64,000 nt of DNA, taken from contig CBFFRP010000216.1 of the NCBI GenBank assembly GCA_965644295.1, forward strand, positions 97,782 through 161,781. Reading direction: 5' to 3'. Source of the stretch: Paraphysomonas bandaiensis. Lineage: Eukaryota > Protista > Chrysophyceae. Below the pieces are notes generated by a model, which ran no database searches, was not told the DNA's origin, and saw nothing but the letters and a program-made list of their open reading frames with translations. Shown one piece after another: positions 1 through 64,000 of this stretch (its first letter is position 1; the number at the start of each line of letters is the position of its first letter). The position numbers and the translations under genes are program-made.

Positions 1-11
1 TAGAGCACCGG

Positions 12-2071
12 GTGCCTATACACGTCGAAGACGTGGTGCGTATGACTGCAGAAACCCCCGGGAATACCGGGTACATAGGAAAGGGGGACGCCCTGAGTAC
101 TACGCCAGCCAGGGAGCTGGACCAGGGAAGACCTGGAGGGTTCCAGGAGAGTCCCGACCCAACCTGTCAACAGACAGTCGTGAGGTTGCAGACCTTGACA
201 GACCATGGGTCTGGGGATGCGAGCGGGGCTCCTCCCACACCGCAAGATTTGCGGGCTCAGGATGAGCAAGGTATGGGTTCGTATATAACTACTAGACGAC
301 CTATTGAACTAGATGGTGATGGTCGTGTACGGCGGAAACGGCTACAGCGTAGGTTGGCGAACGCATCGGTGTTAGGAGAAATAAATATGGTTGAGGTGCC
401 AGATGCATGCACTGTTAACTTTAAACATGCAGAGTTTCAACATGATGATTTTAAGACACCAGACTCCTATGCTGAAGCAGAGAGATCTCCACAGTACATG
501 AAGTGGAGAGAAGCTCGGAAGGTGGAGAAGACCTCACTACTGAAGAGACGTGTCTTAAAGATTGTGCGGACTCCACGAGGAGTGAAGTTGGTGCGAGCAA
601 AGTATGTTCACACGGTGAAGAGAGACCTTCTGGGGAACGTAGTCAAGTATAAGGCGCGGCTGGTTGCATTAGGGAATCTACAAGAAAAAACGGAGGAGGA
701 GCAGTCCACGTTTGCTCCAGTGGTCAAAGGAATAACCATTCGACTGGTTCTTGCAATTGCCTTTATGTTTCATATGCATGTACATCAGTTGGACGTATCA
801 TCAGCGTTTTGTTATGCCGATCTTGAAGAGGATGTGTATATGGCACCTCCACCTGATGAAGAGTTGCCAGCGGGGTGGTGTTTTCAATTGATCAAGGCCT
901 TATATGGTTTGCGGTCATCACCGAGGCAGTGGAACAAGCATATTGACAAGTTTATCAAATCGTTACATTTTACTGCTTGCATTTTAGATACATGCTTGTA
1001 TATGCGATGGAGTAATGGTCAATTGCACTTATTGCTGATATATGTTGATGATATTATCATTGCATCTGCTGATCTCACCTACTTAGAAAGTGTTAAACGT
1101 AGGTTCTGCGAAACGTTTGAAATGCATGATCTGGGTGTGTGCAAACGGTTTCTGAATATCAGAATCACGAGAGGCGAGGACTGGTACATGTTAGATCAAT
1201 CGGAATATGCCAAGAATATTGTCAAGAAATTCAGTTCGTTTATGGGAAAGAGCAGTAAGAATAAGGAGACTCCACTACCTACCAATGTTCAGGACTTGTT
1301 GGCAGAGCAACGTGAGCTGACGGAGGAGCAGAAGCAGTGGGTCGAATCATTTCCGTATAGAGGAATTATTGGAGCGGTGTTGCATTTGGCGATTCACACT
1401 AGACCTGATTTGGCTTACGCTGTGGGGTTATTGGCTCGATTTAGTACTTCTCCAACATATGCGACTTGCAGATTAGCTATTCATTTGTTGAAATATTTAC
1501 GTGGTACAGTTGATAAGGGAATCAGATTCAGTGGGAGTGAGTTTGATTTACATGTATTCAGTGATTCAGACTGGGCTGGGGATAGGATGACTCGGCGATC
1601 CACAACGGGATACATCGTGTTTTTATGTGCGGGCGCATTGGCCTGGCAGTCCAAGCTTCAGACCACAGTTGCGACTTCGAGCATGGAATCTGAGTATATG
1701 GCGGAGTATGCGGCTTTGCAAGAACTGGTGTGGCTTCGGGGGTGTTCAAGGAGCTCGGACTCTTGGTAGCGAAGCCGACTCCATTCTTTATGGATAGTAA
1801 GAGTGCAAAGGATCTTTCAGAGAATCCAGTGTATCATAAGAGGTCGAAGCATATTGACATCAAGTATCACTGGATAAGAGAACATGTTAATGGAAAATTT
1901 CCTACAGCAAAGTTGATTCATGTATCTACGGATGATATGGCGGCCGATATTTTTACAAAGGCGTTGTCCACGAAGATCTTCAGCCGTCATGAGAAAACGA
2001 TTACCGGGGTTAAGAGGAGTGTGTCTAACAGTGTGGAGGAGCAGCAGAAGAAACGACCCCGAAGAGGTTAA
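12..2071 (+). CDS. copia pol (RT + RNaseH), open off the left edge; 1-nt frameshift in the G5 run at ~1738-1742
   Basis: ORFs 12..1769 and 1730..2071 join as ...WLRG/VFKELG... if one G is added to CGGGGG. Confidence 0.93.
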
Positions 2072-2250
2072 AGGTGTGTTTTAGTGGGTGAAAATCCCAC
2101 ATAACTGTATATCTAGTTGACTGCTAGATATATATGTATCTTTAAAAGATTTCACATCTGTTTTTACCTATGGGACTAGATAGTCATAGCATTATCAGAT
2201 TATTGTGATCACTGTTGTTTTATCTCACTGCATTCTACATTGAGTGGGAG

Positions 2251-2544
2251 TATTAGAATATGGATCTTATTCTAGTATATTCAGTATGTCACTTCAAGAC
2301 AATGTACGAGAATACAGTGAAATATAGTGATGTACAAATGCTGTGATGATATTGAGAAACTGAAATAGTTTGATCGTTCAAGATATGTTCAGTAACGAGA
2401 GGTTCGCATATGTAGGATATTATGCAGGGATTATAATGAGTTAGTGTTGGTTATCACAACTTCGTGTAAACGATATTAATAAATCTATCTAGTCTTACGA
2501 CAAATTCTCTCTGTGATCTAGTGTAAAATGAGCGTTTCTCAACA
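2251..2544 (+). repeat. 3' LTR of copia family A (TATTAG...CTCAACA)
   Basis: Immediately follows the PPT and aligns along its full length to the reverse complement of 23697-23979. Confidence 0.9.
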
Positions 2545-3083
2545 AGCCATAGTGTAGGCTCACTGGTACACCACCTATCACACCAAGGCTTAGCACTGAC
2601 TCCACCACCCGCCTACCCGTGTATCAAAGTGGCTGACTGCATAGATCACGCGCATATTCTGTTGCCGCCCCACCTGTGTTCACGTTCGCTAAGATTACAC
2701 GGGATTTCTATACCTACTAGCACGGCAATTGGCCGAGCCCCTCCTTCCCCTGAATGTGCGGGGTTTCTCGTAATCATGTATGGACCATTCAAGTAGTTTA
2801 ATCAACACTAGAACTTTACTAGGACACGCCCTCGGAATGGGACAATTACTATAAAAAATCAGTGTTCAACGCAGTTAGACTCACAGGTTTACATGTTGTT
2901 CTTGGGAATATTTCATGATATAGATTTCTAAACTAAAGTGAGCTGATAGTTATCAACTGTAGAAGACAAAACTCCTGAAATCTGTATATATCAGGCGCTG
3001 GTGTTATGGGTTCTCTGTGTATATATTATATAAAATATCGTGCATTTATTTTATAAATAAACGACTACACACACCCTTTCAGT

Positions 3084-6000
3084 CTAAAATACTACTTTAT
3101 GAAAGAATGACAACCACTCCAGTGCAACTTCTCGATTCCTATGAATCCTTTCCTTAAACTTCATAGCAATTGCTCGAGACTGTTGACTTCGAAAGTCATA
3201 ATTAAACACTAATTTTTGTACAAGCTCACTATAGTGTGAGGCATTATTTGCTACAAGATCAGTGTGATCCATTTGCTGATACATACCCAACGAATACCTT
3301 CCCCTATAAAAAAGTAATTCGAAATTATATCGTAACTACTGCATATAAATATATAATATACACATGAATAGTTGAACACAAAAAATATATGCAGTAATCT
3401 GCATACAAAACACTGCACGATGTAATACTTCACGCTTACAAGGTTGTTCTTGATAATACCTGACGTGTTCAAGAGGAAGTGTCACCATAGGAATTCCGTT
3501 AGACATGGCATCGTGAGAAGTCAAACAACCTACATGACAATATCACAAGCTATTAAGATATTTACCGAACTAATACACATGCAACACTTCCCCAGATCAG
3601 TAAATTAAAATTTTATGATCACAATAATAAATCAGAAACAATCAGAAACGCCGCATAGGGCCTATGGTAAAGAGAAATGTAGTAACCCACGCTACGCAAG
3701 TGGTAGTCTACCTCCATAAGGAAAAGTATCAAGCACCACAGTAGCATGAAGAAGCAAATCAATGTAGTGATTATAGTGTACAAATCTCAAGCGATGTAAC
3801 ACGTAGAGTGGATCCCTTTCAGAAAGAAAGTCCCTTGAAGTGCGATTCACACGATCGTGGCGACTCCAATCCACGTTTCCACAACAACTTCCCGTTGTCG
3901 ATTGACCATCTCGCACAGATCGACAGCAAATTTCCTGTTGCTTTTCTCTCCATCTCTCATATATCAGGCGGTTCCAGGAACTAACTTTCTCACGTATTAC
4001 GATAATGTACATATTTTCAGGTGTATTGGACAGAATATCGAATATCACGTCATCAAAATCAGGGTGTAACTTAAAAAGGCGCCCTATAACTACTCCATAC
4101 TTGGACCCATCCGGAATACCGTAAGTAGATAGAGGAGGAGAAGATTCAGGACTTATCTGTACACAGCCAATATGAAGCGGCACGTGATATTTCTTGTATA
4201 ACATGTTCGTAGTTCATGCTTACATGTCAATACAGAGTAGACAGAATAGTGGCCACGACTATCAAACACAATGCAACCGTTGTAGAGTCAGTTGTACACA
4301 CTACCGTAATAGTACCTGAATATAGGGGGCAGTATTCATATTACTCATGCGCACTAGTTGTTCCGTATAATGCGAGGGACCAGCATTCGGAACCTAAACG
4401 AATAGTTAAATTGTACACAAGATATGAATATTTCCATAAATCAGCAACTATGCTCAACTCCATGTGGATATGTCCAACAAAATAAACACATTTTCACAAT
4501 GGCAGCATATAAACACTATACCTCAATATCCAATCCGAAAAAAAAGTCTATGGATGGCGATGCAGTAGTAATGGGGTGTCCCCACCATGCCACCTACAAA
4601 CCAACAGTAATAGTATTTACATAACAGAAACTGATAGCAAATGATATACCTGTATAGGTGCCAGCCGCGCATGTGCTAGCACATAACTCAACATGTCCAT
4701 ACCTACGTCACCGAATACTAATATGTCCAAACTATAATCCTCTCCGCCGACCACTTCCCTAATTACCTCAACGTCATCAGAAATACGTATAAATCTAACT
4801 CCTAGAACATTGTCTAATATGTCTGTTATCTGGTCCTGTTTTCGACTGCCATCAGTAATTTGCTTGTCGATAAAAAACACGTAGACCGATATATTATACG
4901 TTTGTGTAGCGATTTCGAGTCGAAGATACGCTAGCAGTTCTGCCAAAATGCGGCCAATAGAATGGTCGTAGAAGTAAGACGACAGAAAACCAACACGAAT
5001 TTCTTCCCCTGCAGATTTTTCCAAATTCTCTCTATTTTCGGATTGACGCTGAAGTCTGGGAGATACATAACTAAATTCGGGACATAGTTGCTGAAAAGCA
5101 TTGCTGATAGCGGTTTGGATATCTTTATCATTGAGACCCTGGTGGGCCATATGAAACGGTGTAGAAGCACTATCCGACGTTAGATCCTAAAATATAAATT
5201 ATAACACGATAACTATAAAACATTAAATGTCCGCTGATATCGCCAGTCGATTAACAGGTAAACCCGAATATATACAATATCTACCTGCAACGATACAGTG
5301 ATATGATTGTCCCTAATATCATCTGTAAAGATCTGGAGATCCTCTATCATATGTTCTCTAAATGTTAGAGCAATATTGCTATCTGGAGGCACAGGGGGAA
5401 TTGTGAGAAGAACACGAAGCCTGTGCACTGCAGAATTCGCAGTCATATCTTGTTTACGGTAGAGCAATTCAACCTTTATCACAGAATTACAACTAATACA
5501 TAAAGCTAGTCCATCTGCACACATGATACATATTCTGCACATATTACCTTACCTTTGATGCATACTTTGTGGCTATATCTAGCAGGCCTCGAATTCTATA
5601 ACACTCAGCAAGCAAATTTGAGGACCGTAGAACTACCCTCTTGTCATCAGAGTCAACTACATAATGAGCCAATATCATTGCTTGGTCATATTTTTCTAAA
5701 TTAAAAAGTTCCTCTGCAGCAGCAAGTACATCTGACGAACTAAACACGTTCAAATTCTCAAGTAAATCGTCACTTCCAAAGCGTAGTCTAGAGTCATTCC
5801 GGACAAGGCCATTGTACAAATCCAATGTCATACTCTTAGCTTTATTAAATTCTTCTATAGTCGTTGTATCTGCATTATAAAGCCATTCATTCATATCAAC
5901 ACTATGCAGTAACTCGACTGGAGATACTCCGCGCAGATAATCCTCAACACTGCTGCTGTAACGCTCCTCGACTTCGATCCGAAACGAGTCCTCATCCACA

Positions 6001-6197
6001 CAATGCAGTTGAGAACACAAGAATTGTACTGTACTCTTCACACTATTGAGCATAGGATCGATAATGACCTGCAACTCCTGCCCTTGGAATGAAGCCAGAG
6101 TAACTGCATGAGTCCTCATGTCTCTTGTGAAGGCCTCTGCTACGGAGACAACAGACACAAGCAGCAGCAGCAGCAGATAGTGTATTGAACATAACAT
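3084..6197 (-). CDS. GT41 (SPINDLY/OGT-like) glycosyltransferase with N-terminal hydrophobic signal peptide and TPR-like helices; about 8 exons
   Basis: Motifs IRVGFLSSYFYDHSIG, LDILVFGDVGM, ARLAPIQ|VAWWGHPITT, RLFKLHPDFD and LDTFPYGG|CLTSHDAMSNGIPMVTLP across GT-AG introns. N-terminus MLCSIHYLLLLLLVSVVSVAEA. Confidence 0.88.
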
Positions 6198-7730
6198 TGC
6201 GTTTGTTCTTACAGATGAGGGATTAGGCAGGAGTGATTAGGAGTGTCCTGACCTTGACTGAGGTTCTGATATCGTTATTATGTCACGCTTCTCTGTGCAC
6301 TGAGTGCCACTCCTCAAGCAGTGGGCTGTTATGAAGTCCATGGAACAGCACATATACAGCACCAATATCTCCGCTTTTTAGAATAAAATAGAGTTTTTCA
6401 GAAAACACGCAGTTTTGAGACCCCAATATCCCCATATCATTCAAAACCCGTTACAAAGATATCCGTGCGCCTCTGCACCATCATCTAACGATCACATCTG
6501 CTTGTGCACTCCAGTCAGCATGTCATGGGGGGTTCTCATGCAGGTCGTGTGTGTATATTGGTCAAGGGAGGTGTGGTTATGGCTGTGAGTATGAGATGAA
6601 GGGCCTCTGCATTGGTCAGTTGCTTGTGTTGGATCGCATGGATGGTCGTGCAGATGGAGGGCTGACTGGACCATAATATTCAATACAATTCAACCGAAAT
6701 AAAGTGTTTGTTGAAGGTCGATTATAGACCATCGTGAGTGTGGAAGGATTGTATCGGCATGTAGCTATGAAGCGGAAATATGTACCGACTCTAAAGCTTT
6801 CAACTCATGGGGTATAGGACTTTAAGAGTTTCGGTGAGAGCGGAAGCGGCCCAGGATGATGGGGTCTAGAGCAACGGAGTCATCTAGTGGAGTGCGGCGT
6901 ATGCTCTTGTGGGCAAGCGTGTCCACAATCAGAGCAAAGGCTATTGGTATAGCACTTATCCCAGGCGCAGACTATTTCTCGTATGCACTTGGTCAATGGT
7001 GTGTTGTATAAGTAGCCAGTCACTGCGTAGACCATGAGATATTCTTGCGTGAAGTTCGTTTTTTATTCACAATAATGTCTAACTTAAACCGCAATTAACT
7101 AAACGTAACAATTGAACATGTATGAACATATCTCACAGGTGTAATGCAATTTCTTAGATCGATAATGCAAGAGCATTATAATTTGTCTATCCATGATTTT
7201 GCCACATGTATCCTTCATTCAGTGAACAGTCGAATTTAGAAATTTTATAGACTTTGTAGCCAGCTATGAAATCCGACTTCTTTAATTGCGTGTTCCGTAT
7301 TAACTCAGAATTGCGCCTGCCTCACAATACCCCACGAATCAGAAACTAAACGTGCGAAGAAGAAACAGTTTGGGTTGAGGGTTTTGTAATCACAATGATA
7401 ATGTAAGATGGGGGGACAATCATATGCCATATAATAATGTAATATATAAATGACTTGTTACAATACATAGAAAAGAGTTTGATATCACTTTTTAAAATTA
7501 TAATATAGTATAAATTTAGTGGATCTATTATCCTCCGAACGTAGCTGTTTTTTATTCTCAAGTATATTTTATCGATTACTGTCGCCATGTGAAGAATAAT
7601 GCTGTGCAATGAGGGGCGCAATAAATAATGTTGGGCTATAGTCATTCATACATTTGATATATTCTTGAATTATTACAAATATTCTCCATGGCTGATTCTA
7701 TACTTCTACAAAGCTCGTGACAGCCTTATA

Positions 7731-10700
7731 TTATTCCATATACATTGCCCCTGCAGTACTACTTTGATTTTTCGAATCTAAAATGTCACCAACTTTTCTC
7801 TTCCTACTAGCAGCAGCTGCTGCAGTTTTAATGGCCTTGGCATCTTGCTTTGCCTTGACTCGCAGTCCTTCCATATCTTCAGAGTCGTCCTTAGCGTATT
7901 CAATCACCAAATGGCGGCCATACATATGGGTATTCGTTAAAGCCGCCTTGGCAGCGGCTGCTTCTTGTTTTGTGTTGAAGTCAACGAACGCAAATCCACG
8001 GTGCACCCCTCCGAGCTTTTTCGGAATGCGAATCGTCTTAACTGACCCAAACGAAGAAAATAAGGCTCTCAACTCCTCCTTAGTAGCTTGAAATGCAACG
8101 TTACGCACAATGAGTTTATTTGTACCGTCCTTTTCCTTAGCGGCGGCAGCAACGGCCGCAGGTGCGGCAGATAAGCGCTTATCAGATGGTTTCACTTCGA
8201 GTGAGTGTCCATCTAGCACAGTTTTATCTATCCGCCCCACCATACTACTCGCCCCACTCGTTTTAGTGAACTCAATAAATCCAAACCCCATCGATATATT
8301 GTGCCCGTTCTTCTGTTTTTGAGGTATGGATACTGCCCGAATTTCTCCTCGATTGATACCGAGCTTTCCAGTCAAATGACGCATCAAACCATCCTCCGTT
8401 GTAATAAAATTCAAGTTTTTCACAAATAATGTCGAATAGTCTCCTAAGTCATCTGCAGCTGGAGTTGAGGTCGAAGCAGTAGGAGTTGATGGGGAATTTT
8501 TCTTAGATTTTTCTCTATTTTCAGCAGTAGCTTTTGATTTATCAATAGTATTTAGTGGTGCCCATTCAAGATATAATGGTACGTGATGGTATCGCCTGTA
8601 CGCCAGGCCACTGAATGCCTTGCGTGCATCAGCAGGTTCGATGAAATCTACTAACGCAACTGTTTTGCTCTTTGGGACCAGAAAGGAAGAAATGGCACCA
8701 TACCTATATGAGCATTAGGTTTTGAGAGATAGATGTCCACCGCATACATATACAGCTTCATGTAAACTACTTAAACAAAAACTAAACAATGTACCTTGAA
8801 AACATGTCCTCTAGCTCATCTGGCACCATATCATGTGGGAGATTTTTGATAAGCATTGTCGTTGAACTTCGTTTCACATCCTTGGTAGTGCCATCCGATT
8901 TTGAAGACGAAGTGTTTCTGCCTTTTTTTGATGAGGATAGGGCAGATTCTAACACCTCCAAGTCTACACCATGCGCTGCGAAATATTCCTTATTTTCCTG
9001 GAGAACGTGTGTTTCGCCTATAGCCAGACGGACAGCAAGTTCTCCTCCTCCCGATCCATCAGTGTCCAAAATTTCGCCACGAGACACTCCATACCTAAAA
9101 AAGAGCATAAGGAACATTCGTCCTAGAATATATTATTTGATTTTCATGTAGTATTCATTAATTTCAGGGAATTTTAAGGCTGATGACACATCCACAGCAC
9201 AATAGCAACGTTTAATACGTCACAAGCAGGATTCATTAATCTATTCATGTGCATGACTACAAATGCAAAGTACAATACCTATCTGATAGAGAATCCACAA
9301 CCGCATCGGATCGTACAAATGACGCATTCCACCCTTCACGCTTGTTCGCCATTTTCCTTCTCTCTTCTTCTTTCTTACGCTGAAATGCACTCAAATGAGA
9401 GTTCTTTAAGTTATTGTCGTTGTCTTCTTGCTTTTTATGTTGAGACTTAGCAAAAAGAACATGCAATAGGCGGCCTTGAAACGATGTACCGTCAAGCGCC
9501 TCCAAAGCCTTTTGAGAATGTTCTGGGAACATAAACTGCACAAACCCGAAGCCTTTTCCTCTTCGATCCGCATCTAGTGGGAGGTGTGTCTACAGAAGAA
9601 AAATTTGAATGGGTTTTGATACGAAGTATAACACAAAAAACATAAATATTTATTCAAGTTCTATTCTATCTAGTAGAAGCTACGATACAGAATGAACATA
9701 GTAAATCAATTCATATTATATTAAACGGTAAATTATATTATACTGTATATAGAGCAGTGGTACCTGCGAAACTGGACCAAACTGGCTGAAAAGCTCAGTC
9801 AACTCTTCTTCGCTGCAGCCAAATGGCAAGTTACGGACAAATAATCGTCCATCCTCCCCTTCCATCTCCTCCTCCTCTGCTGGTTCATCAACGTCCATAC
9901 TACTTCCTCCTTCCACATCTACATTTTCCTCTTCGATTACATCAGTTTCGTTTCTAACTTCGTCATCATTTTCGTCGTCATCGAAGTTATCCACAAATCT
10001 AACTTCTTTAGTCGCTTTATTAGACTTCGACTTCTTGTGTGAAGGAGAACTTCCATCACCATCATCACTTTCATTGTCTTCTTGACTATTATTATCGGAA
10101 TCACTATCTGAATCAGAGTCCGAAATATGCTTGCTGACTTTCGCACGAAGAAAATCCATATCGGATAAAGGAGCAGATTTGCTCACACCTTTACCTTTAA
10201 CTTCGTCTTCACTTTCTTCGTCCTCACTACTACTACCTTCATGCACAAGGGCACCTTTGGCACTTTCTTGGTATTCTTCATCACTGCTGTCGTCATCACT
10301 ACGTTGATATATGTCATGTTACGACAAAGTGTACTGCTAAACTACTGACCTCATTGGGTTTAACGTCTTCATTTGCTGCTCCTGAAGAGCCTTATAACTA
10401 TCGTCATTATCCCAAACATTTGCTTGACGGCGGCTTTTCATAGCCTCCATGAACTCCAGTTTGGAACGGTCAATGGGTTTCTTTTCAGGTTTGGTGTCCT
10501 TTTTCTTCTCTGCAATTTTGGCAGCCTCTTTCTCCTTTTCTTTTTGAATCTTTTCAAGTTTTTGTTTGGTATGACGACTTTTTGCCGAGCTTAAAGTCGG
10601 GTCACCCAGTGGTTTTGCCACTTCAACACTCATTCTAGCTGTTTGAATGAAGGTATTGTTGAAATACTTTTGAGCCTCTTGACATTGCGCTTCATTGCGA

Positions 10701-10846
10701 AATCCAATAAACGCAAACTGACGCGACTTTCCACTCTTAGTTTTAAGAATGCGAACATCTGTTACCTCTCCTTTACTGCTAAATAAATCCTTCAGTTGTT
10801 TTTCATTTGTTGTTTTCCCGATATTCTTAACTATTAATCGGGACAT
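7731..10846 (-). CDS. MRD1: Multiple-RRM pre-rRNA processing protein MRD1/RBM19, multi-exon
   Basis: N-terminal MSRLIVKN...KSRQFAFIGF, WDNDD motif, WNASFVRSDAV, LAVRLAIGETH, and a C-terminal RRM with NTHMYGRHLVIEYA. Confidence 0.95.
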
Positions 10847-11489
10847 AGTAACACGTGAGCGCTGTGACGGTTATCTTCTGCTCACAAACACTGACATTTC
10901 AATTAACAGATTCCTTCTTATTCGACAGTGTGACTGGTATTAAACTGACCCAGTAGATGATGAGGGTTAATTTAGTAGAGAGCAGCTCTTATCTATCCAA
11001 CCAGTAACACATCTATGTATGTATGTGTGTAGAGTACATTCTATATATACATGTACAGTACAGTACAGTATAGTCAAACAACCCACACCATTGAACCACT
11101 TGTATCAAATCATTTTACAGGAATGCTTCTGGAAGGCTTTTCATTTGATAATGCACTTGGAAGGCCAATTCTCCATTTCTTCCGAGAACTTGAAGAAAAT
11201 GTGGGGTTTATACCTCTAAAAACCAAGGAAATGTGGGTATAAAACACAGGTTATTATAATTTGTGGGAGTGTTGTTCTACGGCTTTTGGGCAGAGTACTT
11301 TGCCGTATATATGATCTCATATATTCCCTTATTAACCAGTCTCATCTTATATTACCCTGCCATGATCATGAGATGAAGGAGAGTAGAAGATATTAATCGA
11401 CACTGTTGCCACAGTTACACACAATATATAATCATTCTTTATTTTAATCTGCGCTAAGAGTGCAGTGTACAGTATAGCGAGTAGAGGTA

Positions 11490-12224
11490 ATGAGAAGGGC
11501 TCTAGCTAACAGTGACAGAGTCGGAGAAGAAACTACTCAATTGCTGCGGTCGAATATCAGCACACGAAATAATTACCAAACATACAGTGATTTGTGTAAT
11601 CGAGCTTTGCGAAGTTTAGAGCTACTTACTGTGCAAGGACCTCGGGCAAACACTGTTCCCAGCGTAAATGAGACACCGACTGCACGGTTCAGAGGTTCTG
11701 TGTATTTACCACTTCAATTCTTTGTCGATTTGGGAGATTATCTGGACGGCAGATCGTTTCGGTCGCTGCAATGCGTCTCTAAAAGTATTTTTAGTGCCCT
11801 GACTCTGGCACAATATAATGATATAGAATCCGGTATGCCAATGTATCGAATTGACCCGTCCAACATCAGCAACAGACTACGCGGGGCTGTAGCAGCTACG
11901 AGCCCGCACAATATGACGCCTCGTAGTTTCGTATCCCATGATGATTTGGAAGATGACGTTCAGTCAGAAGTGGATATTGATAGCGCCAGCGACGTGTTCA
12001 TGGCACCAGTATCGAGGATACAGTCGCTTGGTCAATTTTTGACCAGTACTACGCTATTATGTATGCTGGCAATAGGCATTTATTGGGTTATTACCCACCA
12101 GTTTGCGAGTATGGACAACTTATTTGTGCTGAGTGCTGGAATTTGTTTGATTATTGTTGTATACATGCTCTCCATATGGGAAAGGTTGCGGCTTAGTGAT
12201 TCGTTCTACTTGACTCTCAGTTGA
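11490..12224 (+). CDS. Hypothetical protein with an F-box-like motif and two C-terminal TM helices
   Basis: 244-aa ATG-initiated ORF. LPLQFFVDLGDYLDGRSFRSLQCVSKSI resembles an F-box; two hydrophobic stretches lie near the C-terminus. Confidence 0.65.
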   Translation: MRRALANSDRVGEETTQLLRSNISTRNNYQTYSDLCNRALRSLELLTVQGPRANTVPSVNETPTARFRGSVYLPLQFFVDLGDYLDGRSFRSLQCVSKSIFSALTLAQYNDIESGMPMYRIDPSNISNRLRGAVAATSPHNMTPRSFVSHDDLEDDVQSEVDIDSASDVFMAPVSRIQSLGQFLTSTTLLCMLAIGIYWVITHQFASMDNLFVLSAGICLIIVVYMLSIWERLRLSDSFYLTLS

Positions 12225-12811
12225 GAAATATAAAACTATTGGTATAGGAAATAAGACGACTTCATCCTATCATGCTAGTATGAAATTAGCGTTTTGGGTT
12301 ATTTCTTTCGTAGTTGTATGCTCCAATTGGGTTGGGTGACGCGAATGCTTGAATTCGTTGTGCTCAAGATGATCTAGCAGTTTATATTACCTTCTTTTTT
12401 GTGAATCAGTTAAATAATATTATTTTAACTTCTGATGAATAAGCGAATAGTTTTAGATATAGATATATTAGTATCAACGTATAGCATCTTGCCTAGATGG
12501 CTGGTATAGGTTCGTCTCATTGTGACTTTCTTAAGATTGGGATTCGTGCTTGATAACAGCATTGTACCCAAAAAGATAGATAATTAAAATCAGCCTCTTT
12601 TAAGATTTTCTTTTAGCAGTTGGCTCATGGTGTTTAAAGATCATGAAAATGTAATTAGTTTATGATTGTGCTTCAAAATGAGTATTTTCATTATAAACGA
12701 CCATAACGATTGGCATTCAATATAATGATAACACCGTTTCTACGAAAGATGTAAAAAACAATAACGACAACTATGAGGGACGAAGTCTGCTGCACGTAAG
12801 ATAGTTCTCTA

Positions 12812-14672
12812 TCACCAACTTTCTCCTTCAGGCTCGTCGTCGCTTTCACTGCCAGCCTTGTATCCATTTTCACCAGACACTAAAACATTTACACCATATT
12901 AGACAAATATAGCAATACAAATCGGTTCACAGTCTTCTGCGTTGAACTTACCATCATATATACTGGATCTATTGCGAAAAGTACTATTGATACATCGATT
13001 GCAAACCTGACCATATAAAGCGTTACTGTTGGTACAAAGCAGATCACTTGTAGTATACAAATTGTTATGACAGAGGAACTGGAAAATATACACGCAATAT
13101 ATAGAACATTATAACACCCATGAATCAAAATATATCACCCCACTTACACGCTGTTTTTTGCCGCCGATACGAACTTTTTTGCCGCAGCAGTTGTTACAGA
13201 AGACCTCACCACAGGCGCGGCAATGATGCTTCCGTTTGGTCATTGAAAATGTAGCAAGACATCTACATATTAATACGAATATAAGGGAAGCCACACCACT
13301 CACAAAGCATATAGAGTTAGCATCTATTATATCAATTGCAAGTGATTGTGTCGTGGACAAACCAACTTACTCCATGCATATTAATACGTGTTTACTGTCC
13401 ACCCACTCTGTCCTCGGCGTAATTTCGCCCTCATCCACAGAAATAGATGGCGTACTGGTAGCATTACTTTGTGACGTGTCCGCTATCGAAACAGCGGTTG
13501 CAGATAGCCGACGCGAATGTTTATTGCCATGGAGATCACTTGATTTCTCTAACTCATCAAGATGTTTCATGCGGTCCGTTTCAGCATTCTGACGTTGTCG
13601 AATTTCACCTTCAGCCCACCACTGTATAGAATTTAATTATTACTTATCTCGTCTTTATATCGTAACTACTCATACTACAAAAATTTAGGAAACATACCTG
13701 CATGACGTCGACTTTACTAACTCTAACTCTCAGCATCGGTGGGTCATCATCCACGGCGTTGTTTGATTTGAATGAAAGACCAAAATGGGTTTCACCAAGT
13801 ATCAAGGGCAATTTAATCTCTGATGGAGTAGTATTATCCACATGGCACTTCAGAGAGCTAAGGGGGATATCTGTTTCAGCTAGCACATCATCATTTATTA
13901 AATGTTCATCCATGACTGTGAAATGGATACTCCCATTTATTCTGTCCTCGTCACTCACCTGGAAGATGAAGCTATTGGTTGGGTCGAAACAAGGATAGTT
14001 GTCGTACTTGACCACCTCCGTTTTTCTTTTACACCCAGATACCTCCACCACCACATAAGCTGATACAGGGCGGCCTACAAAACGTACTAAGCGGGATTTT
14101 AAATTCGTACACTCCATTACAGTAACTGTAACTGTAGCAGGCACTGGTGGGGGTTTCGGACTAAAATAAGGTGGTTTCAGAGTCATTTCTAAAGGAATCG
14201 ATGGTGATGATGAAGCTGGTAATAAAGATGATACAAACGCTGTATCTCTAGCAACCTCATTTGTAACAGTTCCACATGTGTCATCTTGGAAAAAGTTAGA
14301 GGCAGGAGTATTTTTAACTAGTACAATACGTGTAATTAACATGCAATTCCAATCTAATGCGAAGCCCATATTCGAACTAACTTGACCAATCTTTCCGCAC
14401 AACATGAATCGAGTTTGTCGTCCATTTTTCATGAGGCGTAAATGCTGTAACTGAGAGGTATCTAATCGACAAGACGGCTGCGTGAGCTTCGAGTGTGTCT
14501 CTTTCAAGCATATCATCGTGTCGTCAACTCCAGACACACCCGATGAATCATGAAAACTAAATTGAACAGTACAATCTGGAGAGAGAAGCAACTCAACTGA
14601 ACTAAAATCACCACTAATATAAGACTTCCACCACACTTTAGTGGACTCCAACAGCTCTGTACTATTATCCAT
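12812..14672 (-). CDS. NTF2/SnoaL-like + C2 + FYVE domain protein (5 exons)
   Basis: C2 domain (VTVTVMECTNL...YPCFD...FTVMDEHLINDDVL). FYVE assembled over introns: WVDS..C.|C.ATFSMTKRKHHCRACGEVFCNNC..KQR|VCNRC. Stop TGA at 12812-12814. Confidence 0.85.
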
Positions 14673-15168
14673 ACTTTGACACTATAATCACTATCGCACT
14701 ATAAGCTACTTATAACTACAGTGTTCAGTACCAACCCATGAATCATTCTATTAATCATGCTGGAATCTACAGGACATCGTGTGCGTCTTTCGTACCAGTC
14801 TGATACGACTCGAGTCGAAATATAAGCAACAAACGTATGCACCTTCTAAAAACTCCGTCCCGTCCTATTTCTGCAGTATTTCGTCCATATGTTAAGAAAT
14901 ACTCCAGTTTCGTTGGTGTGTGATTGCCAAAATATCCGAGTTGTATGCCTCTCAATATATTCCTTATACAAAATTACAGTAATTTTCGATTATTTTCACA
15001 ATTTCACGAAAACCAGTATTTTCAAGCGTCATATAACACAGTCGCCAGGATATGCAGATATTCATACGCAAGTGAGACTCTGCATGCTCCCCAGTAGCAC
15101 ACCACGAATTCAACACACACAGTTCTGATATCGAGATCACTGTCGTTACCTGTGTTGCATAAGGCCAT

Positions 15169-16450
15169 ATGAGTCTAGCACCGTCAAAAGCCGATGATTC
15201 ACTGCACCTCAGATCAACTGATCTGAAGGAACATTTACTTACCACAGAAACACCAACACAGGAGTGTGCTTCTAATCCTCCACACGTGCCTCAACAACCT
15301 AAAGTGAAATCTCCTGTGCTTCATTCAACGCACTTGATTTTCTTCAAAATTGCGGACTATGTGGACATTACGATGGCTAATGGCGCCAAAAATAATTTCT
15401 TATTCGTTTTTCGAAATCTTGAAGCATTCTGCGATGTTGGATTGGCGGTTGCAATTTTGATTGCTTCCGTTATTGTCTTGGGAGCTTTAGTCAATGAGTC
15501 ACGCCGTAGTTGTGTCGATGATGATCAGCCGCGGTATATATGGATGGGTGTTATTTTGTGTGCATTACACACTGCAAATACCCTCACGACTTGTTTTTTG
15601 AAAGCTCTTCCCTATGAAGTCTTTGGTACGTCGCCAGAAGCTGCCGAGAAACTAATACAGAAGGTAAATGAGAGCAAGATCGAGAAGAAAGATTTATTTA
15701 GTGATAAAGAGTACATGAATGCCGAAAATCGAACTATCTCTGACGTTGAGTCGCATCGTGATCCAGCTGAACCAGATTTGGGTACTTCCTCACCATCAGC
15801 TGCTACGGTACAAGACTCATTTCCCTCACTAAATTTGCCAGATGCAGAACATATGCTAGAATTGGCCAAGGTATACTCCACTGCTGCGGTATCAACGGCA
15901 TACCTGTATGGTGTAGCCTTCGTCCTTCAGCTCAACAATTTCTTGCTTCTGTTAGCTTTTGGAGCTATTCTAGGTGAGACATTTAACATTCCACATTTAC
16001 CTTATCTGCAATAATGACCTCTGTTCTGATGAATACTTTTAATTGGTGTGTATAAGTACAGTGGTAGCGTGATATTAACTAGTCGGGCATAATATTGCAT
16101 TTCCACTTGCAGGCACATCCACTAACTTTACCGATCTTGTCACTCATTTTGTTGCAATCGAATCTATAACTCACGTGCATGAAGTTGTACCTGCTGCGCT
16201 TAAAATTAAGGATCGCTCTCCTAAACGATTCAATAAGTCTGGTATAGAGGTCGAAGAGGAACTGGAGGCGTCAGGTAGACTATCATATGGTCTTATAGTG
16301 AAACCAAACAAAAAAGGTAAAGGAGCAGTATACAGATGGTCAGCTAGAATGCATAAGAATACTATTTTCTGGTCGTTTTTTTTAGCCATATCGATTTTGT
16401 TCTTCTTAGTGTCAGAATCATGCAGACTACACAGGGAGGTTTATGGCTAA
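15169..16450 (+). CDS. Hypothetical multi-pass membrane protein (2 exons; intron ~15974-16112)
   Basis: ORFs 15169..16014 and 16175..16450 join in frame via a GTGAG...TGCAG intron; several TM-like segments. Confidence 0.7.
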
Positions 16451-16905
16451 CAGACAACTCGCATCGCATGCATATGCATGTGATATATGATAGACCTTGA
16501 AATCTTGATGATAACATGTTGTACATGTCAATGTAATATTGTAGAAATGGCGCAATTGGGAGGGTTCTATTCGCATTGCAGGAAGTTTAAATTTTACACG
16601 TATACATGTGAAACAATGCCACTAGTTCACAACAATGATGTGTATCACAATGTGGACTGTAGAGAAGTCGACTAAAGTGTGACATCAAAATACCGTAATT
16701 CCATGTAATATAAACTTCATTCGTTTACTATTTCCAGTTTTCATTCACATCTATTGATAACATGTTTGTCAAAATTATGATACATCATATACATCTATTG
16801 ACAACGTGTCTGTGTACTCAACTTGCTACCCAAGTCAGAGAATTTCTACAGTGGTCTAGTTTTAATTCTCACTCACATTTACTCAGTCAAACATATCCAC
16901 AACCC

Positions 16906-18651
16906 TTAACTATCCCCGCTCTCGCTGTCGTTACTAGTACCAATTTGTGGGACCTCAACTTCTGAAACAGAAATATGCCCCTGTTGTAGTGAAGGTGTGG
17001 TATAATGTCTCGGACAGAATAAAGGTTGCCCTACACAACAATCAGCGCAACATGCATTCATACATGTAGTAGCTCTTCTCTTTCTCATACATGCAGCGCA
17101 TATATTTGCATCTCGTTGTGCACTCTGTACGTTGGCGCGGAGATTCGGTACACTTGACATGCGAATCCCATGACCTGGACAACTTTGACACGTTTCTGTC
17201 TGAACTTCAGCACAACAATCTCCACAGCAATGATGTATACATGCCGCGGCTCGTAGTTGGCCTCCACAGCGCCTACATCTCATACTAACTACACAGTTGC
17301 TGTCGCGATTATTACCAAAGTGCGATTCGCTTATAAGTCCCATTCGGAACATTTCGGGCGAGTGAAAATATGATCCGGAGCGGTCATTCTCTTCGGTATC
17401 ATATCCTAAGCCTTCCGTAGCCGATGAAGCTGTTCCCTCAGAGTAACTCTCTGACACATTCCAACTCACAGGAATATATCGCGACATTGATTCTCGACTA
17501 CCATCGCTGCTGGAGCTGTCACTGCTGGAAAAGCTCTCATTCCGGGCTACCTCCAAAGATCTGAGCCCCCTTACTGTACCACTGAATATAGCACTCTCCA
17601 ATAAAGGCATCAAGTTAGCAAATCTTATGTTCCTTGTCCCCCACATTGCTTCCGCCTCAGTGCGGTTACCATCTCTATAGCGCTGGTAAAAATTCTCTGT
17701 GGGCAAATGTGAAGCATGGTTGATCATGTGATCTGATTCCATAGGAAAAGAAATTACAGCTCGACAAGTTGGGCATGAACTAGATTGTCCGACCATGAGC
17801 CAGCGGGTCAGGCAATAAATATGATAGATGGACCCGCAACATAGAGTGGTAATATTGCACGGTGGATTCGTAACTAGGCATATGGCGCACTCCTGGTCCA
17901 CCTGCACATGGGGTAACGAACGTGCCCCACATGAAATAGATGTCATCCTTCCATAATCTATTCGGACAGAAGAATGCATAATATTTATATTTTCATCACT
18001 TTCATGATTTCTCGATATCGTTAAGGTGGAATCTATGCTATCTCCCGGCTGTTGTCGGCTGTAAATGGAATTAAACCGCCGCCAAGTTTCGGCTAGTTGG
18101 TGAGTAATGACTTCTACAAACGTATTAACAATTTGCTCAATATTCATACAAATGCTGCTGGTAGAATATAAATCAATACAATCAATCATAATTGGAAAAG
18201 GAACATCAGACTGATGCAACACCCAGTTCAGAAGCACTATCGACAAGCGATAGGCAATATGCTCAAACATTGGTGATTGTGATATTTTAGTACATATTAG
18301 TCCAGCCTTCATACAAAAGTCATCTGATGTTCCATTCACTCCATTACAGTATAAAACGAATTCTGATATCTCGGCTGGTTCCCAGGTATCTTTAGATAAG
18401 TTGCGGTCTAACAGTCCGCATATATCAAGCAGGTCGTGTTGAGTTAATAGGAAACCGGAGTCAGTCATTCGATCGGGATAAGTATAGTGAATCTTCTCCT
18501 CCAATAGCCGTTTCTGACTTTGACAGAAGAAAGAGAGGCGGTGCATGTAATCTGCACGGAATTCCCCGCATAGTCCACTGTCATGGAACCCCCTCACCTG
18601 ACGGTACTGCTCCTGCTGTCGGAGGCTGTACGCAGCATCGTCCATCATCAT
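16906..18651 (-). CDS. Degenerate Fic/Fido-like domain + RING finger + two Cys-rich (SHI/LRP1-like) zinc fingers
   Basis: Intronless 581-aa ORF. RING: CAICL...CCGSIYHIYCLTRW...CPTCR. Two repeats of CxxC-x8-C-xxx-CC-xx-CC-xn-CPxH. Fic-like segment SPMFEHIAYRLSIVLLNWVL. Confidence 0.8.
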   Translation of the reverse strand: MMMDDAAYSLRQQEQYRQVRGFHDSGLCGEFRADYMHRLSFFCQSQKRLLEEKIHYTYPDRMTDSGFLLTQHDLLDICGLLDRNLSKDTWEPAEISEFVLYCNGVNGTSDDFCMKAGLICTKISQSPMFEHIAYRLSIVLLNWVLHQSDVPFPIMIDCIDLYSTSSICMNIEQIVNTFVEVITHQLAETWRRFNSIYSRQQPGDSIDSTLTISRNHESDENINIMHSSVRIDYGRMTSISCGARSLPHVQVDQECAICLVTNPPCNITTLCCGSIYHIYCLTRWLMVGQSSSCPTCRAVISFPMESDHMINHASHLPTENFYQRYRDGNRTEAEAMWGTRNIRFANLMPLLESAIFSGTVRGLRSLEVARNESFSSSDSSSSDGSRESMSRYIPVSWNVSESYSEGTASSATEGLGYDTEENDRSGSYFHSPEMFRMGLISESHFGNNRDSNCVVSMRCRRCGGQLRAAACIHHCCGDCCAEVQTETCQSCPGHGIRMSSVPNLRANVQSAQRDANICAACMRKRRATTCMNACCADCCVGQPLFCPRHYTTPSLQQGHISVSEVEVPQIGTSNDSESGDS

Positions 18652-19116
18652 GCACGTGGCATATCAATAAACAACTGATAGTAGTGGCATGGCTCATGCA
18701 CTCAGCTGTTCCCAAAAATGTTTCTTAAAGTGGAACAGAACCATCTTCATCCCATTGCTGTGATCTCGTATCATACGCAGGTACTGACCTCTCCATAGTC
18801 AGACATCAACAACAGCAGTGTGTCATGTATACACTACTACACTGTAATACACTGTATAATATGTATAGTATAATCTACGACTTCATATATACTGCTGTAC
18901 TCAGATATTGGTAAAAGAGTCCATTTTCTGGTCTTTCCTGGTAAAACACTCACTGGAATTCCTATAATTAGTTCAATTCCTCATTAAAATCCCTAATTTT
19001 CAGCATGAACGAACTTCATTTTCAGTTCCTGCTCCTGTAAAGTGAACACACACACTTGCCTGTTGATCATACGCGAGACAGCATACAGATATATATATAT
19101 ATATTAATGTAAATAA

Positions 19117-22100
19117 ATGAGTGACGACGGGGTGTATTTATGGGACTACTGTGTGAATGTTCTCCTCAGTGCTCGACTGTTGCATTCCACTTTATCAGAT
19201 ATTGAGGCTTGTGATGTGATTGGATCTATTCGAGGTGTGTGTGTCTGTATATCTGTATGATTGGGTTCCACGTTTGCTGTCTGCTTATGTATCGTGATTG
19301 TATTGTAGATTTACTGGAGTATGCGCCAGAGGAGCACTGGGTGCCTTCGATTATCGATGAAGTTGTAAAGGTGAGTCTATATATGGATAGATACAGTCAT
19401 AACGAGAGCATGATACAGAAAGCTATATGGATTTTAATGGAAATGTCCACTGTTGGTCATACTCCATTACCGTTATTATCCACACCCGTGGATAGTGTTG
19501 AAGTAGGACACCGTTCTTTGAAATGGCAGCGACGTGATATATTGGAACTTGAACTATTGTTAAAAAACTACAAATGCACACCAAAGTCTATTACTGATGT
19601 GAGGAAATGGACGTGCGTTGTAAATTCCCCCATAAATAATCATTCTTGTGATGAAAGAAATTCCGAAGCGTCTCCTGTTCAACCTGCCGAACCCACCTCT
19701 CCTACCTGTGAAGCTACGCCATATGACTCGGACGTTTTCAAGGTGTTAGATGCTGCGATAGATGTATTGCTGAATGCTGGTAGTGGTCATTTGACACCAC
19801 CTAGTAATGAAGCGTCAGTCGATGAGGTAGGTGTACCTATATATCTTAGGCTTGTTTTTGTTGTGTGTAATAGTTGTACTGTTGTATCGGTGGTGATGTG
19901 ATGTCTGTTTTAGATGAATATGGGGCAACGCGTCTGTTCATCTGTGCAGAGAGTGCTATCAGAAGCAGGAAAGAAAAATCAGGATTTACAGCAAGCAGTA
20001 GTTACTATTTTCGGCTCGGCGGCAACAGGTCTTCAAATTCCATCTGTGGAGTCAGATGTTGACCTTATGGTGTCGTGCAAACCTCTCGGTGAAGCCAATG
20101 AAAACGATATATATTCCGTAGTGGACCCTTCGTCAGCCGAAGTCGCAAAGAGGCAAGCGAAGAGAGTTTTGAATTACAAGTCCATTCCTCATGACTGCTT
20201 GAGTGACATGAAAATTATCATTATGCAGTGCCGCGGAAAGGCAAAGTCACTCATTCAGCGGGCCACTAGAGAACTGGAAAAGTTAGACCAGGAAGCATCA
20301 GCAGAAAGTGATGAAGAAATTGAGAAGGATGCGACAAAGTACTATAACAGTAAGAAAGGTAAACGACACAGTGGTAGCAAGATGAAAATGTATCGGAGGA
20401 TGATGGACGAATCTACTGACATGTTGTCACATACAAAGGTTGGACTTGAACGTGTGAAAGCTATTTGCGATATGTGTACGGAGCCGGTAGATACATGTGG
20501 AAATACTGAGCAGAATATTCCAAAATGCGAAGACATTGGAGGTACCACCAATTTTATCAACATATCCAGGATTCGAGTAGAAAATTTGAAGTTTTACAGT
20601 CACCATACAGTACTAAGAGAGAAAAGAGTTTTGGAAGTGCCAGTCGAGAAATGCGATCGCGAAATTGATAACAGTGCACATCCAATTCACTCAGCGCAGA
20701 GTAATTGTGACGAAGGTGATGTAGATGACACCGAAAATGTTCAAACGCAATCAAATACTCTGTCACCGTCTTTGAAAAGAACGAAAAATAGAAGGCCTAT
20801 CCGAGTCGACGAAGAATCGGTACGCGATAGAGCTCTCCTTCGAACTGTCAAGAAGGCATTGAGCAGGTGAGTGGCAAAAGAGTTGTACTTGTGATGACTG
20901 TGTTTTTTGAGTTTTCGGATATTGTTTATTTATGTATTCTACCTTAGGAATGGATTTCGAATTTTAGAAGTGGTTTTACAGGCCCGTATTCCTCTTGTTA
21001 AGTTTGAAACTCGCATCTTGATGACTTCTTCGGATGTACCAAACACACATACATCTAAACACGATAAGAATACTCTATATAAAAGTGTCAGTTGCGATAT
21101 TACTCCCTATAGACGATTTCCTGTTGTAAACAGCGCCTTTCTACGAGCCTATATTGATTGGAGTGCTTGTACTGGAGGCGCGCGTAATACTCTGAAGCTA
21201 CTGTTAATGTTGGTAAAAATGTTCGCTAAGCACAAGAATATAGGATCTGCTGCAGATGGTTACTTGAGCTCGTATGCATGGGTGCTGATGTCTATGCATG
21301 TCTTGCTGAGAAAGGGCTTAATTCCAATGTTTCAATACGACGTCAACGAGGAATTTGGCTTCAAGTTGCTTCCCGATAGTGTACGAAATAATATTCACAC
21401 GATGCCACTGTGCCTTCTTTTTTATGAAGTGATGAACTACTATGCTAATGAGTATGACTGTATGAGGCATACTGTGACTCTACGGGGTTCCGGCGAGGTA
21501 TTTAGTTTTGTGTCTTGTTTCACAGTACGTTTTCTTTTGCCACGCCTTTCATGTCGTATTATGTATATCACGGACCTTTTTTTATTGTCAACAGGTCGTG
21601 GATAAAAGGTGTTGGGATAAACCAGTAATATGGCGGATTAGCATCGAGGTCGGTTTTCACTACTTTTTCCTTCTTCTATTATCTGCTTCTTATTTGTATT
21701 GGTCTACTCAGGATCCATTTGAGTTTTGTCAAGGTAGACATCCAAGGGATCTTGGGGTGACTGTTAGAGCCAAGACACAGGCGGAGGTGGGATTCCACTG
21801 CTATTTGATGGAAGTAATAAATGACGTTTTCGTAGATATTTAAAACTATATCATATGCGGAAAGAGTTACCCGTAAACTTCTACATTGCTCCGATAAAAC
21901 TTTGGGTAAGCATTACAGTTTATGCTATTATGCTATCGTGGCTGATATCTTTTCGATGTAGTTGGATCAGCATTCGATGAGTATTATGAACTGTTTGCTC
22001 CGCTGTAAGTGTTACCCTTTCTCTCATCGTATTCTAGTGCTGTTGTATGCCCATGCCTACTATATTGTGTTTCGAGCGATAATTTTGATCCAGTGCTGCG

Positions 22101-23000
22101 CGCAGTATCACAGGCGTTGCTATAAATGACCACCAAAGTGAGACGGACACCAAAAAGAGCCCACGCAATAACCAAGGTGTTGCTGTAAATGACCGCAAGA
22201 GTAAGAAGGGCACCAAAAAGAGCCCACGCAATAACCAAGGTGTTGCTGTATATGACCACCAAAGTGAGAAGGATTCCAAAGAGAGCCCAGGCAATAACCA
22301 AGGTGTTACTGTAAATGACCGCAAGAGTAAGAAGGGCACCAAAAAGAGCCCACGCAATAACCAAGGTGTTGCTGTAAATGACCACCAAAGTGAGAAGGAT
22401 TCCAAAGAGAGCCCACCCAATAACCAAGGTATTGCTGTAAATGACCGCAAGAGTAAGAAGGATTCCAAAAAGAGCCCACGCAATAACCAAGGTGTTGCTG
22501 TAAATGACCGCAAGAGTAAGAAGGATTCCATAAAGAGCCCACCCAATAACCAAGGTGTTACTGTAAATGACCACCAAAGTGAGAAGGATTCCAAAGAGAG
22601 CCCAGGCAATAACCAAGGTGTTGCTGTAAATGTCCACCAAAGTGAGAAGGATTCCAAAAAGAGCCCACGCAATAGCCAAGGTGTTGCTGTAAATGACCAT
22701 CAAAGTGAGAGCCACACCAACAAGACTTCGAAACGAAACAAGAAGACACGTGAGTCGAAGGTTTCTGAGCACAAGCCTAAGGATACAGCTGGAGAAACAG
22801 ATATGCAGCATGGAGATGAGGCACGTAAGAACCCTAAGAACGAAGATAATCCGTCCCTTCCTGCTCATTATCGCGGGAAAGGGGTGAACAAATGGGATGG
22901 CCAATTGATGGAAGGGGATAGAGAAGCTACCCAAGTAAAAGTTCCCACTCACCAGGAAGTGAATTCTAAGCCAAGAAATAGAAGGAAAAAAAGATCTTAA
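19117..23000 (+). CDS. Non-canonical poly(A)/poly(U) polymerase (TENT/Cid1-like) with a C-terminal 21-aa repeat; multi-exon
   Basis: FGS...SDVDL, ARIPLVK, SCDIT, NSAFLRAY, LVKMFAK..IGSAADGYLSSYAW and ISIE|DPFE..RDLG. The last exon (22093-23000) is open through the repeat and joins ORF 22803..23000. Confidence 0.88.
22113..22711 (+). repeat. 63-bp coding tandem repeat, ~9.5 copies (GVAVND[HQSE/RKSK]KDSKKSPRNNQ)
   Basis: GGTGTTGCTGTAAATGACC-type anchors recur at 22176, 22239, 22302 ... 22680, spaced 63 nt apart. Confidence 0.95.
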
Positions 23001-23428
23001 TCGGTGTGAAAAGTCTCTTTGTCCAAAGTTGAATTCTTCGAAAATAGAAACCTGCCTGGAGGAGACGGAAAAAATATTTTACAGAGAATTTGAGGGATGT
23101 CGGTGAACCACGATCACTTGATACCATTGTTTTTACCCGAAAACCGTAAAATGTAAAGCATTCTACATACTGTGACGAATATTATAAGTGGAAATCTTTC
23201 CTCATAGTAGTGACAAATCGGTCATACTTCAAGCAATCTACTATATTTTAGATAGCTTCACCGATACTGCTAAAAAAACGATACATACATAGTTAAAAAC
23301 GAAACTGCAGACTGCACTCGAAATTCGGCGGGATTTGGAACAACTATATACAAATCTATAATATCTCAAATGTGATATTCGTACATAATGAAATGATAAG
23401 TATAAGGCGTAGACGTCATCAAGCGTAG

Positions 23429-23565
23429 CAGGGCTGCGTATCAATTAACTGTAAATTAATTGAAGCAAGCTGCAGTCAATTTTAATTGCAATTATGATTT
23501 GATGTCCGAATTTCAATTATTGCAATTTCAATAATTGAAAATCAATTAATTGATACGCAGCCCTG
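23429..23565. mobile_element. hAT-type MITE, 137 bp
   Basis: TIRs CAGGGCTGCGTATCAATTAA / TTAATTGATACGCAGCCCTG; perfect 8-bp TSD AAGCGTAG (23421-23428 and 23566-23573). Confidence 0.93.
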
Positions 23566-23577
23566 AAGCGTAGGGAT

Positions 23578-24141
23578 TATTGACTATAGTAAGAGAAGAG
23601 AATTCTATTGTAATCAAACTAGATAGACACTTTTCTTAAATCGCATACACAATTGTTTAGTGTCAACAACATGATAATTTATTTTGTTCATGTCAATGTT
23701 GGAAATTGGTCATTCTTAACTATATATCAGAGAGAATTTGTCGTTAGACTAGATAGATTAATGAATTTCGTTTACATGAATTGTGACAAACAACACATTC
23801 TCATTTTGCTCCACGCATAATCTACATATGTAAACCTCTCGTTACTAAACATATCGAAAGATCAAACTATTTCAGTTTCTCAATATCATCACAGTATTTG
23901 TACAGCACCATATTTCGTACATTGTTTTCAAGTGACACACTACACACTGAATATACTAGAATATAATCTATATTCTTAAGTCAACCACTGCTCAACTTCC
24001 GTATCTTGAATTGTCATGATACAATACTTCAGTTTCACAGTGTTATAGCTATATAGTATCTTTGACTATGTACTACTGTTTTTCACATTGTATTTAACGT
24101 ATTCTACAGTGCTATCTTAGAGAACCATACGTATTCCAACA
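23578..24141 (-). mobile_element. Solo LTR of copia family B, interrupted by a family-A solo LTR
   Basis: The flanking halves are the reverse complement of 57620-57939; 5-bp TSD GGGAT (23573-23577 and 24142-24146). Confidence 0.92.
23697..23979 (-). mobile_element. Solo LTR of copia family A nested in the family-B solo LTR
   Basis: Reverse complement aligns to 2251-2544; 5-bp TSD GTCAA (23692-23696 and 23980-23984). Confidence 0.92.
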
Positions 24142-24519
24142 GGGATTGTATTTGGAGAGCACTCAGGAAGTTCATATGGATATGGCTGATTCGAATGTAG
24201 TGTGTAGTTACCCCAGTATACTCAGAAAAACTGCTGGAGAAAGAAGAATGACCTCAAGATTGCTCAGCTGGAAAAGACCCGGGGTACTCGTAATTGTTTT
24301 GTGAATAAGGTAGTTTTAAGAGCAACGACGATTGTGGTTGTTTAGTCTGTAGAAAATTAGAGCACCCCCGTGAATCTCAATTTGCCTAGATACTCTTTTT
24401 ATAGCAGAATTTAGAAGTACTAACTTACTAACTAAGTCCAAAGCGTTGTAAACCGTGTTTTGACTTCTAGCACTCCTCATCTAATATTTCCTATGATCAG
24501 ACACCCCAAGTCGAGTTAG

Positions 24520-24778
24520 AAATTAGATTTATATCTAGTCTTAATATTTGATGAAAGAAACACTTCGTATTATTAGAAGATAAAGATTGATTATATAAAC
24601 TTCACAAGAAGAACAAGGCCTAATAGTATCATAGCAAGACACGTTTGAACAGGGTGTTAGCACCACACACAATTGTGTATCTTATATAGTCTGGTAATTA
24701 TTCAGTCAATTGATATTTCATTGTATATATGTGTTGTATTCGCGCGTTAAGAGATATATGTATCAATGAATCTTAATA
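24520..24778. mobile_element. Solo-LTR-like repeat, family C, copy 1
   Basis: Aligns end to end with 36166-36445; flanked by GTTAG/GTCAG (TSD with 1 mismatch). Confidence 0.78.
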
Positions 24779-24961
24779 GTCAGGATTATTTTCAAATAAA
24801 GACAGAACCATTCTAGGATATTATCCATGAACTGAATATCTATTGAACAAAAACCAATATACGTGTAATCAGAAGTTAGAATTTTAGAGAAATAGATTTA
24901 AGAGTTGAATATATAGTATTCACCATAACAGAACTTTCCCGTAAATACACACGTATTGAAA

Positions 24962-25699
24962 TCAATTCTTGTTTATTCTGTGTATGTATGTCACCACTTT
25001 CTTCTTCTGCACATCGGAGAGTTCTTCAAAAGTCAGCTGCTTGAAAGGCGCCCCATCTGAGAGAAATTGGCACCGTTTCTGAGAATTTTCCTTTATGCGA
25101 GTTATCATTCGTCCTATGATGCGGTCGAGGGCGCTGCGGGTGAGTACATTCCTTCGTTTCTGGAAGTCCGTGGGTTGAGAGGTGATTTCGTGCTGACTGG
25201 TAGATTTTTTAGTATACTTCTTACTAGGATATCTGGAATACCGTCCAACTCCATCTAAATTATCACAGTACTCTTCAAATGTTGTTGCTATTACACTACA
25301 CCTACTATCATCATCACTTTCATATTCTGTTATTTCACACTCATTAATCGCACACATCAGCACTTCAGATATAACACATTTCATATATCGTTGAAGCTCA
25401 TCTCTAAACGGATGTCCATCACTGTGCGCATGTTTGAACACAGCCTCCGCCTCTATAAGTCCTGTAGCAGATCGATCCAACCAATCACAACACCGCACAG
25501 CAGTATCTCTATTTTTAAATATATTGTGAGCCAATAGATCACTTTCCAGTACTGATCGATCGATCATAGTGGCGTTATCTTGTAACGATCGGACATAACA
25601 GAGAAATATTTCATAGTCATGACTGTTGTCATCCATAGAGTCTACAGTGCTACTCCTGCTGTTTGTTGGGGTTATTCGACACCGACTCCTCGGGAGCAT
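24962..25699 (-). CDS. Hypothetical protein (possible degenerate EF-hand)
   Basis: ~245-aa open frame from ATG 25699 with coding-like composition; DWLDRSATGLIEAE weakly resembles an EF loop. Confidence 0.6.
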   Translation of the reverse strand: MLPRSRCRITPTNSRSSTVDSMDDNSHDYEIFLCYVRSLQDNATMIDRSVLESDLLAHNIFKNRDTAVRCCDWLDRSATGLIEAEAVFKHAHSDGHPFRDELQRYMKCVISEVLMCAINECEITEYESDDDSRCSVIATTFEEYCDNLDGVGRYSRYPSKKYTKKSTSQHEITSQPTDFQKRRNVLTRSALDRIIGRMITRIKENSQKRCQFLSDGAPFKQLTFEELSDVQKKKVVTYIHRINKN

Positions 25700-26184
25700 T
25701 GATAAGAGAGCACACAAATACCTCGTAGGTCAGGGGTTCAATATATATATGGAGTTACATGGCTGATATGAACACTGAGATATGACTCCATCTATACATA
25801 TGACATGAGGCGTATATACGCACACTCCTGTATGTTCCTACCTACAATACATACCACTCCCATTGCTATAATCGAGGTTCAACGTCAGGTGGACGTATAA
25901 TCCCGTATACCCTACGATTAAACCAGTAAATGGAAGGAATTTGAAATTGATTGGTGTATGTTTACCATTAGAAATTAGAAGGGGAAGATAAAATTTCATA
26001 TCAAATCAATTTTATTTGAACGAAACTGAATCCCTCTCATTGGATGATTTTTAATTAGAACTGAGATGAGTTGCATCATTTCAGTTCTACAGGAGTTCTC
26101 ATATGAAATATCGCTCACAGTGCAGTGTGCATGCCCTCCTCTGTTATTACTCATCGATGACTGGGACGTATAGAGTAAGATAAA

Positions 26185-27243
26185 ATGGGTGAGATCAAGC
26201 AAAATGTACGATGGGACGAGTTGTATTTCTTCATTGGTGTAGTGAGCGTCATGGTCAGCTCATGGCTAGTTGGCGCTTTTCCACACTGCTATTGGGTTCA
26301 GCATTGTATTATGATTTTCATATTGCTCATAATTCGCATTTCCCGGTTCACGAGGAAAGGTTACCAATTCTGGCTTCTCGATTACTGCTATGTCATCAAT
26401 TACATGGTGCTTATGTATTACATGCTTAGTGTTGCTGGAGCGTGCCCTTTTCACAAGTATATTTTCCGAATTGTATTTTCTTCTTGTGTAGGACCATTAG
26501 CTATATCTGTGGCAGCATTTCGAAATTCATTGGTGTTTCATTCAGCAGATAATCTGATCATTTTGGCTTTGCATTTCAGCCCGAATATTGCCATTTGGGG
26601 AATGCGTTGGTTTTCTGCCGATTTGGAGCGCGATTTTCCTAATACATTTCATGTATGCGACAATAATCCAACTGATCGACTAAATTTATTTTTTAGTAAT
26701 ACTGATTGTCCTGGAAGTTTTACTGATCTTTATTTATGGCCTGTGTTTGTCTACGCAATTTTATGGGCCACACCATACTATTTATTTTTCTTTATTATTG
26801 GAAAAGAAGCCCTTAGAAAAGGGGGATATTACACTATGTTTGATGACATGAGTTCTAAACCGGCTGTTAAGAAGGTTCTATCTATAGGAGGAGATTGGGG
26901 GAAGGAATTCAAATATATGGTATGTCATGGCTTGGCGGTTTATTTAGTGCTTTTTCTTGGACCAGTGTTGTGGCATAGTTTTATTCTTCATACGGCATAC
27001 TTAGTCTCTATTGTGGGTGTATCCGTTTATAACGGAGGGACGTATTACTTCCGTGTGTTTGCCAAAAAGTACTATAACGAGGCGATGAAAGAAGTTCAAG
27101 ATCACGAACAACAAGTCGAAAAACAAGAACTTGAACTGGCTGATAGATATCTAGGAGAGCACCAAGGATTAAACCCGCTTTCAGCTGTCAATGACGAGAA
27201 TACTGGTGATGATTGCGTCGACGCAGGGCACCCGGAGCCATAA
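26185..27243 (+). CDS. GPC1: Glycerophosphocholine acyltransferase Gpc1-like (DUF2838) membrane protein
   Basis: Motifs WLLDYCY, GPLAISVAAFRNSLVFHS, LHFSP and NGGTYYFRVF; multi-TM; intronless 352 aa. Confidence 0.85.
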   Translation: MGEIKQNVRWDELYFFIGVVSVMVSSWLVGAFPHCYWVQHCIMIFILLIIRISRFTRKGYQFWLLDYCYVINYMVLMYYMLSVAGACPFHKYIFRIVFSSCVGPLAISVAAFRNSLVFHSADNLIILALHFSPNIAIWGMRWFSADLERDFPNTFHVCDNNPTDRLNLFFSNTDCPGSFTDLYLWPVFVYAILWATPYYLFFFIIGKEALRKGGYYTMFDDMSSKPAVKKVLSIGGDWGKEFKYMVCHGLAVYLVLFLGPVLWHSFILHTAYLVSIVGVSVYNGGTYYFRVFAKKYYNEAMKEVQDHEQQVEKQELELADRYLGEHQGLNPLSAVNDENTGDDCVDAGHPEP

Positions 27244-28461
27244 TAGCTATACCTGGTGGAATAGTACAATAAATTCGTAGCAATAGATATGTATATTGAT
27301 AAGTGTATAGAAAAAGTGATTGCAATACTACAATGTATATTTTTTTCTATGAAACGTGCCCGCAATACTTATTTCGTTGTGAGTGATGATATTAATGACG
27401 CCTTGTAATAATACTTTTCAGTACGAAGTGTGAGAGTCTGATGTAACGTGTCCTAATTCGCTGGTGTCGTGTTCTTCTATAAGTCGAAGTCTCTTAATTT
27501 AGGAGCTTCCTAGAATAACTTTGATAAACAACGTTTTTTAAAATATAATTTGAAGACATTATTCGTAAAAGATATGACAATAAATATTCCTTGTGTCAAA
27601 TTGACTACAAACTATATATGTATAAAGGAAACCAGCACCAGCAATAACAGTAGGTAACTTGACCTTATTTCTATTCAGAGGAAAGCTATAATGCTAAACC
27701 TTTGACGTAATTTCGACTTATTCTAATGATAACACAACGCATACACTAACAAGGACATTCAGCAGCATATATTGCTCGCTAATTATGGGGCTCTAACTTC
27801 AGCAATGTTACCGATTTGAGAGATATGTGGGGTGGGAAATATCTCACTACATCAGGTAGATGAGTTTAAAATATAAAATTCGCCCTTATTCATCTGGAGT
27901 AGAGTTTACAATGTACAGTTCACACTGCCTGTAGTTACTGTTTGCATTCTCTCAGTCTTGCGGGTAAATTCTATTATCTCTCAGTAATTCTGATACCGTG
28001 GCCAACAAGAACCATACACTACATCTTATTCCACTTACAGCACAAGCAGGTCAACCATATCGTGCACCCTCGACGAAAAAGTTCAGAGCTACCTGATTGA
28101 TGATCGTAAGTGCAGCTGTGCTCTGCATCTGGCTATCTCCCCTTGCGGTTCATTCGAATGACTTGAACAACACGACTTCAATTAAAAAGCGACTTTTTGG
28201 AATATAAACTGGGGATTTTGCCAACTTGTACGTTGATTGGCTGTGTTCATACTCTACATACTACATATACAAGAGAACGATGCAGCATACAGACATCTAG
28301 ACATGTCATGCATATATACATACAGCATATACTATACGGCAGTTCACACACATACTGCACAGCATAGCAAGTGCATTGGATATCGCCGACGTTGACAGGG
28401 AGCTGCTATCCCACTACACTCTATTCTTCTGTTGCCAACAGTGGAGGTAAAAACGCTTCAT

Positions 28462-30359
28462 ATGGCGCAGTTCACGTCTCATGATGTGTTCGTCTATGTC
28501 GGCGATCTGCACGGACAAATCGGGAAGCTAACTAGTATGTGGTCCAATTGTGTGCACGCACTATCGAAAATAGAAAGATACTCTGAGTGCCCTCTATCAG
28601 TACATGTTATATTTCTTGGAGACTATTGTGATAGAGGCCCTCATACATGTGAAACACTGCAGTTTTTAGTGACCTTAAAGTCTCATCACCCCACTTATAG
28701 TTTCAACTTTATAGCAGGCAACCATGGTGAGAGTAATAGTTATACTGTATCACAGTTATACAATGTATTCATGTATTTGTCATTGCAGATTTTGCTTTCT
28801 TAAAGTTTGTTGTTGTTGATGAAGATCTCTCTCATACATGTGAGGGGTACCATACACACGAAGAATTATACGAAGGAGAAGGGAGCGACTTTATGCATTT
28901 GCAAGGGAAGCGATGGGCCGCTTCAATATTTGAATGGCAAGACTCGATATATCAGTCGGCGACAACCTTTTCTTCTTATGGTGCATCCTATGCTAATAGG
29001 AATGAGCTCTTACAGAATATGCCTGATTCACATATTGAATTTTTGCGAAATATGGACTACATATATGATTTCAATTCTTCAGAGCTTGGTAGAGTAATTT
29101 GCGTTCATGCTGGCTTAGAAGATACATCCGATATTGAAGAGTATATTACTAAACTTAAGACTAAAGACGATAGCGCTGCTCGCCTTCAAGCTTTGTGCGG
29201 TCGCAGTAATGTACTGCCTATCCCATTAGAGTTGCAACAACAGGAGGCTTGGGTGGTGAGTGGACATCACCATCGCTTTGTTGTTAATGGTAAAAGTCGC
29301 CGCCTTGTGATTGATGAGTGTGGAGGAGCTGATAATAGCCCACTGAGCTGTGTTATTATGATGAAAGATTTTTTGCTTCCCTCGCAGGTCGACTCTATCA
29401 TCAATCCAACGAGTTGTAGGGTGAGCTATGTCGGAGAACTACAATCTCCTGATCAATCTGTTACGCTCTTACGTGTGTCAGAATCGGACGATTGGACAAG
29501 TGAAACGGGTGCCTTCCCCCCATTACTGTCGCCGATGCCCAGTTTTGATGACAATGACACAAGACATAGTGCTGCGGGAGGGGATCGCCCCTCCTCTTTG
29601 ATACGCTCAAAGTCTAGTGTATCCACCAGGAGAAAGTATCTATTGGTGGTAGTCTGTGTAAATAGTGGCGATAGTGAGCAACATCTTTGTGTGGAAGAGT
29701 CTGTAAAGCACGCTCATGTTGCGTGTAAGAATGGGGCTGATGGCATTATACTGATGGGCGATGGGGCTAATGCTGATATTCTACTTGCCGCATACGAAGC
29801 GATTCGAGGGCACTATGACGAAATTTTTATTGGAATAAACTTTATGACTTCAATGGACACAGCATTTTACTCCATTCCTCATGATGCTGATGCGATATGG
29901 ACTCTTCAAGGTGTTGATTCCAATGGTGTGCATCCTGACATAACCAGATGCAAGGTGTCTGATATTAAAGTATCTCGCCGGTGGTTGAAAGCGCACTTTG
30001 GTGGCTTTTTAATGGAAACATCTATCCAGGATTTCTCTAGTGACGACTTTTACTTGAATGAATTGGTAGATGAAGCTTCTAAACATTTAGATGTATGTGT
30101 AATATCCGAGTTGAGGGGTGACAGTGTTTCTACGACAGCAGACCGTCTCAAATTTATACATACTATGATGGATGGAAGTCTCCCACTGGCGTTGGTGACT
30201 ACAATCAGCGCAGAATGTATTGATATGTACTTACCTTACGTGAATTACGTTATATTTGGTACCATTCCTATCGAGGGAGTTACTGCTGTTGAAAACCAGT
30301 CGAATAACGCAGCAGCCATCGCACTCATGGCGGAAAAGATACATTCGTTTTTTGCGTAG
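28462..30359 (+). CDS. RLPH (Rhizobiales-like PPP-family) phosphatase fused to a BtpA/SgcQ-like TIM barrel; intron 28727-28788
   Basis: GDLHG, GDYCDRG, GNH|D, HLQGKRWA, HAG, VSGHH and IDECGG. C-terminal KYLLVVV...ACKNGADGIILM...FIGINFM...ADAIW is BtpA-like. Confidence 0.85.
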
Positions 30360-30741
30360 ACGTGCGTAACATAGTAGAGCAGTTCTGTTGTTCTATTATG
30401 TGTTTTTATTTGAAGTGCTGCAATTTATGTCTATCTCTGTGACAAAATGTTTGGAATTAGCAAACATGTATGATTTCTGTTTTCCGGTTCTCCATGTATG
30501 TTTTGTACCTGCGATGCCATAGTTATCGAGGCTATTATCTAGCAAACAAGCAGAACCTAAAAATCACTAATGGTTATGGAGTTATTTGTAGAAATTTATT
30601 GCCGTTTATGGTGAAATAAGGGGATTTCGTCACAGCAGTCAGTAGGATATTTTTTTTGGTTTGAGCACATCACATACGATCAGAAATAGGAAAAACATTT
30701 GTATTCACGTATTCGCAATAGTATTCAACAACAGCTCACAC

Positions 30742-30822
30742 CAGGGCTGCGTATCAATGTATCAATTAATTAACGCAGGTTGTAGTCAATTATAATTGCA
30801 ATTATTACTTGCTGTCTCAATT
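30742..30822. mobile_element. Truncated copy of the CAGGGCTGCG hAT MITE
   Basis: CAGGGCTGCGTATCAAT...GTAGTCAATTATAATTGCAATTA matches the left half of 23429-23565; no right TIR. Confidence 0.75.
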
Positions 30823-31119
30823 TATTCACGCTAGAGTACTTTAATATTTAATATAAAATTCCCTATATTGTTCTTCGGTTACGTGTTGTAGGAAACGATG
30901 ATAAGCTTCAAAAATATATACAATGCACCAAATACACAGTAGCATAATACATGAGTAATATTCAACAAGGAACTGGATAGTACTTTTATATAAAAAGGGT
31001 GATATACGTGTAGTAGTACTTACTGAAAGTCTTATTGGAGTGTCGGAGTATGTCGTATCAATACTCTGAGTTAATTACACCTATTCAGCTAAATTCTTTT
31101 ACACGAGGTATTTCTTTTT

Positions 31120-31620
31120 ATATTGCTGGGCCGGACAATTATTTACGGTGGATTTAAAGCATTTAAAATGTATATTATATTCATATTAATTTTAGTATAT
31201 ATATTGCAATATATTTTCGGGCTCATACATTACAATATACTGCCAGCAATTCACATATAATTAAAGTATTAAAATCAACCCAAATCTAACCATAAAATTA
31301 CTCTTCTAGCTACAGAAAACAGGTAATGTTAAGTGCTCTGTCACATTTGCTTCAAAATCTAGATATCGCGAGTAAGTGTGACACTTCCATAATTTCTTTT
31401 CATGCTCCCATGAACGTCGTGATGGCCAAACGAGCGGTAGTCACAGAACATTCCTGCCCTATAGCTGGCCTTAATACTCATTGTTTTTACTGCATCATTA
31501 GTAATTTGATGAGTACTGCATTGTTTTTACTGCTGCTGATCGAGCAAATCGTGGGGAAACTTTTCGAACGTGTATTAGAGTGACTTATGGTATATTGCCA
31601 TATTGCAATATAATATGTAG
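31120..31620 (-). mobile_element. Degenerate hAT-like remnant
   Basis: ATATTGCAATAT subterminal-type motifs at ~31200 and ~31600. The minus strand reads TTARLAITT...EIMEVSHLLAISRF, weakly like a hAT dimerisation domain. Confidence 0.3.
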
Positions 31621-32009
31621 GTGTTTATTGCAACGACTTCTATTTCTATTTCAAAATATATGTTGCGGGATCATACCTTGAAGCCTTGAAGTATATTTAA
31701 CACCCAACTGGCGTTATCCATATATAGTATAGTACTTGCATATGTTTGCAGTCCTTAATATATCGCATCGCTCACTAGCAAAAAGTTCAAATGAAATAAA
31801 GCAATGAGCTAAAACGAATTAAATAAGGTATATATGATATCTATGAAATTAATACAGTGAGAATAATTTTGCTTCCAAAGATGTTATCAAAACAAGATAT
31901 AACGTTACATATACAAACGTATAGTGTACAACTTTAAAAAACGACAATATGATCTGTGCTACTTGTAGCCTACCACTTCATTTTCAATTAGACTTTAATT
32001 CTAGTTTGC

Positions 32010-32470
32010 CTAGGATCAGGTCTTACTGCTGTGCAGTATATCTCCCCATTTACTTTCCATATATACGTCTTCTATTAATATATCGTAAATAGTTTTATCT
32101 GACATATTGCGGGCTCATTCAACACTAGCAGATACCCAACACGCTTCCCCAAATATATATGTTTCCGCAAAGCATTTTGCATTACAAATGTAGGATATAA
32201 AAACAGAGGATGTTGTTTGCTAAATGTTGAAAGTCTTCGCAGGTAATGCCTCCTCCATCCTCCGGTTAAAGCATTCCAATGGAAACCATGGATTCAATCT
32301 CCATCTTCTCCATTAGATGTGAGTTGTTCGTGTCGTACAACTTAAATGAAAACATAGCTAAAGAATTCACATCAAGAGACAAGTAGTTCCGTATCCCACC
32401 GCTGCTGTCACTGTCCATTATCGAAAACAATTTCGTGCTAAATGACGTCCGTTAAAGGCTGACGCTACCG
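32010..32470 (-). pseudogene. Calcineurin-B-like EF-hand pseudogene (frameshifted; missed by the ORF track)
   Basis: Minus-strand fragments SFSTKLFSIMDSDSSGGI, NYLSLDVNSLAMFSFKLYDTNNSHLMEKMEIESM and KQHPLFLYPTFVMQNALRKH, broken by frameshifts and stops. Confidence 0.65.
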
Positions 32471-33084
32471 CAACAATCTTACAGAATGCACTCCAGTGCT
32501 TATGATCATTAAAACGGAGCTGCTACTTTAATGCTATGACCTCATGACCTCACATCCCTGTCCTTCCGCATCATAGTGTATCGATATCGGTTTAGTTGAC
32601 GACAACATGTTGGGATAGTAGACAGCATGTGATGTGAGTGGTTGGGCTATAGGAGAGTAGAGCACTGGAGTGCATCTATACGGTGCATGTGTGAGTAGGC
32701 ATATACACACACCACTGTAGCATGGTATACTCGCACTTCACAAACAATGAAATCCAGCCAATGAAATGACTGCTATGATGTTTTCACACCTGTCCATATG
32801 TACAGCAGTGCGGCGGAGGAAAAAACTCCAGAAATCATAAGAATTTACAGAAAAGCCTTTCTAGAAAGCTAGTATTTTTATACCGGGACACACATATTTG
32901 GTACTGCAAAGCAAAATTCCGTCTAGAAAAGGCCCATATGGGTCGGATATATCCTCCTGTAGATATTCAGCATCTACGCTGCTGTATTGTATGTATATGG
33001 ACTGGAGGGACTGTCTGTTCAATTCAATACTTTAATTTTCAAACGCCATAGCTACGAGTTCAGTCCTCTTATATAGGATCCGTA

Positions 33085-35795
33085 ATGGAGATTCCAACAA
33101 AGAATGTGTTGGAGCGACCTAAAAGAACTATCATACCCCCCCAATGGAGAGAGCTCGATCGCAGCTATCTGCAAGATGCTTTAAAACAAGCCCCTAAAAA
33201 GAAATCTCATCATGCGTATTCTAATATATGGCGTAACTACATGAAGAGTTTAAAGCACCTACTTGATTCCTTGAAGAAAAAGATGAAAGATGGCAGCAAC
33301 TCGACTCGCATTACTACAACAAAAAATAAAATTAAGAGTCTGTTAAAAGAGCTGCAAGAAGAGAACAGCAACCATACTCGTTATTTCAAAGAGTTTCAAA
33401 CCACAGGTGATGAATGTGATGTTGATGGTGTGAATTGTTCGAAGTGTGGCAACGATGCTGTTGAAGATGAAAGAGATTTATACTTCTGCGATGCCGAAGG
33501 ATGCTGTCGTGCGTATCACTTAGATTGCTTGGATCCACCTATGTCAGCTAAACATATAAGCACCGATCCTAATGAAGACTGGTTTTGCCGACAATGCAGA
33601 TGTGTTGCCGACTGCTTGGTAATGATAAACGAGAGGTGTGGTACAATGTTTTCCCGAGCAGAAGATGTCTTTTCAGAGGCGGAAGAGAATACAATTTCAA
33701 GTGGGAAGGATTCAAAAGGAGGTACACTTAAAACAATAAAAAATAGTACTAAGCGTTCTAGCAAGAAAGATCCTCAGGAAGACAAGGTAGCCCCGCCGCA
33801 AAAGTCTAAAGCAAGGGATATGAAAAATTCGTCTGGTACTAATGTTGACAAGTCGTTATCAGATGTTACAGAAACAGCAGTAGCTGGGAATGTGACTTGC
33901 AAAACTTCATCAGATGCGAGTTATTTTACATACCCAGATGGCGTGACGCTCACATCATGGGGCAAGCATTATAAGAATATCAACCGACTGCTACTTTCTA
34001 TAGAGAAGTGTAAACATTACGTGGATGTGTACTGCACACAATCGAAGAGCGACTCCGTTGTAATAGTAGATAACTTGGAGCGTGCAGTAAGCGACATCCG
34101 AAAACATAAGTTAGCTGTGCGTGAGACCCTCAAGGAAATTGTAGAGGCTAATAAAGGGCACACGCGGTATGAAGTGCTAGATAACGACGAAGATTCCATA
34201 GATATCATGGAAGTAGACTGCTCGGTGTGTGGGAAGCCCGATAGCGAGACTGAAGACATTTTACTCTGCGATCGGAAAGGTTGTTGTCGTGCATACCATC
34301 CTGGGTGCTTGAACCCCCCACTATCTCAAGATGATGTTAATAGTGATCCTGATGTGGATTGGTTCTGCTGGTCCTGTAGGTGTCTTGCAGACTGTCTTGC
34401 GTTGATTAATGAGTTCAGCGATACCAACTACGAGGATAGTATCGAGGAGGTATTTGCAGAGGCAGTGGCGGACGAGGAGGACAAAGGAGAGGGTGTGCTG
34501 GCAGAACCTTGGGGGGATAGCGAAAGCGAAGATGATGGTGACTATGTGCCCCGCGAAGAACGACTAGCTGGTGATAGCGACGGTAGTGAAGATGGCAAGG
34601 ATGGCAGTGGAGAGGATGACGGTCCTGCACCGAATGACAGCGAAGAGGATGCGACTGAATACCCAGTGGAAGATCACAATGCTACCGAGGAGATTGTGGG
34701 TTCAGAATCGGATTCATCGTCAGAGTCTGCTCTTGACGATGACGCAGAGGACGATCTCGAGTCCGACATATCTGGAGAAGAGGTACATCGATTTCGGCCT
34801 GCGTTAGTATATTTAATCGTGTGTAATAGCTACAAGGACTTATTGATGAAGCGGGAGACGATATTGAGGTTGAATGTTTTTCTAGAAGGGATGAAACCGT
34901 GGACGAAATAGTATGCCAACCAGAAGAAACTGGCCTTATCAGTAGTCGTTTGCGTAGGAAGGTCAATAAGCCATCTGAGTGGAGCTTGCCCGCAGAGTTC
35001 CCACCAATTAACACCCTTTGCCCAGCGGATGTGTACGTAGGCTTTCCAGTAGCCAAAGTGAAAGCAGGCCGAGTGATAATTGGATCCGTTGTTTGCCTGC
35101 CAGGTACAAATATCACTCTGTTTTGAATCATAATATAACTGTAGCATAGGTGACAGCTACAGTAGCAGTTCGGTCGACGAGGTGAAAGAGAGCTTGGTAA
35201 CATCATCATCGAGCAGAGAGTGGCGTGTCGAATACGTAGACCAATCAAGTGCTTGTCTAAAGTGGGATACGTTAAGGTGATATGATTTTGCGTATCTTAC
35301 GTCTAGTTACTTCATTTGCCTCGACAGAGAAAAGTACGAGTGTCGAGTGGACTATGAAAAGCAACTGCGAAAATTCCAGGAGGTACGTATGTATTTAGAA
35401 GATGATATTGATGAAGTATTTTCTTTCCCCAGACGGAAGTAGCAGCAACTGGACCTATCATTGAGAGTATCGAAGAAGGTAATATTATCACTGGAAAGAG
35501 AAAGAAGAAAATTCTAGACTACCAGCAGCTAAATAGAGAGGTGTTTTGTTTTGCTTATAACTACGTATCGAGGATGATGTTGTGTTTTCAGATGTTTGGA
35601 CACCTCAAAGAAGAATCGGACGATGAGGAATTTTCTGATAAACCAATATCTGAAAAGCCAAAAAGAAAGCGCAAAAAAAGAAAGCAATTAGATGAGTTTG
35701 CCCAGCACGAAAGCTCTGATAGAGCTTCTGAAGAAAATGAATCTCACGGTACTGATGGCGCGTCTCAAATATTAGCATCTGATAGTGTAGCCTAG
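33085..35795 (+). CDS. Double PHD-finger chromatin protein (HAT3.1/PRH-type PHD), multi-exon, acidic linker
   Basis: Two PHDs: CSKC...CDAEGCCRAYHLDCLDPP...WFCRQC and CSVC...CDRKGCCRAYHPGCLNPP...WFCWSC. C-terminal KRKKKILDYQQLNRE|MFG. Confidence 0.85.
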
Positions 35796-36165
35796 CCCAG
35801 CTTGAAATGGAATGAACTCTCATGGTGACACACCACTAGTGTTATGTTTGTATTATACGTTTCTACTTGGTAGTATTATTTTAATGGTGTTAATGATAAT
35901 ATATGCCCATGGACAGAGTACTAGTCTATTGCATGGTAATTATATAAATCGTTTCCACTGGCTCAGTGCGGGTTAATAAAGTCATAGCGTTTTGTCTAAG
36001 GTTCACTTTTCCAACTTATCGCACTCATCCTCTGCGTAACTTTACTTTCGTTGAGTAGTGAAATGCGCCTATATATTCCTCTTACTCTCGTTGTTTGGTA
36101 TATCAATTTTACTTATAGTACGATTACTTTCCTTCGTTTTCAAGCAACTTGTCTTGACTCGTCTA

Positions 36166-36445
36166 AAATAAGATTTGTAGCTAGTCTTAGTATTAGTGAA
36201 GGATGCACTTCGTATTATTTAAGATAATGATGGATTATATAAACCAGGGGTATTGTACAATATAAACTTCACGTAAAGAATAAGGCCTAATAGTATGATA
36301 GCAAGTAGCAAGACACGTTTGAACAGAGCGCTAGCACCACACACACGCGTATCTTATATAGTCTGGTATTATTCAGTTAATTGGTAATACATTGTATATA
36401 CATGTGTTGTATTCACGTGTTAACAGATACACGTGAATCTTAATA
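36166..36445. mobile_element. Solo-LTR-like repeat, family C, copy 2
   Basis: Aligns with 24520-24778; perfect 5-bp TSD GTCTA (36161-36165 and 36446-36450). Confidence 0.82.
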
Positions 36446-36773
36446 GTCTAAATACATGTTCGCAGTATCTTTTAGGTTTAGTAGTTGCTTACTTTCACAA
36501 TTCTGATTCTCTTACAGTTCTACGGTTTTGTACTTAAGGTAGCGGCGAAATACTGATATTTCTAACTGGTCGGATTTTAATAGGCATCAAGGAATTGTCA
36601 CCTATCAAGTTCAATTCTCCAGCCAATTGCAAGAGGTATATAATGTACGCAGACTTCTCTCTGCCTACAACAGAGAATGTTGGCGAGGAGGATGATACAG
36701 ACTTTTCTGCAAAAATGATATATAATAATTCTGAATTAACAGATTAAGTACAGATCTCAACTCCACTATTGAT

Positions 36774-37362
36774 TTAAGCACGGGGCTTCTCCTTCTTTCC
36801 CTTCCATAGAGCAATTAAAGCAACTCCTGAGACCTTAACAACCTTGAAACGACATCCAGGAATATCACCCTTAGAGTGACCACGCTTACCGAAACCGGCA
36901 ATGAGAACCTCGTCCTGCACACATTCAAGTCAATAAAAAAATATACATGAAAATTAAAAAATACGTTTTCATCAACGAAGTTCAAGCAACCGTCATTAGG
37001 AACGAAAGCAGCAATCTTCTTGCCGTTCTTAATAAGCTGCACACGCACACCCTTTCTAATAGCGGAGTTGGGCTGTTTGGCTTCCATACCACTTCAAGAC
37101 AGATATATTAATAAAGTGATACCCATACACAATAAAACACTTACATCTTCTCAAGGACGATTCCCTTGGACATGCATGATCCACCAAGAGGATTGGCCTT
37201 CATGTGGGCCACGGAGTGGGACTTATTGTAAGGCTTGCTTGCCCATCTCTCCTCACGGCGATGGTTACGCATTTTGCGCCCCGCGCGAATACCAGCTGGC
37301 TTTCTGTAACTCCACAGTTACAAACAAAAATACAATCACTCATAACATTACCCTTTTCCCAT
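36774..37362 (-). CDS. RPS23: 40S ribosomal protein S23 (uS12), 4 exons
   Basis: MGKG|[21 protein letters not shown]...GIVLEK|[26 protein letters not shown]...|DEVLIAGFG...KEKPRA*. Confidence 0.98.
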
Positions 37363-37738
37363 GTTTTATATGCTCACAGAAGTAAAGTTGAGAGATCTGC
37401 AACTATAAGTATAGAACATGAACCATAAGGATGAGAGTGAGTGGGGCTATTCAGGTCACTTATATGTCATCTCAATCCACAAACCACTCGTAGCATCTTC
37501 AACAGATTTTCAGTTCTCGTAGTTTCCCGTTGCAACAAGGCTAATACGGTGACAGTATATATGGTATACGGGACGGGTTATACAGTCAACGGTTTGGATG
37601 TACAGTGTATGTATCGATATATGCATGCACACGGAACATGACACAGCCACAACTCTTCTGACGTTATTAAGGGCAGGTTATATGCAACTCAACCAGAAGG
37701 CGACGACAATGTGGAGCAAATAGGAAGTGATATATCGT

Positions 37739-40700
37739 ATGCAGCCAATTGAAGAAGAAGAGAGTGTACAGAGCGCCCTTCATGTAGATGCGGCAGGTGC
37801 AGCACAGGGCAAAGATAACGATAGTACGGCGACGCAAGACCTTCCTGAATACACACCTCCGAACTTCACTGATGCTGCTGTATTTTTTGATGCTATTCTT
37901 CCCCGAAGGATTGTGGATAAAAGCCAACCGTCAGGGTATTATTCAACATGTGTGATGTTCGTCTTTTGTTGTAATATATGTTACAGATACAGATTAGCTC
38001 ACCTGGTTAGTGGCAAAATACATTTTGGCATCGTACTATTTGCTGTAACTTGAGATGTATAGGGTGAATTAGTTGATGAAAATGGGGTTGAATCAGAAAA
38101 GTATGATTTTTTCAGCACGAGTAATGATGCACTTAACGAGTTTGGTGTGGGGGTGGGTTTATATTTCCTGTCCCTCAAAGCCCTTGGAGTGGTATTTTTA
38201 TGTTGTGCATTACTATCGATTATGGCTGCTAACACGAACAGCGAACACCAGAACCCGAAGTACAATTCGGATGAAGTGGAGGTTCCAACATATACAGGTG
38301 AAAGGGAAGATTTGCAGACACCCATTCGACTTTTAGGGTCTGTGTATGGTGTTGAGCGGTCAGATTTACGTTTTATGCGACAAGGTGTATCGGATATTAT
38401 TATGAGTGTTGTGCTGGTGGTGTTGGCTATGACTGGGTACCTAGTGGAGCGAGTTGCAGTTGGGAGGATTGACGAGTCACAGCTAACAACCAGGCAGTAC
38501 TCCGTAGTTGTAAAGAATCCTCCCGCTCATATTACGGATCCGGATGTAAGTCTGCTGTCAAATTGGCAACGTAAAAGTGAATATGCACATTTTCCACTAT
38601 ACTCTAAAACCTATCGGGAGCTCACATTACGCGCAGGTATATCACCGTCACTTCAGTCAATTTGGCGATGTTGTTCTTGTTACCATCGCGCTGAATAATG
38701 GTCAGCTTCTCCGGAATATAGCAGCAAAGAAAGAAGTTGACAAAAAAATTGCGACGTTTTGGGCGACTGAACTTGCAATGGACTCACTTCCGTACATTTT
38801 GCGTGCACCACGGAACCTCTTGAAGCGTTGGCAGTTGATTCCGTCCATAGAAAGTTTGCTCCACAAGTCTGAAATGCTCAGGAACACTATCAAAACCCTT
38901 ACTGAAGTCAAGTACAAACCATGGAAGGTATTTGTGACATTTGATCTCGAGGAAACTCGCAATAGGTGTCTTGAAGAGACTGCTGTCAACAAACGTACCC
39001 TATGGCGTAACTCCATATCCAACGACAAAGCCGTATTGCACGGGCATACACTTGATGTATTTGTCACCGAGGAGCCATCTGATATCATATATGAGCACAG
39101 TGACATTTCCCAGCTACATAGACACTTAAGGATGGCACTTAGCTATTTCCTCTGCATTGGATTTCTGGTTGCCTGTTTTTTTGTTGTGGATGTGGTTACT
39201 AACAGCACTGGAGATATTGCTGTTGCTATTGTTGTCTCCTTGGTTAATGCTGCTCTTCCAGCTACGGTTAAATTTATCACGAAAGTTTGTGAGATGCACA
39301 ACAATGATGTAGATTTTCAGAGGTCTGTACTATTTAAACTTATGGCGGCCCGGTGTGTCAACAGTGCTCTGCTCATATACATAGTTACTGATTATGGTGA
39401 CGTCTTCAGCCTAGAGACGCTTGAACGAATTCAAAATATTCTCATTGCCGACGCCATTGCTACACCGTTATATCGATTTAGTAACGTATTAGATACGATG
39501 AAGAAATATATTATCGCGCCACTGACATCCATCACACAGGACCAATTCAATGAACACTGGCAGGGTGCGGAATGGACTCTGGCAGAGAGGTAGAAATTAC
39601 ATGTATCAAGAATATTGTAACTTATATAAATTTAGGTATAGTGATGTCCTGAAGAGTGTGTTTACGGGAATATTTTATGCCGTACCTCTTCCCACGGGTC
39701 TTTTTATCACTTCATTCGTAAGAAAACTTTGCACAATGTGTTTTTATTTATTTATGTTTTTCGCAGAGTATGGTCAGCACGTATCTTGTAGATAAATACT
39801 CTCTTTTCAATCTATGGAAACGACGTTCTAAAGTGGGGCCGGAGCTTGCCTATGGAGCCCGCTACTTCTATTTTGGGACTGTATTTTGCCACTTGTACAT
39901 CTCATTGATATATTTCGCAAATTGGCCATACAGGGGGGTGTTCAGTCAAGATAATGGGCAAAAAGCCACATGCGGGTTTCTAACGTGCGACTACAATGAC
40001 GACATGACCAGTACGCAATACCGTATTGTTCGTGTATATAATGTATGTACTCTGGTTGCTTTTATAGTTATCGTTTTCTGGGGCCTTCCTTATCACATCA
40101 TGAAGATAGTGCTGCGCGTGTTTGTCCCGAAGACGAAATATCATGGTGGTGAAGCTTCTGGTGTTTCTTTCAGGTCCATTGGTGGAATGTCCGCATATGT
40201 TCCACTTGTCTCTAGAAATGCATTCCTTTTGCCCTATATTGTTGCAAATATATCAAGTGTTCCAACGCGATACATTCCTACCCATTTGGGTATTCACTGG
40301 GAGGATCTGCCTGATCCGAAGCAGTTTTCAGTTTTCAACCCGGGCGAATTTCCCTATCTTCCTCCAGGTCGACTGCGGGAATGCATGAGCTATATCTTGT
40401 TTTACGAGAAAGAAGAAGACGACGATATATCTACAATTCCTGACGGGAGTGAACCTGACATGGATATTGAGTTACCTCAGATACCATCTGGTCGACCTAA
40501 GTTGCAGCGGCAATTGAGTCAAATGAAGCGAATTATAGATGACGATCTTCCAACTGGATGGGAGAAGCGTGAATGTCCGTCTACCGGGCGGGTGTACTAC
40601 CACGATGCAAACACGAATACAACTCATGATGTTTCGCCGCTGTATCAGACACCACTTAGCACTGATCGAAGATCCCTTTATGCAGACTCCACTGGAATCG

Positions 40701-40958
40701 GTCCTGCTTCAATAGTAAAGTATGAGAAATATATCATATTTGAAAAATTGTTTCATTATGTTGTACAGTTTAAGGCAGAGTCACCGTGTGACGAATATGA
40801 AGCCGAGGCCTGGAGATGTATCATTGGTGAAGCTGCCAGATTTCTGGGAGGAGAAGGTGACACGAAATGGGGTCACTTATTTTGTTAATCATAAGACGAA
40901 GACCACACACTGGGATATCCCTATGTCCGGAAATATTTCAGATAGAAAGAGTGTGTAA
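37739..40958 (+). CDS. OSCA/TMEM63 (CSC1-like) membrane channel with two C-terminal WW domains, multi-exon
   Basis: FGVGVGLYF, YSVVVKNPP, FSQFGDV, KVFVTF, EEPSDIIYE, WTLAER|YS and YLVDKYSL. WW motifs LPTGWEKR..TGRVYY and LPDFWEEK..NGVTYFVNH.TKTTHW..P. Confidence 0.82.
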
Positions 40959-41533
40959 ATGATCTCGGTTGTGAGCGTGGTTATTATTGTATTGGAAATG
41001 ACTATCATACATTGTATATGTCGTCGCCTCATGATCAATTGATCTTGTGTAGTTGTGCGAGTATCGTATTAATATGGAAGTTTCATAATAGTTTCGCCCG
41101 TACTTATCGCGACCAAATGTAGTGCGTGATTTAGGTGGAGAGCATAGTATATAAAAGTATTTGTTTTTTTCATAACTTCTTGGTGTTCTTAGATACGTTG
41201 CTGTTGTGATCACAATAGTAAATATAACACTTACATACTATTGTTGCGAGTTTCGAAGAGTATATTTAATATTTGTCGGGGTTGGCTGTATCTTAACATT
41301 TAGTGGAGTAAGTGGGGTTGCAAGTCTCGCTTAGTGATGATTCGAGTGTTCTGTAATGTCAATATTGAATATGAATATCCATATAGCATTTGACAGTCAG
41401 ATATACATGAGATGGATGCAGGGAGTGTTAATTGTCCTTATCCTAGGGTCCCTAGTGTAGTGCTTGTGTTGATTGTGTGTGGCGCGAAGCAAGCTCTAAC
41501 CACATCTACACAATGCTTTCGCTGCCAATACAT

Positions 41534-42309
41534 CAGGGATAGGGAACAATATATTGTACTGCAATATATTGTAAAGTATATTGATTGGTGGACTGGTCAA
41601 ATATTCCATCAATAGTGTTTCTGCTAAAAGAGCTCACAATACTATTGCAATATATTGCAATCAATATTATGATAGTCATATAAGAGAAGATTCTCAACTA
41701 TAGGGTGCAAAATGGATATAAATAACCGAGAAATTGATTACAACATTACAAAGGATAATGAAGCTGATGTTGACTATGCGACTAAAAATCTTCAGTCAGC
41801 TCAAACACTTAGAAACGTACAGGTCCACGAGTCATTAACGGTTGCCTGGCCCTGGTATGTACTTCCGATACATGGGAACGTCTGTTCAGCACAGCTAAAC
41901 ATATTATATCAGTGTTGCGCAAAAGTATCCATCCTACTTAATATGCTGTTGTTTTAGAAAGCTATTCGACAGTAATGGCCGGATACTAGCATATTTCAAT
42001 TAATTCTGTGGATGAATATGGTGATATTGACCTCACCGATGATGGCTCAGAGGATGAGGACGAGGTAGATTTTTAGTAGCTATAAGCAGCAGTTGGTTTG
42101 GTTGTCATGTGATCTTAATGGCTAATACTAAAAATGAAATCTACGGATGTGTTTACCTACTGATTAGTCAAACTAATATATCGCAATACATTGACAATAT
42201 ATTGCAATATATTGTAATTGTATTGTAGGACCGGTTTAAAAAATCCATCAATACTATTGATGGAACGCTATCTAACAATAGTATTGCAATATATTGTTCC
42301 CTATCCCTG
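41534..42309 (+). mobile_element. Non-autonomous hAT element (776 bp) carrying a decayed transposase dimerisation-domain fragment
   Basis: TIR CAGGGATAGGGAACAATATATTG at both ends; perfect 8-bp TSD CAATACAT; internal TSDTWERLFSTAKH...MLLFL. Confidence 0.95.
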
Positions 42310-43409
42310 CAATACATGATTTACCAGGAACCCCACGCGTTCCGGGAAGAGGGAGGCAAACTCAACGCATTCTATTCAAAACTTACCTGAGTCGTGAGAA
42401 ACCCTGCGTATTCATAGCAATGAAGAGGAGAAAATATTGTCTTTCTAGAATTTGCGCTACGCAATTTTCTTGCCTCGTCATTTGTGATTACGAGAATACT
42501 TCGTAATCCATGTGAAGATGAGTTGGACAAGGGTGGGTATGATATATAGAGTCTGCGAGGTGGTGGATTGGGTAGGAGATTCTTAGCGTATATAGTGCTG
42601 CTCGGCTTATATACTTATAGTTTTATATATAGAGTAGAACTCTTCTGTCCGTTTAAGTGTTTCAAAGTCACTTTCATATGCACTGATTGTCCCCGCATAA
42701 CAGTTGTTTCATTATGATCAGTGTGTGGATGTATGCCAGTATTAGAGAATCAGATGATCTTAGTAGTAAGTAAGTTTATGTCCCACCTGCAGATACATGC
42801 GTACCTTACTATACTATACTGCAGTGTGGTACGATCATAGTGTATGATTGTTAGATTGTGTGTGCAGGAGATTAGAGGTGTGTTGTATTGACCAGTCTCT
42901 GTCCACCTGAGATAGGAATATACAGTACCTTTATTTTTTTACTCTCTAAAAAACACAGTTTTTATATGAAAATAAGCATATTTTCGTTGATACTGTATAC
43001 ACACTGCTGTGTACTGCGTACCGTCATAGAATACGGTATCGTATACAGTAGAATACAGGAATATATTGAGAGTGCGCTTCGTATGTGTCTGTAGTTCCCA
43101 GGGCAGTATATACATACAGCATACAGCAGTATATATATGCATGTATACCATATATGGTGGGCGTATACGTATACAGTACAGCATATAGCTATGAGGAGCT
43201 TTGCACTGCACTCAAATTTTGGATTGACGTAATTGCTCTCAGTATTAACTGACCGCAAAGGAAACACATCAAAGCAAAACCATTACTACATTTTGGAATG
43301 ACCTTTTTGGACCTGTATTGATAATATTCGCATTAGTTTACATTGATATAGACTTATTTGTCGATAGAGCGTATATATCACACCATCTCTGCTGTAGATA
43401 TAATTAATA

Positions 43410-44164
43410 ATGTTTAGATTATTCGGTGGAAAAAAGGCAACATTCAAGCCTGTGAAATCCCATAAAAATCAGAAGCGCCAAGGCCTTCATGATTACACCA
43501 TGCGAACCCTAGGGAGGTTGTTTTATTTGTATATGTTTTGTTAATGCTAATCATAATTCTGTGCAGTGGTAATATGCGAGAGGCTGTAGCTCTACCTCCC
43601 GGAGAGGACCTCAACGAATGGCTTGCTGTCAACAGTAAGTGAAGTTTAGTGTGCTTACACTTTTTCTCATATTTCGTTTCAGCTGTTGATTTTTTTAACG
43701 AGGTCAGTTTAGTCTGGGGCATCACTTGCGACTCCACCATGCCTGTTTTTGCTGCTGGAGAGGGATTTCCACCTGGATTCGAATATTTCTGGGCAGATGG
43801 TGTCAAAATAAAGAATCCCATTCGGTGTTCTTCTACTGAATATGTGGACTATGTCATGACGTGGGTAGAAGAGCAAATAAACAACGAGCAGGTGTTCCCC
43901 ACTTCATCAGATAACCCTTTTCCTAGGAATTACATGGCTGTGGTGAAACAAATATATACCCGTATATTCCGCATATTCGCTATCATATATACACATCACT
44001 TTAGCCGACTTGAGGAGCTGGCTGCGGTCGCACACCTGAACACATCATTCAAGCACTTTTGCTTTTTCATATGGCAATTCGACCTCGTTGACCCAAGGGA
44101 GCTAGACGCCCTGCAAGTGATAGTGGGGGCGCTCAGAGAACAGTACGAAGGTGGATCATCATGA
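43410..44164 (+). CDS. MOB1: MOB kinase activator (MOB1-like), 3 exons
   Basis: TLG|SGNMREAVALPPGEDLNEWLAVN|AVDFFNE...EYFWAD...YVDYVMTWV...AHLNTSFKHF. Confidence 0.95.
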
Positions 44165-45210
44165 GAAAGTGTTGGGATAATACTTACTATATCCCATTTT
44201 TCTCTCGAATGGAGCTGAATATTATATCTAATAGAATATTTAGTGACCTCATGTCGGTAGCTTGTTGGCGCTAGATGGCGATTTCATTCGTTTCTTGTGC
44301 AGCCAATGTATGTTCTGCTATGATGTAGTAAGAATGAGTACAGCAGTGTGTTTAACAATTTGGTACTGTTACGATAATACTATATTAAATAATCCCTTCT
44401 ATAAGGTCAGATTCTTAATCACTGTGGCCTGTGGCTACCAATATGATGAAACAATTCTTTTTTCCCTAATCTATAGCCAATTGCTTCTAGAATAATTTCA
44501 TGACTACTTTCCTATACCGTACTACATGTTTCATACAATACAATCTAAAATAGCTCGTTAGTGCCGAGCCGTTACGTTTCTTCTATAAGAAGCAGATTAG
44601 GGATGGCTTGAGGGAACAAGGTATCGTCATCCAGCTGAAATCTTGATGTCGTGTTGCTCAGAATAAAAGAAACCGCAACTTCAATTTTGAAGTAGCGAAC
44701 GCCACATACTTAGTTAGTAATTTGGAATTCCAATCAGCAACTTGAGAGAGCAAATACACTGTGAATTGTGCTATTATTAACTGTGAGTTTGTATAGCAAG
44801 CTTCAATACTAACTGTCTATGCGGGAGAGCTATTGTAAAGGTTTATGCCTCATTATCAACAAAATGAGCGTGACAAGTGGGTTCGCATGACCTGTAGAAA
44901 TGCGGAGAGTGTATGTCTCGAGGTTATTGAAGATGACGCAAGCACTATGCCTATTAGTATTGGAGGGGAGTAAAGCATTTGAAATGCGCAGTGAAAGTTC
45001 AGTCCGAGTACGTCGTTGATTCATGTGCTGACTTACAGTATGAAACCGTGTTTGAAATGGAAAAAGAAGACCATGCAGGTGAGGTAGTGGATATGCTCGA
45101 CTTACTGAGCAATGCTCTCAGTCGTGGTAAAAAGAGAAATGCATCAGAAATGGCTTTCAGCTCCAGAGACTCCAGGCTAGTGTCAGGTAATAAGTAGTGG
45201 TACTAGAGAC

Positions 45211-45911
45211 CAGGGATAGGGAACTATATATTGTATTGCAATACATTGTACAATATATTGCAATATATTGTAAAATATATTGATTGGTGGACTGGTCAAA
45301 TATTCCATTAATAGTGTTTCTGTTAAAAGAGCTCACAATACTATTGCAATATATTGCAATATGAATAATATATCCCATATATTATGATAGTCATGTAAGA
45401 GAAGATTCTCAACTGTAGGGTGCAAAATGGATATAAATAACCGATAAATTGATTACAACATTACAGAGGATAATGAAGCTGATGTTGACTATGCGAATAA
45501 AAATCTTCAGTCAGCTCAAAAACTTAAGAAACGTACAGGTCCACGAGTCATTAACGGTTGCCTGGCCCTGGTATGTACTTTCAATACATGGGAACGTCTG
45601 TTTAGCACAACTAAACATATTATATCAGTGTTGCGCAAAAGTATCCATCCTACTTAATATGCTGTTGTTTCTGAAAGCTATTCGACAGCTATGGCCGGAT
45701 AATAGCAAATTTCAATTAATTCTGTGAATGAATATGGTGATGTTGACCTCACCGATGATGGCTCAGAGGATGAGGACGAGGTGGATTTTTAGTAGCTATA
45801 AGCAGCAGTTGGTTTGGTTGTCATGTGATCTTAATGACTAATACTAAAAATGAAATATACAGATGTGTTTACCTACTGAATAGTATTGCAATATATTGTT
45901 CCCTATCCCTG
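45211..45911 (+). mobile_element. Second copy of the CAGGGATAGG non-autonomous hAT (701 bp)
   Basis: Same TIRs; perfect 8-bp TSD CTAGAGAC (45203-45210 and 45912-45919); highly similar to 41534-42309 with a 3' subterminal deletion. Confidence 0.95.
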
Positions 45912-46311
45912 CTAGAGACTAGAGAAGTAGAGTGTGTAGCTGGAGTACTAGTGGGCTGTTGAGTAGTAGTCAGTTCATTCATTGTATGTACAGTTATTGC
46001 TTTTCTGTTACATGCGCAAGCAATAATGAGTAATGAGAACTAGATGGTACTGTAATGAACTATAAGATTAGGTGAAATTTATATATGCTCAAGATTTGTC
46101 GTTAATTTGCAGCAAACGCACGCATATGAAATTTTATATTATTCGAGACAGATGATAAAACAATAGCCATAATAACGTAAGTTTCTTGGTGCTGCAAAAA
46201 ATAAATCGCTTAAGTAGGAGCTTAGCGGAATTCAATCATAGGCAAAACTATCTATCTCAACAAAAACTTGCTACAAAACGTCTACGTTTATGTCAATAAT
46301 ACACAACATAA

Positions 46312-48000
46312 CTAACCAAAGTGGAAATTAAAGTGTTGTTGACGTCCTCCGCCATGTCTGAAGTGTTGGAAAGGGTTGAAGCCGCCCCTATGTTGTCCTC
46401 CACCACCTCCTTGGTTCTCAAACACCTCTTCTCCCCTGTCATACTTGCGACGCATTTCGTCATCACTCAGTACTTCGTACGCCTCAGCCACCAGCTGAAA
46501 CTGTTTTTCTGCCTTCTCTTTCTCCTCCTCCCCCGAATGCTTGTCCGGATGCCACATCAGGGCCTGCTCTCGGTAAGCCTTTTTGATTACCTTAATTTTA
46601 GCATTTCTCGGTACTCCAAGTATCTTGTAGTAGTCCTTTTGTTTGCTTTGTTTAAGCGCAGCTTCAGCCTTACGCAGCTCCTCCTCCACCTCTCTCTGAT
46701 TTGCGGTTCCCTGGGCGGCCTCTGCTGCTTTCTTAAATCTATAGACTGCCTCGTCGTACTCCTCTGCATTCATATGAATCTCCCCTAAAACTCTCAGCAT
46801 ATCCAAGTCATTTTCGTTAGACCGAAGAGCTATCTCCGCAACCTTCTTCGCTTCTGAGAAGTTCTTCATATCACTGTAAACCTTTGCCATGTCTCGTTGC
46901 GTCTGTGGCACTGTCACTGGATGCTCTGGATCTGCCGACAAGATGTCTTTCAGGTGTTTGATCGCATCTTCATTATTCCCTGAGTCACGTGCTTTCTGAA
47001 ATCGTTCTCGGCCCTTTAAAATTTTTTTGATGAGTTTGTGCCCAGCCTTGCACCCCGCATGCTCAGGGTCCAACTTGAGAGCCTGTCTGTAGTGATTCAC
47101 TGCAGTCTCGAACTCCCCAAGTATGTAGTAGCATGTGCCGCGCAACTCCAGTGCCTCCATGCTATTGGGATCTACCTTCAGCACCTTCCCAGCATCTGCT
47201 ATAGCTTCGTATATATCACCCATATTATACGCGCACCAAGCACGCCGCAGAACCGCACTTACTGAAAGCTCTGCGTAACGTATTGCTGCAGAGTAATGCT
47301 CTCTGGCCATCGGCCAATTGCGGTTTTGATATGCCTTTTCCGCCTGATTATATCAATGAGCAAGATAATGATACCGATAATTCCTTACAACATACCTCGG
47401 ATAACATCTGCGAGCACGAAGCCGCATTGCTAATCATGCTGATATCTTTATTCGACGGATTCACCCTGCAATCAGTACCCATGTTGAGACAATTATTAGG
47501 AAGCTTATTCTACCCACATTTTGAGCGCGGCAAAATCCTTTTCCGCTTCTGCACACCTCCCCATTCGGAGTAACAGTTTTGCCCGCTGTGACAGAGCCTG
47601 CTCATATGTAGGCCTCAGTTGTACGGCGGAACTGAGATCATTTAGAGCATCCTTGTACTTTTGTAGGCGGAGATTCACTCGAAACCTCTTGTAGTGGTTT
47701 TGCTCATTTTCGGGTTCGAGCTCAATAACCTTATAAATGCAAAAAATGATTCACATCTCACACTATACTCGACACTTACCTTAGACCACAACTTTGCAGC
47801 TTCTTCAGATTGTCCTTTCGAAAATGCAAGATCTGCGGCAGCTCGTATTTTACCGGCGGATTGCACTCCGTCATCTGAAGGCTAGTCAGAATAGAATAAA
47901 TAGGCATGGCATACTTACTGCAGTTGACCACGCGGGAATTATACATCAGAAAAAAGGCAACGAGAGAAATAAAATGAGTGCACATACCACTGAAGCTCAT
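46312..48000 (-). CDS. DNAJC3: ER co-chaperone DNAJC3/P58IPK (signal peptide, TPRs, J domain), multi-exon
   Basis: Hydrophobic N-terminus, TPR repeats, [16 protein letters not shown]...WHPDK...AYEVLSD, and a C-terminal FNFHFG. Confidence 0.93.
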
Positions 48001-48557
48001 ATGCATTATATACAACTAGGAACGCTTACAATGATAGTGGTGCAATCTCTGTAAAAGCCGAATGTAGATATACTCAAATGATAAGATTCGCTCGGAGAGG
48101 ATTGTAATTTCGATGCGGTTTGGCACGTTAGGCTCTGCAACAACTGATGCATCTTCATTGCATTTCTTTGTGTACATGTCTGCAGTTGCGTTTTTATAGC
48201 CTTCGTAGTGGATAAACCTTAAAATCACAGATTTACCAAAAACTCCAAACTTTTTCCTTAAAACCCATTATATTTATTTATTAGGTCGAAAATGAAAATA
48301 TATTGTAGAGTAGCGCAAACACTGTTTTCAGTAAATAAAATAACTCCAACACTGCTTTGGAACTAAGGAGAGCCAAGAAAAACAAAAAAGAACAACACCA
48401 ACATGCACATCTCCACACACTGACTACTATACGGTGCACTGTATATGCAAAGCAAAGCAGGTATGTGCGGGTAACACATGTGCCTAATTGTGCAACTATC
48501 ACACGCATTCAAATAGTGCATTAATATTTATCCCCTTCAAGTTTTACAGCTTTAAGA

Positions 48558-48941
48558 ATGTCTTGGTTTGGTCTTGGTGGTGGCAGTTCTGATGACTCAA
48601 AGAGCTCATCAAGCTCTTCTTATGACTCTCCCTCTCCTTATCAGGAGAGCGCATACGATAATCACGCTGAGTTCGCACCTCCTCCTCAGCAGTTTTCATC
48701 TCCTTCAAGCTCTTCATCGTCATCCCTCCAGGATCAGCTTGCTGCGGAACAACAGATGATTATGGTTCAGCAAGTGATGTTCAAGTTGACTGAGTCGGCT
48801 TTTGAGACATGTGTTTCGAGACCCTCTTCGTCTTTGAGCTCTTCTGAACAGGCTTGCATATCATCAGTGACCAGCAAATATCTTGAAGCCGGAGAATTTT
48901 TAATTAGAAAAATAGGAAGCAAAAATCAGAACCAGTTTTAG
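48558..48941 (+). CDS. Small Tim chaperone (Tim13/Tim8-like) with only the inner Cys pair
   Basis: AFETCVSRPSSSLSSSEQACISSVTSKY matches the Tim13 pattern CFxxC..P..SLS.SE..C...C..RY. Confidence 0.8.
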   Translation: MSWFGLGGGSSDDSKSSSSSSYDSPSPYQESAYDNHAEFAPPPQQFSSPSSSSSSSLQDQLAAEQQMIMVQQVMFKLTESAFETCVSRPSSSLSSSEQACISSVTSKYLEAGEFLIRKIGSKNQNQF

Positions 48942-49564
48942 ATGATTTGTCGAATCATATTGTTGCAACATTATTTTGTGTAGTGCATGAGCAATGAGTG
49001 CAATTCGAACAATTGAATTTACTTAGAACAGTATATAATGAACTGGGAGTTCTATAAATGGGTAATAATCGCATCTTCAGTACAGTGTATGAAAACTTGC
49101 TTGGCACCGGAACTGCACTTCAGCAGTTCCTCCTTGCTCCTCCTTGAGGAAGTATGACCACTAAAAATACCAATTTATATATAATGAACTTGAAGGCCTT
49201 AGTAATTTATAAACGCATGGATGGGGTGTCGTACCATACGCGTGATAGAATATAAAAATTTGTCGCTATTACGGCAAGAAACACCGACAGGTAGTGTGCT
49301 GGTAAATATTAAATAGCGTATTGGAATAGATAGAGAATAGTTGTTGTATATCTTTAAGTTGAAAAAATAGTAGTCGAACAATGATGCGTAATCATAATGT
49401 AATCATTGTAGCAGTAAAAGAGAAAGAATTTAGACAAGATACCGCCTGACATTTTTGAGAGATGATACATGAATACAAGAAAATACGGTTTTATTACTGT
49501 CGATGCTACGTGTGAACATGATCAAGTGGCCTATTATTGCTCAAATAGTACGGAATAGGTTTAT

Positions 49565-51047
49565 CTATTTAGGAGTGTTAGGTCGAGCAGCGTCTGGTCC
49601 AGTGGGGATGATCTCACCACTGTCCTGCAGCACTTGCCTGAAGTAGGCGATTGTCTTCTCGAGACCGATTCTAACTGGGACAGTGGGTCGCCAGTCGATA
49701 CGCTCCATTGCAGTAGTGATATCTGGTTTACGCTGTCTCGGATCATCCTGTGTGGCGGGTAGAAACCGAATGGTAGAGTTGGACCCGGTCAGCTCCTTAA
49801 TAATGTAGGCGAAGTCCTATATTCGACTAGTAAGCAACAAGAAAAATACAAATGACGTCACCTACTTTGACAGAATACTCATCTGGATTCCCGATGTTCA
49901 CGGGTAGGGAGTAGTTGCCGTTCATGAGCTTGATAAGACCAGAAACAAGATCGTCTACATACTGGAATGATCGAGTCTGTGCTCCGCTACCGTATATGGT
50001 GATATCTTTCCCCTGGAGAGCCTACAGCATAGACACCACGGAAGCAATTATATTGCATACACACATCCGAATACGGGCGCACCTGAATAATAAAGTTGCT
50101 GACAACTCGTCCGTCATTAGGGTGCATACGAGGTCCAAAGGTGTTAAATATTCTTGCCACCCTTACCTCCAAATTGGATTGCTTTTCATAGGCGTACCTG
50201 TTATGAATATAAGGAAAGAGAACAGAATATATGTAGACTAACATCATTGTCTCCGCAACACGCTTGCCCTCATCATAACAGGCACGAGGACCGATGGGAT
50301 TGACATGACCCCAATATGTCTCCTTCTGTGGATGCACTTCCGGGTCTCCATACACCTCAGATGTAGAGGTAAGGAGGACACGGGCCTTGACGCGTTTCGC
50401 GAGACCGAGCATGTTGAGAGTTCCCTCAGTACTGGTCTTAATCGTCTTGATTGGGTTATACTGATAATGTGGTGGAGAAGCAGGGCAAGCCAGATGATAC
50501 ACCTGATCTACTTCCAACATGATTGGCTCAACCACATCATGAATTATAAGCTGGAAATTCGGATGGTTCTGCCACTGTTGTACATTCTGCGCACGCCCAG
50601 TAAACATGTTGTCGACTACTATGACACGGTGCCCTTGCATCATTAGTCTATCCACTAGATGACTCCCTACAAACCCTGATCCTCCTGATACAAGGATTCT
50701 CAATTGGTCACGAGTTGACAGCTTCGCCACAGGAGGATACTTGTGCTGAAGAGAATTCGTCGTCGAAGCTTTCGCGTGAATATCTAAGATTTGACCACGA
50801 ACTTCGTTTGTAACGAAAGATTTTATTTCATCATTGGACATTTTGGTAAGAGGGGACGTACTGCAATATATTAACCAAAAAACAAGCATAGTATCGTACT
50901 GTACCTGGACTTGTTGCCATCATTCTGTGACAACTGTAACCAAAATATAATGAATATCAGTATTGATATAGGAATAAACCATGGCTGGCGATATATCGGT
51001 ACTGAGTTCGACACACCAGAGCCTAGGTTACTATCTCTCCCTCTCAT
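49565..51047 (-). CDS. UXS1: UDP-glucuronate decarboxylase (UDP-xylose synthase), type II membrane anchor, multi-exon
   Basis: [75 protein letters not shown] and [10 protein letters not shown]. Confidence 0.97.
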
Positions 51048-51538
51048 ATGGAATAATTAATAGCTAACCTCTTTACAAATACACGAGAATATCCACCTCG
51101 TTTACGTAATACTAATATATAACAAATATATTAACAGAGCTCAAAGATCACTCAAACAATAAGATTAAGTCCTTTGGTTTAATCCGTGTACTATTAAAGC
51201 TACTCTATATCCTAATATCGTCTACATTCACACTCCTTCATCTATGCAGAGTATGGTATGCATACTCCACAGTCATAACAGCATTCATACATACGGGATA
51301 CTGCTGTATACTAGTACTGGTATATACGGTATATGTGTTGAAAATACGGAAGTAATTTTTTACTTGCCTCCCCCCTCTTGACCAAACACGGTCATGGTCT
51401 GGTGACACCTCAACATATGGTACACTGATACATACACACACACATACATACACATCTATCCACATACATACACATACATGTATCTATCCATCACTATTAG
51501 AACACAATCACACAAGAATTTAATTCAATTCCCACAGA

Positions 51539-53410
51539 ATGATTATATCTGTTGCTTCAATAGGTAACTACTTATTAGCAGTGTGTTTGGACTGGAGAGC
51601 GCTGGTAGTGATTGGCGTCGGTGCCGCTGCTATATACATATACTACCCCGTCAAAGCTCTGCCATCTTCATTGAAAGTTACGAAAAAAGATACTGGAATA
51701 GGAAATAAAGATGCTCTTATCGAAACGAAACAGCCAGAGCCCTCTCCTGAGGGTGCTCAGGACGGTAATGTGGAGTCGTCGGATGAACAGAAGAAGTTAC
51801 CTGAGGAGAGCGCAGACAGCACAGCCAGTGTAATTGTTTTTCCTGACTGGGCGAAATTTTCTGAAATTGATGTATTGGCGTTGATACCATCATCAGTAAT
51901 GGATGATAAACTTAAAAAAGCACTTAGAGATGTGTCCCAACTGGGGTATTCCATTGTTGAAAAATTGGATAGCGTTGGTTTCAACCCCACTCATCCATTT
52001 TTAGTGAACATGGCGTTGCTGCGTCTCTATACCCTAGCTATGCGAAAGACTCCGAATTTACTATCAAATAATGAACTATTCGAGTGTGAATCAGATGATC
52101 ATTTTTTCGCTCACAGCATACACTACTTGCGATATTCTGATTACGCCTACAATACAAGTCCTATGATTGCGAACAGAGATATTATAATTAGTGAGCTTCG
52201 TGAGAGTAATTCATGCAGTGTGCATATGCCTCGGCATGTTATGTTCTTGGATCACGTGACGCGGTCTATTGTGGTTGCCATACGCGGTACTGCCTCCCTA
52301 TCGGACATGCTCACGGACCTATTTATCGACACTATACCATTTCCTGTCGGAGACAACGAAGGAGACGATGAAGAGCCTAAGCTACATGCTCATCGCGGTA
52401 TTGCACTTGCTGCTCAAATGCTGCTAGAGCCTGTTAAAAGGGCTGTGGAAGAAACACGAGCCCGGAGTAGTGGCAAGTATAAAGACTACCGATTGGTTGT
52501 TACCGGTCACTCCTTGGGCGCTGGCACAGCAAGCCTTCTAGGATTACTTCTATCTACTATTGGCATTGCCAGTGATGTATATGCATACGCCTCTCCCCCT
52601 ATAATTAGTTTTTTTGAAGACGATCCCAAGACTGAGTTGGACTTCTCTAAGTGTAGAATTCATAACTTCGTGCTCAATGAAGATTTAATTCCTAGGTGCT
52701 CACGCCATGAATTGTTGCGTATGTTAGCTATTATCGCCGCTATCGACAAGCTACCCTGGACTGCAACACGCCGAACAGAGTTAATTTTCAAGGGGGAGCT
52801 GAGTGACGAGGATCTTGAAAGCATACGTCATGCGAGCCAGGAAGATGAAATGCCCTTCATTACCAACGATGATGTCGAGCTTTACTTGCCTGGAACAGTA
52901 TACATGCTGTACCCACACTACTGCACGCGAGATGGGTCTCAATCTCTGAAATGTGCCGACAACAAAGATAATAATTCCTCTGGCGACAAATCGACTGAAA
53001 ATATGTCTTCTGGTAAAGGTAACGGTGATAAAGATTTGGACAGAGAAAGCAAAGGCAAAACTCCTTCTGCTAAAAGCGATGGCAAGGTTAATGACATCCT
53101 CTCTGTCTCTCGAGCCACCGAAATAGCATCAGATATTGCATCAACCAAGAAGTTATCTGTCAGAAATTCCCCTGCGGACACATCAGATGCAGTATCGGAT
53201 ATTTCCAATCCAACTCCTGCAGACCAGACGACGACTGATACCTCAGTTGATGGGACAAAAGGTAATGTAATAGAGTCATCTCAACAGTATAAGATGTACA
53301 AACTATCCGAGTCTGCCAAATTATTTAGTGGGTCACTGATAACGGGTGATCGAATGCTTACTGATCATCGTACTTCATCCTATATTGAGGGGTTTGTGAG
53401 CATGATATAA
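51539..53410 (+). CDS. Class 3 lipase (DAG-lipase-like) with N-terminal TM segment
   Basis: IVVAIRGTASLSD, AHRG, VTGHSLGAG, EDLIPR and terminal DH motif; intronless 623 aa. Confidence 0.9.
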   Translation: MIISVASIGNYLLAVCLDWRALVVIGVGAAAIYIYYPVKALPSSLKVTKKDTGIGNKDALIETKQPEPSPEGAQDGNVESSDEQKKLPEESADSTASVIVFPDWAKFSEIDVLALIPSSVMDDKLKKALRDVSQLGYSIVEKLDSVGFNPTHPFLVNMALLRLYTLAMRKTPNLLSNNELFECESDDHFFAHSIHYLRYSDYAYNTSPMIANRDIIISELRESNSCSVHMPRHVMFLDHVTRSIVVAIRGTASLSDMLTDLFIDTIPFPVGDNEGDDEEPKLHAHRGIALAAQMLLEPVKRAVEETRARSSGKYKDYRLVVTGHSLGAGTASLLGLLLSTIGIASDVYAYASPPIISFFEDDPKTELDFSKCRIHNFVLNEDLIPRCSRHELLRMLAIIAAIDKLPWTATRRTELIFKGELSDEDLESIRHASQEDEMPFITNDDVELYLPGTVYMLYPHYCTRDGSQSLKCADNKDNNSSGDKSTENMSSGKGNGDKDLDRESKGKTPSAKSDGKVNDILSVSRATEIASDIASTKKLSVRNSPADTSDAVSDISNPTPADQTTTDTSVDGTKGNVIESSQQYKMYKLSESAKLFSGSLITGDRMLTDHRTSSYIEGFVSMI

Positions 53411-53721
53411 TAGGTTATATTCGTTCATTTTTTAGCTTTATTTGCGTTTTATCTTTGAATTGGTAATTGTTTCTGTATCAACTAAGTATTGTCATATGTC
53501 TTATTTGTGTAATAAGATACGCAGCACCAATATATCGTTGATGTGAAATAAGCACTGAATTGGTTAGTAACTAATTATATTCTCCTATGCGGAGTGGCCG
53601 AGTAAAGTTAATATAAAACCGACATTGAGACACCTAAAACACGATTAATGATGAGGCCCCAAGAGTTTTCCTCTATTCCTCTATGATTCTCTCACTTCAA
53701 ATAACACCCGTACACCGTACA

Positions 53722-54700
53722 CAGGGCTATAGCTACAACAAAATTATAGACCTTCGAAATTAATAGCCATCGTCCTGAATGGCTATTAAAAGCGTAGGAA
53801 GGTTGGCCTTTGGCCTCTCATTACAAATTTCTTCCTTTGTACGGTCGATTACGTTTCTTTCCTCTCGACCTTAAGCTACAAGACTAAGCTCAGCTCGATC
53901 CATTGCGTATATGTATTGCTCACTGCCCTTCTAGTTTTAAGATATCTAAAATTAGTTTGGCAATCATATTCTTAATTCTTACCAATCTGGGCAGGTGCAA
54001 TTTTGGCGACGAGGTAAACAAATTAATCCCAAATGAATTGACACATGTTAAGTTAGACCGCTTGACAGCGGAGTTTAGAGAATTCGAAAACATTTCTATG
54101 ATTCTCCAAAAATATAGCGCCGAACAGGCCGATTTTAGTATTGCGCGTTTTTTATTCAAAATTCCCTAGTACTAGCCACCACCTTGGTGCGGATCCGGAC
54201 ATAACTATGAATCATACCTTCGAAAAGGCTATTGTGAAAGAGCTAATTGGAGGATAATCTCACTCGACCAGAGAAGGTGTACCTCAAACGTTTTCTGCTG
54301 GACAGAACTGATGAAGAAGATAATGGCTTCGACTCACTGACGAGAAGACACCAAGAACAAAAGCGATTACGCACGACCAAGCCAACTAAGTAAAGCTGCT
54401 TGAAGTTAATTTACTCCACAACTAATTGCGCAGAAAGGATTTTCAGTAGAGCAAATATCAACATGAGTAATCTGCGCTAATCCATGGCACCTCATCGATT
54501 GGAGGCCCTTAAGTTATTGCTCTTTAATAGACTTCTTTGGAATGGAAGTACAGTTGAAGATGCTATACGTGCTTGTAACGAGCAGCTAATTTAATTAGAC
54601 AATAAGTGGCTATTAAATTATGCAATTACTCACAACAATTGTAATTTAATTTGTCAAAAACTTTTGCAATTTAATTGCAATCAATTCTTACGCAGCCCTG
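53722..54700 (+). mobile_element. Degenerate hAT element with transposase remnant
   Basis: Right TIR ...TTACGCAGCCCTG at 54700 (same family as the MITE) and CAGGGCT at 53722. Frameshifted LTAEFREFENISMILQ...ARFLF / LGADPDI..FEKAIVK..LTRPEKVYLKRF. No matching TSD, so the left boundary is uncertain. Confidence 0.55.
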
Positions 54701-55888
54701 CTTAGTAAAGTACAAATTGCAGGCAGGGCTAGGCAGAGTGTATTAATATATTGAATATTGTTCTCTAACCCTGATTGTATATAAATTTTAGAAAAAAAGA
54801 TATATTCTACACTTAAGGGTAATTTTTTTATATTATACCAAAGTATAGTTTATGATTGTGTAGTGCATAGTACTTTACTTTCGTACATGGTGAGCTTTGA
54901 TTACTTATAAGCAACTAAAATAGTACAGGGAGTTATGTTAGAAAAACTGACCCTCAACAAAGTCGGACTCGTATTTCATGGTGTCCCGGGGGATATGTAC
55001 CGGAGATATTTCTCCGGGAAACTATCGTGAGCGGCATGCATAGTCAGCTGATAACTTTCTGCCCACTCAGAATAACCAAATGCTTGTGTGTGGTACAGGG
55101 GACACTAATATGTTAAACGCTTATTGCTAATAATTTGACTATCATTACAAGAGGAACTGAAATACTTTGGCTGCATTGGATCGTGCCAACTTAAGATCTG
55201 AGAATATTAATTGGTAACAGAGAGAATATAAATGTAGCTTAGTACTAGCACATTCGGAAAGTTATTCAAAACGCCAGCTAGTTAATTGAAGGGAATTTTT
55301 TGACGCTTGAATAATAATTGCAATTGGTGGATACCCCTCATCAATTAATTGCCGCATAATTGTAACGAAGCCTGGAACTGTAGATCTGTGGATAATATGT
55401 AGAGGTTACAGATTGCTCCCAAATCCCAAACTCCATCAGAAACACATTAAATCACTTGGTTTGAATGGAAACTCACAGTTAGCATTTGTATACCTAACCT
55501 TGTATAGTTTTTTCAACATCACCACTAATATCATTCAATATCAATTGATATTAGCATGCATCTATCTCACAATTATCATAAATACACGCACAACTTTATA
55601 CCATTCTTCACAGTTTTTCTCGCCCTTTCTTTGTTGAAGCTGGAACGATACGATATAATATAACTAGCAAAGAGCTAACTATTTCCTGATATCGCCTCTC
55701 TAGTATGTGCAAAAGTTACTGATCACACTACTGCTGATCGTCAACTATGAGACATAAGGTCAAATTAAATACATATATTTATTAAAAAATGACATTAAGA
55801 TGGAGAATTGGTTATCAATATACAAGGGTTGGTGACATTTCCCCATTGATAGCAAGCTAGTCTTCACTTCTAAAGAGGGATGATTGTA

Positions 55889-56365
55889 TCACGAAACAAG
55901 TGCCAAGCTGGTGCTATCTGGAACGTCACGCTGAAGCATATCTGTGCTGCGCGGTGGAGTAAAAGATATAAGTTCAATTTCATAAGTCAGTGTTGCTAGG
56001 GGAGGAATAATAGGCGGATATCCTCTCTCTCCATATGCCATATCAGGTGGAATGTCTACACGGCCCTTTTGGCCTCTACTCATACGAAGCAAAACATGAT
56101 CCCACCCTGGTATAACTTGATCAAATCCAATTATTACACATATCGGTCGATCCCGGCGGTACGAACTGTCAAACTCCTTTCCATCGGACAAGAATCCCGT
56201 ATAATGAACCAGACATGAATCACCCTTCTTAGGAAAATGAATTGCATCACCTGGTCTCAATGTCACAATTGGCATCGGGTCATTGATATCAGATATAGCA
56301 GACTTGCGACTTTGCGCTGATGCTCCACGGCTGCGGCTCTTATGACTAATCGGACGACTATTCAT
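55889..56365 (-). CDS. FKBP-type peptidyl-prolyl isomerase
   Basis: VHYTGFLSDGKEFDSS...VIPGWD...AYGERGYPPIIPPLATLTYEIEL. Confidence 0.95.
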   Translation of the reverse strand: MNSRPISHKSRSRGASAQSRKSAISDINDPMPIVTLRPGDAIHFPKKGDSCLVHYTGFLSDGKEFDSSYRRDRPICVIIGFDQVIPGWDHVLLRMSRGQKGRVDIPPDMAYGERGYPPIIPPLATLTYEIELISFTPPRSTDMLQRDVPDSTSLALVS

Positions 56366-56870
56366 TACAGTCTGTTGGTGCAATGAAACAACTTTGCAGC
56401 AGAATATCTGTACTTGACACACAGCGTGTTGATGAAATCAAATGGCAGGTACCCCACGACAAACAGATGAAGTGAAAATGCGCGCTTGTGTTACCAAAAC
56501 GATAGAAAGCAAGCTGTTCTATTGCTTCCAAATGCTGATGCATTAAAACAACATATACATACATATACAACAACATCATCCAGGTAACGATTCAACTGAT
56601 GTGCTGCTGGTGATGATTATATATATATATCATTCCACGGTGTATTCTGCTGTATACCATATACTACTGAAGGTGTAGTGTAGCTCTGCCTGCTGCTGGT
56701 GCAGTAGTTCATCATGCTCTGCACTTGATTTTTTTCTTGGGGTTTATTCATAGGAGGAGTTGACAGCAACAATCACTGTGCTGTGTATATCTGCATAGAG
56801 TGTTCATAGTGAGGCCTGACGCTATAGATAACCCTGATTATTCAACTTGTTATTGTTTAGAGTATTAACA

Positions 56871-57281
56871 ATGTCTAATGAAACGAAAGATGCGAAAGGA
56901 GACAGTGGTTCAGGTCCGTCAGAGTCCAGCGTACCGCCTCCCCGATTTGAGATCAAAAAGTGGAATGCGGTCGCGATGTGGTCTTGGGATATATGTGCCG
57001 ACACTTGTGCTATATGTAGAAATTCCCTCAACGAACCCTCCATTGAATATCAGGTTATTTGGTTTAATGCACTCCTTTGTCTTTGATATTGAATACAGGC
57101 GAACCCTTCTCCCAACAATGAGAACGGCTTAAGCATTGCATTCGGCTCATGTGGTCATGTATTTCATTTAGATTGCATACAACGTTGGCTGAAAACAAGA
57201 AGCGTGTGCCCTTTGTGCAACACAGAATGGGAGTTCGCGAAAATTGAGAAAATACCCGGTTATGGTACGATTGGAGCGTAG
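56871..57281 (+). CDS. RBX1: RING-box protein RBX1/ROC1, 2 exons (intron ~57054-57098)
   Basis: [27 protein letters not shown]...|...[26 protein letters not shown]. Confidence 0.95.
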
Positions 57282-57922
57282 ATATGGTGTATTATGTCAA
57301 TAGAGTGATATTAACAAGTGCATAACTAGTCTAGTGTGGCATGTTATTATGCCTGAGTAATTTTATGGTGTTGTTTCATTAATAACCACTTGAATCAACA
57401 CTAGGATGAGGATATGTGACAACAGATATACAGTTAACATCGAAGTGTTCAAAATATGAAACCTTGCTAGCTAGGATATAAATCGAAGCCAATGCGGGTA
57501 TATACAAGATATCATAAAAAGTTTCGCAGTAAGCCTGAGTAGTATCCAAGTTATTAACATATATGATGATACTATCCCTAGTAATAATCAATTTCCTCAA
57601 TGCACTTTGCACTTCTGTTTGTTGGAATACGTATGGTTCTCTAAGATAGTACTGTAGAATACGTTAAATACAATGTGAAAAACAGTAATACGTAGTCAAT
57701 AGTCAAAGGTGCTATATAGCTATAACTGTGAAACTGAAGTATTATATCATGACGATTCAAGATACGGAAGTTGAGCAGTGGTTGACATGAACGAAATAAT
57801 TTATCATGTTGTTGACATGTGTTACATGACAACACACACAATTGTGTATACAATCATAATAAAGTAATCTATCTAGTTTGACTAACTTAAACTTCTCTTA
57901 CAACGATCTTAATCATCTGAAA

Positions 57923-59635
57923 ATGGTCATTAGTCAATATGGTAGCGAATGCGGAGGAGAGAAGGAGGATAGAGCTGATGTTCCATGGTTCGACGAGAGC
58001 AACGTTGAACAATGGATCGAAGACTTTGAGACGTTCCTTATGAGAAAGGAGCAGAGTGAGGTGGCTCTAGAAAGGCCACCAGAGGAAGAGGATTTCGGAA
58101 TTCAACCCCTGAATAGTCTTGAGACCAAGTCCTACAAAGAAGCGGTGGACAAGTATTGGAAGGCGAATGCAATTGCTTACTCATACTGCAGAGAGGCGGT
58201 GAAGCGATCTCCGAAGGCGCTGCAGAAGTTTCATCTGAAGCACAAGGAGTTCAAGGCAGCTGAAGGAAGAGTTAATAAGTTCAGCGCCAGAGAGATGGTT
58301 AGCACTCTTAAATCGTGTTTTGAAGGGGGAACACAAAACAAGATTAGTGCTCTGCTTGCTCAGTTTGGATCATTCGAGATGAAGCCAGGGGAGACCGCGA
58401 AAGAGTATGTACTGCGTTTTGAGCTGCTTCTTCGTGAACTTCAGGCGCATAACCAAACGGTAACGGAAGAATCAAAAATTAGTAGGCTGAAGGAGGGAAT
58501 TATCAGTGATGAATATGACGGTTTGAATTATGCCCTGTATTTAATGCCCGATGATGTACCATATGAATTGCTATCCAAACGTATCGAACAGTTCGACGAC
58601 ACCAAGTATGGGAGGAAAATCATAGAGAAGAAGCGCAAGAGCACGGAGGAGCTGAATCATATTGAAAAGCCTCGAAAGAAAGAGAGAGTATCTACAAAGA
58701 GGAAGTGCACTTATTGCTCGAAGAAAGGTATAATACACAATCATAATACAGAACAATGTAGGAAGAAAAAGGGGGAAACGAAGGGACAAAGACCGGGCAG
58801 TAAGGAATATACAGGATGCAGAGTATGCAAATCCAAAAACCATCGCGCGAACGAATGTCCCCGAAATTCGACTGGAAAGACCAAGAAACCCCAGAAATCT
58901 GGGAAGGTTTTCACATTCGAGAATATCCGCAGAGGAGGAACCGAGTCTGACTCGGAGTCCGAAGCGAATATGCTTTATGACTGTGCTGTTGATATATATG
59001 ATAAAAGTGACACATGTTGTATGATTGGTACTGCTGAACACTATATACATACATAGATACATGCTGTTCATCATCAATGTTCTTAATGAATGATGTGACC
59101 ATGCTTGACACTCATATGAATACATCAAAGGTGATAAACGGATCTAAGAAGGGATCAGAGATTCATATCACAAGTGTGGGTTCCCGTGGAGCATGGAGAG
59201 ACATAGAAATTTCAGATCAGATCAATCGATGCCTGTGCTCCGGACGTAAGCTGAACGAAATGGGCTATCGATTCACGGTGTGGTATGGGATCCAAATTTA
59301 TGACTGTAATACCGGTGAGCTGGTACTGGAGGGACCCATGAAGAATGGAATGACTGCAGTTCCAACTCAGCAGCTGTTGGAGCTTCCAGATGTGTCTACA
59401 CCGAGTAATTGTGAAGTAAATCTTAGCGATAGGACTGGTGAGGACGAGCTGGAACTGCTGCATAGGAGAATGGGCCATTTCAACAAAGGGGCTCTAACGG
59501 AGGCACATAGAAGGATGTTGTTCACTGGCTCAAATCTGCAGAGGAAGCACCTATCGAAGACTGCATTAAAAAAATCTTGTCTCTGTAGCATATGTGCCAG
59601 ATCAAAGATTACGAGAGTTTCGTTTCACACAAAGG
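57923..59635 (+). CDS. copia gag-pol (partial); frameshift at ~59041-59056, truncated by the nested insertion
   Basis: Gag is open from ATG 57923 to TAG 59056. Pol (TYIDTCCSSSMF...) is in the -1 frame, with the shift at a TATATA/CATA microrepeat. Confidence 0.85.
57940..57948 (+). promoter_or_regulatory. Primer-binding site, probably for tRNA-iMet
   Basis: TGGTAGCG directly abuts the LTR end and matches the first 8 nt of the yeast Ty1 PBS (TGGTAGCGCC). Confidence 0.75.
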
Positions 59636-62600
59636 TGTAGTTGTTCTTAAGAACAACGTATGCTCAAGCAAAAACAACACTGATCTATAACGTTTTAAAA
59701 AGATTTTAAGTGCACGCCAGCGGGCTGCTACACTGTTAAGCTCACCAGCGGGTGATGCTCCTCAACTCAGACGCAAACCGCGAAAGAATTTAAATAAATC
59801 GTTATTTAAAACGTGTAATAGAAAAGTGAGTAACATGCTATACAACTCTACAGTAACACACACACACATACAACATCATGTTCAGCATTTCACTCCAGCA
59901 CACAACACACCAGATCAGAAGTATTTTATCCGGTACGTATGTACAGCTTCAACACTCCGTGTATACACTGAAAGAGTAGAAACTGAATATGTAACTGAAA
60001 ACTGAAAATACAAAAACACTCTGTACGTGTTAGAGAGTACAACAGAAGAGTAACATATAATACTACTACCAACGCAGAAAATAACCAGTACTGCGTTACA
60101 CTACCCTCTTTCCCCCCAGCTGGAGAAATTAGATTGTGAATACAGACTGTGATTCATGTATGCAAATACTTAAATCAGCCATACTAGATAGCGTCATTCT
60201 AAGTATAAACAAACAAAATCAGATTTAAACAGATATTGAGAATAAACTAGATAGACAAGGTAGTATGATATAATAGAAATAAAAGAATATTGCAAATATT
60301 ATCATATAATATAAAAGAAGAATAAAACCTGTTTACAAGAGTATATCAGGAAAACTCTTGCAAAACTCCGCATCGACAAGCACCTGAACTCCATCAATCT
60401 GCTGTTTCCGCATTCGTAGTCGTTGTTCTTTAGCAAGAAAAACTTAACATGGCAGTAACAACATCCTCGTATCGATAACAGATTTCACTCATTTAAATAG
60501 CACACCGCAGTAAAAGTAGACGATACTGAATTCTCAAATACGGTATAAGATATATGGCTTAGCCTTTGCCTTATTGTATCCAATAACCAAATGAGAAATT
60601 CGTAGAAGAATTGGTCATTTAAGTAACACTTTCCCACATTTCAATAAAATTAGAGACATGCATCCGATCATCATAAACTTCACGCAATACCAACTTTAAG
60701 AAATGCGCTTCAACTACTCGTATACTCGCTCAATTCACACAATGTTTTTTGACACAATCGAATATCCACGTTGAAATAGTAATGAGAAAAGAACACACTA
60801 GTATTCATCGAGATATAAGAAATTTACCATCAACAACGCATTGAGATACTCTGAGTCATAACAATAATATCACCAGGAAAATATACTTCACCATGATAAA
60901 TTGTCCATCAATCAATTACAGAGTAAACTTTAGAAGTACAAAAAGTAACTCCGTTAAGAACTCATTGCAACAACATATCAATTTCATGAGAAAGAATCAA
61001 GTCAAAAGACAGACTCCCTTATGAAATATATAAATACTCCCCACTTTGTAAAAAGTAAAACCAAAGAGACACTTCCATCAACTTATTGACCATCGTAACG
61101 ACATTTCAGACATCTTATTCACACTAACCAGAACCAGATTTTAGAAATGAATAACATTTGGGTAACATAAGACAATCAAATATAATTTGTTTCACCTTGG
61201 CAACTCAACTAGTTAATCTTCATGTATATGGAAATTTTTCCCATTGGAATGCAAATAACTTGAGAATAACTTAGACAACATGGAATATCTAAGTTGAAAG
61301 TTCAAAATTTCCAAGATACAGATCAAAAAATTGTAAACCAGAACACAATTACGTAACCAGGAATACAAGTATAAAGTGAGTCAAAGGAACAATAACCTTA
61401 GAAAGAATCTGGACAAATATCCACCGAATACTCGTAACAACGAACGTAATTGAACAATAATACAGTCAAGTTTTAACCTTGTTGTAACCAGACAACATAT
61501 GTCACAGCAACGCTATAGAACTCTCATTTCACTCATCGTAAAAATTGAACCGAGTTCACAAGGTATTTGTTGATAACTCTCTTATTCCGAATCCAAATCC
61601 ATAATATCAACAACTAGAACTGCACAAACTCCATAACACATACTTAAAATTCAGCTTCCTGAATTTAATATGAACTCCTCAACTTTCGGAAATTCAACTC
61701 AAACTTTAACTCTGACAACATTCTGACACCAAACCTTCACAAGTTGAAAGTAAACTCAAAATGCTCTCAAAACATTACAAAAGTAAGTTCGCTCAAACAA
61801 CACCATAATATGTTGATTCAGGCACTTGGACTCAACATTGTTGACACATTTGTAACTTTGAATGTAAAACTGTGTATCAAGATCAGCAATCACTCCTCAC
61901 TAAAGAAAAAAGCACCAATAATACTTTTCCTCTTCATAATCACACGCTTCCTTAATTCCATAATATAAAACCTCAAACCTCTCAAATATTCTTAAAGAAT
62001 AATTGCACCATACGATTGCCTCAAATTTCTTGTATCACCAATGGAATAAGACACACATAACTGAAACTTTTAAGTGTCATATAACCTTATTTGTACAACA
62101 AGATACAAAAGAAATCAACCATCATCATCATACCAATTTCTGTCTCGGTCTAGAAAACTCAACTTTGACAAATCATGAATTCGTATGATAAAATCAATCC
62201 ATCCTCACCGTTTATTAGAACGAAAACATTTGATTCCACTGTATAGATTTAACCCATACATTACCAGGATATTTCGATCTCAATATCAATGAATAATCAT
62301 CAACACCATAAACCAAAACTTATAGCAAGAATCATTTAATCGTTCACATAATCACTGATGAAATAAGCTCTGACAAGAATAATAGTATAATCTGAAAGTT
62401 TATGAAAACATTCGATATAACACTCCATAATTGCAACTTGATATCCATCTCAGGAAAACTCTTGTCAAACTTAATCCTAATTTGATCATTGTAAATATCA
62501 CCAAACCAATCACTAACCACCCATGGAATTCAAACACGTCACTACATAGAACAACTTTTAACCCACGTAAGCATTTTCTGAACGCTGCTACTCGTAATAC

Positions 62601-64000
62601 AAGACATCAGACTCAAGAACTCAAAACTCTTCTCCCAATCAAATACCAATCAATTCCGTCTGAATATATACTAAGATAGTACACTGGTCTTATATCAGTA
62701 ACCATAGGTTAGTATCAATTTTCCTCGAATATCACTAGAACATTGAAGATATTGCCATTCCATTGAAAACATTTCATTTGAAACCATTCCATCTATTTGA
62801 ATTAGATGATACTTTGGTCAAACAATAAGCAGAATCTCAATAAGGCTTCTCAAATATTGAATCTCAGGGATGCTCGATAGAATTTCTCAGATTAACCAAA
62901 AATTAGAAAACTAATCTCACCAACCTCATCAACGCAAATCAATGAACCTCATACAAGATATGCAGTTGAATACCCCAAAGCAGAAATATATCCACTATAT
63001 AGCAAAATCTTGATAGCTTCACTATAAATACTGAATAACATCCTTTCTAGATTCAAACTTCCATTCGAACCAAATTTGAACTTCAAAACCAACAACAGTA
63101 GGTAATCAAACTTATTCATTGAACTTCATCCCTTTCAAAGTTCTAAGGACTATGAAACCATCTTACAACTTTCAACAACACAACTTCAAAGAAAACTTTG
63201 ATGTTCTCAAACTGTTCACTCACTCGCAGACATTAATTATTGAAATACCTCAGCATAACAATCGCAACTTTTCGTAAACAAGTTGATATGTTTAACCCTT
63301 CACTCTCACTGCAACTTGTTAACTTGCTAGCCTTTGGTAGTATAAATCAACTTCATTTCGTTTAGGCAATAGATTGAACAACGGCTGAATAATATCTTGA
63401 ATAAGATATTGGTTAATTTGCCCAACTCAAGATTGAACTCACAACACACTTCAACACCATTATTTTCGAGAATAACACATCATTATCAAGTGTATAACAA
63501 TATGATATAAATAAATAAAACATGATGAATATTGCATTATAATAAATTGTCTTGAAATAAAACATGCTCGCTGGAATTGGAAATAGACTTATAGAAAGTA
63601 CAAAGGCGGACCTGGCCCATGTTCCTCAATTGGCACCAGCTTTTGCATCAAGAGTTGCAATTTCTTGTCCTTCACAAGCAACTGACAAACAGCACATGCT
63701 GCATACTGCTTCGACAAGAAAACCAAACAATCTCTCATAAGTTTTCCCGTAACAGAATGATACCTTAACAGCATCAAAGAATTCAACACTGCATTAGATA
63801 CTGAAAAAGGTACGACTGACATGCGCTCGAATACATCGGTAGCATCATCGGCAGTAGTCTCTTTTCCAAAGAAAATTGGAACATCATTCTCAGCATCAAT
63901 AACATCATCTTGAATAACTACTTGGAAATCAACAACCGAATCAAACGTCTCAAGTGAATTATTAGACTGCACACCATACTGCACAACTGAATCAACTAAA
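59636..64000 (-). mobile_element. Antisense LTR retrotransposon (family D) nested in copia B: 3' LTR 59636-60100, PPT 60101-60117, long 3' internal region running off the window
   Basis: The minus strand reads GGGGGGAAAGAGGGTAG|TGTAACGCAG...CAACTACA (canonical TG..CA). Its edge coincides exactly with the break in the copia integrase frame. Confidence 0.8.
63589..64000 (-). CDS. Unknown extra ORF inside LTR element D (open off the window edge)
   Basis: Open frame of at least 131 aa with T-ending codon bias and a CAVC motif; no recognisable integrase, chromodomain or RT motif. Confidence 0.5.
   Translation of the reverse strand, partial: LVDSVVQYGVQSNNSLETFDSVVDFQVVIQDDVIDAENDVPIFFGKETTADDATDVFERMSVVPFSVSNAVLNSLMLLRYHSVTGKLMRDCLVFLSKQYAACAVCQLLVKDKKLQLLMQKLVPIEEHGPGPPLYFL

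Follow-up and report, generated by a model that had tools for sequence, protein, structure and literature searches.

An RLPH-type phosphatase fused to a BtpA/SgcQ-like barrel with a degenerate catalytic face in Paraphysomonas

The window analyzed here, a 64,000-nucleotide stretch of a contig from Paraphysomonas bandaiensis, contains a gene of two exons (28462-28726 and 28789-30359). Its product of 611 aa combines an RLPH-type phosphatase, a linker, and a predicted barrel domain with affinity to the BtpA/SgcQ family. The features of the locus are given below in window coordinates.

28347..28461, plus strand: 5' untranslated region, minimum extent, from the start of the X1 contig
28462..28726, plus strand: coding part of exon 1, which covers the N-terminal third of the RLPH phosphatase and the motifs GDLHG, GDYCDRG, and GNH
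28727..28788, plus strand: intron of 62 nt, GT..AG, with the joint 28725>28788 (cut shifted by +1) in the X1 and X4 contigs
28789..29480, plus strand: phosphatase part of exon 2, with HLQGKRWA, LLQNMPDSH, VHAGLE, SGHHH, and IDECGG, ending in ...SVTLLRVS
29481..29633, plus strand: linker of ~51 aa, Ser/Pro-rich and partly basic, delimited by composition and by its position between the two domain matches
29634..30356, plus strand: predicted BtpA/SgcQ-like (βα)8 barrel of 241 aa with a degenerate catalytic face, assigned from homology, model, and fold matches
30357..30359, plus strand: stop codon TAG
30360..30500, plus strand: 3' untranslated region; the X1 contig extends ~120 nt past 30500

The start codon is the ATG at 28462, no ATG was seen in the 5' untranslated stretch 28347..28461, and the frame of exon 1 runs up to GGC AAC CAT G at 28726. 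The exon junction splits the GNH|D motif; splicing restores the frame and yields GNHD-FAFLKF, which resembles GNHDHAFLKF of the nearest relatives, P0002 and P0003. The sequence-only reading had placed the gene at 28462-30359, and both ends, the ATG and the TAG at 30357-30359, proved correct; it had overlooked the 62-nt intron. The neighboring genes are ordinary eukaryotic ones and encode a DUF2838 protein and a PHD-finger protein.

The X1 contig (2,216 nt) covers 28347-28725 and 28788-30500, with contig position 2092 corresponding to 30500, and its single gap is the intron, the cut being shifted by +1. Because the intron is removed and there is no other gap, this contig is RNA-derived and spans both domains. 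The same joint is present in run X4, which carries another organism code and provides overlapping contigs over 29031-29640 and 29612-30500. Parts of exon 2 are covered in the poly-A metatranscriptome X5, and run X14 retains the intron, that is, appears unspliced and DNA-like. Peptide P0001, from the MMETSP1103 transcriptome labeled Paraphysomonas, a chrysophyte, is 100% identical; it begins just past the splice junction, with the frame shifted. Given this shifted frame and an extra 52-nt splice within exon 1 in one run, part of the transcripts may lack coding for the full phosphatase. The locus is one expressed gene of a Paraphysomonas-like chrysophyte. The possibility that two genes had been read as one, which would have been apparent as a split of the transcripts, was ruled out: the two halves share one exon with no stop between them, and one spliced contig covers both.

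Plants have few true tyrosine phosphatases, of which RLPH2 is one, and to our knowledge, RLPHs have previously been described as bare catalytic domains and from land plants only. Exon 1 matches the Pfam Metallophos family (E = 5.6e-8), and its best match among solved structures is Arabidopsis RLPH2 (5vjv; E = 3.1e-16), followed by BSU1 (E = 1e-6). For exon 2, 5vjv is the sole significant solved match (E = 2.8e-31; aa 12-192 of exon 2), and the named database matches of the phosphatase are likewise plant RLPH2. The two RLPH2 matches are far beyond chance, in agreement with the original assignment of this half to the RLPH type. The PPP motifs that bind metal and phosphate are all intact (GDLHG, GDYCDRG, GNHD, VHAGLE, and SGHHH), so that the complete motif set with HLQGKRWA recognized at the outset is indeed present, GNH|D being reassembled across the spliced junction. 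When compared with the RLPH/Rhilph motif definitions of Andreeva and Kutuzov (2004; PMC535813), the protein shows HAG instead of HGG, a C-terminal GHH (VSGHHH), and the MHLQG(K)RWA hallmark, and SAPNY is absent; IDECGG is also found in exon 2. The LxxAxPxxH insert motif, located between GNH(E/D) and HAG, takes the form LLQNMPDSH, with Asn in place of Ala; the corresponding sequences are LLSCLPFSH in a paralog encoded in the same genome and LLANIPSSH in P0002. By these motifs and matches, the N-terminal half belongs to the RLPH-type PPP phosphatases. AtRLPH2 dephosphorylates phosphotyrosine, its target being the TDY loop of D-group MAP kinases, and a preference for pTyr with a pT-x-pY docking pocket has been established solely for this enzyme (PMC12817480). 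By analogy, the phosphatase half described here would be expected to behave like RLPH2 and to prefer phosphotyrosine.

The definition of RLPHs also includes a catalytic domain alone, with no terminal extensions, and in this respect the protein differs, carrying a C-terminal extension of ~290 aa. Extensions are also found on other protist RLPHs (P0010, P0016, and P0017). The standalone, stramenopile-type relatives P0002 and P0003 and the same-genome paralog (G000:C216:58483-59181, minus strand), which is 43% identical and has no barrel, terminate at ...L(I/L)R(F/I/V)(R/S)S. At that point, the fusion protein reads ...SVTLLRVSES and continues into the linker. The linker contains 11 S, 5 P, 6 D, and 4 T in 51 aa, and with 11 Ser and 5 Pro it fits its first description as Ser/Pro-rich; no linker homologs were found in the PDB and exhaustive protein searches. 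The C-terminal domain that follows, previously estimated at ~240 aa in the same exon and frame, comprises 241 aa with no stop.

We know of no settled biochemical function for BtpA/SgcQ barrels, nor of any activity for a member of the barrel subfamily considered here. Direct searches with the C-terminal 241 aa returned little: Pfam, NCBIfam, and PHROGs scans gave no match except for a chance one to ThiC (E = 0.035), PF03437 and TIGR00259 did not match the domain even at E ≤ 1, and neither model had a match in the whole genome at E ≤ 10. Using the C-terminal domain alone, a word-index search produced no matches, and a PDB sequence search produced chance matches to collectins only. By contrast to these direct scans, an exhaustive HMMER/phmmer search of 1.84 billion proteins identified 191 relatives of the barrel at E ≤ 1e-3, of which 16 reach E ≤ 1e-10; besides P0001, the best is P0018 (E = 2.8e-20). 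P0029 and P0134 are long repetitive proteins with numerous short matches, which we regarded as spurious and did not consider further. Alignment A1 was built from the query barrel and 59 matches (60 sequences), of which 57 match PF03437 BtpA (best 2.8e-13) and 51 match TIGR00259 BtpA/SgcQ. The public names of the relatives include "BtpA/SgcQ family protein," "predicted TIM-barrel enzyme," and "adenine phosphoribosyltransferase." Comparison of language-model features pointed in the same direction, with all 30 of the 30 nearest atlas clusters being BtpA (score 0.91; 189 of 256 features shared).

AlphaFold (AF2) modeling of the barrel on A1 yielded pLDDT 89.6, a value partly raised by the family alignment, and pTM 0.88. 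The predicted structure consists of eight strands and eight helices arranged in eight strand-helix units, (βα)8. Foldseek, suggested early on as a check of the barrel assignment, retrieved with this model PcrB/GGGPS, ribulose-phosphate epimerase (RPE), KGPDC, DHPS, and TrpA at E about 1e-8. The closest atlas shapes are BtpA clusters (TM 0.79-0.80). The predicted fold corresponds to a TIM barrel of the ribulose-phosphate-binding type. Searched against PDB sequences, the A1 profile matched best CutC and other phosphate-binding barrels, and this search revealed no BtpA member with a solved structure. By transitive homology through the 191 relatives and by predicted fold, the C-terminal half is a BtpA/SgcQ barrel homologue, albeit one that does not pass the family model; the TIM barrel initially recognized from the sequence is thus upheld with no direct Pfam match. 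In the phylogenetic tree, the query barrel falls into a group of 16 sequences (SH-aLRT 96), most of which are protist or giant-virus-like, and it has an end branch of 1.38 against a median of 0.83 (~1.7-fold). Recent gene transfer of the barrel was considered and ruled out given that its GC and GC3 are equal to those of the phosphatase half.

The pairing of an RLPH with this barrel was detected only in this genome and in a Paraphysomonas transcriptome. When exon 2 was used in the word-index search, with candidates of 287-913 aa, P0001 was the only second protein with both halves. No other such protein was present among the best 150 of the 191 listed relatives from the exhaustive search, and the pairing was absent from the A3 profile search (213-677 aa) and the metagenome scan. 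The protein searches and the metagenome scan revealed no orthologue in a second species. The genome encodes one barrel and two RLPHs; searching the whole genome with PF03437 and the A1 profile yielded no second barrel. The fusion had seemed unfamiliar from the start, and none of the matches listed shows it outside Paraphysomonas. As far as these sequence searches extend, the fusion is likely absent outside Paraphysomonas; it is so far unique, a new variant within a known phosphatase family.

In TIM barrels, the strand C-termini and the βα loops form the catalytic, phosphate-binding face. The query barrel keeps 14 of the 29 columns that are conserved at 85% or more, compared with 97% for the median of the family; P0092 is the single other member that is similarly poor in conserved columns. 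Eleven near-invariant positions of the catalytic face are replaced, as follows (numbering of the 241-aa domain).

Position 8, end of β1: His to Cys (H8C)
Position 91, β4: Asp to Leu (D91L)
Position 128, after β5: Lys to Glu (K128E)
Positions 157, 159, 163, and 164, β6 loop and start of α6: T157I, G159E, T163D, and G164S
Positions 188, 189, and 190, β7 loop: A188V, S189T, and G190T
Position 195, short helix after β7: Asn to Cys (N195C)

Every lost position is located at a strand C-terminus or in a βα loop of the predicted model, and three pocket positions are now occupied by acidic residues (E128, E159, and D163). The loops T-S-G..T-G (β6), A-S-G (β7), and V-A-T-G (β8), which are 92-98% conserved in the 59 relatives, correspond to ISELRG, LALVTTI, and IFGTI in the query barrel; the sequence-only reading had called these three loops eroded, and the comparison with their counterparts bears this out. 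The retained residues are mainly structural: G34, A35, D36, G37, L40, R58, G67, N69, W89, F122-G124, and D153. When the sequences were aligned with hmmalign to a profile from which the query had been left out, the same residue losses were recovered, and the other fusion proteins in this alignment (zinc-finger, RING, ADPRibase-Mn, and LMW-PTP types) retain these residues. Such a pattern suggests that the active site was lost selectively while the fold persisted, which is a signature of pseudoenzymes and not of general decay, and the barrel is best described as a probable pseudoenzyme. Because nearly all conserved catalytic-face residues are lost, the barrel, judged by residue conservation, most likely has neither the family chemistry nor the usual phosphate grip.

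Barrels of this family are fused to a variety of other domains. P0021 combines NADAR with the barrel, P0022, P0023, and P0166 combine a RanBP2-type zinc finger with it, P0037 and P0175 (Eutreptiella) a RING domain, and P0078 a GNAT domain; one atlas cluster consists of PRTase and BtpA. In P0133, the barrel is joined to an ADPRibase-Mn-like esterase that matches 2nxf (E = 1.3e-18), the zebrafish ADP-ribose/CDP-alcohol diphosphatase (PMC3407115). We also examined 80 bacterial loci obtained by a profile search of genome contigs with A4, which is tighter than A1. Five of these (L012, L024, L030, L040, and L051) encode fusions of the barrel to an LMW-PTP-like domain (PF01451), with the domain order either way and the CX5RS loop intact. 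In 10 of the 80, the gene immediately upstream, in the same orientation, encodes a PfkB-family kinase. No partner is conserved in most of the 80 bacterial loci, the best being the PfkB kinase and one large-protein family, at 10/80 each.

Some of the same modules are attached to RLPHs. The RLPH homologue P0017 consists of NADAR, a zinc ribbon, zf-UBP, and RLPH, and its NADAR domain is 42% identical (E = 1e-40) to that of P0021, the NADAR-barrel protein of a different protist; RLPH proteins and barrel proteins also have a similar RanBP2-type zinc finger. NADAR domains are ADP-ribosyl hydrolases (PMC11543638, PMC11125620), and in the biosynthesis of altemicidin, the BtpA-like protein SbzO assists in removing the ADP-ribosyl portion of an NAD-derived intermediate (PMC13518217). 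Domain comparisons of this kind indicate that the barrel family repeatedly occurs together with phosphoesterases and with enzymes of ADP-ribose and ribose-phosphate and that it has partner modules in common with RLPH. The notion that the fusion might serve as a Rosetta-stone clue to BtpA function holds as a lead, by way of the other fusions, in which LMW-PTP-like, ADPRibase-Mn-like, and NADAR domains accompany intact barrels, but not as a demonstrated function. On account of this domain network, that is, the common NADAR subfamily, the RanBP2-type zinc finger, and the fusions to ADPRibase-Mn-like, LMW-PTP-like, PRTase, and RLPH domains, RLPHs and the BtpA-like barrel could conceivably belong to one uncharacterized protist pathway of an ADP-ribose-derived phospho-sugar, possibly tied to ubiquitin signaling, an idea that we regard as rather doubtful. 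If it were true, the substrate of intact barrels would be an ADP-ribose or ribose-phosphate compound, from which the partner esterases would take off the phosphate, and the Paraphysomonas barrel would be a reader or docking domain of that pathway.

We favor, giving it about an even chance, an interpretation in which an active RLPH phosphatase is combined with a non-catalytic barrel that docks partners or substrates or gates the enzyme. A catalytically competent RLPH-type PPP phosphatase would be tethered via a flexible, Ser-rich linker of ~50 aa to the C-terminal barrel, which keeps its fold-forming residues, would most likely no longer perform the family chemistry, and could function in cis either as a dock or as a gate. 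This proposal draws on analogy with other PPP enzymes that carry regulatory domains in the same chain, such as PP5 with TPRs, PPEF/PP7 with EF-hands, calcineurin with its autoinhibitory tail, and BSU1 with Kelch repeats. The fold of the barrel appears to be still constrained, in view of the end branch of 1.38 against the median of 0.83, the open frame, and the GC and GC3 values equal to those of the phosphatase half.

A role of the barrel as a ligand sensor, which would bind a small molecule, perhaps not a phosphate ester, and relay its occupancy to the phosphatase, appears unlikely. The barrel fold is retained in the model, the relatives have ties to enzymes of nucleotides and ADP-ribose (NADAR, ADPRibase-Mn-like, PRTase, and a PfkB kinase), and the moderate branch length would fit a pocket that was remodeled and not collapsed. 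The residue losses weaken this idea, as far as sequence comparison can tell: both the loops that grip phosphate and the His/Asp/Lys triad have been replaced, three positions by acidic residues, and no orthologue was found that could display a newly conserved pocket. In particular, because the His, Asp, and Lys are gone and E128, E159, and D163 have been introduced, binding of a phosphate ester in the usual way of the family is argued against.

Half of the conserved columns are gone, the fusion is limited to one genus across the databases searched, and the genome encodes a standalone RLPH paralog, all of which would be compatible with a relic of an ancestral bifunctional fusion, whose barrel lost its function and is now drifting with no role. 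Yet the 241-codon frame is open and the structural residues are retained, the barrel model is confident, the branch is merely ~1.7 times the median, and the losses cluster on the catalytic face and are not evenly spread, so we consider a drifting relic quite unlikely. It seems very improbable that the protein is a bifunctional metabolic enzyme, with a changed but real barrel activity and an RLPH that dephosphorylates a small-molecule product and not a protein: intact barrels are fused to unrelated phosphoesterase folds, LMW-PTP-like (5/80 bacterial loci) and ADPRibase-Mn-like (P0133), with RLPH here as the third, a PfkB kinase gene lies directly upstream in 10/80 loci, and SbzO aids ADP-ribosyl removal (PMC13518217), but the conserved residues that the barrels of the other fusions retain are lost here, and RLPH2 is a characterized protein tyrosine phosphatase (PMC12817480).

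The locus encodes a stramenopile RLPH with an appended domain beside a standalone paralog and provides a natural case for the targeting or control of RLPHs. The Paraphysomonas barrel would be a clean example of an enzyme domain that turned into a probable pseudoenzyme after fusion. The fusions of the barrel to three unrelated phosphoesterase folds, NADAR, and PRTase, along with the neighboring PfkB gene, lead to the hypothesis that the family acts on ribose-phosphate or ADP-ribose compounds. The finding itself is of moderate interest; the higher value of the fusion lies in the domain network that it exposes.

Among the known systems, Arabidopsis RLPH2 (5vjv) shares with the fusion protein the metal-binding motifs, HAG for HGG, MHLQG(R/K)RWA, and the LxxAxPxxH insert; their identity is only about 38%, and the fusion protein has ~290 extra C-terminal residues. 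Plant Rhilphs are single-domain proteins "without N- or C-terminal extensions" (PMC535813). With the BtpA/SgcQ family (PF03437, TIGR00259), the query domain has the (βα)8 barrel in common, whereas it is devoid of the near-invariant His, Asp, Lys, TSG..TG, ASG, and Asn of the subfamily. The bacterial fusions of the barrel to LMW-PTP-like domains resemble the query in that a member of the barrel family and a phosphatase are contained in one chain, but they are prokaryotic, the barrel is intact, and the phosphatase has a Cys-based fold (CX5RS = CEWNEGRS). P0133, from a picoeukaryote-like contig, is similarly a eukaryotic protein in which the barrel and a binuclear metallophosphoesterase share one chain; in this case, the barrel is N-terminal and intact, and the esterase is a member of the ADP-ribose/CDP-alcohol diphosphatases (2nxf, PMC3407115) and not of PPP/RLPH. 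The working analogy is with PPP phosphatases that possess regulatory domains in cis: in the query, the appended domain is a degenerate metabolic-enzyme barrel with a proposed regulatory role, and the parallel with these enzymes is that of a PPP catalytic core that an appended non-catalytic domain would control or target.

The fusion gene, which joins an RLPH phosphatase to a BtpA/SgcQ-like barrel, has a standalone paralog, because a second RLPH gene that lacks the barrel lies on the same contig, some 39 kb ahead of the window. This second gene is 43% identical to the fusion gene, consists of several exons and encodes a C-terminal end ...VRMLKISSSC-stop. The ORFs on either side of the fusion gene bear no obvious relation to it. 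The locations are:

G000:C216:56983-60681 in genome coordinates (L006; match at C216:58483-59181), minus strand, second RLPH gene
Window 26185-27243, plus strand, ORF for a DUF2838 protein (E 6e-25)
Window 33085-34911, plus strand, ORF with several PHD fingers

Four public sequencing runs were aligned to the fusion gene, namely, X1 (spliced RNA-derived contig), X4 (other organism code), X5 (poly-A metatranscriptome), and X14 (DNA-like, intron kept). The following base differences from the window hold wherever these runs cover each position:

Window 28653, A>G, synonymous, in X1 and X14 (position not covered by X4 and X5)
Window 29759, C>T, synonymous, in all four runs
Window 29871, T>A, changing a barrel Ser to Thr, in all four runs, as in P0001, the matching MMETSP1103 Paraphysomonas transcriptome peptide

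The N-terminal start of P0001, MILLSLKF, touches window 28789-28805, at the start of exon 2. This reading requires the same splice junction (CCATG|ATTTTG) and one additional T within cttTCTTaaag, an indel that is absent from all four public runs compared. Either the P0001 assembly is wrong here, or the strain differs at this site, in which case the first 88 aa would be lost. In one X4 contig (depth ~7.6), a further GT..AG joint, of 52 nt, lies within exon 1 (window 28649-28700); it would shift the frame right after GDYCDRG and may represent a non-productive isoform.

The contigs of the closest relatives of the barrel (P0019, on L002, L003, and L004, and P0018) have a GC content of 27.6% and carry densely packed genes on both strands, encoding FNIP repeats, LRR, collagen, and Peptidase_S74 domains. 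These contigs look like giant-virus DNA.

Another metallophosphoesterase is joined to a barrel in a eukaryote-like protein, with genes encoding WW and ephrin-receptor-like domains adjoining it on a contig of 58% GC:

L009:265-2274, P0133, 669 aa, with the BtpA-like barrel intact and N-terminal to an ADPRibase-Mn-like metallophosphoesterase

Two proteins from different protists begin with NADAR domains of a single subfamily (42% identity, E 1e-40). One, P0017, is an RLPH protein that also has zf-UBP and a finger of the RanBP type; the other, P0021 (L008:8001-9164), contains a BtpA-like barrel.

In 10 of the 80 bacterial loci with the barrel family (L011-L090), the gene immediately upstream of the barrel, in the same orientation, encodes a carbohydrate or nucleoside kinase of the PfkB family. 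Five bacterial proteins, from Proteobacteria, Gemmatimonadota, Pirellulales, Deltaproteobacteria, and Myxococcales MAGs, combine an intact BtpA-like barrel with an LMW-PTP/ArsC-like domain:

L062:5143-5979 and nine further loci, PfkB-family kinase upstream of the barrel
L012:5995-7230, L024:939-2165, L030:5839-7197, L040:2685-4205, and L051:5261-6628, barrel and LMW-PTP/ArsC-like fusions

The domain order varies among these fusions, and the loop of their LMW-PTP/ArsC-like domain is CEWNEGRS.
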